Assembly: GCA_963736005.1 (NCBI GenBank)
Contig: CAVTNB010000002.1
Location: 1 to 64,000, forward strand
DNA length: 64,000 nt
From: an uncultured Pseudomonadota bacterium
Lineage (GTDB): Bacteria; Vulcanimicrobiota; Vulcanimicrobiia; Eremiobacterales; Eremiobacteraceae
Direction: 5' to 3'
Below, piece after piece: positions 1-64,000 of the stretch. Position 1 is the first letter of the stretch; each line of letters starts with the position of its first letter. The position numbers and the translations under genes are program-made. The notes beneath the pieces are model-generated. The model was not told the origin of the DNA and did no database searches. It saw only the letters and a list, made by a program, of their open reading frames with translations.

Positions 1-806
1 TTGACCAAAATGTTCGCGCTCGTCAGGCCTCCGGATGGACTTGTAAACGTTACGTTTGATTGGAACTTCTGCGCCTGATACGTCGGTCCAGCCGGCGTTT
101 GCACCGGTACAAAGGTTGCGATGAAATTGTCGAGCGTGAGGTGCACGTTTGCCGGGGCGACGGCAACCGTTTCGCCTTTGAAAATAACAATCTGGCCCGA
201 AAAGCCACGCAGCCAGCCGAGAAAAACGCCGAAGGCGATAACCGTGAAACCCAAGTGCGCGACCAGCACCCCGTAACGCGCCCATTTCTGCTTGTCACCG
301 AACAACCAGTGCGCGCCGTCGATGATTTGGCTGCGGAGCGTGAAGCCTTTGGAACGCAAGTATGCCGCAACGGCATCATTCGCGCCTGCTGTTGCGCTCG
401 CAGCGTTCATGGTCGCGTGCAGGCCAAAGTTGCGAATGGGAACGGCGCGATCTTTTGGAAAGCGCTTCGGGATGACGCGGCGGAAGGTGCACACCGACAT
501 CGAGAGCAGCAATAAGATCACGAGCGAAATATACGGCACTGAGTGGAAAACGTTCGTAAGGTGAAGACGAACAATCGCGTTGGCGATGGGCATTGGATAA
601 AAATCGTAGTAGTGCTGCTCCGGTTGATTTTGATCGACGATCGTGCCGATCGTGGTGGCGACGGCCCAGAGGAGGAAGACGACCACCGGAAACATGACGT
701 TGCTGAGCAAATTGAGGATCTCTTCGAGCAAAGGCTGGCTCGAAGAAGTCTTCGTCGGACTCGGCTTTTGGCGTGGTTGCAGAGCGTGTGCGGGAGCGGA
801 ACTCAC
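1..806 (-). CDS. resB: Cytochrome c biogenesis protein ResB/Ccs1 (partial, runs off window start)
   Basis: Manual minus-strand translation from GTG 806, not in the ORF track: ...VVFLLWAVATTIGTIVDQNQP...RLHLTNVFHSVPYISLVILLLLSMSVCTFRR...KWARYGVLVAHLGF. This TM and His pattern is typical of ResB/CcsB. Confidence 0.8.
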   Translation of the reverse strand, partial: MSSAPAHALQPRQKPSPTKTSSSQPLLEEILNLLSNVMFPVVVFLLWAVATTIGTIVDQNQPEQHYYDFYPMPIANAIVRLHLTNVFHSVPYISLVILLLLSMSVCTFRRVIPKRFPKDRAVPIRNFGLHATMNAASATAGANDAVAAYLRSKGFTLRSQIIDGAHWLFGDKQKWARYGVLVAHLGFTVIAFGVFLGWLRGFSGQIVIFKGETVAVAPANVHLTLDNFIATFVPVQTPAGPTYQAQKFQSNVTFTSPSGGLTSANILV

Positions 807-876
807 CAGTTCGGCCTTCTCGCCGCCAAAAAGGCTCTCCTACGCCGAGGGCGACTCCCGCGACATCGCGAGCGGT

Positions 877-1650
877 TTAGCGCGGTGAGATCTTTGGCTG
901 AGTAAAACGCACTACCACCACGCTTAAGGCATACAGCACGAGCAGCGGAGCGGCCAACAGCGTCATCGTCAGCGGATTGCCATCCGGCGCCGCAATGGCT
1001 GCAAGGATAACGATAATCATCGTTGCGTAGCGCCACTGTTTGGCAAGCATGCGCGCATTGACCAAACCGACGCTTGCCAGAATTGAAAGCACGATTGGGA
1101 GCTGAAACATGACCGCGAACACGGCTAAGAGGACCGTAATGAAACCGATGGTCGGCTCCAACTGATACGTGCCAACCAAACCTGAAGCTGCCGTCAATCG
1201 GAGCAGCGCCCGCATGACCAGTGGCAGCACAAAGAATCCGCAAAACGCAATGCCAAGGCCAGACATCGCAAAACTCGGGAGTGCGTACCACACGATGCGG
1301 GTGCGGACGCGACGATCGAGAGCTGGCGCGACGAATGCGTACGCTTGCACGAGGATGATAGGAAACGCAACCACGAGACCAACGAGCAGCGAAAGCTTGA
1401 GGTAGACGCGGATGATCTCGGTCGGCGAAAAGACGTGAAGGGTGATACCGTGCAAGAAGTCGCTCTCGACAAAGGTCAGGACCCAGCCATTGAGCATGAA
1501 GGGAAGCGCGACGATGGAAATGATGGCGATGGACGCGATCGAGATGAGCAGCCGGGTGCGCAGCTCCGCCAGATGCTCGGTGAAGGTCATCTCGACGTCG
1601 TCGGAGGCTGGTCGTGCCGCAGCCGGCACCTCAGCCGTTTGCGTCGACAT
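877..1650 (-). CDS. tatC: Twin-arginine translocase subunit TatC
   Basis: MTFTEHLAELRTRL, FSPTE, FQLP, APDG motifs; multiple TM helices; adjacent to tatA. Confidence 0.95.
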   Translation of the reverse strand: MSTQTAEVPAAARPASDDVEMTFTEHLAELRTRLLISIASIAIISIVALPFMLNGWVLTFVESDFLHGITLHVFSPTEIIRVYLKLSLLVGLVVAFPIILVQAYAFVAPALDRRVRTRIVWYALPSFAMSGLGIAFCGFFVLPLVMRALLRLTAASGLVGTYQLEPTIGFITVLLAVFAVMFQLPIVLSILASVGLVNARMLAKQWRYATMIIVILAAIAAPDGNPLTMTLLAAPLLVLYALSVVVVRFTQPKISPR

Positions 1651-1668
1651 CGATCCGGACGAAGTCCT

Positions 1669-1905
1669 TTAAGACTGCGCGGCGGGGGGTGGCGGTGCCG
1701 GTGGGGTTTGCGGTGCGCTCGTGTCAGCGGGGGGAGCGGCTGGAGGTTGCGCGGACTGCCCGCGTTGCGCCGCCTCGAATTCCTTTTTTGCTTCGCCCAT
1801 CGAGCGCGCGAGTTTTGGAATTCGGTCTGCACCAAACAATAAGATAGCAATGCCCACGACGATGGCAATCTCCGGACCTGTGATAATCGCGAAAATCGGG
1901 CTCAT
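1669..1905 (-). CDS. tatA: Twin-arginine translocase TatA/TatE subunit
   Basis: GPEIAIVVGIAILLFGADRIPKLARSMG...EF signature followed by a Pro-rich tail. Confidence 0.93.
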   Translation of the reverse strand: MSPIFAIITGPEIAIVVGIAILLFGADRIPKLARSMGEAKKEFEAAQRGQSAQPPAAPPADTSAPQTPPAPPPPAAQS

Positions 1906-1970
1906 GAAGGATGGAGCTCCTTTCGGCTTCTTTCTCGTGTATCGGCGGATTCCGACGCTGCCATGCCGAT

Positions 1971-2981
1971 TTAGGATGAGTATTCGCTAAGCGTGTGCGT
2001 CAGCGCTTGTAGTTCGGCGGTTGCTTCCGAGGCGGGAAGTTGGTCGAGTGCGGCTCGCGCGTGCTGCTCGAACTGTGCCGCAACACGCTTGGTTTGCGCC
2101 ACCGCAATGCTCGCGCGCAGGTACGCAATGAGCGTGCTCAGCGCCGCGCGCGCACCCTCGGCGTCATCCCGACCATCGTAAGCGAAGAACCGGGCAGCGC
2201 ACTCGCGCACGGCCGCGTCGCCGGACTCCAATGCCGCGATGAGCGGAAGCGTTACCTTGTGCTCGCGCAGATCAGACCCGGCCGGCTTGCCGATCGCGGC
2301 TTCGCTGGCAATGACATCAAGCAAGTCGTCTCGCACCTGGAAGGCCATGCCGAAGGCCCAGCCATACGCGCGCAACGCTTTGACGACCGGATGCTCCCGC
2401 ATGTGGGGACCGACTTTTCCAGTCGTGCGCTGCAGTGCGACGATGGAGCCTACTTCAGCACAGGATGCGAAAAGCTCGGCCGTCTTCTTTCCAATGATTT
2501 CGAAATACTGATCGCGGCTAAGCGCGAGGTTCCCCGTGGCGCGAAGCTGTTTGACTTCGCCGTTACAAATCTCCGACAGCATCGTCGCGAGAATCGTCGG
2601 CACCGGATTCTCGTATCCTTGGGTGATCTTCTTAAAAACCCAAGCGAAGAGATAATCCCCCGCGAGCACGGAAAACCGGTTGCCGTGGACCCTATTGGTC
2701 GAATCGCGACCACGCCGGAGATTCGCGTTGTCGACGACGTCATCGTGAATGAGCGTCGCAACATGAATGAGCTCCATATAGGATGCGAGGATTGGGTCGG
2801 GAGCGATGTCATCACTTGTGGATCGGGCGGCAAGCATCGTCATGCGAGGACGCAGCTCTTTGCCTCCTGCGTCGAGCATTGCCCAAACCGCGCCCGCAAT
2901 CTGCGCGTTCTCGTGCGAGAGCTCTTCCCGGACGAACTGTTCGACGACGCCGCGAATGGCGCTCTGCGCTCCGATAATCAT
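1971..2981 (-). CDS. Polyprenyl diphosphate synthase (HepT/IspB-like)
   Basis: GGKELRP, LIHDDVVD..RRG (FARM), GKKTA, FQVRDDLLD (SARM). Confidence 0.92.
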   Translation of the reverse strand: MIIGAQSAIRGVVEQFVREELSHENAQIAGAVWAMLDAGGKELRPRMTMLAARSTSDDIAPDPILASYMELIHVATLIHDDVVDNANLRRGRDSTNRVHGNRFSVLAGDYLFAWVFKKITQGYENPVPTILATMLSEICNGEVKQLRATGNLALSRDQYFEIIGKKTAELFASCAEVGSIVALQRTTGKVGPHMREHPVVKALRAYGWAFGMAFQVRDDLLDVIASEAAIGKPAGSDLREHKVTLPLIAALESGDAAVRECAARFFAYDGRDDAEGARAALSTLIAYLRASIAVAQTKRVAAQFEQHARAALDQLPASEATAELQALTHTLSEYSS

Positions 2982-3711
2982 GTGCTCGACGTCGCATATT
3001 GCGGCACGATCGCGGACGCACGCGCACCTTCGGTCGCTCCGAGGTGCAGGTTTGCAACGCCCCCGAAAAGCGGCACGCAGCGGACATGGCCGAAGCCGTT
3101 TTCCTTAAAGAGCGTGGCGAGGGTTCGCGCGTCAGGAAAGTTGATGAGCGATTGGGGCAGATACCGGTAGGCCGCGCGGTCGCCGCCAACCAAGCCTCCT
3201 ACAAAAGGGATCACGCCATAGAAATACGCATAAAACGCGCGCCGCAATAAGCCGTTGTCCGGTTTTCCAACTTCAAGGTTGACAAACAGTCCGCCGGGTT
3301 TTAAGACTCGGGTGATCTCGCGCAGGCACGCGGCGATGTCGGTAACGTTGCGCATGGAAAACGCCATAGCTGCAGCATCGAAGGTTCGATCTGCAAACGG
3401 CAGCGAAAGCGCATCCGCCCGCTCGTAGGTGATGTTTCGTGGTTTGTCATGCGTGCGCGCGACCGCGAGCATATTTTCGCTGAAGTCGATGCCGAAACGT
3501 GACCGTCCTGGGCTGCCCGCGCGAGCTCGCGCGTGAGCGCGCCCGTTCCGCAGCAGAGATCGAGCACTCGAGCGTCGATTGGCAACGCAAGGCTTGCGAC
3601 GGCCTGCTTGCGCCAGAGCGCATCGGTGCCGCCCGTCATCACGCTATTTGCAAGATCGTACCGCCTCGCGATCTTGTCAAACATGTCGCGAACCGCGCTG
3701 CCTTTATCCAT
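2978..3711 (-). CDS. menG: Demethylmenaquinone methyltransferase MenG/UbiE, frameshifted near 3490
   Basis: N-half VRDMFDKIARRYDLAN...LDLCCGTG (3301..3711). C-half DALSLPF...MRNV...RVLKPGG...AYRYL (2978..3472). Confidence 0.88.
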
Positions 3712-3818
3712 GTGCGTTTGGCTGGCTTCGAACGCCTGAAAACGCTTTCCTGGAATCGTGCGCCGCAGGTGCGACGTTGCTCTTGACGCTGCGGCACTTT
3801 GGCGTGAGCTTCTACGAC

Positions 3819-4733
3819 ATGGATCAGCTGCAAATTGCGGTCGGCAGCGCGGCTCGCACGGTGCTCTGCGATGCCTTTGCCCATGCCCGTTCGAGCATCG
3901 ATGCCGAGTTCTTTAGTATCTCCGATCCGTCAATTATCGCAAGTCTCAACGATGCAGCGGCGCGCAAGGTTCACGTGCGTCTCCATGTTGAGGCGCATCC
4001 GGACCGCTACCAAAAGCGTAGTGGTCGGGCTCAGGCAGCCGACCATGTCAAATCGAGCAAGTCGATCGCCGAAACGCTCCGTCGTGAGTTTGCAAGCGAC
4101 GTCGATATCGTGCTGGAGGATCATCCGGACGAGCTCATGCACGCCAAGGCGGCAGTGGTTGATGAAACGACCGCCTATGTCTCGACTGCAAACCCAACGT
4201 GGTCCAGCTTCGCCAATCCAGGCGAAGCCGTTGTAACCGATGCGCTGGCTTCCGATGTCAAAGCCGTGCAGGCCGCAATCGAGCACCAGCCGCGACCTTC
4301 TTCTCAGTACGTCGTCATCGGGCCATCGCAAACTCTGCGAGAGCAGGTCATGGAATTGTTTCATTCCCAACACGACCTGCGCATCGCCTCCGAGGATCTT
4401 TCCGATCGGTTGGTGGTCGACCAGCTCTTGGAACGCCAAGCGCTCGGACATCACGATCGCATTTTAGTTGGCGACCGCTCGAGTGCGGCGCAAAAGCGAT
4501 CCGTCACGTGGTTACGGCACGCCGGCGTGCAAGTGCGATCGATAGCTTCCGGTTACATGCATGAGAAGTATGTTGACACAGGGGACGAGCTGTATGTCGG
4601 CTCGGCCAACCTCACCCGCAACGGATTGGATGAGGCCCATGAAGTTGGCGTGGTCGCGCCGACTGCAGCATTGCCAGGGGGAGCGCAAACCCTGCGCGAC
4701 GATTTCGATGCGAACTGGTCGCGCGCCGTGTAG
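3819..4733 (+). CDS. Phospholipase D-like (two HKD motifs) protein
   Basis: HAKAAVVD..STAN and HEKYVDTGD..VGSANL..EVG motifs; probable start ATG 3819. Confidence 0.8.
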   Translation: MDQLQIAVGSAARTVLCDAFAHARSSIDAEFFSISDPSIIASLNDAAARKVHVRLHVEAHPDRYQKRSGRAQAADHVKSSKSIAETLRREFASDVDIVLEDHPDELMHAKAAVVDETTAYVSTANPTWSSFANPGEAVVTDALASDVKAVQAAIEHQPRPSSQYVVIGPSQTLREQVMELFHSQHDLRIASEDLSDRLVVDQLLERQALGHHDRILVGDRSSAAQKRSVTWLRHAGVQVRSIASGYMHEKYVDTGDELYVGSANLTRNGLDEAHEVGVVAPTAALPGGAQTLRDDFDANWSRAV

Positions 4734-4829
4734 TCGCGCGAATTTATTCGCGCGTGCGCTCGTGATGTAGTCGCGCGAATTTATTCGCGCGTGCGCCCGT
4801 GATGTAGTCGCGCGAATTTATTCGCGCGA
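4729..4829 (+). repeat. Tandem REP-like palindromes, 3 copies with 37-bp period: TGTAGTCGCGCGAATTTATTCGCGCG
   Basis: Copies start at 4729, 4766 and 4803. Each is GTAG followed by the stem CGCGCGAAT-TT-ATTCGCGCG, lying between convergent genes. Confidence 0.88.
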
Positions 4830-5609
4830 GCGCAACGTCAGCTTCGGGAACAGCTTTTCCGCATTTGCCGTCGTCGCCGCCGCGACCTCATCTGGAGTGG
4901 TTGCGCGAAGAGCGGCCACGGCTTCACAGGTGAGCCTCATGTATGCTGGCTCGTTTCTCTTGCCTCGATAGGGAACCGGCGCCATATACGGGCAGTCGGT
5001 TTCGAGCACAAGGCGGTCGAGCGGCAATCGCGCGACCGCATCTTGCAAATCGGTCGCCTTGCGGAACGTGACCGCTCCACCAATTCCCAAAAACACGTCG
5101 CACTCATCGATAAACTTTTTTGCAATATCGTAGGACTCGGTAAAGCAGTGAATCACACAGGGTGAGGCAGGCTTCCGATGCGCGCGCAACAGCGTCATGA
5201 CGTCCTCAGTCGCCTCGCGGCAATGGATGATGACCGGCAGGCTGCGCGCCCCGGCAAGTTCCAACTGGGTCGCAAATATCTCGCGTTGCACGTCGCGAGG
5301 CGAAAAGTCGTAGTGGTAGTCGAGACCCATCTCACCCGCGGCAACCACTCGCGGATCATCAAGCATTGGGCCAAGCCAAGCCAGATCTCCAGCATCTTTA
5401 GCTAGGTGCGGATGGACCCCGACAGCCGGCGCTATCTGCGGAAACCTCGCGCTGAGCCCAAGTGTTGCGAAGCTTGTTGCCCTATCCTGACCAGCGGAAA
5501 CCATGCGTCGGACGCCCGCCTCGGTGGCCCGTTGCATTGCCGCTTCCAGGTCGTTTTGGTATTCTGAACCGTCTAAGTGCGCGTGCGTATCGACAAGGGC
5601 GAGCGTCAC
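4818..5609 (-). CDS. tatD: TatD family hydrolase/DNase
   Basis: DTHAHLD, GVHPH, GEMGLDY, IHCRE, IHCF, LETDCPY..P.RGKRNEP. Confidence 0.95.
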   Translation of the reverse strand: MTLALVDTHAHLDGSEYQNDLEAAMQRATEAGVRRMVSAGQDRATSFATLGLSARFPQIAPAVGVHPHLAKDAGDLAWLGPMLDDPRVVAAGEMGLDYHYDFSPRDVQREIFATQLELAGARSLPVIIHCREATEDVMTLLRAHRKPASPCVIHCFTESYDIAKKFIDECDVFLGIGGAVTFRKATDLQDAVARLPLDRLVLETDCPYMAPVPYRGKRNEPAYMRLTCEAVAALRATTPDEVAAATTANAEKLFPKLTLRSRE

Positions 5610-7144
5610 GCAACCCCTGTCTCGCGATCGAGCCTCGGGAAAAGCGCCGGGGGCACGCTCGTTTTAGTGTCTGGTGCGAGCCCTCCCCAGCGCAACGTCT
5701 TTTCCCATGGCTCGCCCGGAACGCCGGTTTGGCCGAGCGCGTCCCAGACCGCTTCGCTGGAGTTGGGCATAAACGGGTACACCATCGCCGCGATCCAGCG
5801 TACACCCTCGCACAAATTGTAGAGCGTCTCATCGAGCGCGGCAGCATCGCCCTCTTTGGCGGCCGTCCATGGCTTGGACTGTTCGACGTAGAGATTGAGC
5901 GACGTCACGCGATCCCAGATGGCCGTCAGCGCGCCGCGAAAATCGATTTGAAGCAGGGCATCCTTCGCGGCCTGTGCTGCGTTCTCGAACTCAACGTTCA
6001 ATTCGTCGCCCGCGGTCTTTGCTGGCACTCTGCCGTTGCGGTAACGGGCGAGCATCGAGAGCACGCGCTGCACCAGATTCCCGAAGTCATTCGCAAGTTC
6101 TGCATTATACCGTCGCAAGAGCGACTCTTCGCTAAAACTGAAATCGACGCCGAAGGGTGCCTGGGCAAAAAGCACGTACCGCACCCCATCGACCGTGTAG
6201 CGTTCGATGAGGTCAGACGGCCGGATGATGTTGCCAACGCTCTTGCTGATCTTCTGACCCTCCATGGTTATCCAGCCGTTGGCGTACACGAGTTTTGGCA
6301 ACGGGAGGTCAAGCGCGATCAGGATTGCCGGCCAAATGATCGTGTGAAAACGCAAAATTTCTTTCCCGATGAGCTGTACGTCGGCAGGCCACAAGCGCTC
6401 GAAGCGCGGCATGTCGTGCGGGTAGCCTGCCGCCGTGATGTAGTTGCAGATGGCGTCGAACCAGACGTAGATCGTCTTTGACTCGCCCGGTATGGGGATG
6501 CCCCATGTCACGGCCGCCCGAGAGACGCACAAGTCTTCGAGGCCGCCGCGCAAGAGCGATGCCATCTCATTCCAAGCGCTCGCCGGACGCACCCACTCGG
6601 GAAATGCATTGAAGTGATCGACCAGGATATCGCGGTATTGCGAAAGTCTAAAGAACCAGGCATCTTCGGAAACCCATTCGACTTCGCGGCGGCACTCGGG
6701 ATTCGGGCAGCGGCCATCGATGAGCTTGCTCTCTGGCCAAAACGTCTCATCGTTGCGGCAGTACCAGCCCTCGTATTTTCCGGGAACGATGTCACCTTGG
6801 TCGCGCAACTTGAGAAAAATGTGTTGCACGGCCGCTTCATGCTCCGGGTCGGTGGTTCGAATGAATTGATCGTACGAAATATCCAGCTCGCGCCAAGCGC
6901 TTTTCCAGCGTTCGACGATTTCATCGGCGAATTGCTTCGGTGCCTTTCCGGCGGCGGCAGCGGCATCAGCCACCTTGGGACCGTGTTCGTCGGTCCCCGT
7001 CAGAAAGTGCGCTTTGCCGTTCCCGGTGACGCGGTGAAAGCGAGCAAGAATGTCGGCCGCGATCGTGCTATACGCGTGACCGATGTGCGGCGTGCTATTG
7101 GTGTAATACAAGGGTGTTGTCAGATAAAAAGTGTCTTTTGCCAT
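5606..7144 (-). CDS. metG: Methionine--tRNA ligase
   Basis: YLTTPLYY..PHIGH, TGTDEHG, zinc knuckle, YVWFDA, KISKS. Confidence 0.97.
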   Translation of the reverse strand: MAKDTFYLTTPLYYTNSTPHIGHAYSTIAADILARFHRVTGNGKAHFLTGTDEHGPKVADAAAAAGKAPKQFADEIVERWKSAWRELDISYDQFIRTTDPEHEAAVQHIFLKLRDQGDIVPGKYEGWYCRNDETFWPESKLIDGRCPNPECRREVEWVSEDAWFFRLSQYRDILVDHFNAFPEWVRPASAWNEMASLLRGGLEDLCVSRAAVTWGIPIPGESKTIYVWFDAICNYITAAGYPHDMPRFERLWPADVQLIGKEILRFHTIIWPAILIALDLPLPKLVYANGWITMEGQKISKSVGNIIRPSDLIERYTVDGVRYVLFAQAPFGVDFSFSEESLLRRYNAELANDFGNLVQRVLSMLARYRNGRVPAKTAGDELNVEFENAAQAAKDALLQIDFRGALTAIWDRVTSLNLYVEQSKPWTAAKEGDAAALDETLYNLCEGVRWIAAMVYPFMPNSSEAVWDALGQTGVPGEPWEKTLRWGGLAPDTKTSVPPALFPRLDRETGVA

Positions 7145-7222
7145 GCAATTTATATTTTGTTTGGAGTCCCAAGGGAAGCCTGCTTAGGAACACGACGTCG
7201 TCGCGCCAATTCGTTCGTGCGT

Positions 7223-8053
7223 CTACGTGCGGCCGCGTTTGAGCGCGAGTCGATAGAGTTCGTTGCGCGAGGCCCCCGTTGCAAGCCGAATCGCTTGTGC
7301 GGCATCTCTGGCGCTGACGCCAGACTGGCGCAGGAATGCAAGCGCCGCCTCAAGGTTGCCCGTTCTTGCAACTGGCAGCTCTTTTTGGCCCTCGAGCACG
7401 AGCGTAAATTCCCCGCGGGGCGGGGACGCGAGCTGCAACGCTACTTCACTCGCCGTGCCCAGCAGATGCTCTTCAAACTTCTTGGTATACTCGCGCACGA
7501 CGAAGACGCGCCGCTCCGGCAGAACTGCGGCTACCGCGCGCAAGAGATCGAGAACCCTCGTTGGCGCCTCGAACCAGACAACCGCGGCTCGTTCGCTGAC
7601 AAGCCGCTCGAGGTACCCGCGCAGCTCGCCGGGCTTTCGTGGGGGAAAGCCATCGAAGCGAAAGTTCCCTTCGTCAAATCCGGAGAGCACGACAGCAGAC
7701 GGCACTGCACTCGGCCCAGGCAATACCTCAACCGGAGCGGCAAGCTTGCGGGCTTCGCGCACGAGCTCGACCCCTGGATCGGAAATGCCTGGCATGCCAG
7801 CATCGCTGACCACCACGACCGTCTTGCCGCTGCTCAGCAGCGCCTGTAGTTCGCGCAACCTCGCGCGCGCCGTTCGTTCGTGGAACGAGCGCAATGGTGT
7901 GTGAATGTCGTAGTGGCGAAGCAAGGTCTTCGTGACGCGGGTGTCCTCGGCAAAAATGACATCGCTTTCGCGCAAGACGCGCAAGCTGCGCAGTGTGACG
8001 TCTTCAAGATTACCAAGCGGCGTCGGACAGATGACGAGTTTACCGGTCATCAT
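7223..8053 (-). CDS. rsmI: 16S rRNA (cytidine1402-2'-O)-methyltransferase
   Basis: PTPLGNLEDVTLR, AEDTR, SDAGMPGISDPG, REYTKKFEE, RGEF; conserved rsmI-metG-tatD order. Confidence 0.95.
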   Translation of the reverse strand: MMTGKLVICPTPLGNLEDVTLRSLRVLRESDVIFAEDTRVTKTLLRHYDIHTPLRSFHERTARARLRELQALLSSGKTVVVVSDAGMPGISDPGVELVREARKLAAPVEVLPGPSAVPSAVVLSGFDEGNFRFDGFPPRKPGELRGYLERLVSERAAVVWFEAPTRVLDLLRAVAAVLPERRVFVVREYTKKFEEHLLGTASEVALQLASPPRGEFTLVLEGQKELPVARTGNLEAALAFLRQSGVSARDAAQAIRLATGASRNELYRLALKRGRT

Positions 8054-8451
8054 TGGGTTGGGAAGGTGCGAAGATCCGGCTCCACCCACTGCGTTCTGGC
8101 TTCTTCTGAAAAAAGCCGTTCCCCACTGTAAAAGCTTCGCAAAAGGTTCTTATCGAGCAGCTTGCCATTCATCGACACAAAGTCGTCAAACGCTTCGAGC
8201 GGATGACTGCGCTCGTGAAAGGCGACAAGCTTCACCCACGCGATCGTCAGCGTCTTGTGAAATTTAACTCCATGCCCATGGTGCGCTGCAAAACGCACAA
8301 TGGTGGTTTCCATTGCTGCGATGGCATCATGCGGTCCGTACTTTTTGACGTACAGCCATGCAGCTCTAACGTGGTCGCGATGTCGAAATTGATGGTTGGG
8401 CAGGGTGCAGGTTTCGAGAGCGCCCAGGAAGGCCCGATCATTGTCGGTCAT
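8050..8451 (-). CDS. Conserved hypothetical protein (FxHxxH...FHxTLT...YS..L...A...WVEPDL type)
   Basis: 133-aa ORF with overlapping start/stop codons with both neighbours; His-rich motifs. Confidence 0.7.
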   Translation of the reverse strand: MTDNDRAFLGALETCTLPNHQFRHRDHVRAAWLYVKKYGPHDAIAAMETTIVRFAAHHGHGVKFHKTLTIAWVKLVAFHERSHPLEAFDDFVSMNGKLLDKNLLRSFYSGERLFSEEARTQWVEPDLRTFPTQ

Positions 8452-9959
8452 ACAGAGGGGCGTTCGTGGGCGACGCGGTCAAACTCATCTATGTGCGTGG
8501 CGTCCGGTGCCGCGGAAAACAGGCTCGTGCTGATGCATGCGACGACATTGACGATGAGAGCCACAAATCCAACATTGAGCCCGGCCAACGCCGAGAGCTT
8601 GAGGACGGCACTGACGGCGAGCAAGGCCATGCCCGCGAGAATGCCGACCCCTACGCCCCAAGCCGTTGTTCGACGCCAGGCAAAGGCGAGAACCGCGCCC
8701 GGGAAAAATTGGGCAATGCCATTGTAGGCAATGAGCAGCAGATCGACAAGCGTCCTTTTTTCGCTCGCCCAAAACCACAGCGCGAGGCCGGCGACGACGA
8801 GGACCAAGATGCGCGTCGCACGCGTGCGTTCGCGATCGGTCGTGGCAATCGAAAGCCAATCGCCCATCACGTTCTTCACCACAATGCTCGAAGCGGCGAG
8901 CAGCTGGCTTGAGGCTGGAATGAGCGCGGCCAGGCAACCGGCTGCCGCTAAGAATCCGAGCGTCCAGGCCGGATAGTGTTGCTGGACGACCAGCATGAAC
9001 GATTGATCGGCAGCGGCTCCCTGCAATCCGGGGGAAATCAGGAGTGCCGTGAAGCCCGCAAAGAACACGAGCAGCAGCATGACATTGTAGAGCGGCATGA
9101 AGATCGCATTGCGTCTCAACGTGCGGTCGCTGTTCGCGGAATATGCGGCCGCCATGGATTGCGGCCACACCCAAAACCCGCACGCCGTGAGCAACACCGT
9201 TGAGACGAACCATCGCGTCCCAAGGACACTGCTGCCAGGCGACAGCGTCATCCAGTGAGGATGGGTGGCTACGACTTTTGTGATGACAGTCGCGGGTGAA
9301 CCAAAGAAGTGGATCGGAAGGACGACTCCAACAAAGAGGACGGCGAGCAGAACGAGCCCGTCCTTTGCGACACTTGCCCAGGCAAGCCCGCGTAAGCCGG
9401 CGGTGTACACGAAGAACGCAGTCAGCATGAACGCGATCCCCACCGACCACGTTGCACTAAAGACTCCGTAGCCAGCCAGGCCCAAAAGAATTTGTAAACC
9501 GGTCAACTGGAGCGTCACGTACGGGACCAGAAAGAAAAACCCCAGAAGCGCAACGATGACACCGAGTCCTTTGCTTTGGTAGCGCTTGGCGAAAAAATCC
9601 GGGCCGGTCAGCAAACCATAATGTTTGGCAATTCGCCACATCGGAGGAAGCAGAAAATAGGAAATGATATACGCCAGCGGACCATAGCAGAGAATGTAAA
9701 ATGCTGGGGCGCCTTTGCCATAGGCCCAGCCGGCTGCCCCAAGAAACGTAAAGCTAGTGTAGATCTCCCCGGCCATCAAGAGCCAAAGAAACAGCACGCC
9801 AAATGACCGACCGCCCACAATGTATTGCTCAGGGTTCATGACGACGCCGCGTGCGCTCAAGCTGCCGAGCACGATCACCGCGAGAATCACGACCCCCACA
9901 ATGGTCAGCGCGATGATTGCGGGCGTCATGTTCGCGGCTCCAAGCGATATGCCCACCAC
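8448..9959 (-). CDS. Sodium:solute symporter family protein (MctP/YhjB-like monocarboxylate permease)
   Basis: YIVGGRSFG...LMAGEIYTSFTFLGAAGWAY; many TM helices; paired with a DUF3311-like small ORF. Confidence 0.88.
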   Translation of the reverse strand: MVGISLGAANMTPAIIALTIVGVVILAVIVLGSLSARGVVMNPEQYIVGGRSFGVLFLWLLMAGEIYTSFTFLGAAGWAYGKGAPAFYILCYGPLAYIISYFLLPPMWRIAKHYGLLTGPDFFAKRYQSKGLGVIVALLGFFFLVPYVTLQLTGLQILLGLAGYGVFSATWSVGIAFMLTAFFVYTAGLRGLAWASVAKDGLVLLAVLFVGVVLPIHFFGSPATVITKVVATHPHWMTLSPGSSVLGTRWFVSTVLLTACGFWVWPQSMAAAYSANSDRTLRRNAIFMPLYNVMLLLVFFAGFTALLISPGLQGAAADQSFMLVVQQHYPAWTLGFLAAAGCLAALIPASSQLLAASSIVVKNVMGDWLSIATTDRERTRATRILVLVVAGLALWFWASEKRTLVDLLLIAYNGIAQFFPGAVLAFAWRRTTAWGVGVGILAGMALLAVSAVLKLSALAGLNVGFVALIVNVVACISTSLFSAAPDATHIDEFDRVAHERPSV

Positions 9960-10117
9960 AAGAAAACCGGGGTGAGCAGCATCCAGACCACGATCCAGGC
10001 AAGCAGAAACGGAAGTCCGAGGATGTGTGGCTCCGAGCGATTGACCAACGGGATCGCAACAGAAAGAGCAACAAACGGGACGAACGCGACGAGCACCGAG
10101 GCAATGCGACGCTGCAT
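9926..10117 (-). CDS. DUF3311-like small membrane protein (partner of the symporter)
   Basis: VPFVAL..IPLVNRSEPHILGLPFLLAWIVVW. Confidence 0.8.
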   Translation of the reverse strand: MQRRIASVLVAFVPFVALSVAIPLVNRSEPHILGLPFLLAWIVVWMLLTPVFLWWAYRLEPRT

Positions 10118-10124
10118 GCCAGCC

Positions 10125-10964
10125 CTACAGGGCCGTTGCGGCGTGATACTTGCGGCGAATCTCCCGCAAATCAACAGTCGGTTTGGGAATCTCGATCTTC
10201 ATGTCGCTCATCGTCTCAACGAGGATCTTTGAAATTGCCAGATGGCAGAACCACTTGTGGTTTGCGGGAATGATGAACCACGGCGCGTGCTCGGTGCTCG
10301 TCTCGCACAACATCTCCTCGAAGGCCTCGATGTACGCGCCCCAATACTCCCGCTCCGTATAGTCTGCTTCGCTGATCTTCCAGTTGTGAGATGGGTCGTC
10401 GAGGCGCTTGGCAAACCGCGCCAATTGTTCTTCTTTCGAAATATGAAGAAAGAACTTGAGGATCGTCGTGTTGTTATCGCGATACAGGAGTCGTTCGAAG
10501 TCATTGATTTCCCCGTAGCGCTCTTTCCATTGCTTTTTTGGCACAAGCTTGTGCACTCGGACGGCGAGCACGTCCTCATAGTGCGAGCGGTTGAACACCG
10601 CAACCATTCCCTTGGCGGGAGCTCGGGGATGCACGCGCCACAAAAAGTCGTGGTCGAGCTCTTCCTCCGTTGGCGGCTTGAAGCCTAAAACGGTACACCC
10701 TTGGGGGTTCATGCCGGTGATCACATGACGAATCACTCCGTCTTTACCTGCGGAATCTAGCCCCTGCAGGACGATGAGCAGTGAATGCTTTTTTTGCGCC
10801 CACATGTGCAGCTGAAGTTTGTCGATCTTCTCAAGCTCGCGAGAGAGGTCGCGCAGCGCTTCTTTCTTGGACGAATATGAGCCATGAAAACCGGGGCTCA
10901 CGCCTTTGAGCTTGATCTTCTTGCCCGGCGCGGCCATGAATTGCTTGGTGTAGGTTCGTGCCAT
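10125..10964 (-). CDS. ppk2: Polyphosphate kinase 2 family (polyphosphate:nucleotide phosphotransferase)
   Basis: LQGLDSAGKDG Walker A, FKPPT.EE.DHDFLWR, FNRSHYEDV, KFFLHISKEEQ, APWFIIPANHKW. Confidence 0.93.
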   Translation of the reverse strand: MARTYTKQFMAAPGKKIKLKGVSPGFHGSYSSKKEALRDLSRELEKIDKLQLHMWAQKKHSLLIVLQGLDSAGKDGVIRHVITGMNPQGCTVLGFKPPTEEELDHDFLWRVHPRAPAKGMVAVFNRSHYEDVLAVRVHKLVPKKQWKERYGEINDFERLLYRDNNTTILKFFLHISKEEQLARFAKRLDDPSHNWKISEADYTEREYWGAYIEAFEEMLCETSTEHAPWFIIPANHKWFCHLAISKILVETMSDMKIEIPKPTVDLREIRRKYHAATAL

Positions 10965-11119
10965 CAGGTGCCTCTTGCACGCCGTCGGCAAGCTTACCGC
11001 CCTTCGAATGCAAGTTCGATTTCGCTCGGTCTGGTTGCCAGCTGGATTTCGGCACGAAAGCAATCGGTGGCGGTTGGCCGAACGTTCCACAGGTTTTCTG
11101 ACGCTGGAGGGCTTTTGTT

Positions 11120-11374
11120 ATGCCGGCAAAGAGTACTATTTTTTGCAACTACATAGTAAGACTGCATGTCGACTCGGACGAGCTGGAGCGTTACAAGAAA
11201 CATCCCGATGAACGCATACACCAGGCTGGCTTGACACCCAAGCAAGGTATGGCGCTGAAGAATAAAAGCGTCGCCGAGATTGAAGCTGCGCTGTGCGAGG
11301 AACAGGGCTTGCCGCCCGGGAGCAAGCCAGACAAAGACCACGTCGTGACGACGCACTTGGTAGAGCAACTCTAA
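11120..11374 (+). CDS. Putative split-borosin precursor peptide (BBD/LigA-like helical leader + C-terminal core)
   Basis: GGAGG RBS upstream. The leader L..D.D.LERYK.HP......AGLT..Q..AL resembles borosin binding domains. C-terminal core-like HVVTTHLVEQL. Directly upstream of the borosin methyltransferase. Confidence 0.8.
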   Translation: MPAKSTIFCNYIVRLHVDSDELERYKKHPDERIHQAGLTPKQGMALKNKSVAEIEAALCEEQGLPPGSKPDKDHVVTTHLVEQL

Positions 11375-12156
11375 CGTCCAGCGGCTCTCTCACTGTCGTC
11401 GGAGCGGGAATTCAGTTCGCGTGTCAGACGTCGCCGGCCGCGCGTGACTGCATCAAGCGTGCCGACAAAGTACTCATCATTTCAGCACCGTCTGCGGTCA
11501 CATGGCTGAAACAACTCAATAAATCAGCAGAGTCGCTCAATCATCTTTACGCCCCCGGAAAGCAGCGCATCACGACGTATCGTGAAATGGTTGAGTGTAT
11601 CATGAATTGCGTGCGTCGTGGCCAAAATGTGTGCGTTGTAACGTATGGTCATCCCGGCGTCTTCTCGCATCCGACACACGAGGCGGTCAGGAAGGCGCGC
11701 AGCGAGGGGTTCCTAGCCACGATGCTGCCCGGTATTTCCGCGGAGGATTGTCTATTTGCGGACCTTGGAGTCGACCCCGGAGCGCATGGGTGTCAAAGCT
11801 TCGAAGCTACTGACTTTCTCATTCGTGGGCGCCGATTCGACCCGACCAGTACGCTGATATTGTGGCAAATCGGGGTGATCGGGGAACCCGGCATCGGCAC
11901 GACGCGGGTAACACAGAGTTTGCGCATACTCGCGGACGTTCTAGGTCGACACTATGACGCCAACCACGAATCGATCGTCTACGAAGCTGCCGAACACCCC
12001 TTTTGCGAACCCTCGATACAGCCCGTAACGCTTGCCATGCTGCCCGACGCTCGGGTCTCGACGAGGTCCACGCTCTACGTGCCACCCAAGAAGTCTCGGC
12101 CTCTTGACGAAGAAATGGTGCAACGTTTGGGAATCGAGTTCCCCAGGCGCAAGTAG
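11374..12156 (+). CDS. Borosin-type backbone alpha-N-methyltransferase (OphMA/SonM family, TP_methylase fold); start codon uncertain
   Basis: GSLTVVGAGI, LY..GK.R..TY.EMVE, YGHPGVF, MLPGISAEDCLFADLGVDP, GCQSFEATDFL, LILWQIG, YEAA, STLYVPP. Confidence 0.92.
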   Translation, partial: TSSGSLTVVGAGIQFACQTSPAARDCIKRADKVLIISAPSAVTWLKQLNKSAESLNHLYAPGKQRITTYREMVECIMNCVRRGQNVCVVTYGHPGVFSHPTHEAVRKARSEGFLATMLPGISAEDCLFADLGVDPGAHGCQSFEATDFLIRGRRFDPTSTLILWQIGVIGEPGIGTTRVTQSLRILADVLGRHYDANHESIVYEAAEHPFCEPSIQPVTLAMLPDARVSTRSTLYVPPKKSRPLDEEMVQRLGIEFPRRK

Positions 12157-12194
12157 TCGCGAACGTCGAATCAACCCAGCGATAGGGGTGCATC

Positions 12195-15002
12195 ATGATC
12201 TCCCAGGAGATTCGTTGCCGTACCTTCATCGGGCGTCGCGCGCAGCTCGATCTGCTGTTGCGTGCCCGCGCCGCTTCAGCCGCGGAGTCTGGGAAAATGG
12301 TGCTGATCGCCGGCGACGCGGGAAGCGGCAAGAGTCGCCTCGTCACCCAATTCTTTGACGGCATCTCGCCCAGCGAAATGCCGCGCGCGGTGGGCCACTG
12401 TCTCGAATATGCCCAATCGCCTTTCGCTCCGATCGTGGAAGCATTGCGCGGAGTACTGGACGAGCGAGGCGCGCCGCGTCTGAGCCAAGAGGTCCGCGAG
12501 CCTCTGGCATGGCTGCTGCCCGAACTCCGCGTGAGTAATGAGCGCGTCATCGAGCGCGACAAATTGCAACTGCTCAACGCCATGGCCGAGGCACTCCAAG
12601 AGGTGTCCTCAAAGAATTCCGCCACCGTCGTCATTGAAGACCTTCACTGGGCAGACGCTGCCACGCTCGAGTTCCTCCAGCACGTGTTGCATTCGCTTGC
12701 CAAATCCCGTCTGCTGCTCCTTGTGACCTACCGATCGGAGGAGGTGCATCACGGTCATCCGCTTTCATCCATACTCGCGCGGCTCGAACGGCACCCGTCA
12801 GTGTTGAGCATCGAACTCGAACCTCTTTCCAGTTCCGAAATGAACGCGCTGATCTACCATTCGCTCGAAGGGCGAGCAACGCTGCCCAGTGAGGTTGTCG
12901 GCGCCATCTCGTCGCAGGCAGAAGGTAACCCGCTTTTTGCCGAGGAGCTGCTGAGAAATGCGACCCAGAACGCAAGCGCGCTCAGGGCGCCCCTCCTGCC
13001 CCGCACGCTGCGTGAGGCGGTACTCGAGCGACTGAAAGTTCTGGGTAATGACGAGCGCGAACTGCTCGCCGAAGCCGCCGTCATGGGAAGGCGCTTTCGA
13101 GCTGAGTTCCTTGCCGCAGCCACCGGAACGCCCATAGAGCGGACACTGTCCGTCTTGCGCGCCGCGCGTGACCTTCAATTGATCGTCGAAGAGGTCAATG
13201 GAGTGAACTATTTCACGTTTCGTCACGCTCTAACGCGCGAAGCCATTTACGGAGAGCTGTTGGCTGCCGAAGCTCGCGTGCTGCACAGACGAAATGCCAT
13301 CGCGCTCGAAGCACCCGAGGCGTCGGATGAATCGACCGCCGAGCTCGCCTATCACTGGTGGAAGGCACGCGAGCCGGACAAGGCGGTGAAGTACAACGAA
13401 CTCGCAGGCGATCGGGCTTTTCGCGTCTACGCCTATCAAGACTGTTTAATCAACTACGAACGAGCTCTTGAAATGGATGCGCAGGGCGGAGCCCATCGAG
13501 CATCCTTGCAGCGAAAACTTGCCAAGGCATTGCATCAGTGCGGGTTGGGCATGCGTGCCTCGCTCGCGCTAGATGCCGCGTTGGAATACTACCTGTCGGC
13601 AGGCGACTTGGAAAACGCCGCATGGACCTGTTTGAGCCTAGGCCGAATTCGCAGCACGCTGGCGCACATTGCGGGCCAAGCTCAGATGAACGAGCGCGCT
13701 GTGACTCTTGTAGGCCAAAACGCCCTCAGCCCGGCGCTGTTCGCAGCACGCGTAGCGATGGCAAATGTCTACACGTCTTTTCATTGCGACTCGGCCAAGG
13801 CGCTGAACTATCTTGATAAAGCTCAGGAGCAGTTGGCGAACGCGAGGTCAAGAGACCAGGTGCGTTTTTTTGAGACGCGATCGATGGTGCGCATCCTCCA
13901 AGGCAGACCTCAAGAGGGACTCGACGACGCGCGACGAGCGACAGAGATTGCGGGTACGACGGGCGACGTGCACAGTGCCATACGCCTCTGGGGAAATGTC
14001 GCCGTAACTCTGACGGACTGCGGTGAAGGAGCGCTCGCGTTACACGCTTTCAAAGAAGCGGCTGACATCGTGCGCGATAAGCGCTTCGGCGGTGTGACGG
14101 GCAACTGGGTCATGGTAGAGTTCGCCTTCGCCCGTTTGCTGCATGGCGAACTCGAGCAAGCTCGGGAACTTGTCGAGCTTGGGTTGGCGGCGAATATCGA
14201 GAGTTTACGATTCAGAGTGCTTCTGGCACGGACGGGCATTTTGGTGGGGCTCATGCTTGAGAACAGCGAGCTCGTCCAACGCGCTGCCAAGCCGGAACTT
14301 ATCGAACTTGCAATCGGGGCTGGGGAATTGAAGATGGTCGAAATTTCGGCCGCATTGGCCGAGTACTACCAGTCGGTGGGGAACGTTGAGGCGGCCGCCA
14401 GCCTATTACACCGCCAGATCGAGGCTTGCGAGACGCTCGACCTCCATCCGCCGCCTGGGAGTACCGATTGGTTGCTTGCAACGGCGAAATACGGGGATGC
14501 TGCAGATATCCCGCGAGCAAGAATGTTCCTCGCTCGCGCCGCCGAGTCGACGAAGGTTCGCGCGATGCCAGCCTGCGTCGCGCTTTTCGATGCCTGTGCG
14601 GCCAGCAGAGCGGGGCTGCAAGCCGATACGCTTGCCAATGGTGCTCGGGCAGCGCTGCTCTTTCACGACATCGAATGGCCATATCACGAAGCCCAGGCAT
14701 CGGAGCTGGCGGACAAGCCCAAGGACGCGCTGGAGATCTATAAGCGCATCGGGGACGTTCGCGATGCGCGGCGCTTGGAGGCGGCCCTGAATCCGCCGAA
14801 TCGGCGCGGTCGTTCGAAAAACGCGCTTACGTCGCGCGAACGCGAAATTTCAGACCTCGTCGGCAACGGGATGTCGAATCGCGTCATTGCCGATACCCTG
14901 GTCATCAGCGAACGCACAGTTGAAAGTCACGTGTCGGCGATCTTGAACAAGCTAAACTTAGCCTCACGCGCTGAGTTGATCGCGCACTTGAAGCAAAACT
15001 AA
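12195..15002 (+). CDS. Large AAA-ATPase (STAND/LAL-like) transcriptional regulator with helical repeats and C-terminal LuxR HTH
   Basis: FIGR..QL, Walker A GDAGSGKS, Walker B IEDLHWAD, GNPLF, FRHAL.REAIY, C-terminal LTSREREI...GMSNR.IA..L.ISERTVESHV. Confidence 0.93.
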   Translation: MISQEIRCRTFIGRRAQLDLLLRARAASAAESGKMVLIAGDAGSGKSRLVTQFFDGISPSEMPRAVGHCLEYAQSPFAPIVEALRGVLDERGAPRLSQEVREPLAWLLPELRVSNERVIERDKLQLLNAMAEALQEVSSKNSATVVIEDLHWADAATLEFLQHVLHSLAKSRLLLLVTYRSEEVHHGHPLSSILARLERHPSVLSIELEPLSSSEMNALIYHSLEGRATLPSEVVGAISSQAEGNPLFAEELLRNATQNASALRAPLLPRTLREAVLERLKVLGNDERELLAEAAVMGRRFRAEFLAAATGTPIERTLSVLRAARDLQLIVEEVNGVNYFTFRHALTREAIYGELLAAEARVLHRRNAIALEAPEASDESTAELAYHWWKAREPDKAVKYNELAGDRAFRVYAYQDCLINYERALEMDAQGGAHRASLQRKLAKALHQCGLGMRASLALDAALEYYLSAGDLENAAWTCLSLGRIRSTLAHIAGQAQMNERAVTLVGQNALSPALFAARVAMANVYTSFHCDSAKALNYLDKAQEQLANARSRDQVRFFETRSMVRILQGRPQEGLDDARRATEIAGTTGDVHSAIRLWGNVAVTLTDCGEGALALHAFKEAADIVRDKRFGGVTGNWVMVEFAFARLLHGELEQARELVELGLAANIESLRFRVLLARTGILVGLMLENSELVQRAAKPELIELAIGAGELKMVEISAALAEYYQSVGNVEAAASLLHRQIEACETLDLHPPPGSTDWLLATAKYGDAADIPRARMFLARAAESTKVRAMPACVALFDACAASRAGLQADTLANGARAALLFHDIEWPYHEAQASELADKPKDALEIYKRIGDVRDARRLEAALNPPNRRGRSKNALTSREREISDLVGNGMSNRVIADTLVISERTVESHVSAILNKLNLASRAELIAHLKQN

Positions 15003-15063
15003 AAGCCTCCTCCACGCCCTTTGCCGGGCGTTCCCGGCCAATTCTCCGTACTACGAGCAGCCT

Positions 15064-15087
15064 TAAATCCGTACTAGCACGGATTTA
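15064..15087. promoter_or_regulatory. Inverted repeat TAAATCCGT-N6-ACGGATTTA, candidate LuxR-family operator
   Basis: Perfect 9-bp arms plus a further TCCGTACTA half-site at about 15045, lying between the regulator and the small ORFs. Confidence 0.5.
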
Positions 15088-15167
15088 GGAGAGCATGTGC
15101 CTCGCGTATGATCAGCCTTGGAAGCGGTCGCGCTTAGACGGCCCTCCAAACCAAAAGGAGAACCACG

Positions 15168-15296
15168 ATGGAAGCCAAGGCAAAACAGTATACGAAAGAC
15201 GTCGAAGAGCAAAACGACGGTGACCGAAATCGACTCGTCCGCGTTCCCAAGTTCGTCGATTCTTCGATCTTCGGGGGTTGGGGGATCAAGCTCTAA
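15168..15296 (+). CDS. Small ORF, 42 aa: MEAKAKQYTKDVEEQNDGDRNRLVRVPKFVDSSIFGGWGIKL
   Basis: Strong RBS AAAAGGAG 7 nt before the ATG; below the ORF-track size cutoff. Confidence 0.6.
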   Translation: MEAKAKQYTKDVEEQNDGDRNRLVRVPKFVDSSIFGGWGIKL

Positions 15297-15310
15297 TCAG
15301 GAGAAACCCC

Positions 15311-15421
15311 ATGAACGTCTACGACAAAGACCTTGCTGGCGCAAACGCCGCGAGGTCTTTCTCATTGATGCCGCAGGGAGATATCCATTACGTTGATAAG
15401 GCCGACGCCGATGAACGTTGA
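15311..15421 (+). CDS. Small ORF, 36 aa: MNVYDKDLAGANAARSFSLMPQGDIHYVDKADADER
   Basis: RBS AGGAG upstream; its 3' end overlaps the start of the next gene. Confidence 0.45.
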   Translation: MNVYDKDLAGANAARSFSLMPQGDIHYVDKADADER

Positions 15422-16178
15422 CTTTGGGAAGACAGCGAAGGATTACAGCAAGCATCGAGCTGGGTTTCCCGCGCGCTTTTTTGACCGACTGTTGGCGGAC
15501 GGTCTCGTGCAGCGCGACGACCAAGTCCTTGATTTGGGCACTGGCACCGGTACGATCGCACGCGGGTTTGCCCAGCGAGGCTGCAATGTCATCGGGCTCG
15601 ATCCGTCGACCGCGCTGCTCGAAGAAGCGATGCGCTTAGACGAAGAGGCTGGTGTGTTCGTTCGCTACGTCGAGGCAAAAGCGGAAAACACTCAACTGCC
15701 CCCGGCTTCGTTGCATGTGGTCGTCGCCGGCCAGAGCTGGCACTGGTTCGATCGTCCTGTAGCAGCACGCGAAGCGCGGCGCGTGCTGAAGCCAAACGGC
15801 GTGCTGGTCATTGCTCACTTTGATTGGATACCGCTCCCCGGGAACGTCGTTGACGCAACGGAGAGGCTCATCGAGCATCACAACCCAAATTGGAAGCTTG
15901 CTGGAGGGACGGGGCTGCACCCACGCTGCCTGGCTGATGCGGCTCTCGCTGGTTTTGAGCATATCGAAACTTTTTCGTTCGACGAGCCCACACACTACAC
16001 ACACGAAGCATGGCGCGGAAGGATTCGCGCGAGCGCCGGCGTCGCCGCTAGTCTTTCGCCGGACTCCGTGGCGCGATTCGACGCCGATCTTGCTGCACTG
16101 CTTGCCGCGCGTTATCCTGAAGATCCACTCGTTGTGCCCCACCGCGTGTGGGTTATGACAGCCCGAGCGCCAGCCTAA
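15411..16178 (+). CDS. Class I SAM-dependent methyltransferase
   Basis: DFGKTAKDYSKHRAGFP, VLDLGTGTG, AGQSWHWF, RVLKPNG. Confidence 0.9.
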   Translation: MNVDFGKTAKDYSKHRAGFPARFFDRLLADGLVQRDDQVLDLGTGTGTIARGFAQRGCNVIGLDPSTALLEEAMRLDEEAGVFVRYVEAKAENTQLPPASLHVVVAGQSWHWFDRPVAAREARRVLKPNGVLVIAHFDWIPLPGNVVDATERLIEHHNPNWKLAGGTGLHPRCLADAALAGFEHIETFSFDEPTHYTHEAWRGRIRASAGVAASLSPDSVARFDADLAALLAARYPEDPLVVPHRVWVMTARAPA

Positions 16179-17847
16179 GTGATTCTTTCTCATGCTCGAT
16201 TCATCGCCTTAACGCGCGCTGCGCTGGTTGTCGCAAGCTGCGTTGCGTTAGCTGCCGGCTGCACAAAAGTTGCGACGCAAGGTTCACTCGTCGGCGGCCG
16301 ACATAGCTGGACTGAGCCCGGCGTGCTCAGAGTCGCGCTGCCGCAAGACGTGAAGACGCTCAATCCGCTGCTGGACTCGACGACAGCCGATGGTTTTGTC
16401 GATCGGCTCATGTTCGAACCTCTGATCTCTGCGGACTCGCACGGCAACCCGGTACCGATTTTGGCGCTTGCGGTGCCCAGTTGGAGCAATGGTGGAATAA
16501 GCAAGGATGGCCTCACCATCATCTATCACCTGCGGGGCAACGCGCTCTGGAGCGATGGCGTGCCGGTGACGAGCGCAGACGTCAAGTGGTCGTGGCAAGC
16601 GATCATGAATTCCGCCAACGATGTGATTTCACGTCATGGCTATGATGTTATTCGCGACATCGATACACCCGACGCACGTACGGTCGTCGTTCATCTGAAG
16701 CGCTCGTTCGCTCCATTTGTGAACGCGTTTTTTGCAGAAAGCGATCAACCATACAATGTCGCTCCAGCGCACGTGCTTGCCAAGTATGCGAATCTGAACC
16801 AAATCCCGTTCAACACCGCGCCCCTGGTGAGTGATGGGCCATTTCGGTTCGTTGAGTGGGTGCATGGCGACCATGTTCTCTTGACCGCCAACGAAGCGTT
16901 CTTTTTGGGGGCTCCGAAACTTCGTCAGATTCGCGTCGAGGTAATCCCAGACGAGAATACGTCCATCCAACTGTTGCGCACGCACGCAATTGACTACATG
17001 TTCCAAGCTTCGATCAACACCTACCACGAAATAAAAGGTATTCCGGACGTTCGTATCGCGTGGGATGATATGAACGGCTTTCAAGGCATTGCCCTCAACC
17101 TGTCGCACGATCCGGTGAGCAATCCGCTGGTGCGCACCGCCATCGCATCGGCGATCGACAGAGCGGAACTCGTAAGAACGCTGACCAGCGGTCAAGAAAA
17201 GATGGCGACCGAGGACTTACCAGACTGGTTGTGGGCATTCAATCCGAATGCCCAGCCGCCGTCATACGATCCGAGGTCGTGCGAAACGCCTCCTGGCACA
17301 AGCCGGTTTCGTGCTTGGCAACGATGGCGTTGCGCGACGGCATGGCGTGCCGCTGCGCTTGCTGTTTGTTTCCGACAGCGCGGACGCAACGCATCGAAAG
17401 ATGATCGTGCTCATCCAGGAAATGCTTCGCAACGTCGGCATCGAGGCGGACATCAAATTGTACCCGCTCGACGTGCTCTACGCCGCTGCTGGCATGGGCG
17501 GCATCATGCATAGCGGCAAATTCGATCTCATTACCTATCCTTGGTATTCTGGGATCGATCCAGATAATTCGTCGCAATTCATGTGCGAGAACTTTCCACC
17601 GGGCGGCTACAACGATACTCGCTACTGCACCCCCGAGATGGAGCACGCACAAGTCCAAGCGCTGGCGAGCTACGATCGGGCTACGCGCCGGCGAGCATAC
17701 TTCAAGGTCGAAGCATTGCTGGCTCGCGACAATCCGTTGGTCTTTTTATGGTGGCAGCGCCAGCAAGAGCCGGTGAGCGTCGACTTCAAAGGCTTTGCGC
17801 CGAATCCGGCAGTTGAATCGTGGAATGCCTGGCAGTGGAGTATCTAG
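16179..17847 (+). CDS. Peptide ABC transporter substrate-binding lipoprotein (family 5), frameshifted near 17275
   Basis: Lipobox LAAGC, LNPL, WSDGVPVTSADV, GPFRFVEW, VRTAIASAIDR; C-terminal part continues in ORF 17248..17847. Confidence 0.88.
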
Positions 17848-17905
17848 CGTCGCCCTAGACAGTCGGACCTGGCCCCGTGATATAATTCCTAGTGAGAGGC
17901 TCACT

Positions 17906-18457
17906 ATGTCCACGGTTCGCGAAATCACAGTCCCCGTCACCAAGCCTGCCACGGAGTGGGTCAATGGGCGCGCGCTCCAAAAAGTGAGCCCGCAGGAGCG
18001 ACACGCGCGCGCCCAGGGTAGAATGATAGCCGCACTCAGCGCTTGGGCGGATAACACAGGCTCCGGACGCGTCGGAACGGAGTGGGAATTTCGGGTGACG
18101 CCGCCTCACGAGCCGACGAGACCACTTGTCCCTGACGTCGCTTTTCTTTCGTACGACCGGTTAGGTTATGAACTCGACGATGTGGCGCAGATTCCATACA
18201 TGGCGCCGGACGTCGCCATTGAGATAGTCTCGCCTGGCGATCGATCGATCGACATTGACGAAAAGGTGCGCGTGTATCTTGCCGCCGGCGCAGCGCTTGT
18301 GCTTCTCATCGATCCGCACGAGCAAACGTTCACCTCGCATGATAGTGAAGGCATGCGACGTTTCACGCGTCTCGAGACATTCAAGCACTCAGCGCTTCCA
18401 GCTTTTGCGATTGAGGTCGCGTCGGTCTTCGAGAAACCAAAGCCCCGCAAGGCGTGA
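17906..18457 (+). CDS. Uma2 family (DUF820) endonuclease-fold protein
   Basis: EWVNG...SP...H, PDVAF, APDVAIEIVSP, K..YL.AG. Confidence 0.88.
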   Translation: MSTVREITVPVTKPATEWVNGRALQKVSPQERHARAQGRMIAALSAWADNTGSGRVGTEWEFRVTPPHEPTRPLVPDVAFLSYDRLGYELDDVAQIPYMAPDVAIEIVSPGDRSIDIDEKVRVYLAAGAALVLLIDPHEQTFTSHDSEGMRRFTRLETFKHSALPAFAIEVASVFEKPKPRKA

Positions 18458-18473
18458 GCTACACTCGCTTGTC

Positions 18474-19337
18474 TTACCAGCGGTAACCCACAAGCGCCAT
18501 CGTCTTGCGTAGAGTGAGCCAGAGATATACTTTTTCCGCAAGTCTCAAGTCCGTCTTCCAGCTTCCGATCGCGCCTTTGCGAAAGAACCCGTCGGTTCGC
18601 TGACGGTGTTGCCTTCACGTTTAGCCGCCTCTCCCCAAAGCGGAATTGGCGTGCCGCCGTTGCGCCGCAGCGACTCGATGGTGTTACTCGCGACTGCTTG
18701 CTGTATATCGTCGCCGGACCATTCAGACCAAGAAACTCACTGCAGCCTCGCAACGTCTCGGTCGGTGCTGCGTGAAGATCTTCATATCGTACTTGATGGA
18801 ACTGCCAACTGGGCAATCGAGCGCCTTCCTTCAGTGCGCGTCGTACGCGCTCAGACCACATCGTTGCCGCTGAGCGAACCGTTTTGGCGGCATGCCAAGT
18901 GTGGACTCCAGGATCGCGTTGCATCTAAAAGCGACGCCACAACGTCCCGTGGGTCCCTGATGATATGTATGAAGCGCGTGCGCGGCAGCAATTCGAGAAT
19001 CTCTGGAATGTAGAGCACATGACAGGGTGTCTTGTCGAGGAAAATGTCACCGGGTTAAGCGCACCCAGCATGGGCTGCATCATGCGTTTGCACGAATCGA
19101 CTGCAACGCCTCGAGAAAGGTCGCTTCATCGACATAGCCAGGCAAGCCGACGGCCCGCTTTCGGACCACCGTTCCGCGCCACGCGCGCAACACCGGGCCA
19201 ACATACACATTGAAGAGCTGCGTTTCTTGTCCGGTCACCACGCGGGGGTGCGCCCCCAATTGCTTTTGCAGCCACGTAGTGCCGCTGCGTGGACAGCCGA
19301 CGATGCAGACGTAGTTACTACCGTCAAACATTTCCAC
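18474..19337 (-). CDS. Sulfotransferase, multiply frameshifted
   Basis: IVGCPRSGTTWL PAPS-binding loop; DKTP, IIRDPRDVVAS and VRYEDL in other frames. Confidence 0.8.
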
Positions 19338-19343
19338 GACTAT

Positions 19344-19734
19344 TTAGTCTGACCGAAGCAGCGCTCGCCGCGCCGCCTCGAAACACGAGCGCGCGTCGGC
19401 ACGGTACTCTTCCAGTTTGTCGTGCATGTATCGTAAGAAGAGCGTCTCTGATCCATCCCATTGCGATGCCCAACCATCCAGCGCGGGAGGACGCCCGTAC
19501 TTGGCATACGCGGCCTGCAAGGCCGCGACTGTCGGACGCAGGCAAGTGTGGTGCCGCGGCATTGAGCTGGCCTGTCCGAAGGTCGGGGGCGGAATGTTCC
19601 GGCCACTGCCAATCCCATTCCGACATCTCCCACACATCGGCGTCGTAAAGCCCGATCAGCAACCTTGGAGCGAGTCGATGTAGCCGCTCAACGCGGCCAG
19701 CATTCGCGTCGAGCTCCTCGATCACTGCATTCAT
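19344..19734 (-). CDS. Hypothetical protein (probably frameshifted)
   Basis: Overlapping ORFs 19324..19734 and 19344..19637 fill the gap between two sulfotransferases. Confidence 0.4.
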
Positions 19735-20610
19735 GCCGACAGCATTTCGTATGCGGCGCCTTCGTCGGGATACGTGGCTTCGGAATAGATTTTGTCCAAG
19801 CCAAAAATCCCAAGGATGGCCATGATACGCCGCACCTGCCCGCGGCGCAGCTGCCGGCGCCAGGTATCGAGGACGCTTACTTGCTCTCGCCGTTGCCGAG
19901 CGTCACACGGCTCGGTGCGCGCGGCGCCTCTCGCTGCGACGTATTCACACAGGCGCTCACCGGCCGTGGCCTGGCTGACGAGCGATTCATAAAACGCAAA
20001 ATGAATGTTGCCTTTTGCGAACTGCCGCAGCGGGACGTAATGGTGTATCGCCCACATAAAGGCATGCTGATCGAGTGGTTCGCGCGCTTTCTCGATCTCG
20101 GGCATGAAGGGCTCCAAGTGATCGCGGATGATGTCCTTGAGGACCAACTGCCGTTTGAGTTGTGGGGTCCAATCCAGTAACAACCGGGATGCGATGGTTG
20201 CGCACGGATGTCGCCACGTCAAGATGATCGGCATGAAGCGGGTAGCGCGCTTGCAAGTAGTCAAGCCAGAGATTGCAGCGGCAATCGCGTATGAGGCGCT
20301 CCGTAACTTGCGCGTACGGATGGCAGGCATGATCTTTGGCGAGATCGATTTCGGTTCGATCGGACGCGACCGCTAAGATGCGATCGAGACAGCACCGCGA
20401 TGTCGTTGACGTTGGCTCGTGCGAGGGAGATAGGCTGGGTAGCGCAACATCCCACAGCCGCGAATAGTACCACTGATTGAACGGCTCATAAAGGACGCGA
20501 TAGCGGGCATCGGCGTTGAGTTGCGCAACCGCCTCCGCGATTGCATTTCTGCTCACGCCCCCAACAAAAATACTGCGGCCCGCGTTGGGTTTCGGCCTTA
20601 CCTCACGCAT
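19731..20610 (-). CDS. Sulfotransferase-like protein with degenerate PAPS loop, frameshifted
   Basis: LYEPF, WRHPCATIASR, WAIHHYVPLRQF, FYE; clear paralogue of 25300..26268 and 40942..41904. Confidence 0.72.
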
Positions 20611-21706
20611 GCGTCCATCATAGCACGACTCAATTTTTGGCAAACGCCGCAATGGGCGATGCAGGTAGGTCCAGAGTCCCAAGGGTCACTGCGCGTCGCG
20701 TTTAGGTCATGCGTCGCCTCGAAAGGCGCCGTTTCAGCGAGCGCAGGGCGGCGAAGACGATGGCGCCTGGGCGTGACGCGAGCGTTGCGGCGAACCAATA
20801 CCACAGCAACGCATCGCGGCTGTATGCGCAATCGCAGGCTGCGCCGCAGCGATACGGCGGCATCTGGGAAGCAGCGCGCGCTCACAAAGTATCGGCCGAC
20901 AAGGTAGTGCCGTCGTGCGCGTTCCTTTCGCAAGTGTTGCACGATTTCATCGGGATAACGATCCGGGTGATCGACACACTGCATCGACGATAGCCGCGAA
21001 GCTTTGCAAAGTGCGGCCGACATCTCTGGTCGCTTGGGCGTCATGCAGGCGATACTGAACCAGTGGCTGCGTCGACCGCCGCGGCATCGGTGACGACGCA
21101 GCAGCCGCATCAAAAGCTCGCGTCCTTCTAAGCCCGGCAAGTGGACGTCGAACATCCCGGCAGCAAGCAGTAGCTCTTTGCGAATCAGCAGCGTCGATGG
21201 CATCATGACGTTGTCCTCAAAGCCGCAGAACATGGGTATCAATGTGTGCCGGTCAAAACAGGCGACGTGCGGCGCTGGAGTCTCTCGTTTGAGCTCGCGG
21301 TAGTCAGGACGCGTCGCAAAAAGTGATTTGTCGCGCGGTCCCGCAGCGTCGAAGAACGTCATATCCGAAAATATGAATCCGGCTTGGGCACACGCTTGCA
21401 CCGCACCCCATTGACGCTCAAGCTTGTGCGGTTGCCATATGTCATCGTCGTCTAGGAATGCGATCCACGGTTGTGTCGCAGCCAAGATGCCCCGATTCCG
21501 CGCGGCGGAAATGCCTCGCGCGATCTTGCTGGAGCACCAATAGGCCCGCTTCGCGTAGAACTTTCGTCGTGTCATCAGTCGAACCATCATCGACGACGAT
21601 GAGTTCCAATGGCTTATAAGACTGGTCGTGAACGCTGCGAATTGCATCCATGATCAGCTCGCCGGCGATTGAATGTGGGGATGACGACGGTGATCGGCAG
21701 GGTCAC
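20598..21706 (-). CDS. Glycosyltransferase family 2, frameshifted
   Basis: ITVVIPTFNR, IVVDDGSTD, SAARNRG, IAFLDDDD.W...KLERQ. Confidence 0.82.
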
Positions 21707-21746
21707 AGAAGCGGCGGAACTGCGTTGCACGGCGCTGAATTGCCGA

Positions 21747-22998
21747 ATGATGCGCATATTCCTGGTCAACGATCGCTGGGGTGCAGATGGCGGAAGTGAA
21801 GTCGTCCTCTCCAGTCTGATCACCGCATTACGAGATCGCGGGCCATACGCTTCGGCTGTGCGTTTCAAGCATTGCCGACGACGCTCCGCGATTGCCGGCG
21901 GATGTGGAAATCGCTCACGTTCCCTGGCGAGGGATCCGCGAAGCGAGCGATCCGCGCAGCGGCGATCTCGTGCATCAAGCTGCAGCCGCTTTTCAACCCG
22001 ATGTCGTGTACGCTCACAACGTTTTTGATCACTCTGTCGTGCATCGCTTGCAATCGTGGCCCTTCGTTTGGCACAACCACGATCATCGCGTTCATTGTCT
22101 GAACGGAAACCGGCGCTACCGGCGCAGCGGCACTATCTGTTCATCCCCGCTCGGCTCGGCATGCGTCGTCCACGCCGTGACCGAACACTGCGGCGACGGC
22201 CCGAACCGCCGCACGCTCGAGCTCCTCCGATTGCGAAAGACACTACTGCGGGCCCTTCGAGGGTCCGAAGGCATCGTCGTCTTCGGTGAGTATCTCAAGA
22301 GCATCTTGCAAGCGAACGGGTTTGCCCCCGATCGCATTCTCGTTGTTCCTCCCGCTCATTCGGTATTGGGATGTTGGCGAGCAGCCCGCCTATCCGCCGG
22401 CCCGCGAGGGACGCGCACAGTTGTCTTTGCAGGCCGCCTCATCCGCGACAAGGGTGTTGACGACGTCCTTTGGCTTGGGCGCAAGATGATCGAGTCAGGT
22501 TTGAACGCGCGCGTCGTGGTCGTGGCGGGTAACGGACAGCTTCGCTCGCTTGTGATTGACGCGGCGCAGCGCCCGGATTCTGGAATCGAATATCGCGGTG
22601 AATGCTCCGCTGGCGCGATCTCTCGCAGCTCTTGCGCGAGGCTTCGGTCATCGTCGTGCCCAGCCGTTGGCCCGAGCCTTTCGGCTTAGCGGGTCCCGAA
22701 GCGCTCCTGCATGGCCGGCCGGTCGTTGCCTACCGCGTCGGCGGGATCGCAGACTGGCTCGTCGATGGCGTCAACGGTTTCACCGTCCAGTGCGGCGATC
22801 GAGCAGCGCTTTTCGAGGCCGTGCGCACGCTCTTGGAAACTCCTGCGCGGCGGCTGCGATGGGCGGAGAGGAGCGACCATGGCGCGCGAACGTTATGCGC
22901 CGGCCGCGTCACTCGAAGCTCTTGAACATTTCTTGGCGAGGGCGATCTCGCGATTTGAGGTCGACCGCGCGCGAGCACCGCTCCGACGCGTGCGCTGA
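21747..22998 (+). CDS. Glycosyltransferase family 4, frameshifted
   Basis: MRIFLVND..GGSE, PDVVYAHN, FAGRL..DKG, VPSRWPEPFGL...EA...PVVAYRVGGI. Confidence 0.82.
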
Positions 22999-23002
22999 CG
23001 AG

Positions 23003-24254
23003 ATGATCAGAACCCTCGTCGTAACACCGACCATCGTCTATCCACCGATGAGCGGAGCGCCACTGCGCAGCTGGCAACATATCAATATCCTGGCGCAGCT
23101 CGGGCCGGTCGGCATGTTTTCGGTCGGCACCGAAGCGCACGCCGGTCAAGTCCCCCCACAACTCTCCTTTTGGACTCATTATCTGCTCGATCCGAATCGA
23201 CCCGCGAGCGCTGCGCAACAGCCTGCTGCGCCTCACGCGGCCGCCGCGGTGGTGGGTGTATCCGCATTTTCATTCGCTTGTGACCCCTGGGGCGATCGCC
23301 AGCCTTCAGAACATCCTCGATACGTTCCAGCCCGATGTGGCGATTCTAGATCGCGCGCAGCTCTACGGATACGTACCCATGCTTTGCGACAACGCTATTC
23401 CGGTTATTTGGGATACACACAACATTCAATCGTCGCTCGTCGCTGAAATGAAATCCGCGCTCGGAATTCGATCATCTCTGCTGTCTGCGTATGGCGCTTC
23501 AGAGCCTGCGTAAACTCGAACGCGGGCTGAGCGCGCAGGCCGCACAGGTATGGGTGTGCAGCGATGAGGATGCGCGAGGCTAGCGCGCGTGTGCGCCCGC
23601 AGTTCGGATGTTCGGGTCATCCCTAATGCGATCGACCTCGCATTCTATGCAAGCGTTGCGTGAAGGCATCGAACAATGCGTCGACGCCACCGCGACGGGC
23701 CGCATGTACTTTTTGTCGGCGTTCTTTCGTACGAACCCAATCGAATCGCGGGCGAGTTTCTTTTGGAAAAGATCCATCCAATGCTTCGTTCGATACTGCC
23801 GCACGCTCGCTGCACTATCGTCGGACGTAGCCCCAGCCGAAGCATGTTGGATGCAGCGCTCCGCGATTCATCAATAACTCTGGCGGGAGCAGTCGAGGAT
23901 GTCCGGCCTTATCTCGCCGCGGCGGATGTCGTCGTCGTACCGCTCATGCAAGGTGGGGGCACCCGGCTGAAGATTCTGGAAGCGTTTGCGGCTCAACGTC
24001 CCGTGGTGAGCACGACGAAGGGTAACGAAGGTCTGCGAGCACGCTCCGGCGAGCACTTGTTGCTGGCCGACGATCCGCAGTCTATAGTTGCTGCGATCGC
24101 CCGGCTCTGGCTCGATGCGCCACTGCGCGAGTCGCTGACGCAAGCGGCTTATGCCCTCGTGGCTGACGAGTACTCGTGGTCTGCGGTGAGCGATGCTGTT
24201 GCGAAGTGCTGTCGAGCATGCGTAGCAGATTCGGCACGCAAACTCGATGCGTAA
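23003..24254 (+). CDS. Glycosyltransferase family 4, frameshifted
   Basis: YPPMSGAPLR, DTHNI, LFVGVLSYEPN, VPLMQGGGTRLKILEAFAA.RPVVST. Confidence 0.85.
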
Positions 24255-25341
24255 GAACTCGGCCACGCTTTCGGGTGGCGCAGCTTTTCTCGTGGGGCGC
24301 TGACAACCCGTATCAGGAACTGCTCGCCGCGCGTTAGCGCAGCATGAGATTCAGATCGACCAGCTTCAACCCCGACCCTTTCTGTTACCGAGTTTGTTTC
24401 GCGGCGGGCGCCGGCCGGATGTCATTCACGTCCAATCTGCCATCCCGTACTTTCGCGCTCGCAGCCTGACGATGGCGAGCCTCAAGGTGCTCGCTTTCGT
24501 TGCGCAACTGTGGGCAATGCGGCTTTTTGGCGCGAAGATCGTGTGGACGGCTCACGACACGACAAAGCTTGGAGTGCGGTTCCCGCGCCAGGCCAGGCGC
24601 ATGGGCTTGGCCTTGGCCCGGATGTCACATGCGATCATCGTGCACTGTCCGGCTGCGGTACAGGAACTCGCGATTCAGTTTGGCATTGACAACCACGCCA
24701 AGCTGCGCGTTATTCCACACGGCAACTATGTGGGCGCTTATGCGGACAGCATTTCGCCGACGGAGGCACGTGCGAAGCTCGGACTGGCGTCCGAGAAGCT
24801 CGTGCTTTTGTGTTTGGGTTTGTTGCACCCGTACAAGGGCATCGAGCGCCTGGTGAGTGCCCTTGAAAGCGCCGGCCCGAACGTTCACCTGGTGATCGCC
24901 GGCAAGCCTATCTCCAAGGAATACGCCGCCGAGCTTGGGGACGCGTTGCGCACACGAGCAACGTGACGTACTCCCCGAAGTTTGTGGCTGCTCGATGACA
25001 TCCAAGTCTATATGCGTGCCGCCGATGCCGTCGTCTTCGCCTACCCAGAAATCCTTACCTCAGGCGCACTCGTGCTGGCTATGTCATTTGCCAAGGCCTG
25101 TGTTGCGCCAGCGATCGGGTGCATCCCGGAGATGCTCGATCCGCAGGGGGGTGATCATTTATGATGCGTCACGTCGCAGACGGTCTTGCTGCTGCGCTGC
25201 AGCAAGTGGTTCGCCAGCGCGATGAGCTTGCCAGTCATGGGTGCTCGCAATTTGGCACGGGTCAGGCAGTGGAGTTGGGAACGTGTTGCAGCGATGACGT
25301 TAGAGGTGTACCACTCCTGCGTGGCTGCGCGCGCCGTTTGA
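24247..25341 (+). CDS. Glycosyltransferase family 4, frameshifted
   Basis: DNPYQELL, IVWTAHD, IPHGNY, PYKGIE, ILTSGALVLAMSFAK; paralogue of 31180..32249. Confidence 0.82.
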
Positions 25342-26268
25342 GGGCGTCAAAAGCGTCATCGTGAAGCGCTTGAGACCGCCTGGGTGCGGCATGCATTCCT
25401 CATCGTAGATGTGGTCCAATCCGAACTTCGCCAGAATTTCCAAGCCACGTTCGATTTCTGCGGGTGTCAACAAGGTGCGCCACGCACTAATCAGTTCCTG
25501 AGCGCTCCGATGCGACCGAATGGCGCTGCCATCGCGGCTCGTTGCCGATGGCACGGACAGCTTGCGGAATAAACGATTGTCGAAGTCTCGCCCCAGGTGG
25601 GCGAACATGTCATGCGCGACCGCTTCCGGCTGCATGCACAAGTCTTCATAGAAAACGTAATGGAAATCTCCGGACGCGAACTGTCGCAGTGGAATGTAGT
25701 GCTGGACGGCCCAGTCGAACAGGTAGCGCTCGAACATCGTCTCCGCTTGTTTGAATTCATCCCAAAACGAACCCGGAAAATCGGACTGTAATTGTTCCTG
25801 CATAAAAAATGCGCGAGAGCGTGAGGGCCAATCGAGCCAGCGTCGCGATGCTGCCACCGCAAACGGATGGCGCATGATGAAGATCATGGGGACGGCCGGA
25901 AAATGATCGCGCAACCATTTTAGCCAGAGATTGCCTCGGACTTCTTTGATAAGGCGTTGACGCGCGAATAGGCGCTTGTTGTGGCGATCGCACCATCGGT
26001 GGCGAACATTGCCAGCCATGATGTGGGTAGCGGGTCCAAGATAGGTTGGGTTCCCATCGGCGGGCCGCAAATATAACCCATAGTAGAATGGTCGCGCGAT
26101 GGGCACATACCTGGCTTGAAATGGTTCGAAGATGTAACGGTAGTGATTGTCATAGTTGAGAACTTCAGCAAGCCAACTCGTGCCGCTTCGACCCGTGCCG
26201 CCGATGAACACCGTGTTGCGATAGTCGCTGTTGGTTTCGAGCAATCGATCCAGGATGCGCCGCAACAA
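25300..26268 (-). CDS. Sulfotransferase domain protein
   Basis: FIGGTGRSGTSWL, FEPF, LIKEVR.NLWL, MRHPFAVAAS, FYEDL. Confidence 0.88.
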   Translation of the reverse strand: MLRRILDRLLETNSDYRNTVFIGGTGRSGTSWLAEVLNYDNHYRYIFEPFQARYVPIARPFYYGLYLRPADGNPTYLGPATHIMAGNVRHRWCDRHNKRLFARQRLIKEVRGNLWLKWLRDHFPAVPMIFIMRHPFAVAASRRWLDWPSRSRAFFMQEQLQSDFPGSFWDEFKQAETMFERYLFDWAVQHYIPLRQFASGDFHYVFYEDLCMQPEAVAHDMFAHLGRDFDNRLFRKLSVPSATSRDGSAIRSHRSAQELISAWRTLLTPAEIERGLEILAKFGLDHIYDEECMPHPGGLKRFTMTLLTPSNGARSHAGVVHL

Positions 26269-26272
26269 ACTG

Positions 26273-27304
26273 TCATCTGCACCTGGGTTGTCGGCCGGAC
26301 GGCTTGTTCTGCCGCTGCATCAGGAGGAGCGCTCCGCGACACGCCCTGGCTTGCGAGTTGCGCGGCTCAAGCGCAGCGCTGTGAGGTAGTGCCGGGCCGT
26401 GCGCATCGAAAAGCGCAAGCCCAAGCTGCGCAGCAATGGGCTTCCTGGCTTCTGCGTAGCGGCCAGCGCCCATCAAGAGCTCCCCAGCTTCAAGAAACCA
26501 GCGTGCTGGTTCATTCCTGTAAAATTTCGCCGCGCTTTTCGGGTAGAGCCAAGGACGTTGTATGATGCGCATCGTCGCTGCGGCTGCGTGGAGCTTCATG
26601 TGCAACCTGTCAGCGGTCATTTGCGTCGCGTGCCGGCGGCGACGCACCAACGGTTCTTCAACCACTCCACCTATCGCAGCCCCGAAGAGCCGTAAAGTGA
26701 TCTCCCAGTCTTCCCAAGCTTTGAGCGAAGCATCGAAGAGGCCGATGCGAAGAAGCAGATCGCGCCGAATCAATAACGAGGACACGTTCACAAAATTCCA
26801 GCGATAGAAGCGACTGCAGGGCGTCCTCCGTTTCGCAGACGCTGAGTCCCGGCCCGACCGGGTGGCGTTGGACCTGCGCCCAGCGTTCCGGATATTTCGG
26901 CGTAGAGCGAGGCGAAGACCGGCCCTGTCTTCATTGAACGCCGAGTGGTCAGTAAACGCAAAGCCAATCTGTGGACAGTGCTCGATGAGCTGCCACTGGC
27001 GTTCGAGCTTCGTGGACTCCCACAAATCGTCGTCATCCAGAAACGCAATCCAGGGGTTCGTGGCGGCCATGATCCCGGTGTTCCGTGCGGCCGGTAAGCC
27101 GCTGTTCGCCTGACGGATCACACACGCGCCGGCTGCGCGAGCTGATTGCGCCGTGTCGTCGGTTGACCCGTCATCAACAACAATCACCTCGGTCGCGGGC
27201 CGCGTCTGTGCCTGCACACTGCGCACCGCTTCAACAACATACTGCGCGCGATTGTATGCGGGAATGACCACGCTGATCGGCAGGCAGTTTGAAGAGTCCG
27301 CCAT
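26273..27304 (-). CDS. Glycosyltransferase family 2
   Basis: ISVVIPAYN, VVDDGSTD, AARNTG, FLDDDD, EDWE; likely compensating internal frameshifts. Confidence 0.88.
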   Translation of the reverse strand: MADSSNCLPISVVIPAYNRAQYVVEAVRSVQAQTRPATEVIVVDDGSTDDTAQSARAAGACVIRQANSGLPAARNTGIMAATNPWIAFLDDDDLWESTKLERQWQLIEHCPQIGFAFTDHSAFNEDRAGLRLALRRNIRNAGRRSNATRSGRDSASAKRRTPCSRFYRWNFVNVSSLLIRRDLLLRIGLFDASLKAWEDWEITLRLFGAAIGGVVEEPLVRRRRHATQMTADRLHMKLHAAAATMRIIQRPWLYPKSAAKFYRNEPARWFLEAGELLMGAGRYAEARKPIAAQLGLALFDAHGPALPHSAALEPRNSQARACRGALLLMQRQNKPSGRQPRCR

Positions 27305-27436
27305 GGGTGCGCACTTCGACGGCAGCGGGTCGAACGATGTGGCATACGTGACCGGAGCTGCTAGGACATTTGCCCCCTTTTTGGGGGCTCGTCTTTAGCG
27401 GGCGTGTGGCGCTCGCCTGCGAAAAGGCGCTGAACC

Positions 27437-29269
27437 GTGTTGAGCGTGCAGCAGACGAACCCGTTGCTTGACGTGTTTTCGATTGAGAACGCCCGAGTGC
27501 GAGGGTCCGTTAGCCTGTCGGCCGGCGAGTGTGCGGGTTCGACAGCTCTGATCTTTCACCCAGCCGAGGGCCGTTCGAGGATCGATTTTGCCATACCGCC
27601 CGCAGCTGCCGACTGGTCCGCGTGTGGCTGCCTTCGGTTCCCGTTTCGCATTAGCTCGCCGGCGCGCTGGTTCTTCGACATCGTGAACGACCAGGGGCAC
27701 CATTTCGAATTCAAGATCCAACCACTCCAAGACATTCAGCATCGATGCGGTGATTCCAGGACGCTATCTGCACTTCGACTACACCAATAACCACCGCTTC
27801 AAAGCGTATACGCTCGTCAACTGGAACCCACACATCGACCTGACACACGTTGCCTCGATCATCATCAGCATGCGCACGCTGCGCGAGGTTCGTCTGACGC
27901 TTGGGCCGCTCGCAATGCTCAAACGTACCGTGCCTGACGCCTTTCATCTTGAAGCACCAGTCATCGATCGCTTTGGCCAATGGATCGAAGGGAACGAATC
28001 ACCCGCTGACATTATCCAGCTCCGCGCGAGCAGCGTGGTCACGCGAAGACGACTCGCTGTCGTCCGAGCCACACTTCCCGACATCATCTGTCGCGATTGA
28101 GCCTTCGGGATACTTTCGAACCGCCAAAATCGGCGGACGGTGGTGGCTGGTCGAACCGCAAGGCAGATTGTTTTTCTCTGCGGGCCTCGACTGCGTCCGG
28201 CTCGGGGGCGACGAAACGTTTGTGAGTGATCGCAAGAAGCTCTTCGCTGAGCCGCGGGCACGGTCCATAGACTTCTACAAGGACAATACGCTACTACGGT
28301 ACGGGAGGCAAGCTCAACGCGCCAGCGCTGGACCGAAACCGCCATACGGCGTCTGCGGAACTGGGGTTTCAATTCCATCGGACTGTGGTCTGCTCCGGAG
28401 TTGCAGAAAAGCGGCCTGCCCTTTGTGGTCGATCTGAACGTTTCGGTCGAGGGGAAGAGCTGGCATGGATTCCCTGACGTCTTTGCTCCCGAATACCCGG
28501 CCCAAATCAGAGCCACGATCCACGAGCGCATCCGATCGCTGCGCGAAAATCGCTTCCTGCTCGGATACTTTTTGGGGAACGAGCCGCGCTGGCAGCAGCG
28601 CAGCTTGATCGATGCAATCGATCGCGATCCGGTGCCATCAGCCACGCAGCGTTTCGTGCGGCAATTCTTGCTCGATGCTGGCGGCGATGATTCGGCGTTC
28701 GCGACAAGCTTTCAGAACTGCTGGCGCGACGTCATTTCCAGGTGATGAGTGATATGTTGCGGGCGCTCGACCCAAACCATCTCAACCTGGGTATTCGCTG
28801 GGTCGGCCGGCCGCCGGAGCCGATACTGCGTGCGAGCGACATTTTTGACGTGTTCACGGTCAACATGTACTCGATCGCTCCCTCGGAGCAATTTTTGCAA
28901 CTGATCGATGCGCTCGTCGGCAAGCCGGTGCTCATAGGGGAGTTTCATTTTGGCGCGACTGGCCGGGGGCTCGGTGGATCGCTCATCGAGGTCCGGGATC
29001 AAGAACAGCGCGGCGTCGCGTACCAATACTACCTCGAACATGCGGCCGCGCATCCTTCCATCATCGGAGCGCACTATTTCCAATTCAAGGACCAGCCGGT
29101 GGCTGGCAGATTCGACGGCGAAAATTTCAACATTGGCTTTGTGGATGTCCTCGATCGTCCGTATGAAACTCTGGTGGCTGCGGCGCAGAGCGCTCACGCG
29201 CGCATGTATGCGATCCACGAAGGCGTGGAGCAACCGAGCAGTGCTGCACCGGAGCGACCCCTGGCCTAG
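27437..29269 (+). CDS. GH50 (beta-agarase-like) glycoside hydrolase, multiply frameshifted
   Basis: IDRFGQW, GYFRTAKIGGRWWLVEPQG.LFFS.GLDCV, GYFLGNE, KPVLIGEFHFGA, GAHYFQF.DQP..GRFDGENFNIGFVD. Confidence 0.82.
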
Positions 29270-29378
29270 TCGCATACCCCAACGGTCCCTAGTGAGGCCG
29301 CGGACAACCAACAAACATTCTTGTTATGGAAAGAGCCGAGCCGCTGCGGCACCACGGCTGCCGGCTTTTGCGTTGGCC

Positions 29379-30389
29379 GTGACGGAACCCGATTCACCTG
29401 CGATCATTGTCGATCGCGTTACCAAATCGTTTCCGGAATCTCACAGGTTTTCGGCTTGGCTCAAGCATCGCGGGCCGCCACCGCGTCGGGTCGCCCTATC
29501 CGACGTTACGCTCCAAATCGGGCGAAAAGAATTATTCGGTCTTTTGGGTCTAAACGGCGCGGGGAAAACGACGCTCCTCAAAGTGCTGTGTACGCTCGCA
29601 CTGCCGGACAAGGGTGAGGTCCGGGTGGACGGCATCGACGTCGAGCGGAACTCGCTCGAAGCCCGGCGGCGCATCGGATACTGCAGCGGTGACGATCGCA
29701 GCTTCTATTGGCGCTTGACCGGTCGCGAAAACATGGAGTTGTTCGGTTCGCTGGCCGGCTTCAAAGGACGCCGCCTTGACCGGCGCATTGACGAAGTCAT
29801 TCGGGAAGTGGATCTTAGCGACGATCTCGACCGGCGCTATGTGACGTATTCATCGGGGATGCGCCAGCGACTCGGGGTGGCTCGCGCCTTGTTGCACGAT
29901 CCTCCGGTGCTGCTGTTCGACGAACCCACTCGCACCGTGGATGCAAAACATGCAGAGAATATCCGACATTTTCTTCGCGAGCTTGTTGACCGCGGCGGAA
30001 AGACAGTCGTTCTCGCGACCAATCTCGTTGAGGAGGCATGGAGCATTTGCGACCGCGTCGCCATTATTCGTCGCGGACACATCGTGACGGTGCAGTCGCC
30101 GCGACACCTCAGCGCGCAGGCGATCGACAAGCGTACGTTTTGCGTGTTGGTCGATCGCGTCAGCGACGAGTTTGTGGCACGCATGCGGACGCTGCAGGGC
30201 TTCGTGCAGCTTTCAATCCGGCCCAACGGAGAAGGCGTGTGGGTGGACGTCGAGATGGAGGCCTCAACCGCAACGCTCAATCAAATCTTCTGGGCCCTGA
30301 GCTCGGACAGCGTCTCGGTTCGATCGTTCCATGTCGAGCAGCCACGACCGTTCGACATCTTTGTCAAGTGGGCGAGCGATGCTGAGTAA
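29379..30389 (+). CDS. ABC transporter ATP-binding protein (ABC-2/DrrA-like)
   Basis: GLNGAGKTT, YSSGMRQR, LLFDEP. Confidence 0.92.
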   Translation: MTEPDSPAIIVDRVTKSFPESHRFSAWLKHRGPPPRRVALSDVTLQIGRKELFGLLGLNGAGKTTLLKVLCTLALPDKGEVRVDGIDVERNSLEARRRIGYCSGDDRSFYWRLTGRENMELFGSLAGFKGRRLDRRIDEVIREVDLSDDLDRRYVTYSSGMRQRLGVARALLHDPPVLLFDEPTRTVDAKHAENIRHFLRELVDRGGKTVVLATNLVEEAWSICDRVAIIRRGHIVTVQSPRHLSAQAIDKRTFCVLVDRVSDEFVARMRTLQGFVQLSIRPNGEGVWVDVEMEASTATLNQIFWALSSDSVSVRSFHVEQPRPFDIFVKWASDAE

Positions 30390-31183
30390 GGTATGGCAAT
30401 TGTTCCTGCGAGATGCCCGCACCGCCCTCTCCTATCCTTTAAGCTTTTGGTCGCAGTGGATCGCCATCCCCTTCGGGGTCACTGGGATGTGGTTCGTCTC
30501 GAAGCTCATCCCGCCATCGCATCATTTTGGTTTTGCCGGGCACAGCGGCACGTATTTCTCGTACGTGGTACATCAACATCGCATTTCTCGGATTTCAAAG
30601 TACCGCGGTCAGCGCTTTTCAAAGCGCCGTGCAAGGCAGTCAGTCGATGGGGGTGGTCGAAGCATTGCTCGTCACGCCGACGGATTTACCGCTGCTCATC
30701 GTCTCCTCCACGCTGTGGTCGTTCACCCTGACGGCAGCCCGCGTCGTCGTCTACTTGCTCAGCGCAATCCTTGTCTTTCATTTGGATCTGAGCCAGGCGA
30801 ATCCCGGAGCCATCCTGCTCTCGCTCGCGCTCATCGTCACCTGTATGTCGGCGTTTGGAATCTTTAGCGCGGCATCGGTCATGACGTTTAAACAACCGAG
30901 TCCCACCGGACTTGTGCTCGGCAGCGTGTCTCAGCTGCTTGGAGGGGTCTTCTTCCCTATTGCGCTGTTACCGCTGTGGCTTCGGCATGTCTCGCAAATA
31001 TTACCAATTACGCATGGACTGGGCGCCATTCGCGCCGCCGCGCACGGCGCGTCGCTGGCGCAGATGGAACCCGACCTTGTCTGGCTTGCCTGCGCGTCAG
31101 TCGTGCTGCTGCCGCTCGCGCTCTTCGCGTTTCACCGTGCTGTCGTGCGTGCCAAATATGACGGCACGCTCGGGCAGTATTGA
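30379..31183 (+). CDS. ABC-2 type permease, frameshifted near 30570
   Basis: RDARTALSYP, G.VEALLVTP, LLGGVFFPIALLP.WL...LPITH. Confidence 0.85.
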
Positions 31184-32249
31184 TCGATAGACCTCGAGCG
31201 TTGCTGCGGCAACCAGTTTCCATGGCCAACGAGCAACTTTCAGACGGTTATGCACTCCCATGGCCGGAAGGCGAACTTGTTGCGTACTCACCCGCTGCCA
31301 GGACGCTTTTGAGATCGAGTCCCGAATCGCCATCGTACAGAAAAGCTCCATCGGCATCCAGGACCTCAGGAATACACCCTTTGCGCGGCGCCACGCAGGC
31401 CTTGCCGAATGACATCGCAAGGATAATTCCGCCGGACGTCAAGATCTCGCGATAGGCAAACACCGCAGCGTCGCAGGCATTCATGAACAACTGAACGTCG
31501 CCGTTTGAAATGAACTCTGGCACGAAGGTGACGTTGTCGTGGCCTGCGATGCGTTCGCGCACGGCCCGTGCAGTCGACTCATCGAACGGTTTGCCCGCAA
31601 TGATGAGGTGCGTTTCGCTGCGCGAGAGCGCAAAGAATCCGTCGAGTAAATCCTCGAAGCCCTTATACGCGCGGACCAAGCCAAAACAGAGCAACGCTAA
31701 AACGCCAGGCGCAAGGCCGAAGTGCCGGCGAGCCGTATCACGATCCATGATGTTAGGATACGCATCCATAAAATGTCCGTGCGGCATGCTCACCATCTTG
31801 TTCGCGTTGCGGACGCGAAACTGGGTGGCGACCGCGCGCGTCGCCCCCTGACAATGGGTCACGATTGCATCCGCCAGCGCTGCTATCGCGGTGGTGAAAG
31901 CGCGCTCGACGCGGGGATAGCGCTCCCAATGAGTGCGCAAGTCGTGCGCCGTCCATACTATTTTCGTGCCGCACAGCTTCAAGTACGCCAATTGTATGAG
32001 GCTAAGGCAGCTCTTGACGATCGTCTTTGGCAGCGTCGTCGCGAGAAAGAAAGGCGCGATCTCCTGCAGATGTACGATGTGCACGTGCCCGCCACGGCGG
32101 ATACGCGAGGCAAACCACAAGCAGCGGTCGGGGATCTGCACGTCAGCGCCTTGCGCGCGAAGCTCCTCCGCGAGCAGGTCCAGATAGGGATTGTAGGGCC
32201 AGCGAAAGAGGAAGGCGCAGCGTAGCCATTGCCGCTGCGGATCAGACAT
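31180..32249 (-). CDS. Glycosyltransferase family 4 (3' end frameshifted, boundary approximate)
   Basis: NPYLDLL, IVWTAHD, PHGHF, FGLVRAYKG, ILTSGGIILAMSFGK. Confidence 0.85.
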
Positions 32250-33208
32250 ATTCACCCCCCTGCAACACCGAACCGCAAGCAACCACGGGGCGTGCTACCA
32301 CCGCATCCTCGACCACCGAGTTGCGCTCGACATGAACGCCCTGCCAAAGAATCGACGATGAGATCGTGCTGCCCTCGTCGATGCGGCAGCCATCGCCTAT
32401 GCAGGTCGGGCCGATCAGCCGCGCGCTGCTCGAAACCTGGGCAGCGCGGCCGGTAAGGACCCCGTCCACGACGTGTCGTCCTTCGCCGTAGCGCAGTTGT
32501 ATGACGCCACGCAAGGCATCGAAGTGAAGGCGTCGATACGACTGTGGCAAGCCCAAGTCGCACCAATACACATCTTGGCGCATGCCGAAAAGGCGACCCT
32601 TCGATGCCGCCATCGATGGAAACAGTTGCGTGCCGAAATCGTACACAATCCCATCGGGAATGCGTTCGAGCACGTGAGGTTCGAGGATATAGACACCCGT
32701 GTTACCCCACGTGCTCTTCTCAGTTCCCTTCGCCGGTTTCTCTTGGAAGAGCTCGATGCGGCCGCGCGCATCCGTGACGGCGACGCCGCAACTGCTCGGA
32801 TCGCTCGTCGGCGCGAGCACGATCGTCACCTCGGCACTTTTTGCCTTATGAAATTCGAGCGCCGCTGGGAGATCTGCCATCACGATGGTGTCGCAGGCCA
32901 CGACCACGAAGGCCGCGTCAAAGTGCGATGCCGCTTTCTTCACGGCTCCTGCGCTACCACTTAACTTCTGCTCGCGTAGATACGCAAGGTGAACGCCGAA
33001 GCGAGATCCATCGCCTGCATACGCTACGATCGCATCGGCGAGGTAATGGACATTCATCGTGATGTCGCGGATAGCTTGGCGTCGAAAGCTGCTCGATGAC
33101 GTGCGCCATGACTGGCCGGTTAAGCAGCGGAACCAGCGGCTTCGGCAGGTTGCGAGTGAGCGGATACAATCGCGTGGACAGTCCGCCCGCCAGGATCATT
33201 GCTTGCAC
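32242..33208 (-). CDS. Sugar-phosphate nucleotidyltransferase (GDP-mannose/GDP-heptose pyrophosphorylase-like), frameshifted near 33070
   Basis: ILAGGLSTRLYPLT...PKPL, FQEKP, NTGVY, YWCDLG, C-terminal hexapeptide repeats. Confidence 0.88.
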
Positions 33209-33279
33209 GAGTGATGCGCCGAGCTCAGAGCAAGAAAAGGGCGCCGAGTCGGCGTCTTTTAGTAGGACCATGTTTAGTC

Positions 33280-33980
33280 CCATGGTCCCTTTATCCTCGA
33301 CCAGATCCTACGATACGCTTCCCGGGTGATAGTCCGCGATGACGACGCCGGTAGGGGCACTGCGCAGCTCGCCGTTATCGACGAGTATGTGTGCGCTGTG
33401 TCGCACGCGCTTGGGCAACTCTCGCGACAGCAGGTCTCCGACGTTGTGGATGCGCTCTTTGCGTGCTGGCAGCACGCCGGCTGCATTTACCTTGTGGCAA
33501 CGGCGGCAGTGCCGCCACAGCATCGCATATGATGAACGACTTGATTCGTGGCACGTGGCTGGAAGGAATGCGTTCCATTCGCGCGATTGCGCTGACCGAC
33601 AACGTTCCACTTATGACCGCTATCAGCAACGATACGCAATACGACCGCATCTTCTCCGACTTGCTCGAAGCGCTGCTGCAAACCGGACGACGTGGTCATT
33701 GCAATTTCGACTTCCGGCAACTCTCCCAACGTCGCTCCGGGCGGTGGCAGTCGCACAACGCCGCAAAGCGCGCGTGATTGCACTGTGCGGCAATAAGATC
33801 AGCCGCCTTTGGACGCAGGCCGATATCGCCGTGACCATTCCAGCCGACCTTGTGGGCCAACAAGAAGATGGGCACATGGTCGTCAACCATGCGGTCGCGC
33901 TCGCATTACGCCGGCGCATCGAACTGAGAGCGCGAGTAAGAGCGTCTGAGTGTTGCTTGCTTCCTAAGAGTATAGGGTAA
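33280..33980 (+). CDS. gmhA: SIS-domain phosphoheptose isomerase (GmhA-like), frameshifted, boundaries approximate
   Basis: CGNGGSAATASH..ND, LTDN..L.TAISND..Y..IF, ISTSGNSPNV, QEDGH. Confidence 0.75.
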
Positions 33981-34744
33981 GACCGCCGTCCACGAAGACG
34001 GTTGATCCAGTCTGATAGCGCGCCGCATCCGAAGCGAGCCAAGCCACCAACGTGCCTATCTCTTCTGGTTGCGCCATCCGATGTAGTGGAATTTTTTCGA
34101 GAAGTTGGTCGCGCAACTTCGGTTTTTCCCAGAGGTTCTCGTTCATCGGTGGTTTGCACCACCCCGGGCGCGACCGCGAGGATCCGCACACCGTGCGGGG
34201 CCGCCTCAAGCGCGGCCGTTTTGGAAAGCATGGAGAGCCCGGCCTTGGCTGCGGCATATGCGCTGAAGCCTTTCCATGGCATCGTTTCATGGACTGACGT
34301 GACGTTGATGATCACGCCGCTGCGCCGCGCAATCATATCGGCGAGTGCTTGTTGCATGCAGTAGAATGCCCCGCACAAATTGACTTCCAGCACGCGCAAC
34401 CAGTCCGAGCGGTTAGCATCCCACACGAGGTTGGGAGGACCATCGATGCCAGCATTGTTGATCAGCACGTCCAGCCCCCCGTAACGGCTTCGGACCATCT
34501 GAAACATCCGCTCAACCGCATCCGCTTGCGAGACGTCCGCCGCAATCGAGAACGAATCCGAACCGAGGTCGCGACATCCTTGCACTACCGCCTCTGCTGC
34601 TTGCGCGTTCGTTACATAGTTCACGGCTACGTCAGCTCCGTTCGTGGCCAAACTCCGTGCGATCGCCGCTCCAATGCCGGTGTTGCCGCCAGTCACGAGC
34701 GCGCGGCGGCCTTTCAGACTGCTGCTGGTTGCATCGGGCGTCAC
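33964..34744 (-). CDS. SDR family oxidoreductase (glucose 1-dehydrogenase-like), frameshifted near 34150
   Basis: VTGGNTGIG, LINNAG, SVHE.MPW, YAAAK, VAPG, TG.TVFVDGG. Confidence 0.88.
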
Positions 34745-35679
34745 GGCGCTAGCCGGACCCGATGACGCAGCATGCTAAAGAACCCGCGCCAATACCAGAA
34801 TGTCCAAAAACGATGATAGGTGGCAAACTCGACTTGCTCAGACGTGGCAAGGCGCAATACGCGCGCTGCTCGCAAGAACGAAGGTGCGACTCCTCGGATG
34901 CCGAGGATCGCGGCTAGCGTACAGGACTTTCGGAAATCCCAGCGAGCGATGTCGGGATAGCGCAAGTACATGTCGGCTGCGCCCTGCCCGTACGTCCACG
35001 CCTGCCGAAGCAAGGCGCTGCGGTCGTTGCGATTTTTGTGAAACAGCACCGCATCGCGTGCATAGGCAATTTCACCTGGGTAGGCGCGTAACAAGCGAAG
35101 CGAAAAGTCAACGTCCTCTGCCGTGGGCATATCTTCCGCCCAGCCACCGATCGCGAGGGCGGCCCCTCGCCGCACCGCCATGTTGAGAGATGGCGCAAAC
35201 GGGAACGGCCTGCGTTCGATGGCGCGCTGGGAATAATTCAATCCCGCCGCGGCGCAGTAACGTTCCTCCGCTGTCTCTGGTTGAAAGACCAGCGTGTTAC
35301 CGACAGCAATCGTCACGTTGGCGTCGTCAAATACGCCGGCGAGGTGCGCGAGCCAGCGACGAGTCGGCAGAGTATCGGCGTCGAGGTACACGATGATGTC
35401 ACCGCGCGCATGCCCTAGGCCGCAATTCCGGGCCGCACCCGCCCCTGGCTTTTTCTCCTGCAAGAACGTCACAGGGAATGATCGGACGATGTCGGGCGTC
35501 TCATCGGTTGAATTGTTGTCAACGACGATGAACTCAAAGTCCCTGCCATCGATCCCGGTCTGGGCGAGCAAGCCGCCAAGTGTGTCAGCGATGGTCGCGG
35601 CACCGTTATAGACCGGCACCACGACACTAACGGAGCTCGCGCTTCTCACTGCAGGCAACGGTCGAGCGCCTCCAGGCAT
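34741..35679 (-). CDS. Glycosyltransferase family 2
   Basis: VSVVVPVYN, VVDNNSTD, AARNCG, YLDAD, AEDVD, Q..TYG.G. Confidence 0.9.
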   Translation of the reverse strand: MPGGARPLPAVRSASSVSVVVPVYNGAATIADTLGGLLAQTGIDGRDFEFIVVDNNSTDETPDIVRSFPVTFLQEKKPGAGAARNCGLGHARGDIIVYLDADTLPTRRWLAHLAGVFDDANVTIAVGNTLVFQPETAEERYCAAAGLNYSQRAIERRPFPFAPSLNMAVRRGAALAIGGWAEDMPTAEDVDFSLRLLRAYPGEIAYARDAVLFHKNRNDRSALLRQAWTYGQGAADMYLRYPDIARWDFRKSCTLAAILGIRGVAPSFLRAARVLRLATSEQVEFATYHRFWTFWYWRGFFSMLRHRVRLAP

Positions 35680-36628
35680 TCATCGTCGTGAAACGCGTTC
35701 TCCCCAATGGAAAATTCAATGCCTCGCACGTGTCCTGCGAGTTGCGCGACTGCTCGAAGAGAACGCGCAGCTTCGCTCCTCTCAGTGGGAACGACGGTTT
35801 GCTGCACGAGCGTGTGAAAAATCTCGTCCGGACCGAGGGGCCGCGAACTCGATAGCGCTTCGGTCCGAGTTTGCGCTGCAGGCGGACGACGTGCGTCGGA
35901 ACTCCATCGCGTTCCGTCCTGCCCGGCCAAATGTCGTGCAATGGACACCTTTCCGCTTTTCGGTCCACGCGGAATAGGCCGGCAACAACCAGAGGTCGCC
36001 AACTTCCGGGAACCACTGGCGCGTGCGCGGGTGCAGGTTCAATGAATGAAGCACGGCAGCAAGGCGGGGTCGACCATCCACGATGCGCAGCAACAGCTTG
36101 TCATCGCCCAGCGTGCGCCAGCCGGCTCGCATGAGGCCCGCGGTCAACGTGCTCTTTCCCCCTCCGCTCGGCGCGCACACGATGATGCAGCAGCCGCCAC
36201 GAGACAGAGCACCGGCATGCAGCGGAATCCAGTCAAGACAGCGCCAGCCTGTAGTGAGCACTAAGACGAGAAAGTCTTCCAGCTCTTCCAGATCGGCAAG
36301 TGAGGTCGGAACGTTCATGTGCCAGCGGTCGACGCTCGCACTCCGCACAAGCGTTAGATCCCCACCCGAACTCGAGGTTGCGATGAGTCCATCGGGGCTG
36401 CGGCAGACCGCCATGCGCGAGCACCGCAAGTACGAGCTGTCGACCATTGGGGTGCATTCGACGGTTTCGTGGACATGAGAGTTCGATGGAACGATGCGGC
36501 GGGTCCCAACGCACATCATACATGCCAAGTGTCGACGACAGCCGTTCCCGCAAGCGAGCGGATTCGCACTGAAGTCGTACATGTAATGGCCCGCAGAAGA
36601 ACTCGAGAACGGAGTGCGCAATGACCAT
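35646..36628 (-). CDS. HPr-kinase-related P-loop kinase, frameshifted
   Basis: PLHAGAL, APSGGGKST, LGDD: the HprK-type LHA / GxGKST / DD signature. Confidence 0.8.
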
Positions 36629-36646
36629 AGCCGCTCTTTGTTCGAA

Positions 36647-37042
36647 TTACTCCGCGAGTGGGATACTCGGGTCAAACGCGCTGATGATAACGCGCTGCAA
36701 CGGCTGCGGCTGCCGTTCGATGTGCGGCTTTTCCCACGGCCCCTCAAACTTCACAGCTGCGCCACGCCCTGTCACGTCGCGTCTTTCCAAGATAGCGTGA
36801 GTCGTGAGTTGACCGATAAACTCGTCGATAGGGGTATCGTCCTGCGAGCCCCATCGTCGGCACTGGTCCTTGACGTCTTGGAGCGCTGTGCCATCTTCCG
36901 CAAGTTGCAAAATCGCCCAGCCCGACGCGTTCACCCGATAAAAATACTTGGATCGAAGATCAAGCAGGACCGCCCCATGCCCGAGCACGGTCGCCACGAC
37001 GTCGGCGCTCATCCCTACATATTCTTTCAATTGCACAGACAT
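36647..37042 (-). CDS. PqqD-family / RiPP recognition element protein with C-terminal extension
   Basis: AVLLDL....YRVNASG.AI..L...G, FI..L....IL; tail GPWEKPHIERQPQPLQRVIISAFDPSIPLAE. Confidence 0.8.
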   Translation of the reverse strand: MSVQLKEYVGMSADVVATVLGHGAVLLDLRSKYFYRVNASGWAILQLAEDGTALQDVKDQCRRWGSQDDTPIDEFIGQLTTHAILERRDVTGRGAAVKFEGPWEKPHIERQPQPLQRVIISAFDPSIPLAE

Positions 37043-37065
37043 TGTTACGAGCCCTTAAAGAGAAT

Positions 37066-37083
37066 GCGGCATCCGGATGCCGC
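37066..37083. promoter_or_regulatory. Perfect 18-bp palindrome GCGGCATCCGGATGCCGC upstream of the RRE gene
   Basis: Seen directly. An extended -10-like TGGTACAAT lies on the minus strand at 37112-37120. Confidence 0.4.
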
Positions 37084-37253
37084 TTCATGAGCCTGAGGAT
37101 TAGCCATTTGCATTGTACCATTGGCCTTGCTGCTCAGGATACGACCTACGCCCTTCCTTGTGAGGCTTTCGGTCCCGCAGGGTGGCGGCGCGCCACGTAA
37201 GGACGCGGGCGATGAAGCCGACTGCACTGTGGAACGTGGCACGCATGAACCCT

Positions 37254-38738
37254 TCAGTTCCTGGGTGCAGCCAATGATCGGCTCGCGGGCGCTGTGCATA
37301 GCGCTCGGTCGTTTCCCGGCCAGCTTCGCTGCGAAAGCAAGTTTCGACCAGTCCCCGAACGACAGCGGATCGCCTCTGGCAGATCTTCTCGGCCTATCAA
37401 CCAGCTCACGTACCGCCGCACTGCTGGTGATTCGGGTTTTTGCATTCTACCGATGCGGGCTGCTAGAGCGAGGGCGCTCGACAAGCGCACGGGTTCCCAG
37501 GACTCCCGGGCACAGAATTCTTCCATTTCCTCAAGAAGTTCTGGCTGACTGCGCAACATCTGCGCAAGCAGGACCACATCCCGAAGTTTGTATACGCCTA
37601 TGGAATGTACGCACAGGTGCAGAGCCGATCCGAATGTATCGAGACAACCGGCTGTGCCCGCAGCTGTTGTTACGGAAGTGATGTGCGATTCAAGTGTGTG
37701 CCAATCCAATATCTGCGACAACCTTCGCGGTGGCGCGAGCGCGAAGTGCAGTTCGACGTTGAGGCCTTTGGTCGGTGGCACAAGCGGCGCGGCATGATGA
37801 TGATACGCAAGATACAGCGAGACATCTTGCTCGCACCCATATTGGTAACCGTGCCGGCGCAGCGCATCGGCACCGGCCGAAATCAAGTCAGCGGGAAGCA
37901 AGATGTCGATATCGGTGCTGGGGTGGAGCTCCATGCCTGGCAATCCAGCGAAAAGACGGGCCGAGCTTTTCAAAAGGGCGAAAGGTAGACCTTCGTTATT
38001 GAAAATGTGAACGATTTCTTCGATCTGCTTTCTGGTGCTGTCGCTCTCGTGCTCGATCCTGAGGGTTGAGGTCTCGAGGCCTCGAGCGAGCGGCTCGTAG
38101 TGGGAGAGATCGACCAACTTCCCGCAGCGCATGCCTTCTAACAAAATGCTCGTACAGCCGTGGCGCAACGCTATCCCGATGAGCGACGAGGCACTGCACG
38201 AGTCGATGGCTGCTCCTAGTGCTACCCAGTCGTCATTGACGATTGCGGTCATCGCATCCAAGAGAGCCTTGAAAGGGAACGACGCCGGATACACGCCTGC
38301 CAACTGCAATGCACCGTGACCCATACTCCGAAGCCGCACGGCAAGGGCCCGCAGCGAATGCGAACGCGCCGCAAGGGCGCTACGCGCGCTAAAATACTTG
38401 GCATTGAGCGGACGCGCAGTCGGTGAATCGTCGCTATAGACGGCGTCCAGCTCGCCAACTATTTGTCGCTCCTTTACGGCAGACACCGCAAGCGGATAAG
38501 CATCTCCGCAGACGATCCAACTCCCATTACGTTTCCCTATGATGCGACGGAGCACCACGTCCCCGCCAAGATCGAGCGCGACGATTGTGTTCTTTGCGGT
38601 GTGCGGATCAAAGGGGGCGAGCGACAGCACCATTGGCTCGCGCAGCAAGGGACACATCGCGCGCCCCCTCACAGCCACGCGCGGCCGCTGCTGCGCGATA
38701 GTCGCGAGCCGAAGCGCCGTGCTTTCGATACTCCCCAT
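37254..38738 (-). CDS. Fusion: degenerate S24/S26 peptidase-like domain + NTP_transf_5-type nucleotidyltransferase
   Basis: N-terminal VRGRAMCPLL..VLRRII..CGDA; C-terminal LLKS...STDIDIL...NVELH...HLCVH...LRD. Confidence 0.75.
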   Translation of the reverse strand: MGSIESTALRLATIAQQRPRVAVRGRAMCPLLREPMVLSLAPFDPHTAKNTIVALDLGGDVVLRRIIGKRNGSWIVCGDAYPLAVSAVKERQIVGELDAVYSDDSPTARPLNAKYFSARSALAARSHSLRALAVRLRSMGHGALQLAGVYPASFPFKALLDAMTAIVNDDWVALGAAIDSCSASSLIGIALRHGCTSILLEGMRCGKLVDLSHYEPLARGLETSTLRIEHESDSTRKQIEEIVHIFNNEGLPFALLKSSARLFAGLPGMELHPSTDIDILLPADLISAGADALRRHGYQYGCEQDVSLYLAYHHHAAPLVPPTKGLNVELHFALAPPRRLSQILDWHTLESHITSVTTAAGTAGCLDTFGSALHLCVHSIGVYKLRDVVLLAQMLRSQPELLEEMEEFCARESWEPVRLSSALALAARIGRMQKPESPAVRRYVSWLIGREDLPEAIRCRSGTGRNLLSQRSWPGNDRALCTAPASRSLAAPRN

Positions 38739-39292
38739 CAAGGGTGCAGCGCGGTTGACACGCGCAGGTCTCCCACGATACCCAAAACGGCGGCGCTCAG
38801 ACTGTCGTCCAGTGCCGGATCGACAAAGTGTGCTTTGCAACCCGCGGCCCGTGCGGCCTCCATGTCTGAAAGCGAGTCCCCGAGGAGGTGACATTCAGCG
38901 AGGTCCAAACCAAAATCGCGTGCTGCTGCCTGCAACATCGCGGTCCCTGGTTTTCGACACGAACAAATAACTTCCGGTGCGTGTGGGCAGCAATACCACG
39001 CGGTGAGGTTGATGCCGTGGGAGCCAAGCGACCAGCGCATGCTCTCCATGATGCCCACCAAACCAGCTTCGTCAAGCATACCCTTCCCGACGCACGCCTG
39101 GTTGGATACAATGATGAGCGGAAAATGGGCAGCTTGCAGCAGCGATAATCCTGCGATGGCATCGCGTCGCCATCGGAACTGCTCCCAGCGCGTGACGTAC
39201 CCGCCTGGGATTTTTTCGTTGATCACGCCATCGCGATCGAGAAAGACGCACCGGTGAAGGACACACCGATCTGACGCTTGCCAACAAATCAT
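38738..39292 (-). CDS. gmhB: D-glycero-D-manno-heptose bisphosphate phosphatase (HAD IIIA)
   Basis: FLDRDGVIN, VSNQ, CPH...CSCRKP, GDS.SD.EAA. Confidence 0.9.
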   Translation of the reverse strand: MICWQASDRCVLHRCVFLDRDGVINEKIPGGYVTRWEQFRWRRDAIAGLSLLQAAHFPLIIVSNQACVGKGMLDEAGLVGIMESMRWSLGSHGINLTAWYCCPHAPEVICSCRKPGTAMLQAAARDFGLDLAECHLLGDSLSDMEAARAAGCKAHFVDPALDDSLSAAVLGIVGDLRVSTALHP

Positions 39293-39445
39293 GAGCGACT
39301 GCTTCTCTAAATGCCACCCGAGTGTTGCTGCTTTCGACTTGGCGGCACGCTGCCGAACAGCCTTAGTACCTTGAGCGGCCGCACCAGGGCCTTGCGTCCC
39401 TATAGCATCACTTGCGCCGCTAGGGTAGGCAGTTTTGAGTGCACC

Positions 39446-40945
39446 TCAGGCGCGCTTTTTGTGCAATTGCGTGGCAACCACGATGAGCACTACCAGCACG
39501 ATCAGGAGCGTTATGTAAGCGTCTTCTCTCCTCAAGGGACGGCCAGGTTCGTCGACGGGCTGTTTCATAATCTCTGGCGCAGGCAATACGAAGTTGGTTG
39601 GGAGCAACATCGGCCGGATTGGCCGTTGCCGGAAATTGAATTCCTCGTACAAGTCCCCGAGTACTGGCTCTCGTTCGCGAACGCTCGGGCGTCGATCCGG
39701 ACGGCCATCCGTTTTTGGATCGAGCCGTTGCGAGCTCAGAAACACGTCTTCAATGAACTTAGCATATGCATCGAAACTGAGTACTTGGTGATCTATAAAG
39801 CCGCGTCTTGCATACGGACTAATGAGCAAGCCAGGAACGCGCGGGCCGTAACCATTGACATCGACGCGAGGTGGTGCAACGTGATCGTAAAAGCCTCCCC
39901 AATCATCCCACGTCAGAAAAATGGCGGTGCTATTCCATTGTGGCCCTTGCATTGCCGCGTTGATAAGGCTCGTGACATACGCTTGTCCATCCTTCACATC
40001 ATAAGGCGGATGTTCGCTGAAACGGCTGTTAGGACAAATCCAGGAAACTGCGGGCAAATGCCCGCTCTTTGCCGCCGCAAAGTAATCTGCAAGTCCGCGA
40101 ATACTTGCTAGCTCATGATCTTCTCTCACGGTTTCAAACCATGGCAAGGGATTCCAAATTGACGGCGTATCCGCTGATTGGGAAACGTGCGGCGTTGCCA
40201 TCGCATCGTCATCTTCTGTGTCGGGTGCGAAGCCGCCAAACACATAGTAAGCCCAGCTCACATGGTTCTTATGAAGCAGAAACGTCAAATCCGTCCACGA
40301 GTACGTCGGCGACGGGTTGTCGCTATTCACGTCGACCGCGTTGCTGCAGGACATGGGATCAGCAGAACCACACTTGGCCGACCACTCAGAGACGAGGAAC
40401 AGGTGCGCCGGTAAGCTCCAGCTTGCGATCGATTCGAACATGTGATCTTGCAGCACAAAATACTTGGCATATGCCCAATAATTGGGAATCTCTCGGCCGT
40501 CGTGATAGCCCATCACATCTTTCCCCGAGCCGCCACACGCCGGATCTAAGATTCTGCGGCAGCGCTTCAACCTGCGTTGGGCCTGCGCAATAAATCCATC
40601 CATCTTGCCGCCGTCGATGTCGGCCAAGGCTGCGTCATGCCCATGGGGACCGCCGTAATTCACAACGCTTGCGTCGTGGAAGGGTGGAGTGCACCCTGTA
40701 TTTTTTGGATCAGGTACACATTGCACGGGCTTGCCGTCTCGAAAGCGGATTCCGTCCGCTCCAGGATACGTTCCGAAATAGCTATCAAACGAACGGTTCT
40801 CTTGGACAATAATAATGATATGTTCTATCCTGCCTGTCGCGCTGTGCACCCCCGCGCCTTGGGCGGCAGAGCTCTCAACGGACCCACATGCAAAGAGTAG
40901 GGTCCCCACGAGAAGAGGTGCGACATATTTCATTCGGCCCCTCAA
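39446..40945 (-). CDS. Phosphoesterase family (phospholipase C/acid phosphatase-like) exported protein with C-terminal TM tail
   Basis: [45 protein letters not shown]...FD. Confidence 0.9.
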
Positions 40946-41904
40946 CGGTGCTGCTGCGCTAGGAGCGCCTGCGCCGCGGTTGTATCTGGCAGGACGCCAG
41001 TTGAGTAGATGGAGTCCAAACCAAAAAGCGCCACGAGATCGAAGGCCCGTTGCAGATCAGCTCCGCTAACTTCGTCTTTCCACGCACTCACTAAATTTGC
41101 TCCGGTTCGGATGGCGGAAGTCCGGCGCGTTGTGGATGACGGTTTGGCATACGCCATCTGGACGTTGTCACTCATCGGTTGACCAATGAACTCGAAGAGA
41201 CGGGCCATTTCTGCCTGCGGGTGGAGGAGCAGATTTTCATAGAACATGAGGTGCGTGTTGTTTGGCGTGAGCTCGCGCAGCGGCACGTAGTTCTGAATGC
41301 ACCAATTGAGAACGTGCTGGTCCCATTCCGGGCCCGATCGCGCAGCCACCATGCGGTCATAGAATGGTGCAAGCTGATCTTCGATGAGCTCTCGCTGCAG
41401 GAAGTATTCCTGAAAAACGTTCGGCAGTCGCCGTTGGATGGTCGAGTAGGCGACAGCGGCGGGGTGCCGCATGACAAAGATGATTGGTACTTCGGGATGC
41501 CGGTCGCGCAGCCAATGCAACCATAGGTTTGCCCGACATTCCTTGATCAGGCGCTTGTGAAAGACCAGGCGATTATACGGCTGCACCGAGCGATTGTACT
41601 CGTTCGAGCGAATCCAATTCCAAACGCGATGCCCACGCAGCGTGCGCTCAACGGGAACGACGTAGCGCTCTTCGCTGTTTCCTTTACGCAGATACAGCAC
41701 CGGTCGTAAGGCCGGCCATACCGCCGGGCCAAAAGGTTCATGGTAATAGCGGTAACTATGGTCGTGGTTGACCAATTGCGCTAGCCACGTGGTGCCTGAG
41801 CGGCCGCTGCCCGCGATGAACACTGCGTGCTGCGCGCCCAACCGTCGCTCGAATACTGGCAACCAGCCCCAACCTGGGCGGCGTTTCGTCCGTTTCACGC
41901 TCAA
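40942..41904 (-). CDS. Sulfotransferase domain protein
   Basis: [40 protein letters not shown]. Confidence 0.88.
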
Positions 41905-42022
41905 CCGTCTTGTACTATAATGGCGAGGCCGTCAAAAAAACTTGACGACTTGGGTATCGTATTTGTAGTTCACCAGCTGATAGCAATCCACTGCTGGGGC
42001 AGCATGCTGATATGATTTCATA

Positions 42023-43186
42023 ATGCGCGTAGCTTATCTGACCCGGTTTGACGTTACGGATCGTGCCAGCGTGCCCGCGTTGGGCGGCGCGGGCTATGCC
42101 AGCTATTACATCGCCCAAACGCTAGAAACCATGGGTGTGTCCCTGACGCGTGTGAACGGTCTGCCATCAAGCCTCTCGCTCGCTACCCGGCTTACGTCCG
42201 CGTTTTACCGCCGTGTCTATCACCAAAACTACAACATCGCAGCCAACCCAACAATCATCAAACGCCAAGCGAAGTACGTAGCGCAAAAGCTGGCTGCGGC
42301 CGACTACGACATTATTCTGACGCGAATACTCTTACCACTTGCACACCTCCACGTGGACAAACCAGTTGTCGTGTGGACAGACGGAAGCGCGCGCGGCCTG
42401 TTCGATTTTTATCCGCAGCTTACAAACCTATCCGAGCGCAGCAAGCGTGAGACCCTTGCTATGGAATTGGCTGCCCTCGAACACTGCAGCCTCATCATTT
42501 ATAGCTCTGAATGGGCGGCAAGCCACGCGCCAGATCGCATCGACCGAAGAAAAATCAAAATTGTTCCTTTCGGCGCCAACTGCGAATGTGACCGCACGGT
42601 AAGTGATATTCAAGCCATCGCTGAGATGAAACCTATGCGACCGTACAGGTTGCTCTTCGTGGGCGGCGCATGGAATCGCAAAGGTGGTCTGATTGCGTGC
42701 CAGGTGGCGAAGGCTCTCTCTGACGTTGGGTACTCCACAACCCTCACCGTGATCGGCCGCAAGCCGGACATCCCGAAGGAGTTTGGAGGGGTTGTTAACC
42801 TTGTGGGCTTCCTCGACCAATCTCGCGCACAGGGGCAACAGCGGTGGAGTGAGCTCATGCGTGAGTCGCATTTTTTGATTCTGCCGAGCAGAGCGGACTG
42901 TTCTCCGCACGTGCTGGCGGAAGCCAACTCCTTTGGACTGCCCTGCTTGACGACGAACGTCGGCGGAATCCCCGGGATCATCCGTGATGGGGTCAATGGC
43001 AAGCTCTTCCGTCTTGAAGCCGATCCTCGGGATTACCGCGACTTTGTCGTGAGTCAGCTCGAGGACCCACAACGGTACCGGCGCCTCATGCTGGCTTCCT
43101 TTCAAGAATTCCAAACTCGCTTGAATTGGCGCGTCGCGTGCCAGCGAGTTGGGGCGTTGCTCGAAGGTTTGATGACTACGATGTAG
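42023..43186 (+). CDS. Glycosyltransferase family 4
   Basis: VPFGAN, LLFVG..W.RKGG, LPSRADC...EANSFGLP..TTNVGGIP. Confidence 0.9.
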   Translation: MRVAYLTRFDVTDRASVPALGGAGYASYYIAQTLETMGVSLTRVNGLPSSLSLATRLTSAFYRRVYHQNYNIAANPTIIKRQAKYVAQKLAAADYDIILTRILLPLAHLHVDKPVVVWTDGSARGLFDFYPQLTNLSERSKRETLAMELAALEHCSLIIYSSEWAASHAPDRIDRRKIKIVPFGANCECDRTVSDIQAIAEMKPMRPYRLLFVGGAWNRKGGLIACQVAKALSDVGYSTTLTVIGRKPDIPKEFGGVVNLVGFLDQSRAQGQQRWSELMRESHFLILPSRADCSPHVLAEANSFGLPCLTTNVGGIPGIIRDGVNGKLFRLEADPRDYRDFVVSQLEDPQRYRRLMLASFQEFQTRLNWRVACQRVGALLEGLMTTM

Positions 43187-43670
43187 CTTCGAGAGGTGTC
43201 AGCGGCACTTCTTTGATGCGGACATTGAAGATCTCGTCCGGCGCGTCGAAGTGTTGTCCCCCAACGGATATCCAGGCGTGCCCGCGCAATCGTTCGTGGG
43301 GGTTGGGTTGCTCTTCAATGCCAAAATGGATCTTCACCGGCTGATCGCCGGCGTCAAGAAAACGGTAGAGGGTCAGGGCACGGACGTAGCAGTTATCTCG
43401 CGAACGTAAAAACGGTAAGCGCAAATTCAGGGCACGCAAACGCGCGATGCGTTCTTGACTCTGCTCGATGCTGGGCGCTGCCGGCCGACGGCACTCTCGC
43501 AGATCCGCGAGAAAAGACCGGAGGTTTCGTCGCCTCAACAGAGCGGGCACACGCCACATGAAGTAGCCGATCTGCAAGGCGAGCCAAAGGTCGTCGGGTC
43601 GACGGACGAATGCGCGGTAGCGCTGCGCAAAACCACGTGGCGTCCACTTGGGCGCGAGCTTGTTCACCAC
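43176..43670 (-). CDS. Lasso peptide B2-like (transglutaminase-fold) cysteine peptidase
   Basis: NCYVRAL and GHAWI motifs; GTG start overlaps the upstream GT2 stop. Confidence 0.8.
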   Translation of the reverse strand: MVNKLAPKWTPRGFAQRYRAFVRRPDDLWLALQIGYFMWRVPALLRRRNLRSFLADLRECRRPAAPSIEQSQERIARLRALNLRLPFLRSRDNCYVRALTLYRFLDAGDQPVKIHFGIEEQPNPHERLRGHAWISVGGQHFDAPDEIFNVRIKEVPLTPLEATS

Positions 43671-44551
43671 CGCGCACGCTCTCTTCGATCGAGCTGAGTT
43701 GCGACGAAGCCAACCCGCTGGGCAAGTTTCTTCACAAACATGCCGCGTGCATACAAGAACCGCTCGTTGTTGGGAACGCGCCATGCGGACAAACTCAGGC
43801 GGCCGATATCCGCCCACTCTTTGAGCTCATCGCCGATGGTCCATCGACATTCGTCGCGATGGTGCAAGACAAATTGTGCGTAGCCTTTGCCGTACGAATA
43901 TTGCTGCCGCCAGAAACCCTTCCAATCTGCGCGATGCCGATGAAACACGACAGCCCGCGAAGCATACACGAACTCGCCCGGCTGCGCTTTCAGAATGCGG
44001 TTGTGCAAGTCGCAGGCCTCGTACGATGTATATCGTTCGTCAAACCCGCCTGCGTCTTCCAAAACGCTTTTCCGATACATGAGGTTGCTCGACGGCGCAA
44101 AAGGAAACTTTGGATGAGAGAGATGACGTTGCGCGTCCAAGCTCCCGATGAGATCGCAAAAGTGTGCAGCATCAGTCGTTGAATCGAGGCCGAGCGTACG
44201 ACCGCCGGCGCCGATACACTGCGCGGTCGAGGTGGACGACTGCGCGACGGCGGCGAGGAGTGAACGCAGCCACGATCGGGAAGGCACGCAATCGGCATCC
44301 GTAAACGCGATCCACTTACCTCGTGCCACAGCGACGCCAGCGTTGCGCGCAGCTCCTGCTCCCTTGTTTTGCTGGCCGAGGACGCGGACATCAAAGGATT
44401 GCGCCAGTGTTTGTGTGCCATCACGCGACCCGTCATCGACCACGATGATCTCGTACAAGTCTTCGCAGTCTTGGTTGCACAGTGCATTGAGGCACTCGGC
44501 CAAAGTCTTTTCGGCATTGAATGCGGGAACAACGACGCTTGCCAGTGTCAC
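43664..44551 (-). CDS. Glycosyltransferase family 2
   Basis: SVVVPAFN, VVDDGS, AARNAG, FTDADC, GGFDE, YSYGKG. Confidence 0.9.
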   Translation of the reverse strand: MTLASVVVPAFNAEKTLAECLNALCNQDCEDLYEIIVVDDGSRDGTQTLAQSFDVRVLGQQNKGAGAARNAGVAVARGKWIAFTDADCVPSRSWLRSLLAAVAQSSTSTAQCIGAGGRTLGLDSTTDAAHFCDLIGSLDAQRHLSHPKFPFAPSSNLMYRKSVLEDAGGFDERYTSYEACDLHNRILKAQPGEFVYASRAVVFHRHRADWKGFWRQQYSYGKGYAQFVLHHRDECRWTIGDELKEWADIGRLSLSAWRVPNNERFLYARGMFVKKLAQRVGFVATQLDRRERARW

Positions 44552-44622
44552 CGCGTTAGTATAGCCAATAGGACGTTTTGCCCGCGTGAAGCACGTGGCC
44601 CAAAGCGGGGGTCTTGGAAGTC

Positions 44623-45165
44623 CTAATCCGGGGGTTCGTCGGCAGCTCCGGTCGCGAGGTACGTTACGATGTCCCACGCATTGCGAATTCCGATGAAGAT
44701 CAATAACACGATACCGCCGGCGATAGCGAAGAGCGCTTTCGTTGGAACCGCGGGAAGGGTAATCGCACCTCCGAAGATCGCAAAGTAAGCGATAAATGGA
44801 AGGATATTATACCACGTCCAATCTTCGAGGTCGGGAATATACACGGTGAGACGCTTGGTTTGGTACATCACGCGCAGAATATACACAATGCCGAAGAGAC
44901 CGGCAAACCCGATGAAGACGGCGGCGTGAAACAGCAAGTGCCAAGGTGCGTTGAGCACCGCCGAGATTAATAATGCCGCGCTGAAGTGCATGACCGTCGG
45001 CGTGCTGAACGTCGCCATCCCGTCCGGGTTTTTTCGCACGCGTTCCGTTCGGTTCACTAGCGTGATCACGACGAACATTAATCCCGTCAGGGCTGCGGCC
45101 GACGAGCCGGTCATGACGTAGAAATTCGACCACGGGGTGAGAAACGATGATGCGGTCTCAGCCAT
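44623..45165 (-). CDS. Hypothetical membrane protein
   Basis: WSNFY..GSSAAALTGLMFV...GIRNAWD; several TM segments. Confidence 0.75.
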   Translation of the reverse strand: MAETASSFLTPWSNFYVMTGSSAAALTGLMFVVITLVNRTERVRKNPDGMATFSTPTVMHFSAALLISAVLNAPWHLLFHAAVFIGFAGLFGIVYILRVMYQTKRLTVYIPDLEDWTWYNILPFIAYFAIFGGAITLPAVPTKALFAIAGGIVLLIFIGIRNAWDIVTYLATGAADEPPD

Positions 45166-45166
45166 C

Positions 45167-46489
45167 CTATCCCACCGTCGTGCCAAGTGAGGTTGCGACC
45201 TCCGCAGCGGCGCGCTCGCCAGTTTCCAGCGCTCCGTTTACCGTGCCGCCTTGGCCGTCGCCCGCCGTCGCCTCGCCTGCGAAAAATAAAGTGTTGTCGA
45301 CTGGCGCCGCGAGCATTGCTCGAGCATTTCCTCCCCCAACGACAACGTAACTATACGCCCCGCCCGCGAACTGGTCGCGGCTCCAATCATGCATGGCGCT
45401 GCCCTCGAACTCTTTGCTCACGAGCGTGGGCTCGTCCAACAATGCTCCAACGCCGTTCAGGGCGCGTTCGATGACTTCCGCCTCCGGGGCGTCGCGGAGT
45501 GCAATTGCATTCGGCCCTCCGGCCCACGCGACGATGAGCTCGCTGCGCACCGGCAATTGTGTCCAGTACGCCGTGAACGGCTGCCCAGGGCAGCGAAAGA
45601 AGGCACTGTCGCGGTAGCGCCCGTTGCGGATCCGCTCCCAAAACGCCGTTCGAAACCACAACATTACCTTGACTGCGTGGCCCATCTCAATATTTCGAAG
45701 CGCTTGACGTTTGGCCGCGGGCAGGTCGGGTTCGAATGCGACCCCTGTCTCGTTGCCACTCTGTCGGAGAACAGCCACCGGGAGCGTGACGACGACAGCT
45801 CGCGCATGAATGGTCCGCAATTCTCCGGATGGGCTGCTCACCTTGACGGCAACGGCACCAGCGCGCCAGGAAATACGCTGCACGATTGTCGACAAGCATA
45901 TCTGAACGCCCGCCGCAGTGCACGACGCATGCAAGTGCTCGAACATCGGCCCGTAGCCTCCGAGCGGCCGACTGCTCGTAGAATCGACGCCCGATCGCAA
46001 CTCATCTGCAATTGACTTCACGCTTGCAATCGCGGGATCAGCCGCTTCGAATCCCTCGACGAATGCTCGCGCCGCCTCCGCCATGTGGCGGGTGGCCTCA
46101 TCTCTCTCGAGGCGCCGCAGAAATTGATCGGCGCTCTCGTCCATCGCGAGCGACCGTGCTCCCTCCAAGACGCGAGAAGCCAAGCTAAACTCTCTATCGT
46201 CGCGTCGCAGGCCGCTGTCCTCGCTGCACCTCCACGACTCGCCGCCCGTGGCGACGGCTTTCATTCCGGCGTCGCGTAGCAGCGCCATCGTGTGCGGAGC
46301 CTCGCCATGGATAAACTCTGCGCCGAGTTCGGCCGGCATGGTTATTTGCGCCACCTGACGCGACCACACGCGGCCGCCAATTCGGTCGCGTGCCTCCAGC
46401 ACGATCGCCCGCAGCGATCGGGCAGCCAGGACCCGAGCGGCCGCAAGTCCGGCTGCGCCAGCACCGATGACGACGACGTCCGTGTCCAT
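45167..46489 (-). CDS. Flavin monoamine oxidase family protein
   Basis: GAGAAGLAAA, LEARDRIGGR, ELGAEFIHG, GAYS, FAGEAT, GTVNGA. Confidence 0.9.
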   Translation of the reverse strand: MDTDVVVIGAGAAGLAAARVLAARSLRAIVLEARDRIGGRVWSRQVAQITMPAELGAEFIHGEAPHTMALLRDAGMKAVATGGESWRCSEDSGLRRDDREFSLASRVLEGARSLAMDESADQFLRRLERDEATRHMAEAARAFVEGFEAADPAIASVKSIADELRSGVDSTSSRPLGGYGPMFEHLHASCTAAGVQICLSTIVQRISWRAGAVAVKVSSPSGELRTIHARAVVVTLPVAVLRQSGNETGVAFEPDLPAAKRQALRNIEMGHAVKVMLWFRTAFWERIRNGRYRDSAFFRCPGQPFTAYWTQLPVRSELIVAWAGGPNAIALRDAPEAEVIERALNGVGALLDEPTLVSKEFEGSAMHDWSRDQFAGGAYSYVVVGGGNARAMLAAPVDNTLFFAGEATAGDGQGGTVNGALETGERAAAEVATSLGTTVG

Positions 46490-46540
46490 GACGGGGAGTA
46501 TACGGAGGGCGAGCGGCTTTCTCTTCATAAAAATAGGCGA

Positions 46541-46888
46541 ATGCCAACCGATTTTCGCGACGGTCGCACGTTCCCGCGTCGCGGTCGCCATCCGTTAGGG
46601 AGTTTCTTGTGGCTAGCCCGGGTTTTCGATAAGGCTCGAGCCTCCAAGGCGGGCACCATCTACGATTATATCTATCCGTGCCCCATGGACCTTGGCATGT
46701 TCGAACGGTGGGGGATCACCGTCGAGGAATTTGAGGGAGCCATGAGCGAGCATGGCGACGATCAAGCACTGCGCCAATGGGCTCAATCACGCATCGCTCA
46801 GCAAGCTTGCGACGCCGCAAACTCGTGGTTGGTCACGGAAAAGTTCGAAAATCTCGACCGCCAAGATCGCGAGGAGAACGTTTTCTGA
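46541..46888 (+). CDS. DUF5069-like small protein
   Basis: PR.....LG...WLAR..DKARA...G....Y.YPC.MD...LDRQD. Confidence 0.7.
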   Translation: MPTDFRDGRTFPRRGRHPLGSFLWLARVFDKARASKAGTIYDYIYPCPMDLGMFERWGITVEEFEGAMSEHGDDQALRQWAQSRIAQQACDAANSWLVTEKFENLDRQDREENVF

Positions 46889-49310
46889 GACGATCGGCGA
46901 GAACGCTGGCTTGAACCGAGATCCCGTCGGAGATGACGGATACCCCACCGTCGAGATCTGTCCGATAGACTTGCGCCCCGGCAGTCTTAAGAGCAGCTAA
47001 TGTGAGCGGGCTTGGGTGTCCGAAGACGTTGTGCAAGCCGCATGAGATGATCGCGATTTTCGGATGCACGGCCGCCAGAAATTCTGGTGTCGACGAATAA
47101 GCACTTCCGTGATGACCGACTTTGAGGATGTCGGCACGCAGATCCGCGCCACCGTGCGAAAGCAGACGAGCTTCAGCCTCTGATTGCGCGTCACCGGTGA
47201 GCAGCATCGCAACCTGTCCGAAGGTCACTCGAAGCACGACCGAATTATTGTTGATATCCGACGATGTTCCAGTAATCAACGGCAACTCGGGTGCGAGTAC
47301 CTGAACGTGCGTAACTGTGCCGAGATCGAACGCCTCGCCCCGTTGCGCTCGGATCCACTTGATGTGACGGTCGTGTATGACTTCAAGTGTGCGATGATAT
47401 GCTGGACCCGAATAGAGTTGCGCTGAGTCGTACACCCTATCAACGCGCTCACGCGAGAGGATGACGGGGAGACCACCAACGTGGTCGCCATGTGGGTGCG
47501 TCAGCACGACTGCATCAAGATGCAACACCCAATGCCTCAAGAGAAATGGCATGACCGTCCGCGTCGCGAGGCGATCGCCGATGGGAGCGGCCACCACAAA
47601 ACCGGTGCTCGTGCGCTCGAGGCGACCTCCACTATCGACAAGCATCGCGTGACCTCCCGGAGCACGCACGAGCAGGCAGTCGGCTTGACCGACGTCGATG
47701 GCGTCAAGCCGCACGCGCTGATCGAGTCTTTGCGCGATTCCAGGAATGCAGTATATAAGGAAGAGCGCGAATGCGACTGCTACGCCCCACTTGGCTATGA
47801 GCCTCCGCGGAATTTGGTATTTGAACGCCGCGGCGAGCGCTCCGAGTGCCATCCAGTACGCAATCAGGAATGCGTGAGTCGGCGGCGGCACATCGATGTG
47901 GCTACCAGGCAGCGTCGCGAAAAATCGGACCGCGTCGATCACAAAGAGCAACCCCCACCACACGAGGTTGCTCAATGGAAGAGCAAGGGGCGGACAGGCG
48001 AGCGAGGCGGCACACAAGCTCGCTCCAACCGCCATGATGAGCGCGATGAGCGGAACGACAACGGCATTTGCCAGCACCGCGTAGGGCGTGAATGCGTTAA
48101 AGTAAAGCGCTTGAAACGGCCACAACGCGATCTGCACCGCCAGGCTCGTTCGCACGACCTCGACAACGACGCGCGGAAGTCTTCCATCCTCTCGTAATCC
48201 AAGCGAGCTCAACACTGGACTCACGAGCGCGATGCCGACGACGCACGCAAACGACATCGAGAACGACGGCGACAGAAGCGCGAGTGGGTGAGGCAACGCG
48301 ACCGCGCTCGCCGCCGCTGCAAAGATCGCGCTCGGCGTCCTCCCCCGGCCAAGTTCGAGGGCGACCGTTCCTGCGGTGAGCATGGTTGCCGCGCGCAGCG
48401 TTGGCAGATGCAGGCCTGCGAGCGCCGCATACAACCATGCGCCAACGAGCATGAATCCGATACGAGCGGCTCGAGCGATCGGAAAACGCGAGAGAATCCA
48501 AGCGAGCAACCCAGCCATGATTCCAAGATGCAGACCCGCCGTGGTCAGCACGTGGACGGTGCCCGTGTCCGAGAATTCCTGACGCAAGGCGGCCGGCAAA
48601 TTACCTCGGTCGCCCCACAGAATGCCTTCGAGCACCGTTGCCTCGAGAGGCGGGAGCCGGCTCTCAATCGCATCTGCGCCTGCCAGCCGTATCCGCGCCC
48701 ACCATGCTTCCCACCCCGTGCCGATGCCAAGCCTGCGTATATCCTTGGCACGGTGGGCGGCAATCACGACGTCGACGCCCTGTTCGCTCAGCAGGTCTCG
48801 CTCGGCTGGTTCACCTTCGTTTCGCGCGCCGCCGGGCAGATCGAGACGCCCCCGAATCGTCACGCGTTGTCCAGCCACTTGGCCAACGTCAGCCGCCGGA
48901 AATGTCACGAGAGCAACAGTCCCGACAAGATGGATGGCGGCCTCGCTCGCAGGCGAGCTCACGTGAAGGACACGTACTCGAAGCGAACCCGAGTCGGTAT
49001 ATCTTGGACGCTCGAGAGCAAGCGCTTCGATCACAACGTGATGGCCGTCAAGCGCCGCGTAAGGCCTATGCTCCACCCGCCATACCGCGAGCGTTGCAGC
49101 ACCGGCTCCAATGCCAAACGCGAGGATCAATGGGATGAGAAACCTTTTGATGCTTGTTTCCGTTAGAAAAACAAAGGCGACGGCCGCAGCAAGTGCTGCC
49201 GCTGCAAATCCCGCTGATACGCTCGCAGCTGCAACCACACCAAGGCCGTACAACGACACAAGCAACGCAAAACTGTGACCGCGCCACAGCGAGTCGAACG
49301 ATGCGCGCAC
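46833..49310 (-). CDS. comEC: DNA uptake channel ComEC/Rec2
   Basis: TGTVHVL..GLH, SF.MSF, DVGQAD, THPHGDHVGG, NNNSVV, LTGD, KVGHHGS, HP...YRTD. Confidence 0.93.
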   Translation of the reverse strand: MRASFDSLWRGHSFALLVSLYGLGVVAAASVSAGFAAAALAAAVAFVFLTETSIKRFLIPLILAFGIGAGAATLAVWRVEHRPYAALDGHHVVIEALALERPRYTDSGSLRVRVLHVSSPASEAAIHLVGTVALVTFPAADVGQVAGQRVTIRGRLDLPGGARNEGEPAERDLLSEQGVDVVIAAHRAKDIRRLGIGTGWEAWWARIRLAGADAIESRLPPLEATVLEGILWGDRGNLPAALRQEFSDTGTVHVLTTAGLHLGIMAGLLAWILSRFPIARAARIGFMLVGAWLYAALAGLHLPTLRAATMLTAGTVALELGRGRTPSAIFAAAASAVALPHPLALLSPSFSMSFACVVGIALVSPVLSSLGLREDGRLPRVVVEVVRTSLAVQIALWPFQALYFNAFTPYAVLANAVVVPLIALIMAVGASLCAASLACPPLALPLSNLVWWGLLFVIDAVRFFATLPGSHIDVPPPTHAFLIAYWMALGALAAAFKYQIPRRLIAKWGVAVAFALFLIYCIPGIAQRLDQRVRLDAIDVGQADCLLVRAPGGHAMLVDSGGRLERTSTGFVVAAPIGDRLATRTVMPFLLRHWVLHLDAVVLTHPHGDHVGGLPVILSRERVDRVYDSAQLYSGPAYHRTLEVIHDRHIKWIRAQRGEAFDLGTVTHVQVLAPELPLITGTSSDINNNSVVLRVTFGQVAMLLTGDAQSEAEARLLSHGGADLRADILKVGHHGSAYSSTPEFLAAVHPKIAIISCGLHNVFGHPSPLTLAALKTAGAQVYRTDLDGGVSVISDGISVQASVLADRLRKRSPRDLGGRDFRTFP

Positions 49311-49471
49311 AGCTCACACTCACGTCATGTGCAGTGAGTGTCAATCGAAGCGCTGTTTGGTCGATGCGTGTTCTGGGAAAAAGTTATTCATTGCGGCGCG
49401 AGGAACGCCGCACCTCAGAAGGGAAAGAGTAAGTCCGTCATCAGGTTTTTGAGAAAGGGGTTGAGTGAAGA

Positions 49472-49540
49472 GTGGACGCTTTGGTCATCGTGCTTCTCGT
49501 GTTGATCCTGCTCGCCGTGACCGGCCATCTCCGCCTGTAG
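49472..49540 (+). CDS. Putative 22-aa hydrophobic micro-protein MDALVIVLLVLILLAVTGHLRL
   Basis: GTG start with GAAAGGGG upstream; a single TM-length hydrophobic run in an otherwise empty intergenic region. Confidence 0.5.
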   Translation: MDALVIVLLVLILLAVTGHLRL

Positions 49541-49589
49541 CATTCAGCTCAACTGAGATTAGGTTCGCCGCGAGCTTGGGAGTGCGGTT

Positions 49590-50516
49590 GTGCGCATCCT
49601 GGTAACCGGCGGTGCTGGGTTTATCGGCTCCCACGTCGTGGATGCGCTTATCGGCGCGGGCCACGAAGTCGCTATCGTCGACTCGTTCTGGGCGCAAGGC
49701 GGGGGACGGCGCACAAATCTCAACCAAAAAGCCCAATGCTTTGAAATCGACATCCGCGACGGTGCTCTCGCGGATGTTTTTGCGCGCTTTAAGCCCCAAG
49801 TTGTGAGCCATCACGCTGCCCAACACAGCGTCGCTATCTCTACCAAAGACCCGCCCTTTGACGCGGATGTGAATGTCAAAGGGCTGCTCAACGTCTTGAT
49901 GCTCGCTTCGAGCAATAAGGTCGGCAAGGTCGTTTTTGCGTCGTCGGGCGCAACCTATGGGACGCCGCAGTATCTTCCGATCGACGAGAAGCATCCGCAG
50001 TTGCCCGAATCCCCGTATGGCATCACGAAGATGGTTGCCGAACATTATTTGAGATATTTTGCGACGAGCAGTGGGGTACGCTATACGGCGTTGCGCTATG
50101 GCAACGTCTACGGACCGCGGCAGGATCCGGGCGGCGAAGCCGGGGTGATCGCTATCTTTAGCAGCCGGATATTGGCGGGGAGCTCCATCCGCATCGACTG
50201 GGATGGCGAGCAACAAAAGGATTACGTCTACGTTGGCGATGTCGCCCGCGCAAATCTGCTCGCCCTCGACCGAGGTGACAACGAAATCGTCAATATCGGA
50301 ACGGGCGTTGGGACGTCGGTGAACGCACTGCACAAAGCAATTGCGGGCGTCGTCGGCCGCGACGTTGCTGTCGTTCCTGCGCCCAAACGCGCAGGTGATG
50401 TCTATCGGTGCGCTTTCGCCATCGAGAAAGCGCGGTCGGTGCTCGGCTGGGAGCCGCAGACACTTTTGCCCGCGGGCATCGAGAAGACCGTCGCGTTCTT
50501 TCGCGCCCAAGAGTAG
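49590..50516 (+). CDS. NAD-dependent epimerase (UDP-glucose 4-epimerase-like)
   Basis: TGGAGFIGSH, FASS, YGITK, LRYGNVYGPRQ, NIGTG. Confidence 0.92.
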   Translation: MRILVTGGAGFIGSHVVDALIGAGHEVAIVDSFWAQGGGRRTNLNQKAQCFEIDIRDGALADVFARFKPQVVSHHAAQHSVAISTKDPPFDADVNVKGLLNVLMLASSNKVGKVVFASSGATYGTPQYLPIDEKHPQLPESPYGITKMVAEHYLRYFATSSGVRYTALRYGNVYGPRQDPGGEAGVIAIFSSRILAGSSIRIDWDGEQQKDYVYVGDVARANLLALDRGDNEIVNIGTGVGTSVNALHKAIAGVVGRDVAVVPAPKRAGDVYRCAFAIEKARSVLGWEPQTLLPAGIEKTVAFFRAQE

Positions 50517-50598
50517 CCGCGACATTGCCCTTTCGCGAAGACATTCGCGCGACGACATTGCCCTTTCGCGAAGACATTCGCGCGACGACGCTGGCTAC
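50513..50598 (-). repeat. Two tandem 33-bp degenerate REP-like units bracketed by GTAGCC...GGCTAC
   Basis: Units at 50520-50552 and 50553-50585. The minus strand reads TCGTCGCGCGAATGTCTTCGCG, similar to the 4729 repeat. Confidence 0.75.
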
Positions 50599-53100
50599 AC
50601 GACGATATTGAGCAGCTTGTCTTTGACAAAGACGAGCTTGCGTACCGCTTTCCCGTTGAGTTGCGCAGCGACGGTGTCGACGTTTTTTGCCAGCTCGAAT
50701 GCGCGCGTCTTGATCGATGCCTGGCGGAGCCAAGAATAAACCGCGCCGCCTGCCATTGACTTGCACGACAATGGCAATCAAATTACGCTTGAGAGCGTCT
50801 TCATCGTATTGCGGCCACGCCTGCTCGTGAATGCTGCCCTTGCCACCCGTTCGCTCGTAAAGCTCTTCTGTTATGTGCGGCGCAAACGGAGCGAGCAACA
50901 GAACGAGCACTCGCAGCGCCTCGCCGAAGACAGGCGATCGATCCGCATCGGGATGTTTCGCAGCAAAATCCTCGATATCATTGAGCAGCGTCATGATTGC
51001 CGCCACGCAGGTATTAAGATGCATGCGATCTGAAAGCTCTTCACCGATTTGTTTAATCTTTGAGTGAACGCTCAGACGCAGCGCAATTTCGTGCTCGTTG
51101 AATGCCGCGCCATCGGCTGGGGCGATTTTCCAATCGCTCGCCACGTTGAAAGCGTTAGCATGTTTGAGGACAAGCCGCCAAATGCGCTGTAAGGTGCGCG
51201 TCGCACCGGCGATGCCGGTCGTCGACCACGGAAAATCCGATTCCGGCGGGCCGGCGAACATCTCAAAGATGCGCAATGCATCGGCGCCGTATGTCGCGAC
51301 CGCCTCATCAATCCCGATCGTGTTGCCGCGCGACTTGCTCATCTTCTCGTGGTTCTCGCCGAGGACCATGCCTTGGTTGAAGAGACGGGTGAACGGCTCG
51401 TCGCCCGGAACGAGACCCTCTTCAGCGAGCACCTTATAAAAGAAGCGCGAATACATGAGGTGCAGCACCGCGTGCTCGATACCGCCGATGTAGTGATCGA
51501 CCGGCGCCCAATACTTGGCGATGGGAACCTCCCACGCGGCTTTGTCATTGTGGGGATCGAGATAGCGCAAATAGTACCACGACGAGCACATGAACGTGTC
51601 CATCGTTTCAGGCTCGCGAGTCGCCGGGCCGCCGCACTTCGGACACGTCGTGTTCATGAACTCTGGGACGTGCTCGAGGGGACTGCCTTGCGTTCCCGTG
51701 ATGGGTGCATTGTCCGGCAAGCGCACTGGGAGCTGCTCATCGGGCACCGCAACGTAGCCCTCTTGCGCGCACAACACCATCGGAATGGGCGCACCCCAAT
51801 AGCGCTCGCGCGAAATGAGCCAATCGCGCAATTTGTAGTTGACGCTGGCGGTGCCCGAGCCTGCCTTGACCAGCTTTGCTGTCATTGCTTTCCGAGCTTC
51901 GGCGCTCGACATTTCCGTAAACTCACCGCTGTGCACGAGGGTGCCGTCATCGACGAATGCCGCGGGCAGTCTGCTCGCGCTTCGCGCACCGGCAGCATCC
52001 GTTGGTTTGACGACGGTCCGAATTTTCAAGTCATGCGCTCGCGCGAACTCAAAATCGCGTTGATCGTGGGCGGGAACACCCATCACCGCGCCCGTGCCGT
52101 ACTCAGCCAGCACGTAGTTGGTCACCCAAATCGGGATGCGCTCGCGGCTCAAGGGATTACGCGCGAACGCGCCGGTAAAAACCCCTTGCTTTTCTGTTAA
52201 TTGCGTGCGGTCCAACTTGTCCGTCACGGTTGCGGCGAATTCAGCAACCGCGGCGGCTTCCGATTTGCCCTTGACGATGAGCGGCAAGAGCGGATGCTCG
52301 GGAGCGATGGCAAGATAGGTCGCCCCGAAAATCGTGTCGATTCGGGTCGTGAACACCTCGATCGTTCCGATGTTGTCCTCAACCGCAAATGCAACCGTCA
52401 CGCCCTCACTGCGTCCAATCCAATTGCGCTGCATCGTCTTGACGCGCTCGGGCCAACCTTCAAGCCGCTCCAACCCCTCAAGCAGTTTGTCGGCATACTT
52501 TGTGATGCGGAAAAACCACTGGCTGAGCTTGCGGCGTTCCACCTTTGAACCGCACCGCCAACACACGCCGCCTTCGGCTTGCTCGTTCGCCAGGACCGTT
52601 TGATCTTGTGGGCACCAGTTCAGCGTTGCCTCAGCTTTGTAAGCGAGCCCCTTGCGATACATCAACAAAAAGAGCCACTGCGTCCAGCGGTAATACTCGG
52701 GCGACGAGGAATCGATTTCGCGGGTCCAGTCGTACGACGTGCCAAGCTTCTTCAACTGCGAGCGCATGTTGGCGATGTTGGCATTCGTCCACTCGCGCGG
52801 ATGCATGCCGCGAGCAATGGCTGCCTGCTCCGCAGGCAAACCGAATGCATCCCAGCCCATCGGGTGTAAGACGTTGAACCCACGCATGCGCCGATAGCGC
52901 GCGACGACGTCGCCCAACGTGTAGTTGCGGGCGTGGCCGACATGCAGATCGCCGCTCGGGTATGGCAGCATTTCCAGCAAATAGAATTTTTGCTTATCCG
53001 CACGCTTGCTGGTCACGTATTGAGCGCGGTCAAGCCAAATTTTCTGCCACTTCGGCTCTATCGTCTGTGGAGCGTAGACCGGAATTTCTTTGGATGCCAT
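50595..53100 (-). CDS. leuS: Leucine--tRNA ligase, frameshift near 50705
   Basis: MLPYPSGDLHVGH, GWDAFGLPAE, RDWLISR.RYWG, GGIEHA, KMSKS, VQVNG; the C-terminus ...KLLNIVV is in another frame. Confidence 0.97.
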
Positions 53101-53113
53101 CGGTTGTATTGTA

Positions 53114-54358
53114 CTAAATGCCTAGCGGATACGCCTCCTCGCCGTGGAGCTCCATGTCCAAACCGCGCTCCTCCGCCTGGGGATCGACCTTGGTTTGCGT
53201 GATGCGACTGATTAGCCACAACATGCCGTACGTGAAAACAAATGCCCAGAGGCTGCACACCGAAACCGCAACAACCTGCTTCCAAAAAAATGCCGTGCCG
53301 CCGAAGAACAGTCCATTCGATCCGTTCGGATTCCACGCCGCCGAACCAAGCGTCCCAAGGGAAACGATACCGAGGAAGCCGCCCACGCCATGCACGCCCC
53401 ACACGTCCAGCGCATCGTCCCAGCCCTGCTGATTCTTCACGGCCACCGCGAAGTAGCAGATCACACCGGCAAGAATTCCGATGAGGACTGCGGTGGTGGG
53501 TGAAACGTAACCAGCCGCGGGAGTAATCGTCGCAAGCCCTGCGACTGCGCCGGTGAGCAAGCCGACGAATTTTGGTTGTCTCCCGCGCGCCCATTCCACG
53601 AGGAACCAGGTCACCGCGGCGAAGGAAGCGGCGAGGTCGGTATTGAGGAATGCGGCGGCGGTCACGGGGTCTACACGTAACTCGGACCCAGCGTTGAAAC
53701 CATACCAGCCAAACCACAGAAGACCCGTGCCGAGGGCGATGAGCGGCACGTTATGCGGTTTGTTTTCCACGACCGCACGCCGCCCGATGTAGAGCACTGA
53801 CGCCAGCGCGGCGAATCCGGCCGACGCGTGGACCACGATGCCACCCGCAAAATCCTCTGCACCCCACTTTGCAAACAGACCATTGGGACTCCACAGCATG
53901 TGCACGAACGGGAAATAGACGAAGATGAGCCATCCGGTCAGGAAGAGGAAGTACGCCTTGAAGGTGACGCGGTTCGCAAACGCGCCGGTGATCAACGCCG
54001 GCGTGATGATCGCAAACATCATCTGATACGCGACGTGAACCACCAAAGGAATGCCCGCATCATTGCCGGTGAACATCGTGTGCAGCGTTATGCCCCGGAG
54101 AAAAGCCCAGTGGGTGGGATCGCCGATGATGCCGTGCCAATCCGGCCCGAAGCACTCCGAGTAACCGAACGCGAACCAAATAACCGTCGTCCAGCCGAGC
54201 GACATGAAACTTTGAATCATGATGGTCAGGACATTTTTGCGGGCGACCAACCCACCGTAAAAGAAGGCAAGACCCGGGGTCATGAGCATGACGAGGCTTG
54301 CGCAGATAAGCATGAACGCTGTGTTGCCGATGTTGAACGGTATGGCTGGAGTGCCCAC
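53114..54358 (-). CDS. amtB: Ammonium transporter
   Basis: MTPGLAFFYGG, QMMFAIITPAL, DFAGGIVVH, WFGWYGFNAGS, DDALDV..VHG; GGAGG RBS before GTG 54358. Confidence 0.95.
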   Translation of the reverse strand: MGTPAIPFNIGNTAFMLICASLVMLMTPGLAFFYGGLVARKNVLTIMIQSFMSLGWTTVIWFAFGYSECFGPDWHGIIGDPTHWAFLRGITLHTMFTGNDAGIPLVVHVAYQMMFAIITPALITGAFANRVTFKAYFLFLTGWLIFVYFPFVHMLWSPNGLFAKWGAEDFAGGIVVHASAGFAALASVLYIGRRAVVENKPHNVPLIALGTGLLWFGWYGFNAGSELRVDPVTAAAFLNTDLAASFAAVTWFLVEWARGRQPKFVGLLTGAVAGLATITPAAGYVSPTTAVLIGILAGVICYFAVAVKNQQGWDDALDVWGVHGVGGFLGIVSLGTLGSAAWNPNGSNGLFFGGTAFFWKQVVAVSVCSLWAFVFTYGMLWLISRITQTKVDPQAEERGLDMELHGEEAYPLGI

Positions 54359-54543
54359 GAGACTTCCTCCGGTGCGGAAGCAAAAAAGGCCCAGCGTTTC
54401 AAAACGCAAGCCTGACAGGCGCGAATCCTTAGCCGTTGACGTGAGGTTTCCCGCCACAATTCGCTTGCGGCGGCCGCTTGGCGGCGCGCGCCCGACGGAG
54501 CGATCCTCTTGACTCTTCGCGTCTCTCGCGTGAAAGACGCGCC

Positions 54544-55227
54544 GTGGAAAAAAACAAGCACCTTGGGTTTTTGATTGCGGCGATCGCTGCAGCGCTGCTG
54601 CTGGTTGGGTACTGGTTACCGCGGCATCCCGATTCCAATTCTGGCGCCACCACCGCAAGCGCTGAGGCGACGGTGCCGCCGGTACTCGTCACGGCGGATG
54701 CGCAGCCTTCGTCCGAATCGTCAGCGCCTGGCGGTCGGCCAACTCGCGTCGTTGTCTATCTCTGCGGGGATGTGCGTCGTCCGGGTGTCTACGACATGGC
54801 AACGGGCAATCGCGTGGCAGACGGCATTGCGCGCGCGGGTGGAGCTTTGGGCGACGCCGATTTGGAGCAACTCAATCTCGCCGAACCACTGATCGACGCA
54901 ATGAAAATTTGCGTACCGCACAAGGGCGAACATCTGGCGCTTTCAAGCGTTGCCGACGGAACGGCCAGCGGCGACCCACCCCGCCCTTCCCGTCGGCATC
55001 ACGGTGGCAGATCGAGTCACAAGTTGCAGCTGGGGCAAACGCTCAACGTGAACGCAGCGAGCGAGTCTGAGTTAACCCAGCTGCCTGGCGTTGGGCCGAG
55101 CTTGGCGGCTCGCATCGTTGAATACCGCACGGAAAACGGTCCATTCCAAAGCGTCGACGACCTGCAGAACGTCTCAGGGATTGGGCCTTCGAAGTTCGAA
55201 AAAATGGCTCCGTTCATCCGGCTGTAA
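54544..55227 (+). CDS. comEA: Competence protein ComEA (SLBB + helix-hairpin-helix)
   Basis: G.V.RPGVY, LNLAE.L.D, LNVNAAS..EL..LPGVGP.LA.RI..YR..NGPF....L..V.GIG. Confidence 0.92.
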   Translation: MEKNKHLGFLIAAIAAALLLVGYWLPRHPDSNSGATTASAEATVPPVLVTADAQPSSESSAPGGRPTRVVVYLCGDVRRPGVYDMATGNRVADGIARAGGALGDADLEQLNLAEPLIDAMKICVPHKGEHLALSSVADGTASGDPPRPSRRHHGGRSSHKLQLGQTLNVNAASESELTQLPGVGPSLAARIVEYRTENGPFQSVDDLQNVSGIGPSKFEKMAPFIRL

Positions 55228-55254
55228 TCCGAGCCACGCGTTAGGCTGTCAGCA

Positions 55255-55299
55255 GGGAATACTTTGCCACGCAAAGTATTCCCTTTGCCATGCAAAGTA
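55255..55299. promoter_or_regulatory. Tandem palindromic operator-like sites CTTTGC-CAY-GCAAAG overlapping the start of the downstream gene
   Basis: Perfect 13-bp arms GGGAATACTTTGC-CAC-GCAAAGTATTCCC, followed by CTTTGCCATGCAAAG. Confidence 0.55.
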
Positions 55300-56210
55300 A
55301 GACGTGGGTGATACCTCTCGTTGTCGCGCTGTGCGTTTCCCTCACGTGCGCCGCCCTTGCGATCTGGTTTCGCGGCGAAGACGGGGCGCTGTTGCTCACC
55401 GTGCTCGCGGGGTTCGTGCTGGGATTTGTTTTCCCGAGAGGCGCCTGGCGCTGGGCTGTCATTTTGGCGTTATGGATGCCAGTTGCGGTTGCCGTGAAGG
55501 CACCTCTTCACGCAGGGCCATCGTGGTGTCCGGCACTTACCTTCCCTCCTCGAAATGTGCTCTGGGGCTTGCCGATCGTCCCCGTGGTTGCGGTTTTCTT
55601 GGGTGTGATTGCCGACTGGTTTGTGTCCGAGGCCCTACGCTGGCTCGGATTTCTCGGTTGGCGCTGGCTTGCAAATATGAAGCTGATTCTGCGCGCGGCC
55701 GTCGTCGCACTGGCAGCATTCTTTGTCCTTAGCTGCGCACTCATGCTTGCTCAACCGTTGCAGCCCTATGCCATCGGGCAGCGCTACTGCTGGGATGAAT
55801 CTTGCTTCTCGGTCACTTCGGTCAAGCGCACAAAAAGCATCGGTTCAGACGTGCATCGCGCCGTTGCACGCGGCACCTTTTACGTTGTCACGGCCAACAT
55901 GGAGACGCCATGGTGGGGCCGTTTCTACTGGAGCAATGACGCAGTCTATGCGACTGATTACTCGGGAACGGACTATCGGAATTCTTCTGCCGGTCAGCTC
56001 GCAAGCGATGCTCTCTTGCGCTCGAACCGTTCGCAATGCCATTTGATCCGAGGTGCGGGCGAAGCTGAAACGATCGTCTTCGACCTGCCGGACGACGCCA
56101 TACAGCCTCGTTTGCTTGTTCGCGATACGCTTGGCTTCGAGGGCCTGCTCGGAGGGTTGCGATCCAGTCTGTTCTACGTCAAGCCTGCATTCAATCTGCG
56201 TTACGATTAG
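55290..56210 (+). CDS. Hypothetical membrane protein with C-terminal soluble beta-rich domain
   Basis: About 5 TM helices followed by F.VTSV...FYVV...IVFDLP pattern. Confidence 0.7.
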   Translation: MQSKTWVIPLVVALCVSLTCAALAIWFRGEDGALLLTVLAGFVLGFVFPRGAWRWAVILALWMPVAVAVKAPLHAGPSWCPALTFPPRNVLWGLPIVPVVAVFLGVIADWFVSEALRWLGFLGWRWLANMKLILRAAVVALAAFFVLSCALMLAQPLQPYAIGQRYCWDESCFSVTSVKRTKSIGSDVHRAVARGTFYVVTANMETPWWGRFYWSNDAVYATDYSGTDYRNSSAGQLASDALLRSNRSQCHLIRGAGEAETIVFDLPDDAIQPRLLVRDTLGFEGLLGGLRSSLFYVKPAFNLRYD

Positions 56211-56235
56211 CAGTGGCCACAAGGATTCCGGCCTA

Positions 56236-56254
56236 ATTGTCGACAATCGACAAT
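56236..56254. promoter_or_regulatory. Palindrome ATTGTCGACAAT plus repeated CGACAAT, candidate GntR autoregulatory site
   Basis: Perfect 12-bp palindrome immediately upstream of the GntR start. Confidence 0.55.
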
Positions 56255-56255
56255 C

Positions 56256-56921
56256 ATGGCTGGCTTGGCGAAAACCCTCCCCCTCGAACGCTCTTCAACC
56301 GCGGCAAAAGTTGCCGCCCTCCTGCGCCGGCGGATTACTGACGGTAAGATGAAGCCAGGGCAACGGCTCAACGAGCTCGCCTTGGCGGCCGAGCTCGGCG
56401 TGAGTCGCAGCCCAATCCGCGAGGCGCTCGCGCAACTCGCCGGCGAGGGACTCGTTCGCGTCTCACCGTACCGGGGCACGTTCGTCACCGAGTTGAGTCG
56501 CGAGCGTTTGCAGGACCTGTTGGAATTTCGCATTGCGCTCGAGCAGTTTGCCGTGCGCCGCGTCATCGAGCGCGCAACGCCTTCGCATTTTGCGCAGCTC
56601 GACACGCTGGTCGACCAGCTGCGCAAGCGTGCACGCGCTAATGATTTTAGCGGCGCAGTCGACACCGATTTGCGCCTGCACGAACTGCTCATCGAACTCG
56701 CCGGCAGCGCGCTCCTGGAGCAAACATTCAAGGAGTTGCTCGGGGAGTTTCGGCTGTACATCGCGGCAACCAGCCGGCACTACAAAGGCATCAATGAGCT
56801 GGCAAGCGAGCACGACGCGCTGCTGAAGGCGCTTCGCGCCGGTCGCGTCGAGTCCGCACTTTCCCTTATTGCCGATCATATACGGCATGGCTTTGCTCCC
56901 GCTTTAAAGGAAATTCAATAA
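56256..56921 (+). CDS. GntR/FadR (FCD) family transcriptional regulator
   Basis: PGQRLNE..LA.ELGVSRSPIREAL..L..EGLV; EH....AL. Confidence 0.93.
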   Translation: MAGLAKTLPLERSSTAAKVAALLRRRITDGKMKPGQRLNELALAAELGVSRSPIREALAQLAGEGLVRVSPYRGTFVTELSRERLQDLLEFRIALEQFAVRRVIERATPSHFAQLDTLVDQLRKRARANDFSGAVDTDLRLHELLIELAGSALLEQTFKELLGEFRLYIAATSRHYKGINELASEHDALLKALRAGRVESALSLIADHIRHGFAPALKEIQ

Positions 56922-58249
56922 TGGTTACGACGCAACCGAAACCGCGCTCTGCGCACACCCGCTACGTCCTCACGCCTTGGTCTGCACAAGCAGCCCTGGA
57001 TATGCCGACGATCGATCACGCGCAAGGCTGCTACCTCTATGACACAGACGGCAAGCCCTATCTCGATCTTTCGGCCGGTCTTGTCGCGGTCAACTTGGGG
57101 CACAATCATCCAACGGTTGTGCGCTCGATTGCCGAGCAGGCGGCAAAGCTGTGCTATGCTGCGCCTTCCTTCTTTAATGACACGCGGACGCATGTTGCCG
57201 AAGAACTATCGCGACTTGCCCCATGGAGCGAAGGCGCTCGCACCTTCTTCACGACCGGCGGCGGCGAGGCAAATGAGGACGCGGTCAAAATGTCCAGGAT
57301 GGTGAGCGGACGCCACAAAATCTTGGCGACCTACCGATCCTTTCACGGTTCTGCGCCTGGAGCTGGAACGCTCAGTGGAGAGAACCGGCGCTGGCCAAAC
57401 GAACCAGGGATCCCAGGCGTCGTCCACTTTTTCGCACCCTTCCCCTATCGAAGCCCCTTTAACACAACCGACCCCGCGCAAGAAACACGCCGCGCGCTCG
57501 ATCACCTCGAACTTGTGCTCACCTATGAAGACGCGTCGAAAGTTGCCGCGCTCATCATCGAGCCGGTGGTGGGATCAAACGGCGTCATCGTTTACCCGCC
57601 GGGCTATCTTGAAGGCGTACGCGAGCTTTGCACGCGACACAACATTTTGCTCATCTTCGACGAGGTCATGACCGGGTTCGGTCGCACAGGGGCACCCTTC
57701 GCCGCGCAACGCTTCGGCGTGACGCCGGACTTGATCACGATTGCCAAAGGCTGCACGTCCGCATACGTGCCCTTAGGGGGCGTCATGGTGCGCGAGCGCG
57801 TGGCTGCTTATTTTGACGACCACGTTCTGAGCTGCGGGCATACCTATAGTGGACACCCCCTAGCAATGGGAGCGGCGCGCGGCGCCCTTCAAGCATATCG
57901 CGAAGGTGGATTGTTCGAACGAGGGCGCGAGATCGAGCGCTGGATGAACGAGCTCTTGGGCTCCTTGCGCGATCAGGTGCCCCTTGTCGGTGACGTGCGC
58001 GGTCTGGGCGCGTTCTTTGCGATTGAACTTGTCAAGGATCGCTCCACTCGCGAACCGTTGATCGCGTGGCAGGGCCAAAGTCAGGGCATCATGCCCACGT
58101 TGCTCAAGTCGCTGCGCGACCGAGGCGTGTATGTGTTCGGCCGCTACAATGTCATGCTGATCACGCCACCGCTGACGATCTCCCGCGACGAGCTCGCCAC
58201 CGGCGTTGGAGAAATAGCCAACGTTCTTCGTGAGGTGGCAAAGCCATGA
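56921..58249 (+). CDS. Class III PLP aminotransferase (omega-amino acid / beta-alanine / taurine:pyruvate type)
   Basis: YLD.SAGL...[41 protein letters not shown]. Confidence 0.9.
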
Positions 58250-59808
58250 ATCCGCGAACAGATGCAAGCGCGCTCACCCATGCGCACGAAGGGCGACTTG
58301 ACAGTCGCCCGCTACAGGAAGTTGGACACTACATCGGCGGACGACAAGTCAAGGGTGCCTCTGGCAACTTCGGCGACGTGTGGAATCCTGCATCCGGACA
58401 GCGCACTGCCCGCGTCGCCTTTGCATCGAGTGAGGAAGTTGCTGCAGCGGTTGCGTCCGCCAAGGCTGCTTTCCCATCGTGGGCCGAAACACCGCCACTG
58501 CGCAGAGCGGCTCTCTTGTTCAAGTTTCGCGATGCCCTGCTCGCCGATCGGGATCGCCTTGCCTCCATCATTACGGCCGAACACGGCAAGACGCTGGATG
58601 ACGCCAAAGGCGAGCTCACGAGGGGAATCGAGGTTGTTGAATTCGCTTGCGGCATCCCGCAGCTGCTCAAGGGTGAGTTCACAGAGAATGTTGGTCGCAA
58701 CATCGACGGCTTCACCGTGCGCCACCCGCTCGGTGTCTGCGCCGGCATCACACCGTTTAATTTCCCCGCGATGGTGCCCATGTGGATGTTCCCAATGGCC
58801 ATCGCGTGCGGAAACACTTTTGTCCTCAAACCCAGCGAAAAGGATCCGTCGCTCGCACTCGAGCTCGCGCGCATGTTGAACGAATGCGGCGCGCCTGATG
58901 GCATTCTCAACGTCGTCAATGGCTCGAAGGACGCGGTCACTGCCTTGCTCGATCACCCCGACGTCAAAGCGATAAGCTTCGTCGGCTCGACCCCCATTGC
59001 GCAGTACGTCTACACGCGCGGAACCGCCAGCGGCAAACGCGTGCAAGCGCTAGGCGGCGCAAAAAATCATCTGATCGTCATGCCGGATGCAGATCTCGAG
59101 CAAACTGCGGATGCAATCGTGGGCGCTGCGTATGGTTCCGCTGGCGAGCGCTGCATGGCGATCTCGGTCGTCGTTGCAGTCGGTGATGAGGTTGCGGACA
59201 GTATCGTCTCCCGCGTTCGAGAAAGACTTACGACATTGAACGTTGGCGATGGCACGCAATCGGGTGTCGACATGGGACCGCTGGTCACCCCGGAGCACCT
59301 GGATCGCGTGCGATCGTACATTGAGATTGGCGAGCAACGAAGGCGCTACAGTGGTGGTCGACGGCAGGCAGCATGCGTGCGCTCAGGGTCGCGAAGGATT
59401 TTTCTTAGGTCCAACGCTGCTCGATCGCGTCAGCCCAAGTATGCGGGTGTATCGCGAAGAGATCTTTGGCCCTGTCCTGTCGATCGTGCGAGCGAAGACT
59501 CCGCAGGAGGCACTTGACCTCGTCAACGCTCACGAGCTTGGTAATGGCGTTGCGATTTTTACTCGCGATGGCGACACGGCCCGCTGGTTCAATCACACGT
59601 GCAAGCAGGCATGGTTGGCATCAACGTACCCATTCCGGTTCCCATGGCGTTCCACAGCTTCGGCGGCTGGAAACGATCGCTCTTTGGGGATCATCACATC
59701 CATGGACCCGAGGGCGTCCGTTTCTACACGCGCTTGAAGTCGACGACCGTAACGTGGCCTTCGTCCATCCGCGGCGGCTCCGACTTCGTCATGCCCACAA
59801 TGAAATAG
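58246..59808 (+). CDS. mmsA: CoA-acylating (methyl)malonate-semialdehyde dehydrogenase, frameshifts near 59340 and 59600
   Basis: [54 protein letters not shown]. Confidence 0.92.
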
Positions 59809-59895
59809 TGTAGGGGGCGATTGGCAAATCGCCCCATGCCCATGTAGGGGGCGACTGTCAAGTCGCCCATGTAGCGGCGGACCTTTAGGTCCGCC
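59809..59895 (+). repeat. Cluster of three different GTAG-type REP-like hairpins
   Basis: TGTAG-GGGGCGATT-GGCA-AATCGCCCC; TGTAG-G-GGGCGACT-GTCA-AGTCGCCC; TGTAG-C-GGCGGACCT-TT-AGGTCCGCC. Confidence 0.8.
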
Positions 59896-59907
59896 TTACG
59901 GAGTCCG

Positions 59908-61806
59908 ATGAACGATCGCGATCTTGGCATGCAGTGCCGCATCACTCGTCGAGACTTTCTCGATGGGGTCGCCGCCAGCACGTTGGGTGCTGCAGCATTC
60001 GGCTTGCTCCCAGGCTGCTCGCATGCGGGAGGCGATCGGAATACCCTAATATCCGCGTATCCACCATCCACCACCGGCTTGTGGGGACAAGACAACACAA
60101 GCTACGCCGTGATGCACAAACTTCGCGACGGACAATTCTGGCAGAATAGCGGTACGCCGCAGGCCTCGGGCGAGCACTTTGATGCTGTGATCGTGGGCGC
60201 GGGGTTGAGCGGACTCGCCTGCGCGTACTTCTACCGTCAGCAGCGACCGAACGCCAGGATCTTGCTGCTTGAGATTCGCGAGGACTTCGGCGGCCATGCC
60301 GGTCGTAACGAGTTTGTGGTCGGCGATCGCTTGCTGCTCAGCAACGCTGGTACCCAGTCGATGGAAAGTCCCGCGGAGTATCTTCCCTCGGCAGCGCGAC
60401 TCGTTCGAGAGCTTGGCATCGATGTCAATCGCTTTTACAAGTATTTCGATCAAACTCGCTACGATGGCTTAACAACCGGTCTCTTTTTTAATAAGCAGAC
60501 CTTCGGCAGAGATGTGTTGGTGGCTGGCGCGTATGCCAAACCTTGGGACGAGGTCTTCAGCGCTGCGCCGCTGCCGGACAAAGCGAAGCGGGATCTCATT
60601 CGCATCCATAGCGAGCGCATCGACTACTTGCCGCATCTCTCGATCCAGCAAAAACTAGCGTACCTCAAGACCATCTCATACGCGAACTTCATTACCCAGC
60701 ATGCACACTGCGATCCCGCCGTGCTGCCGTACCTGCAAGATCGTACGTACGATCTTTTCGGAACGGGAATCGAAGTGGTGGCCGCGTTTGACTGTTACGA
60801 CAATGGCGACGATTATGGGCTTGAGTATCCCGGGTTCCTTGGCATGGATCTCGGCCAAGGCCTGGGCACGTGGCGGCGCGCAAAGCCCCAACCATACATC
60901 TTCCACTTCCCAGATGGCAACGCGTCCATCGCGCGCCTGCTCGTTCGCTCTCTGATCCCTGAGTCAATGCCGGGTTCGACTATGGAGGATATCGTGCTCG
61001 CACGATGCGACTACTCCAAGCTCGACCTTGCGTCCAACCAAGTCCGCATCCGCCTCAACGCAACGACCGTGAAAGTTGTGCATCGCGGCAATCCCGCCAC
61101 CGCGCGCCAGGTTGACGTCACCTACGCGAGTGGCGACCGCTTGACCACGGTGTCGACTGAGCATTGCATTCTGGCGGGCTGGCACGTCGTCACGCGACTC
61201 ATCGCTCCCGAACTGCCGGCTACGCAAAAAGCATCTCTCGAATATTGCGTCAAGGAGCCCTATGTCTACACGCACGTCGCATTGAACAATTGGCGCTCGT
61301 TCTTCAAACTTGGCATTCATCAGATTCTCGCGCCCACAAGCTACCACTACTTCACGATGCTCGATTACCCGGTCGATATGGGCGGGTACCGGTCTTCAAA
61401 ATCTCCCGATGAACCTATGATCCTCTTCATGCTGCGCTGCCCAACCAAACGCGGATTGCCGCCGCGCGACCAGTATCGGGCTGGACGCTGGGAACTCTTT
61501 CGAACGTCTTTTGCAACGATCGAACGCAATATCAGAGCGCAGCTTGCGACGATGCTCTCTGGCGCGGGTTTCGATCCGGCACGCGACATCGCTGGCATTA
61601 CCGTCAACCGCTGGTCGCACGGGTACGCCTACGAATACGACAAGTCACTGTGGGAACACGCCCCAGTTGGCCAACGGCCGTGCGATTTCGCGAAGAAGCC
61701 GCTCGGACGCATTGCGATTGCCAATTCCGATTCCAGCGGCGCCGCATACACAGACACCGCGATCGACGAGGGCTATCGGGCGGTCAACGAGGTGTTGCGC
61801 TCGTAG
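59908..61806 (+). CDS. spdH: Spermidine dehydrogenase-like FAD oxidoreductase with Tat signal
   Basis: ITRRDFLDG Tat motif, GAGLSGL, DFGGHA.RNEF, HFPDGNASIARLLVR, NRW.HGYAY, IANSD. Confidence 0.82.
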   Translation: MNDRDLGMQCRITRRDFLDGVAASTLGAAAFGLLPGCSHAGGDRNTLISAYPPSTTGLWGQDNTSYAVMHKLRDGQFWQNSGTPQASGEHFDAVIVGAGLSGLACAYFYRQQRPNARILLLEIREDFGGHAGRNEFVVGDRLLLSNAGTQSMESPAEYLPSAARLVRELGIDVNRFYKYFDQTRYDGLTTGLFFNKQTFGRDVLVAGAYAKPWDEVFSAAPLPDKAKRDLIRIHSERIDYLPHLSIQQKLAYLKTISYANFITQHAHCDPAVLPYLQDRTYDLFGTGIEVVAAFDCYDNGDDYGLEYPGFLGMDLGQGLGTWRRAKPQPYIFHFPDGNASIARLLVRSLIPESMPGSTMEDIVLARCDYSKLDLASNQVRIRLNATTVKVVHRGNPATARQVDVTYASGDRLTTVSTEHCILAGWHVVTRLIAPELPATQKASLEYCVKEPYVYTHVALNNWRSFFKLGIHQILAPTSYHYFTMLDYPVDMGGYRSSKSPDEPMILFMLRCPTKRGLPPRDQYRAGRWELFRTSFATIERNIRAQLATMLSGAGFDPARDIAGITVNRWSHGYAYEYDKSLWEHAPVGQRPCDFAKKPLGRIAIANSDSSGAAYTDTAIDEGYRAVNEVLRS

Positions 61807-62257
61807 GCGTGGTCGTTCCAACCAATTGCATGGATTGAAGTTGTATCATTGTGGTGTTCTTGATGCTGATAATCGTCACTTGTTTCTGATCGGATTTGTC
61901 GAAGAACTGAAACGCTACGTCTTTCGCAAAGCCCATCGGAATCACCATACGTCGCGCAGTTTTTGGTAAACGCTGGGCGTAGAAGTTGACGACGCGATCC
62001 ATATCGTCGTTCGTTATAAGGCTGACGGAGAGCGAATGGACGTGCGCGGATGCGATTCCCTGGTCGATTTGCGCTGCGTTTTCCGCCCTCGCACCTGGAT
62101 AGACAGGCAGGCCAATCTGCTCAAGTACTTGATGCGTTGGCCGAACAGGGTTCGCGTGCATCGAGCACCCAGCCACCGCCAACACGAACACCCCTGCAAG
62201 CCCTTGTAGTATTCGACTCACCGGATTCTTGGAATCTTGATCGTCTGACCGTCGCAC
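61784..62257 (-). CDS. Hypothetical lipoprotein (start uncertain)
   Basis: Lipobox VAGC; GLPVYPGA...V..FY motif. Confidence 0.6.
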   Translation of the reverse strand: MRRSDDQDSKNPVSRILQGLAGVFVLAVAGCSMHANPVRPTHQVLEQIGLPVYPGARAENAAQIDQGIASAHVHSLSVSLITNDDMDRVVNFYAQRLPKTARRMVIPMGFAKDVAFQFFDKSDQKQVTIISIKNTTMIQLQSMQLVGTTTPTSATPR

Positions 62258-62952
62258 TGCTTATAGATGTAGCCGATGACTTTGCCGCTTGCATCGCGAT
62301 AAAAAGTACCGACGCCCAGGTCATCTGATTGCTCGGTCTCTTCCGGCCCGACAAAGTAAAGCGGATCGGGTGGCCCGTCGAGAGCGGAATACAACACTCG
62401 CCCACGCACCGTCATATATTCTTCCATGCCCGGCGCCCACTGATAGGTACCAACGTATTGTTCGAGATTCTTCGGAAATTCGATGGGGCGGGCATAGTTG
62501 ATCTGAAGCGGAGTCACCTGCGCGCGGATCGCCACCCACCGTCCGTCTTCTTTCGCGAAAATCTCGGTTCGTTCGTAGCTATAAATCACTTTGCCACCCG
62601 GAAAGTAGTCGGTCTCTCCCTGCTTTCCGGTAACGATCGCCACACCGGCGACGAACTGGACTGTCGGCGATGAAATCCAATTAGCTGTGGCGGGAACAGG
62701 ACGATGCGCCGGGGGAAGGTTTGCAGCTTTCCCGCTCACCAGGCCGTCATCGCTAATGCGTTCATACGTAGCAGACGTGTCGCGGCTCCACGTCACCTTG
62801 TCGCTAGCGTTAAAGGCCACGAAGCGTTCGCGGCTCACGTCCAAGACGGCCTGCGTCTCGTCGGTCGCTGCGACGACGGGCGCCAGCGCCGCGTGATTCC
62901 AACCGAGGACAAAAAGAGAAATCGCAATAGTCGGCCATGCAAAGTTGCGCAT
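62218..62952 (-). CDS. Secreted NTF2-like (DUF4440-type) domain protein
   Basis: Signal peptide; T..F.KEDGRW motif; C-terminal L.QYVG.Y domain. Confidence 0.65.
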   Translation of the reverse strand: MRNFAWPTIAISLFVLGWNHAALAPVVAATDETQAVLDVSRERFVAFNASDKVTWSRDTSATYERISDDGLVSGKAANLPPAHRPVPATANWISSPTVQFVAGVAIVTGKQGETDYFPGGKVIYSYERTEIFAKEDGRWVAIRAQVTPLQINYARPIEFPKNLEQYVGTYQWAPGMEEYMTVRGRVLYSALDGPPDPLYFVGPEETEQSDDLGVGTFYRDASGKVIGYIYKQCDGQTIKIPRIR

Positions 62953-62985
62953 GCGAAACCTCCATCGGCGCTTCTTGGACGGGGT

Positions 62986-64000
62986 CTAGATGGACGTTCT
63001 GGCCACGCTCCGCAAGTCCCTTATGCGCAATTCCTTCATCTGCGTATCCAACCCCAAGTTCACTTCCACTTGGGCGAGCGGCAGCACTTCGATGCGGTTG
63101 GGCACAATCTCGATCGCTGCCAGCAAACGCGACGAGATCTGCTGCTTGACGCCATCGGCGTCAACGCCGGGTCGCAACGCAATATAGAGCAGAAGCTCGT
63201 CAAGATCATTTGGGTCGTCGTTGTGCTTCTTCACCACTAACTGCCATTCGATCACCTCGTTCGTCTGCGCCATGATTGGTAAGAACTCGTTGAGATCGAC
63301 GAGCGTACCCCGTATTTTTGTGAGGCGGAATTCGCCGACGTCCGAGCGCCGCGAAATAACGCTCGAGATACGCGGCACGATTCTTCCACAGCCCGGACAC
63401 GGATCATACACGATTCCTCCATCAGCGATGTCGCCCGTTCGATAACGAAGCACGCACGAACCCCGGCCGCTCAAGCTCGAGTACACGATCTCACCGCGCT
63501 CGCCGGGAGCAACCGGTTCCCCAGAGTCTGGATTGATGATTTCGAAAACGTCAAATTCGGGATACGTGTGGTAGCCGTACGACATCTCCGGGCTCGGCGG
63601 CGTGCACTCAGCCCATGCGTGCCGAGCTTCGGTAAACCCATACACGCCGTGCACGACGACATCTTTAGCGCCCATGAGATCGCACAGTGCGATGAGCCGG
63701 GCCTTGAGCGCGGAAGGCACTCGTTCTGCTCCGAGCGCAATGAATCGCAGCTCCTTCAGTTGCATACCCTGCTCGTACGCCTGACGCAACATGTGGTAGA
63801 CGTAGCCCGGCACGCCGATCAGCATCGCCGGCTGCAACCGTTCCAGCGCCGCGATGTTCCCCGCCGTGCCCATGACTTTGCCACCGCCCGTATGCACGAT
63901 AAGCATCGTCATCGCTTGCCCAACAGCAAACGTTTGCCAAAATGCGAGGTGCGGCGCGAAGGGAAAGACGTTGAGCCCTCGATCCCCGGGTTTGATCCCA
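62986..64000 (-). CDS. Phenylacetate-CoA ligase-like adenylate-forming enzyme (partial, runs off window end)
   Basis: GVPGY, GAERVP, YGFTE, EIINP.SG, GERGE, LRYRTGD, CPGCGR. Confidence 0.85.
   Translation of the reverse strand, partial: GIKPGDRGLNVFPFAPHLAFWQTFAVGQAMTMLIVHTGGGKVMGTAGNIAALERLQPAMLIGVPGYVYHMLRQAYEQGMQLKELRFIALGAERVPSALKARLIALCDLMGAKDVVVHGVYGFTEARHAWAECTPPSPEMSYGYHTYPEFDVFEIINPDSGEPVAPGERGEIVYSSLSGRGSCVLRYRTGDIADGGIVYDPCPGCGRIVPRISSVISRRSDVGEFRLTKIRGTLVDLNEFLPIMAQTNEVIEWQLVVKKHNDDPNDLDELLLYIALRPGVDADGVKQQISSRLLAAIEIVPNRIEVLPLAQVEVNLGLDTQMKELRIRDLRSVARTSI

Follow-up and report, generated by a model that had tools for sequence, protein, structure and literature searches.

We have identified a Type IV, SonM/SonA-like split borosin RiPP locus, an assignment that we hold at a probability of about 0.88, in the 64,000-nucleotide stretch of DNA analysed here (the window). 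In the precursor, the product of the 84-aa gene, a five-helix borosin binding domain (BBD) occupies the N-terminus, and a Pro/Gly linker leads from it to a short tail at the C-terminus. Judged from its sequence, the product of the next gene is a stand-alone SAM-dependent peptide-backbone α-N-methyltransferase. An earlier note on this DNA had proposed this split architecture, and both halves bear it out: the enzyme matches borosin enzymes, and the BBD of the precursor is seen by profile and by predicted fold. The pair is an ordinary representative of the commonest bacterial borosin type and is not rare. As a natural-product locus, it belongs to a class that already counts thousands of predicted members (2,699 methyltransferases and 3,064 precursors for Type IV, the commonest borosin type in the portion of the literature used here). 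The features of the locus are as follows.

11106..11111, + strand: Shine-Dalgarno-like GGAGGG, 8 nt before the precursor ATG and identical in the orthologous locus L001 (nucleotide alignment).
11120..11374, + strand: borosin precursor gene, SonA-like, 84 aa, ending in TAA at 11372-11374 (orthologues, dN/dS, profile).
11138..11302, + strand: borosin binding domain, residues 7-61, five predicted helices (profiles, AF2, Foldseek).
11293..11295, + strand: GTG, the sole canonical in-frame start for the enzyme, an alternative peculiar to the window (reading frame).
11303..11338, + strand: Pro/Gly-rich linker, residues 62-73 (QGLPPGSKPDKD), predicted to be disordered (model).
11339..11371, + strand: putative core HVVTTHLVEQL, residues 74-84, the presumed substrate region, C-terminal to the BBD as in SonA.
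11374..11376, + strand: ACG, proposed non-canonical methyltransferase start, overlapping the TAA by one base (TAACG).
11383..12156, + strand: borosin α-N-methyltransferase, SonM-like, a conserved domain of 257 aa plus stop (PDB, Pfam, residues, dN/dS).
12195..15002, + strand: large ATP-binding LuxR-family (LAL/STAND-type) regulator, 935 aa (Pfam AAA_16 and GerE).

The enzyme is readily recognized among known structures. All 25 of its PDB hits at E≤1e-3 are borosin α-N-methyltransferases (SonM, OphMA, dbOphMA or MroMA), with no other tetrapyrrole methylase among them, in line with the earlier note's reading of the protein as a borosin enzyme. SonM is the best hit (E 7.5e-56, 192.7 bits, query residues 31-281 against SonM residues 2-257), and OphMA matches at E 1.4e-52. 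Counting from the G at 11383, residues Y56, R62, Y66 and Y88 align to SonM Y58, R67, Y71 and Y93, which matter by mutagenesis in the account available to us (PMC8429565); the four are invariant in 10/10 sequences of alignment A2. The translation also contains VTYGHPGVF and SAEDCLFADLG. Here, YGHPG and DCLFAD correspond to the field's borosin detection HMMs YGHP_v3 and DCLFAD_v3, as described in the accessible text of Imani et al. (10.1101/2021.12.24.474128). The motifs quoted earlier (YGHPGVF, PGISAEDCLFADLG, GCQSFEATDFL, LWQIG, YEAA and STLYVPP) all lie in the frame that ends at 12156. The enzyme was also said to lack a fused core, and it does: its alignment to SonM reaches residue 257/263 and is followed by the stop at 12156. 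It is discrete, with no fused BBD, core or extra domain, and the BBD profile matches the separate upstream ORF only. In size, too, the pair fits Type IV, with its enzymes of about 250-300 aa and precursors of 50-100 aa.

The precursor is harder to place. The small ORF at 11120..11374 (+), 84 aa, is real and carries the segments YIVRLHVDSDELERYKKHPDERIHQAGLTPKQGMAL, GLPPGSKPDKD and HVVTTHLVEQL that the note had quoted. Searched as a single sequence, it matches no family in Pfam or NCBIfam, and phmmer against the PDB returns an arsenate reductase alone (E 0.43) and no SonA; profiles were therefore needed. Profile A1, built from 11 sequences, matches the SonA borosin binding domain at E 1e-9. With the clade-only profile A3 (4 sequences), 7/7 PDB hits at E≤1 are SonA chains, the best at E 0.003. 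When a profile was made from eight other upstream ORFs with the window's clade left out, the 84-aa protein reached 31 bits, against a maximum of 7.8 bits among 2000 shuffles of its sequence. Helices in the AF2 model span residues 7-17, 19-27, 29-35, 40-47 and 51-61. The top Foldseek matches of this model are again SonA chains (rmsd 1.3 over 50 columns, target-normalised TM 0.83), with E-values of only 0.4-1 for so small a domain (0.4 for the top SonA match). A complex predicted from alignments with two enzyme and two precursor copies scored 0.88, but one unrelated control partner reached 0.75, and we count the prediction neither for nor against binding.

The pairing of the two genes goes beyond chance. 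A BBD-carrying ORF lies upstream on the same strand and ends ≤150 nt before the methyltransferase in 30/38 distinct junctions. In the window's own genome (2.84 Mb, 84% complete) precursor and enzyme are each single-copy, and the precursor ORF is the sole match to the binding-domain profile. Its orthologues are also 84 aa long, at 86% and 75% identity. Measured against L001, the methyltransferase has a dN/dS of 0.125 and the small ORF, which is under purifying selection, one of 0.21 (dS 0.31-0.41). The window's assembly has at least one frameshifted housekeeping gene (ubiE), but the junction itself is confirmed by other contigs: short contigs from two public soil runs (X1 and X2, one of which may be the sample behind the assembly) span it with 0 differences. 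A third run, X3, with just two matches, both short, partial and <95% alike, was left aside. The metagenome scan found no relatives at >57% identity; the third 84-aa orthologue (P0003) and P0007, a call that looks truncated, are therefore represented by protein sequence. As had been guessed of automated annotation, relatives go under the names 'SAM-dependent methyltransferase', 'YabN...', 'precorrin-6B methylase' and 'hypothetical protein', and the nearest relative of the precursor (P0002) has no name in the sources.

Among known systems, the closest is SonM/SonA of Shewanella oneidensis MR-1, a Type IV split borosin of the Shewanellamide A pathway (PDB 7LTC/7LTE), as far as the sources at hand describe it. 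In both loci the methyltransferase stands alone, measures about 260 aa and has the catalytic Tyr/Arg/Tyr/Tyr set. In both, too, an adjacent, co-directional gene encodes a separate precursor, a short protein in which a five-helix BBD at the N-terminus is followed by a C-terminal core (putative in the window). Unlike SonA, the window's precursor is not found by single-sequence search, its linker from BBD to tail is longer and Pro/Gly-rich, and its tail, HVVTTHLVEQL, is another sequence. The window also differs in that its enzyme gene lacks a conserved canonical start. The fungal Type I fused enzymes OphMA, dbOphMA and MroMA share the homologous methyltransferase domain (E 1e-52 to 1e-44), and their internal clasp (residues about 322-375) is a weak match to the precursor profile (E 0.03-0.15). 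However, they carry BBD and core fused C-terminally in an enzyme of about 400 aa, whereas the window enzyme stops at the methyltransferase domain.

The junction between the two genes is unusual. The enzyme had been proposed to run from 11374 to 12156; its frame and its end hold, but 11374 does not begin a normal start codon. The codon at 11374-11376 is ACG, its A being the last base of the precursor's TAA (11372-11374), and the conserved enzyme N-terminus, GSLTVVGAG, begins at 11383. ACG is absent from the start codons of table 11. The only in-frame ATG, GTG or TTG before GSLTVVGAG is the GTG at 11293, a start that would reach 82 nt into the precursor ORF. We rejected it as the conserved start, because the corresponding codon in L001 is not a start and a TAA downstream of it closes the frame. 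L001 is the closest relative, and the enzyme is still under selection there. It has no ATG, GTG or TTG ahead of GSLTVVG; the methyltransferase frame is open there for 48 nt, in which ACG is the only near-cognate codon, and positions 11350-11384 (35 nt) are identical in the two loci. The window itself still offers a usable GTG at 11293. Exact look-up in the sequence collection found neither the 287-aa enzyme that would start at this GTG nor the 189-aa version from the internal ATG of L001.

By exclusion, and by analogy with other loci, ACG 11374-11376 would be the likeliest translation start of the enzyme. The stop of the precursor and the start of the enzyme overlap in frame as NTGA in 11/30 junctions. 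Six NTGA junctions have CTG at offset -15, exactly where L041 has ATG and L042 GTG, and the overlap slots of relatives also carry ATGA, GTGA or TTGA. In E. coli, ACG gave Met-initiated GFP, and the source, as far as it is used here, places it in a group of codons whose initiation reaches just 0.1-1% of the AUG level (10.1101/063800). A report of reinitiation at non-canonical codons (PMC4648390) was left out since it concerns eukaryotic expression in oocytes.

These observations led us to a specific proposal. Most probably, ribosomes would terminate on the precursor ORF, restart at the ACG within TAACG and go on to make the enzyme. Production of the enzyme would thereby be tied to that of its substrate, with a ratio that is probably low. 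In its strict form, the methyltransferase would have no start site of its own and would be made only by ribosomes fresh from precursor termination, restarting at a near-cognate codon that overlaps the stop (ACG in TAACG in the window and L001, CTG in CTGA in six other loci). We put the strict form forward tentatively, at a little under even odds. The recurring stop/start overlaps, those with CTG and ACG included, suggest that translation in this RiPP operon is coupled in a simple and obligatory way. A scan of 10900-15400 found no promoter-like sites and four terminator-like sites against 5.0 expected, an uninformative outcome.

The same junction could instead be read as a programmed -1 shift near the precursor stop, giving a BBD-core-methyltransferase fusion beside the free precursor. 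The order of the parts is collinear with the type 0 fused borosins SkoAM and FpeAM (10.1101/2024.01.09.574750), in which, as that source presents them, BBD, core and methyltransferase run from N to C with hardly any spacer between core and enzyme. In the window, the first conserved enzyme residue follows the stop after only 8 nt, L001 has no canonical start, and one locus (L018) is a natural BBD-methyltransferase fusion with no stop. Type 0 borosins, however, are single polypeptides in that account, whereas here the parts are split by the TAA and a change of frame. The three 84-aa orthologues and the contigs from other runs all keep the TAA, so the defining fusion of type 0 is absent. Nor does the junction look like a shift site. 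The last 13 codons, the sole stretch in which the enzyme frame is open in L001, contain no slippery heptamer. The codon before the stop varies among the CTGA loci (ACC, CCC, CTC, GCC) while CTG stays constant, so there is no common slip site. The RNA across and past the junction (11340-11460) folds no better than shuffles (z = +1.43), which supports neither a frameshift-stimulating nor a restart-controlling structure. We consider a shifted fusion improbable and retain the split locus as the preferred reading.

If the window's pair works as SonM/SonA does, the enzyme, presumably a dimer, would dock the BBD of the precursor. The C-terminal tail HVVTTHLVEQL would then be threaded through the active site and at least one of its backbone amides methylated. 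The V/V/T/T/L residues that the earlier note named as methylation sites are candidate sites. The linker that leads to them has no secondary structure in the model (pLDDT 57-62) and is the stretch that varies most among orthologues. The tail lies 17-23 residues past the last aligned BBD residue; for SonA, the methylation sites given in the source consulted are 10-12 past it. Tail residues H74, T78, L80 and L84 are invariant in 4/4 clade sequences, and a relative from the same genus has KHVIVVNDTWQEK at the tail position. Against the borosin reading stand this spacing and the make-up of the tail, which is short and, with its H, T, E and Q, fairly polar where many relatives have very hydrophobic tails such as VAIVAVVAAFVTR and YIMFMVIFQPKT.

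The make-up of the tail bears on whether the 84-aa protein is a substrate at all. It might be a BBD-only partner or adaptor, with the true substrate encoded elsewhere or being another protein. A short, polar tail, atypical beside the hydrophobic cores of relatives, would fit such a role, and published split types V-VIII do place BBD and core on different proteins. In those types as published, though, the BBD is fused to the enzyme and is not free. The constancy of the four tail residues and a tail dN/dS of 0.35, below 1, also argue against an adaptor, as does the 2.84-Mb, 84% complete genome, in which no second BBD ORF and no second methyltransferase were found. An adaptor role thus seems quite improbable to us, and we continue to treat the 84-aa protein as the precursor.

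The missing start codon raises one further possibility, that the methyltransferase gene is decaying and the locus an inactive relic. In favor of decay, the window offers no canonical start close to the conserved N-terminus and L001 lacks one altogether, other genes in the window look broken, and the enzyme appears in the public gene call as a truncated protein of 184 aa that lacks three of the four catalytic residues. Yet the enzyme dN/dS (0.125 over 257 codons, dS 0.31) is low like that of the neighboring PPK2 (0.09) and regulator (0.144). The reading frame has no internal stop or frameshift, and all catalytic residues are retained. The codons right before the first internal Met are conserved, with synonymous changes. 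A relic is highly unlikely on these grounds. The data contradict a view of the enzyme as an ordinary methylase of the tetrapyrrole or YabN type that adjoins a small ORF by coincidence: Pfam gives only PF00590 TP_methylase (E 5.9e-17), a superfamily shared with the YabN-like N-terminal domains that serve as outgroup in the part of Imani et al. drawn on here (10.1101/2021.12.24.474128), but the weak NCBIfam hits score far under their cut-offs (YabN/MazG-type model 36.7 bits against 525, precorrin models about 18-20 against 93-391), the window enzyme has no MazG domain and has borosin motifs and a BBD partner, its PDB hits are uniformly borosin enzymes, and the pairing with an upstream BBD ORF recurs.

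Downstream of the methyltransferase lies the regulator. A homologue of it sits directly 3' of the methyltransferase in L001, L044, L046, L007 and L008, five loci from published records that span two phyla as the records name them, and also in L045, from an unpublished genome. L001 is syntenic with the window on both flanks and so cannot set the borders of the cluster. The regulator is probably linked to the cluster as the regulator of its pathway. A bolder addition to the strict coupling proposal is that the conserved STAND/LuxR protein might sense the methylated peptide, in which case the three genes would form a self-contained signalling unit. The Shewanella cluster differs here: it has a GGDEF gene, a kind common in borosin clusters according to the accessible text of Imani et al. 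(10.1101/2021.12.24.474128), where the window has a LuxR-type STAND neighbor. It also differs in that the window has no nearby peptidase. Neither a peptidase nor an exporter was found within about 10 kb of the locus, and the release of a natural product is thus not assured.

For the borosin family, the start of the enzyme may matter beyond this locus. If the proposed restart is correct, enzyme output would hinge on that of the substrate and remain far lower. For enzymes of this kind, gene callers would systematically clip the catalytic N-terminus or overlook it, as in the 184-aa public call. Given that call and the lack of a canonical start, genome mining that relies on called proteins may mis-size or mis-type them. 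With the putative core, HVVTTHLVEQL, an uncultured soil lineage contributes a sequence that is more polar and richer in His than the hydrophobic cores usually seen. Resistance to proteases and membrane permeability make backbone N-methylated peptides sought after, and every new enzyme-core pair therefore broadens the known substrate range.

The gene pair consists of two frames on the same strand:

11120-11374, + strand: precursor open reading frame of 84 aa, from the ORF listing, with its TAA stop at 11372-11374
Conserved N-terminus GSLTVVGAG from 11383, stop at 12156, + strand: enzyme reading frame, from translation

Every sequence string that the earlier note had quoted for precursor and enzyme was found in these translations. 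Its proposal of a split borosin is supported by SonM-type enzyme matches and SonA-type binding-domain profiles (SonM and SonA are the split borosin enzyme and precursor of Shewanella oneidensis). Its enzyme start at 11374 did not hold, as codon 11374-11376 is ACG and not ATG, GTG or TTG. Sequence comparison establishes homology of both partners and a conserved pairing. The window's own genome (2.84 Mb, 84% complete) carries one copy of each gene.

The only Pfam family on the enzyme is TP_methylase, and NCBIfam returned sub-threshold scores only (YabN, 36.7 bits against a cut-off of 525; precorrin methylase models, about 18-20 bits against cut-offs of 93-391). When the enzyme was compared with the sequences of all solved structures (E<=1e-3), 25 of 25 matches were borosin peptide alpha-N-methyltransferases, including SonM (E 7.5e-56, residues 2-257 of 263), OphMA (about 1e-52), dbOphMA (about 1e-51) and MroMA (about 1e-44). 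Kinetics and structures reported in PMC8429565 define the SonM active-site set as Y58, R67, Y71 and Y93. The aligned residues of the window enzyme are Y56, R62, Y66 and Y88, counted from the Gly at 11383, and all four are invariant in a 10-relative alignment. The C-terminus coincides with the end of SonM, so neither a core nor a binding domain is fused to the enzyme. It is under purifying selection between the window genome and that of L001, the orthologous locus closest to the window pair (dN/dS 0.125). The same comparison gave 0.144 for the downstream regulator, 0.09 for the neighboring PPK2 gene and 0.21 for the whole precursor ORF (binding domain, 0.145; tail, 0.35).

Searched alone, the small ORF matched no Pfam or NCBIfam family and gave no meaningful PDB match. 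Among 5.8 billion proteins, a word-indexed search found just two non-self relatives, both of 84 aa, at 86% and 75% identity. We also examined loci around enzyme relatives, drawn from metagenomes, a species-representative genome set and relatives of the window's genome. In nearly all, the enzyme is immediately preceded by a small ORF that shares the helical N-terminal pattern and has a variable tail. From 45 records, removal of six duplicates and one lacking the enzyme N-terminus left 38 distinct junctions. A binding-domain ORF ends within 150 nt upstream of the enzyme on the same strand in 30 of them; L018 instead carries it as a fusion with the enzyme, and the other seven have none there. Judged by sequence, the small ORF is not an orphan in kind.

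A profile of 11 such ORFs, the window's included, matched SonA in the PDB at E 1e-9 and, weakly, the clasp region of OphMA-type enzymes. A profile of the four sequences of the window's narrow clade found SonA alone (7 of 7 PDB matches, E 0.003). Scored with a profile built without its clade, the window precursor reached 31 bits; the highest score among 2000 shuffles of it was 7.8 bits. In its AlphaFold2 model (mean pLDDT 73.7), residues 7-61 contain five helices, followed by a disordered Pro/Gly segment and, at 72-82, a helix of low confidence. SonA chains were the best Foldseek matches to this model in the PDB (probability 1.00, rmsd 1.3 A over 50 columns, target-normalised TM 0.83), with E-values of only 0.4-1 for this small domain.

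Several related loci depart from the simple pair. In L018 (200-1126, +), a single open frame runs from the binding domain straight into the methyltransferase N-terminus, uninterrupted by a stop or an obvious core. L025 (20-548, +) and L026 (958-1486, +) carry two tandem binding-domain precursors upstream of a single methyltransferase, with different tails (…AHLLMVLTEPGD and …ITYIMFMVIFQPK[T/P]). L005, from a MAG titled Thermoplasmata, has a methyltransferase without an upstream binding-domain ORF; small frames flanking it (about 3579-3791 and about 4790-4900, +) end …GGMTYISLGRRLKISLGE and …GGMTYVSRGRGLTIPLG and may be a different precursor kind or a repeat. Three genomes of one genus in the window's family (G007, G016 and G022; loci L048, L049 and L050) hold a diverged pair with a weak binding-domain match and the tail …FSYGPPRPNVWPGGTGGGE.

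By its sequence architecture, the locus classifies as a Type IV split borosin. As described by Imani et al. (10.1101/2021.12.24.474128), this type pairs a discrete methyltransferase of ~250-300 aa with a SonA-like precursor of 50-100 aa, whose five-helix binding domain docks the enzyme and whose core lies C-terminal to that domain; it accounts for 746 of their 947 representative enzymes. Lee et al. report 2,699 enzymes with 3,064 predicted precursors (10.1101/2024.01.09.574750), and our own search for enzyme relatives gave 6,673 candidates, of which 5,692 are at E<=1e-40. The locus therefore belongs to a well-populated known kind. By analogy with SonM/SonA, we infer that the binding domain would dock on the enzyme, after which the C-terminal tail would be threaded through the active site for SAM-dependent methylation of backbone amides at putative sites.

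The putative core, HVVTTHLVEQL, keeps H74, T78, L80 and L84 in all four clade sequences; a same-genus genome has KHVIVVNDTWQEK at this position. The window tail is more polar than those of many relatives, which are strongly hydrophobic. It also lies farther out, 17-23 residues past the last aligned binding-domain residue, whereas the methylated L63 and I65 of SonA (sites as given in PMC8429565) lie 10-12 past theirs.

How the enzyme is translated is less obvious. The ACG at 11374-11376 overlaps the precursor TAA by one base, and the only canonical start in the enzyme frame is a GTG at 11293, 82 nt inside the precursor ORF. L001, with the same synteny and 91% enzyme identity, has no counterpart of this GTG. 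There a TAA stops the enzyme frame 48 nt ahead of GSLTVVG, and those 48 nt hold no ATG, GTG, TTG or other table-11 start; ACG is their sole near-cognate codon, in the same TAACG context. The GSLTVVG codons of the two loci show synonymous differences only, and 35 nt spanning the junction are identical.

Among the 30 paired junctions, 11 have an in-frame NTGA stop/start overlap:

ATGA: L041
GTGA: L033, L042
TTGA: L015, L043
CTGA: L004, L025, L026, L028, L029, L035; the precursor TGA overlaps an in-frame CTG about 15 nt before a conserved enzyme motif

The overlap lies at this same offset in L041 and L042, and ATG, GTG and TTG are absent from the whole open enzyme frame in five of the six CTGA loci. 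Stop/start overlap is the rule among the borosin enzyme relatives examined. At 3 nt ahead of the conserved motif, CTG in G007 corresponds to TTG in G016; both genomes belong to another genus of the window's family. Closer relatives differ: G009 has TAAGTG and G003 a GTG 12 nt upstream. The called starts of two relative proteins, P0004 and P0006, lie 13 and 8 residues before the motif.

The most economical reading, to which we give a probability of roughly one half (0.45-0.55), is that ribosomes terminate on the precursor and then reinitiate at the ACG to make the enzyme. In E. coli, ACG yielded Met-initiated GFP and falls in a codon group initiating at 0.1-1% of AUG, and CUG initiates at 1-2% (measurements reported in 10.1101/063800). 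The main rival, a frameshift producing a type 0-like fusion (binding domain, core and methyltransferase in one polypeptide), seems very improbable: the junction has neither a slippery site nor a stimulatory RNA fold, and the CTGA loci share no common slip codon. Assembly error is ruled out by a 536-nt and a 151-nt contig from public soil sequencing runs X1 and X2, which cross the junction with 0 differences; both runs come from one study, and X1 may be the window's source sample.

A practical consequence of the missing canonical start is the public call of the enzyme, P0005, a 184-aa protein (11602-12156, +) beginning at the internal Met at 11602. Missing from it are the conserved domain's first 73 residues, among them catalytic Y56, R62 and Y66. 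P0007, on another contig (189 aa, 78% identity), looks like the same kind of shortened call. Relatives are named 'SAM-dependent methyltransferase', 'uncharacterized protein YabN...', 'precorrin-6B methylase 1', 'precorrin-3B methylase' or 'hypothetical protein'; a borosin-enzyme name is absent from all 120 listed, and P0002, the nearest relative of the precursor, is unnamed in the sources.

Upstream of the pair are housekeeping genes (TatC, ubiE-like, PLD, TatD, MetRS, RsmI-like TP_methylase, sodium:solute symporter and PPK2). On the downstream side are genes for a 935-aa AAA_16 + GerE regulator (LuxR-type, STAND-like), a class I methyltransferase and a family-5 solute-binding protein, and sulfotransferase and glycosyltransferase genes. 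Within about 10 kb, neither a peptidase nor an exporter was found. A ubiE/COQ5-type methyltransferase gene (2978-3912, -) is split over two frames (N-terminal part, 3301..3912; C-terminal, 2978..3643), which suggests an assembly indel or a pseudogene. Glycosyltransferase ORFs at 21892-24966 (+) appear to be broken into adjacent pieces (265+296 aa and 192+190 aa) with partial Pfam matches and may reflect further frameshifts.

The gene immediately following the enzyme is a regulator homologue in L001, L044 (genome G009, 49% identity), L046 (G003, 46%), L045 (unpublished genome G008), and L007 and L008 (32%; record titles, Vulcanimicrobiota/Vulcanimicrobiales MAGs). Given this recurrence, the regulator is probably part of the borosin unit. 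In L007 and L008, two regulator copies flank or follow the pair (L007, 805-3591 and 4483-7536; L008, 4534-7539 and a second partial tblastn match from about 7637), and the downstream copy overlaps the methyltransferase 3' end. The enzyme is patchily distributed, occurring in 15 of 41 genomes searched (including the window's own and unpublished G008 and G013) and in 10 of 24 from the window's family. Points of note at this locus are its putative non-standard core, its conserved LuxR-type neighbor and its missing canonical start, with the coupling of precursor and enzyme translation that this would imply.
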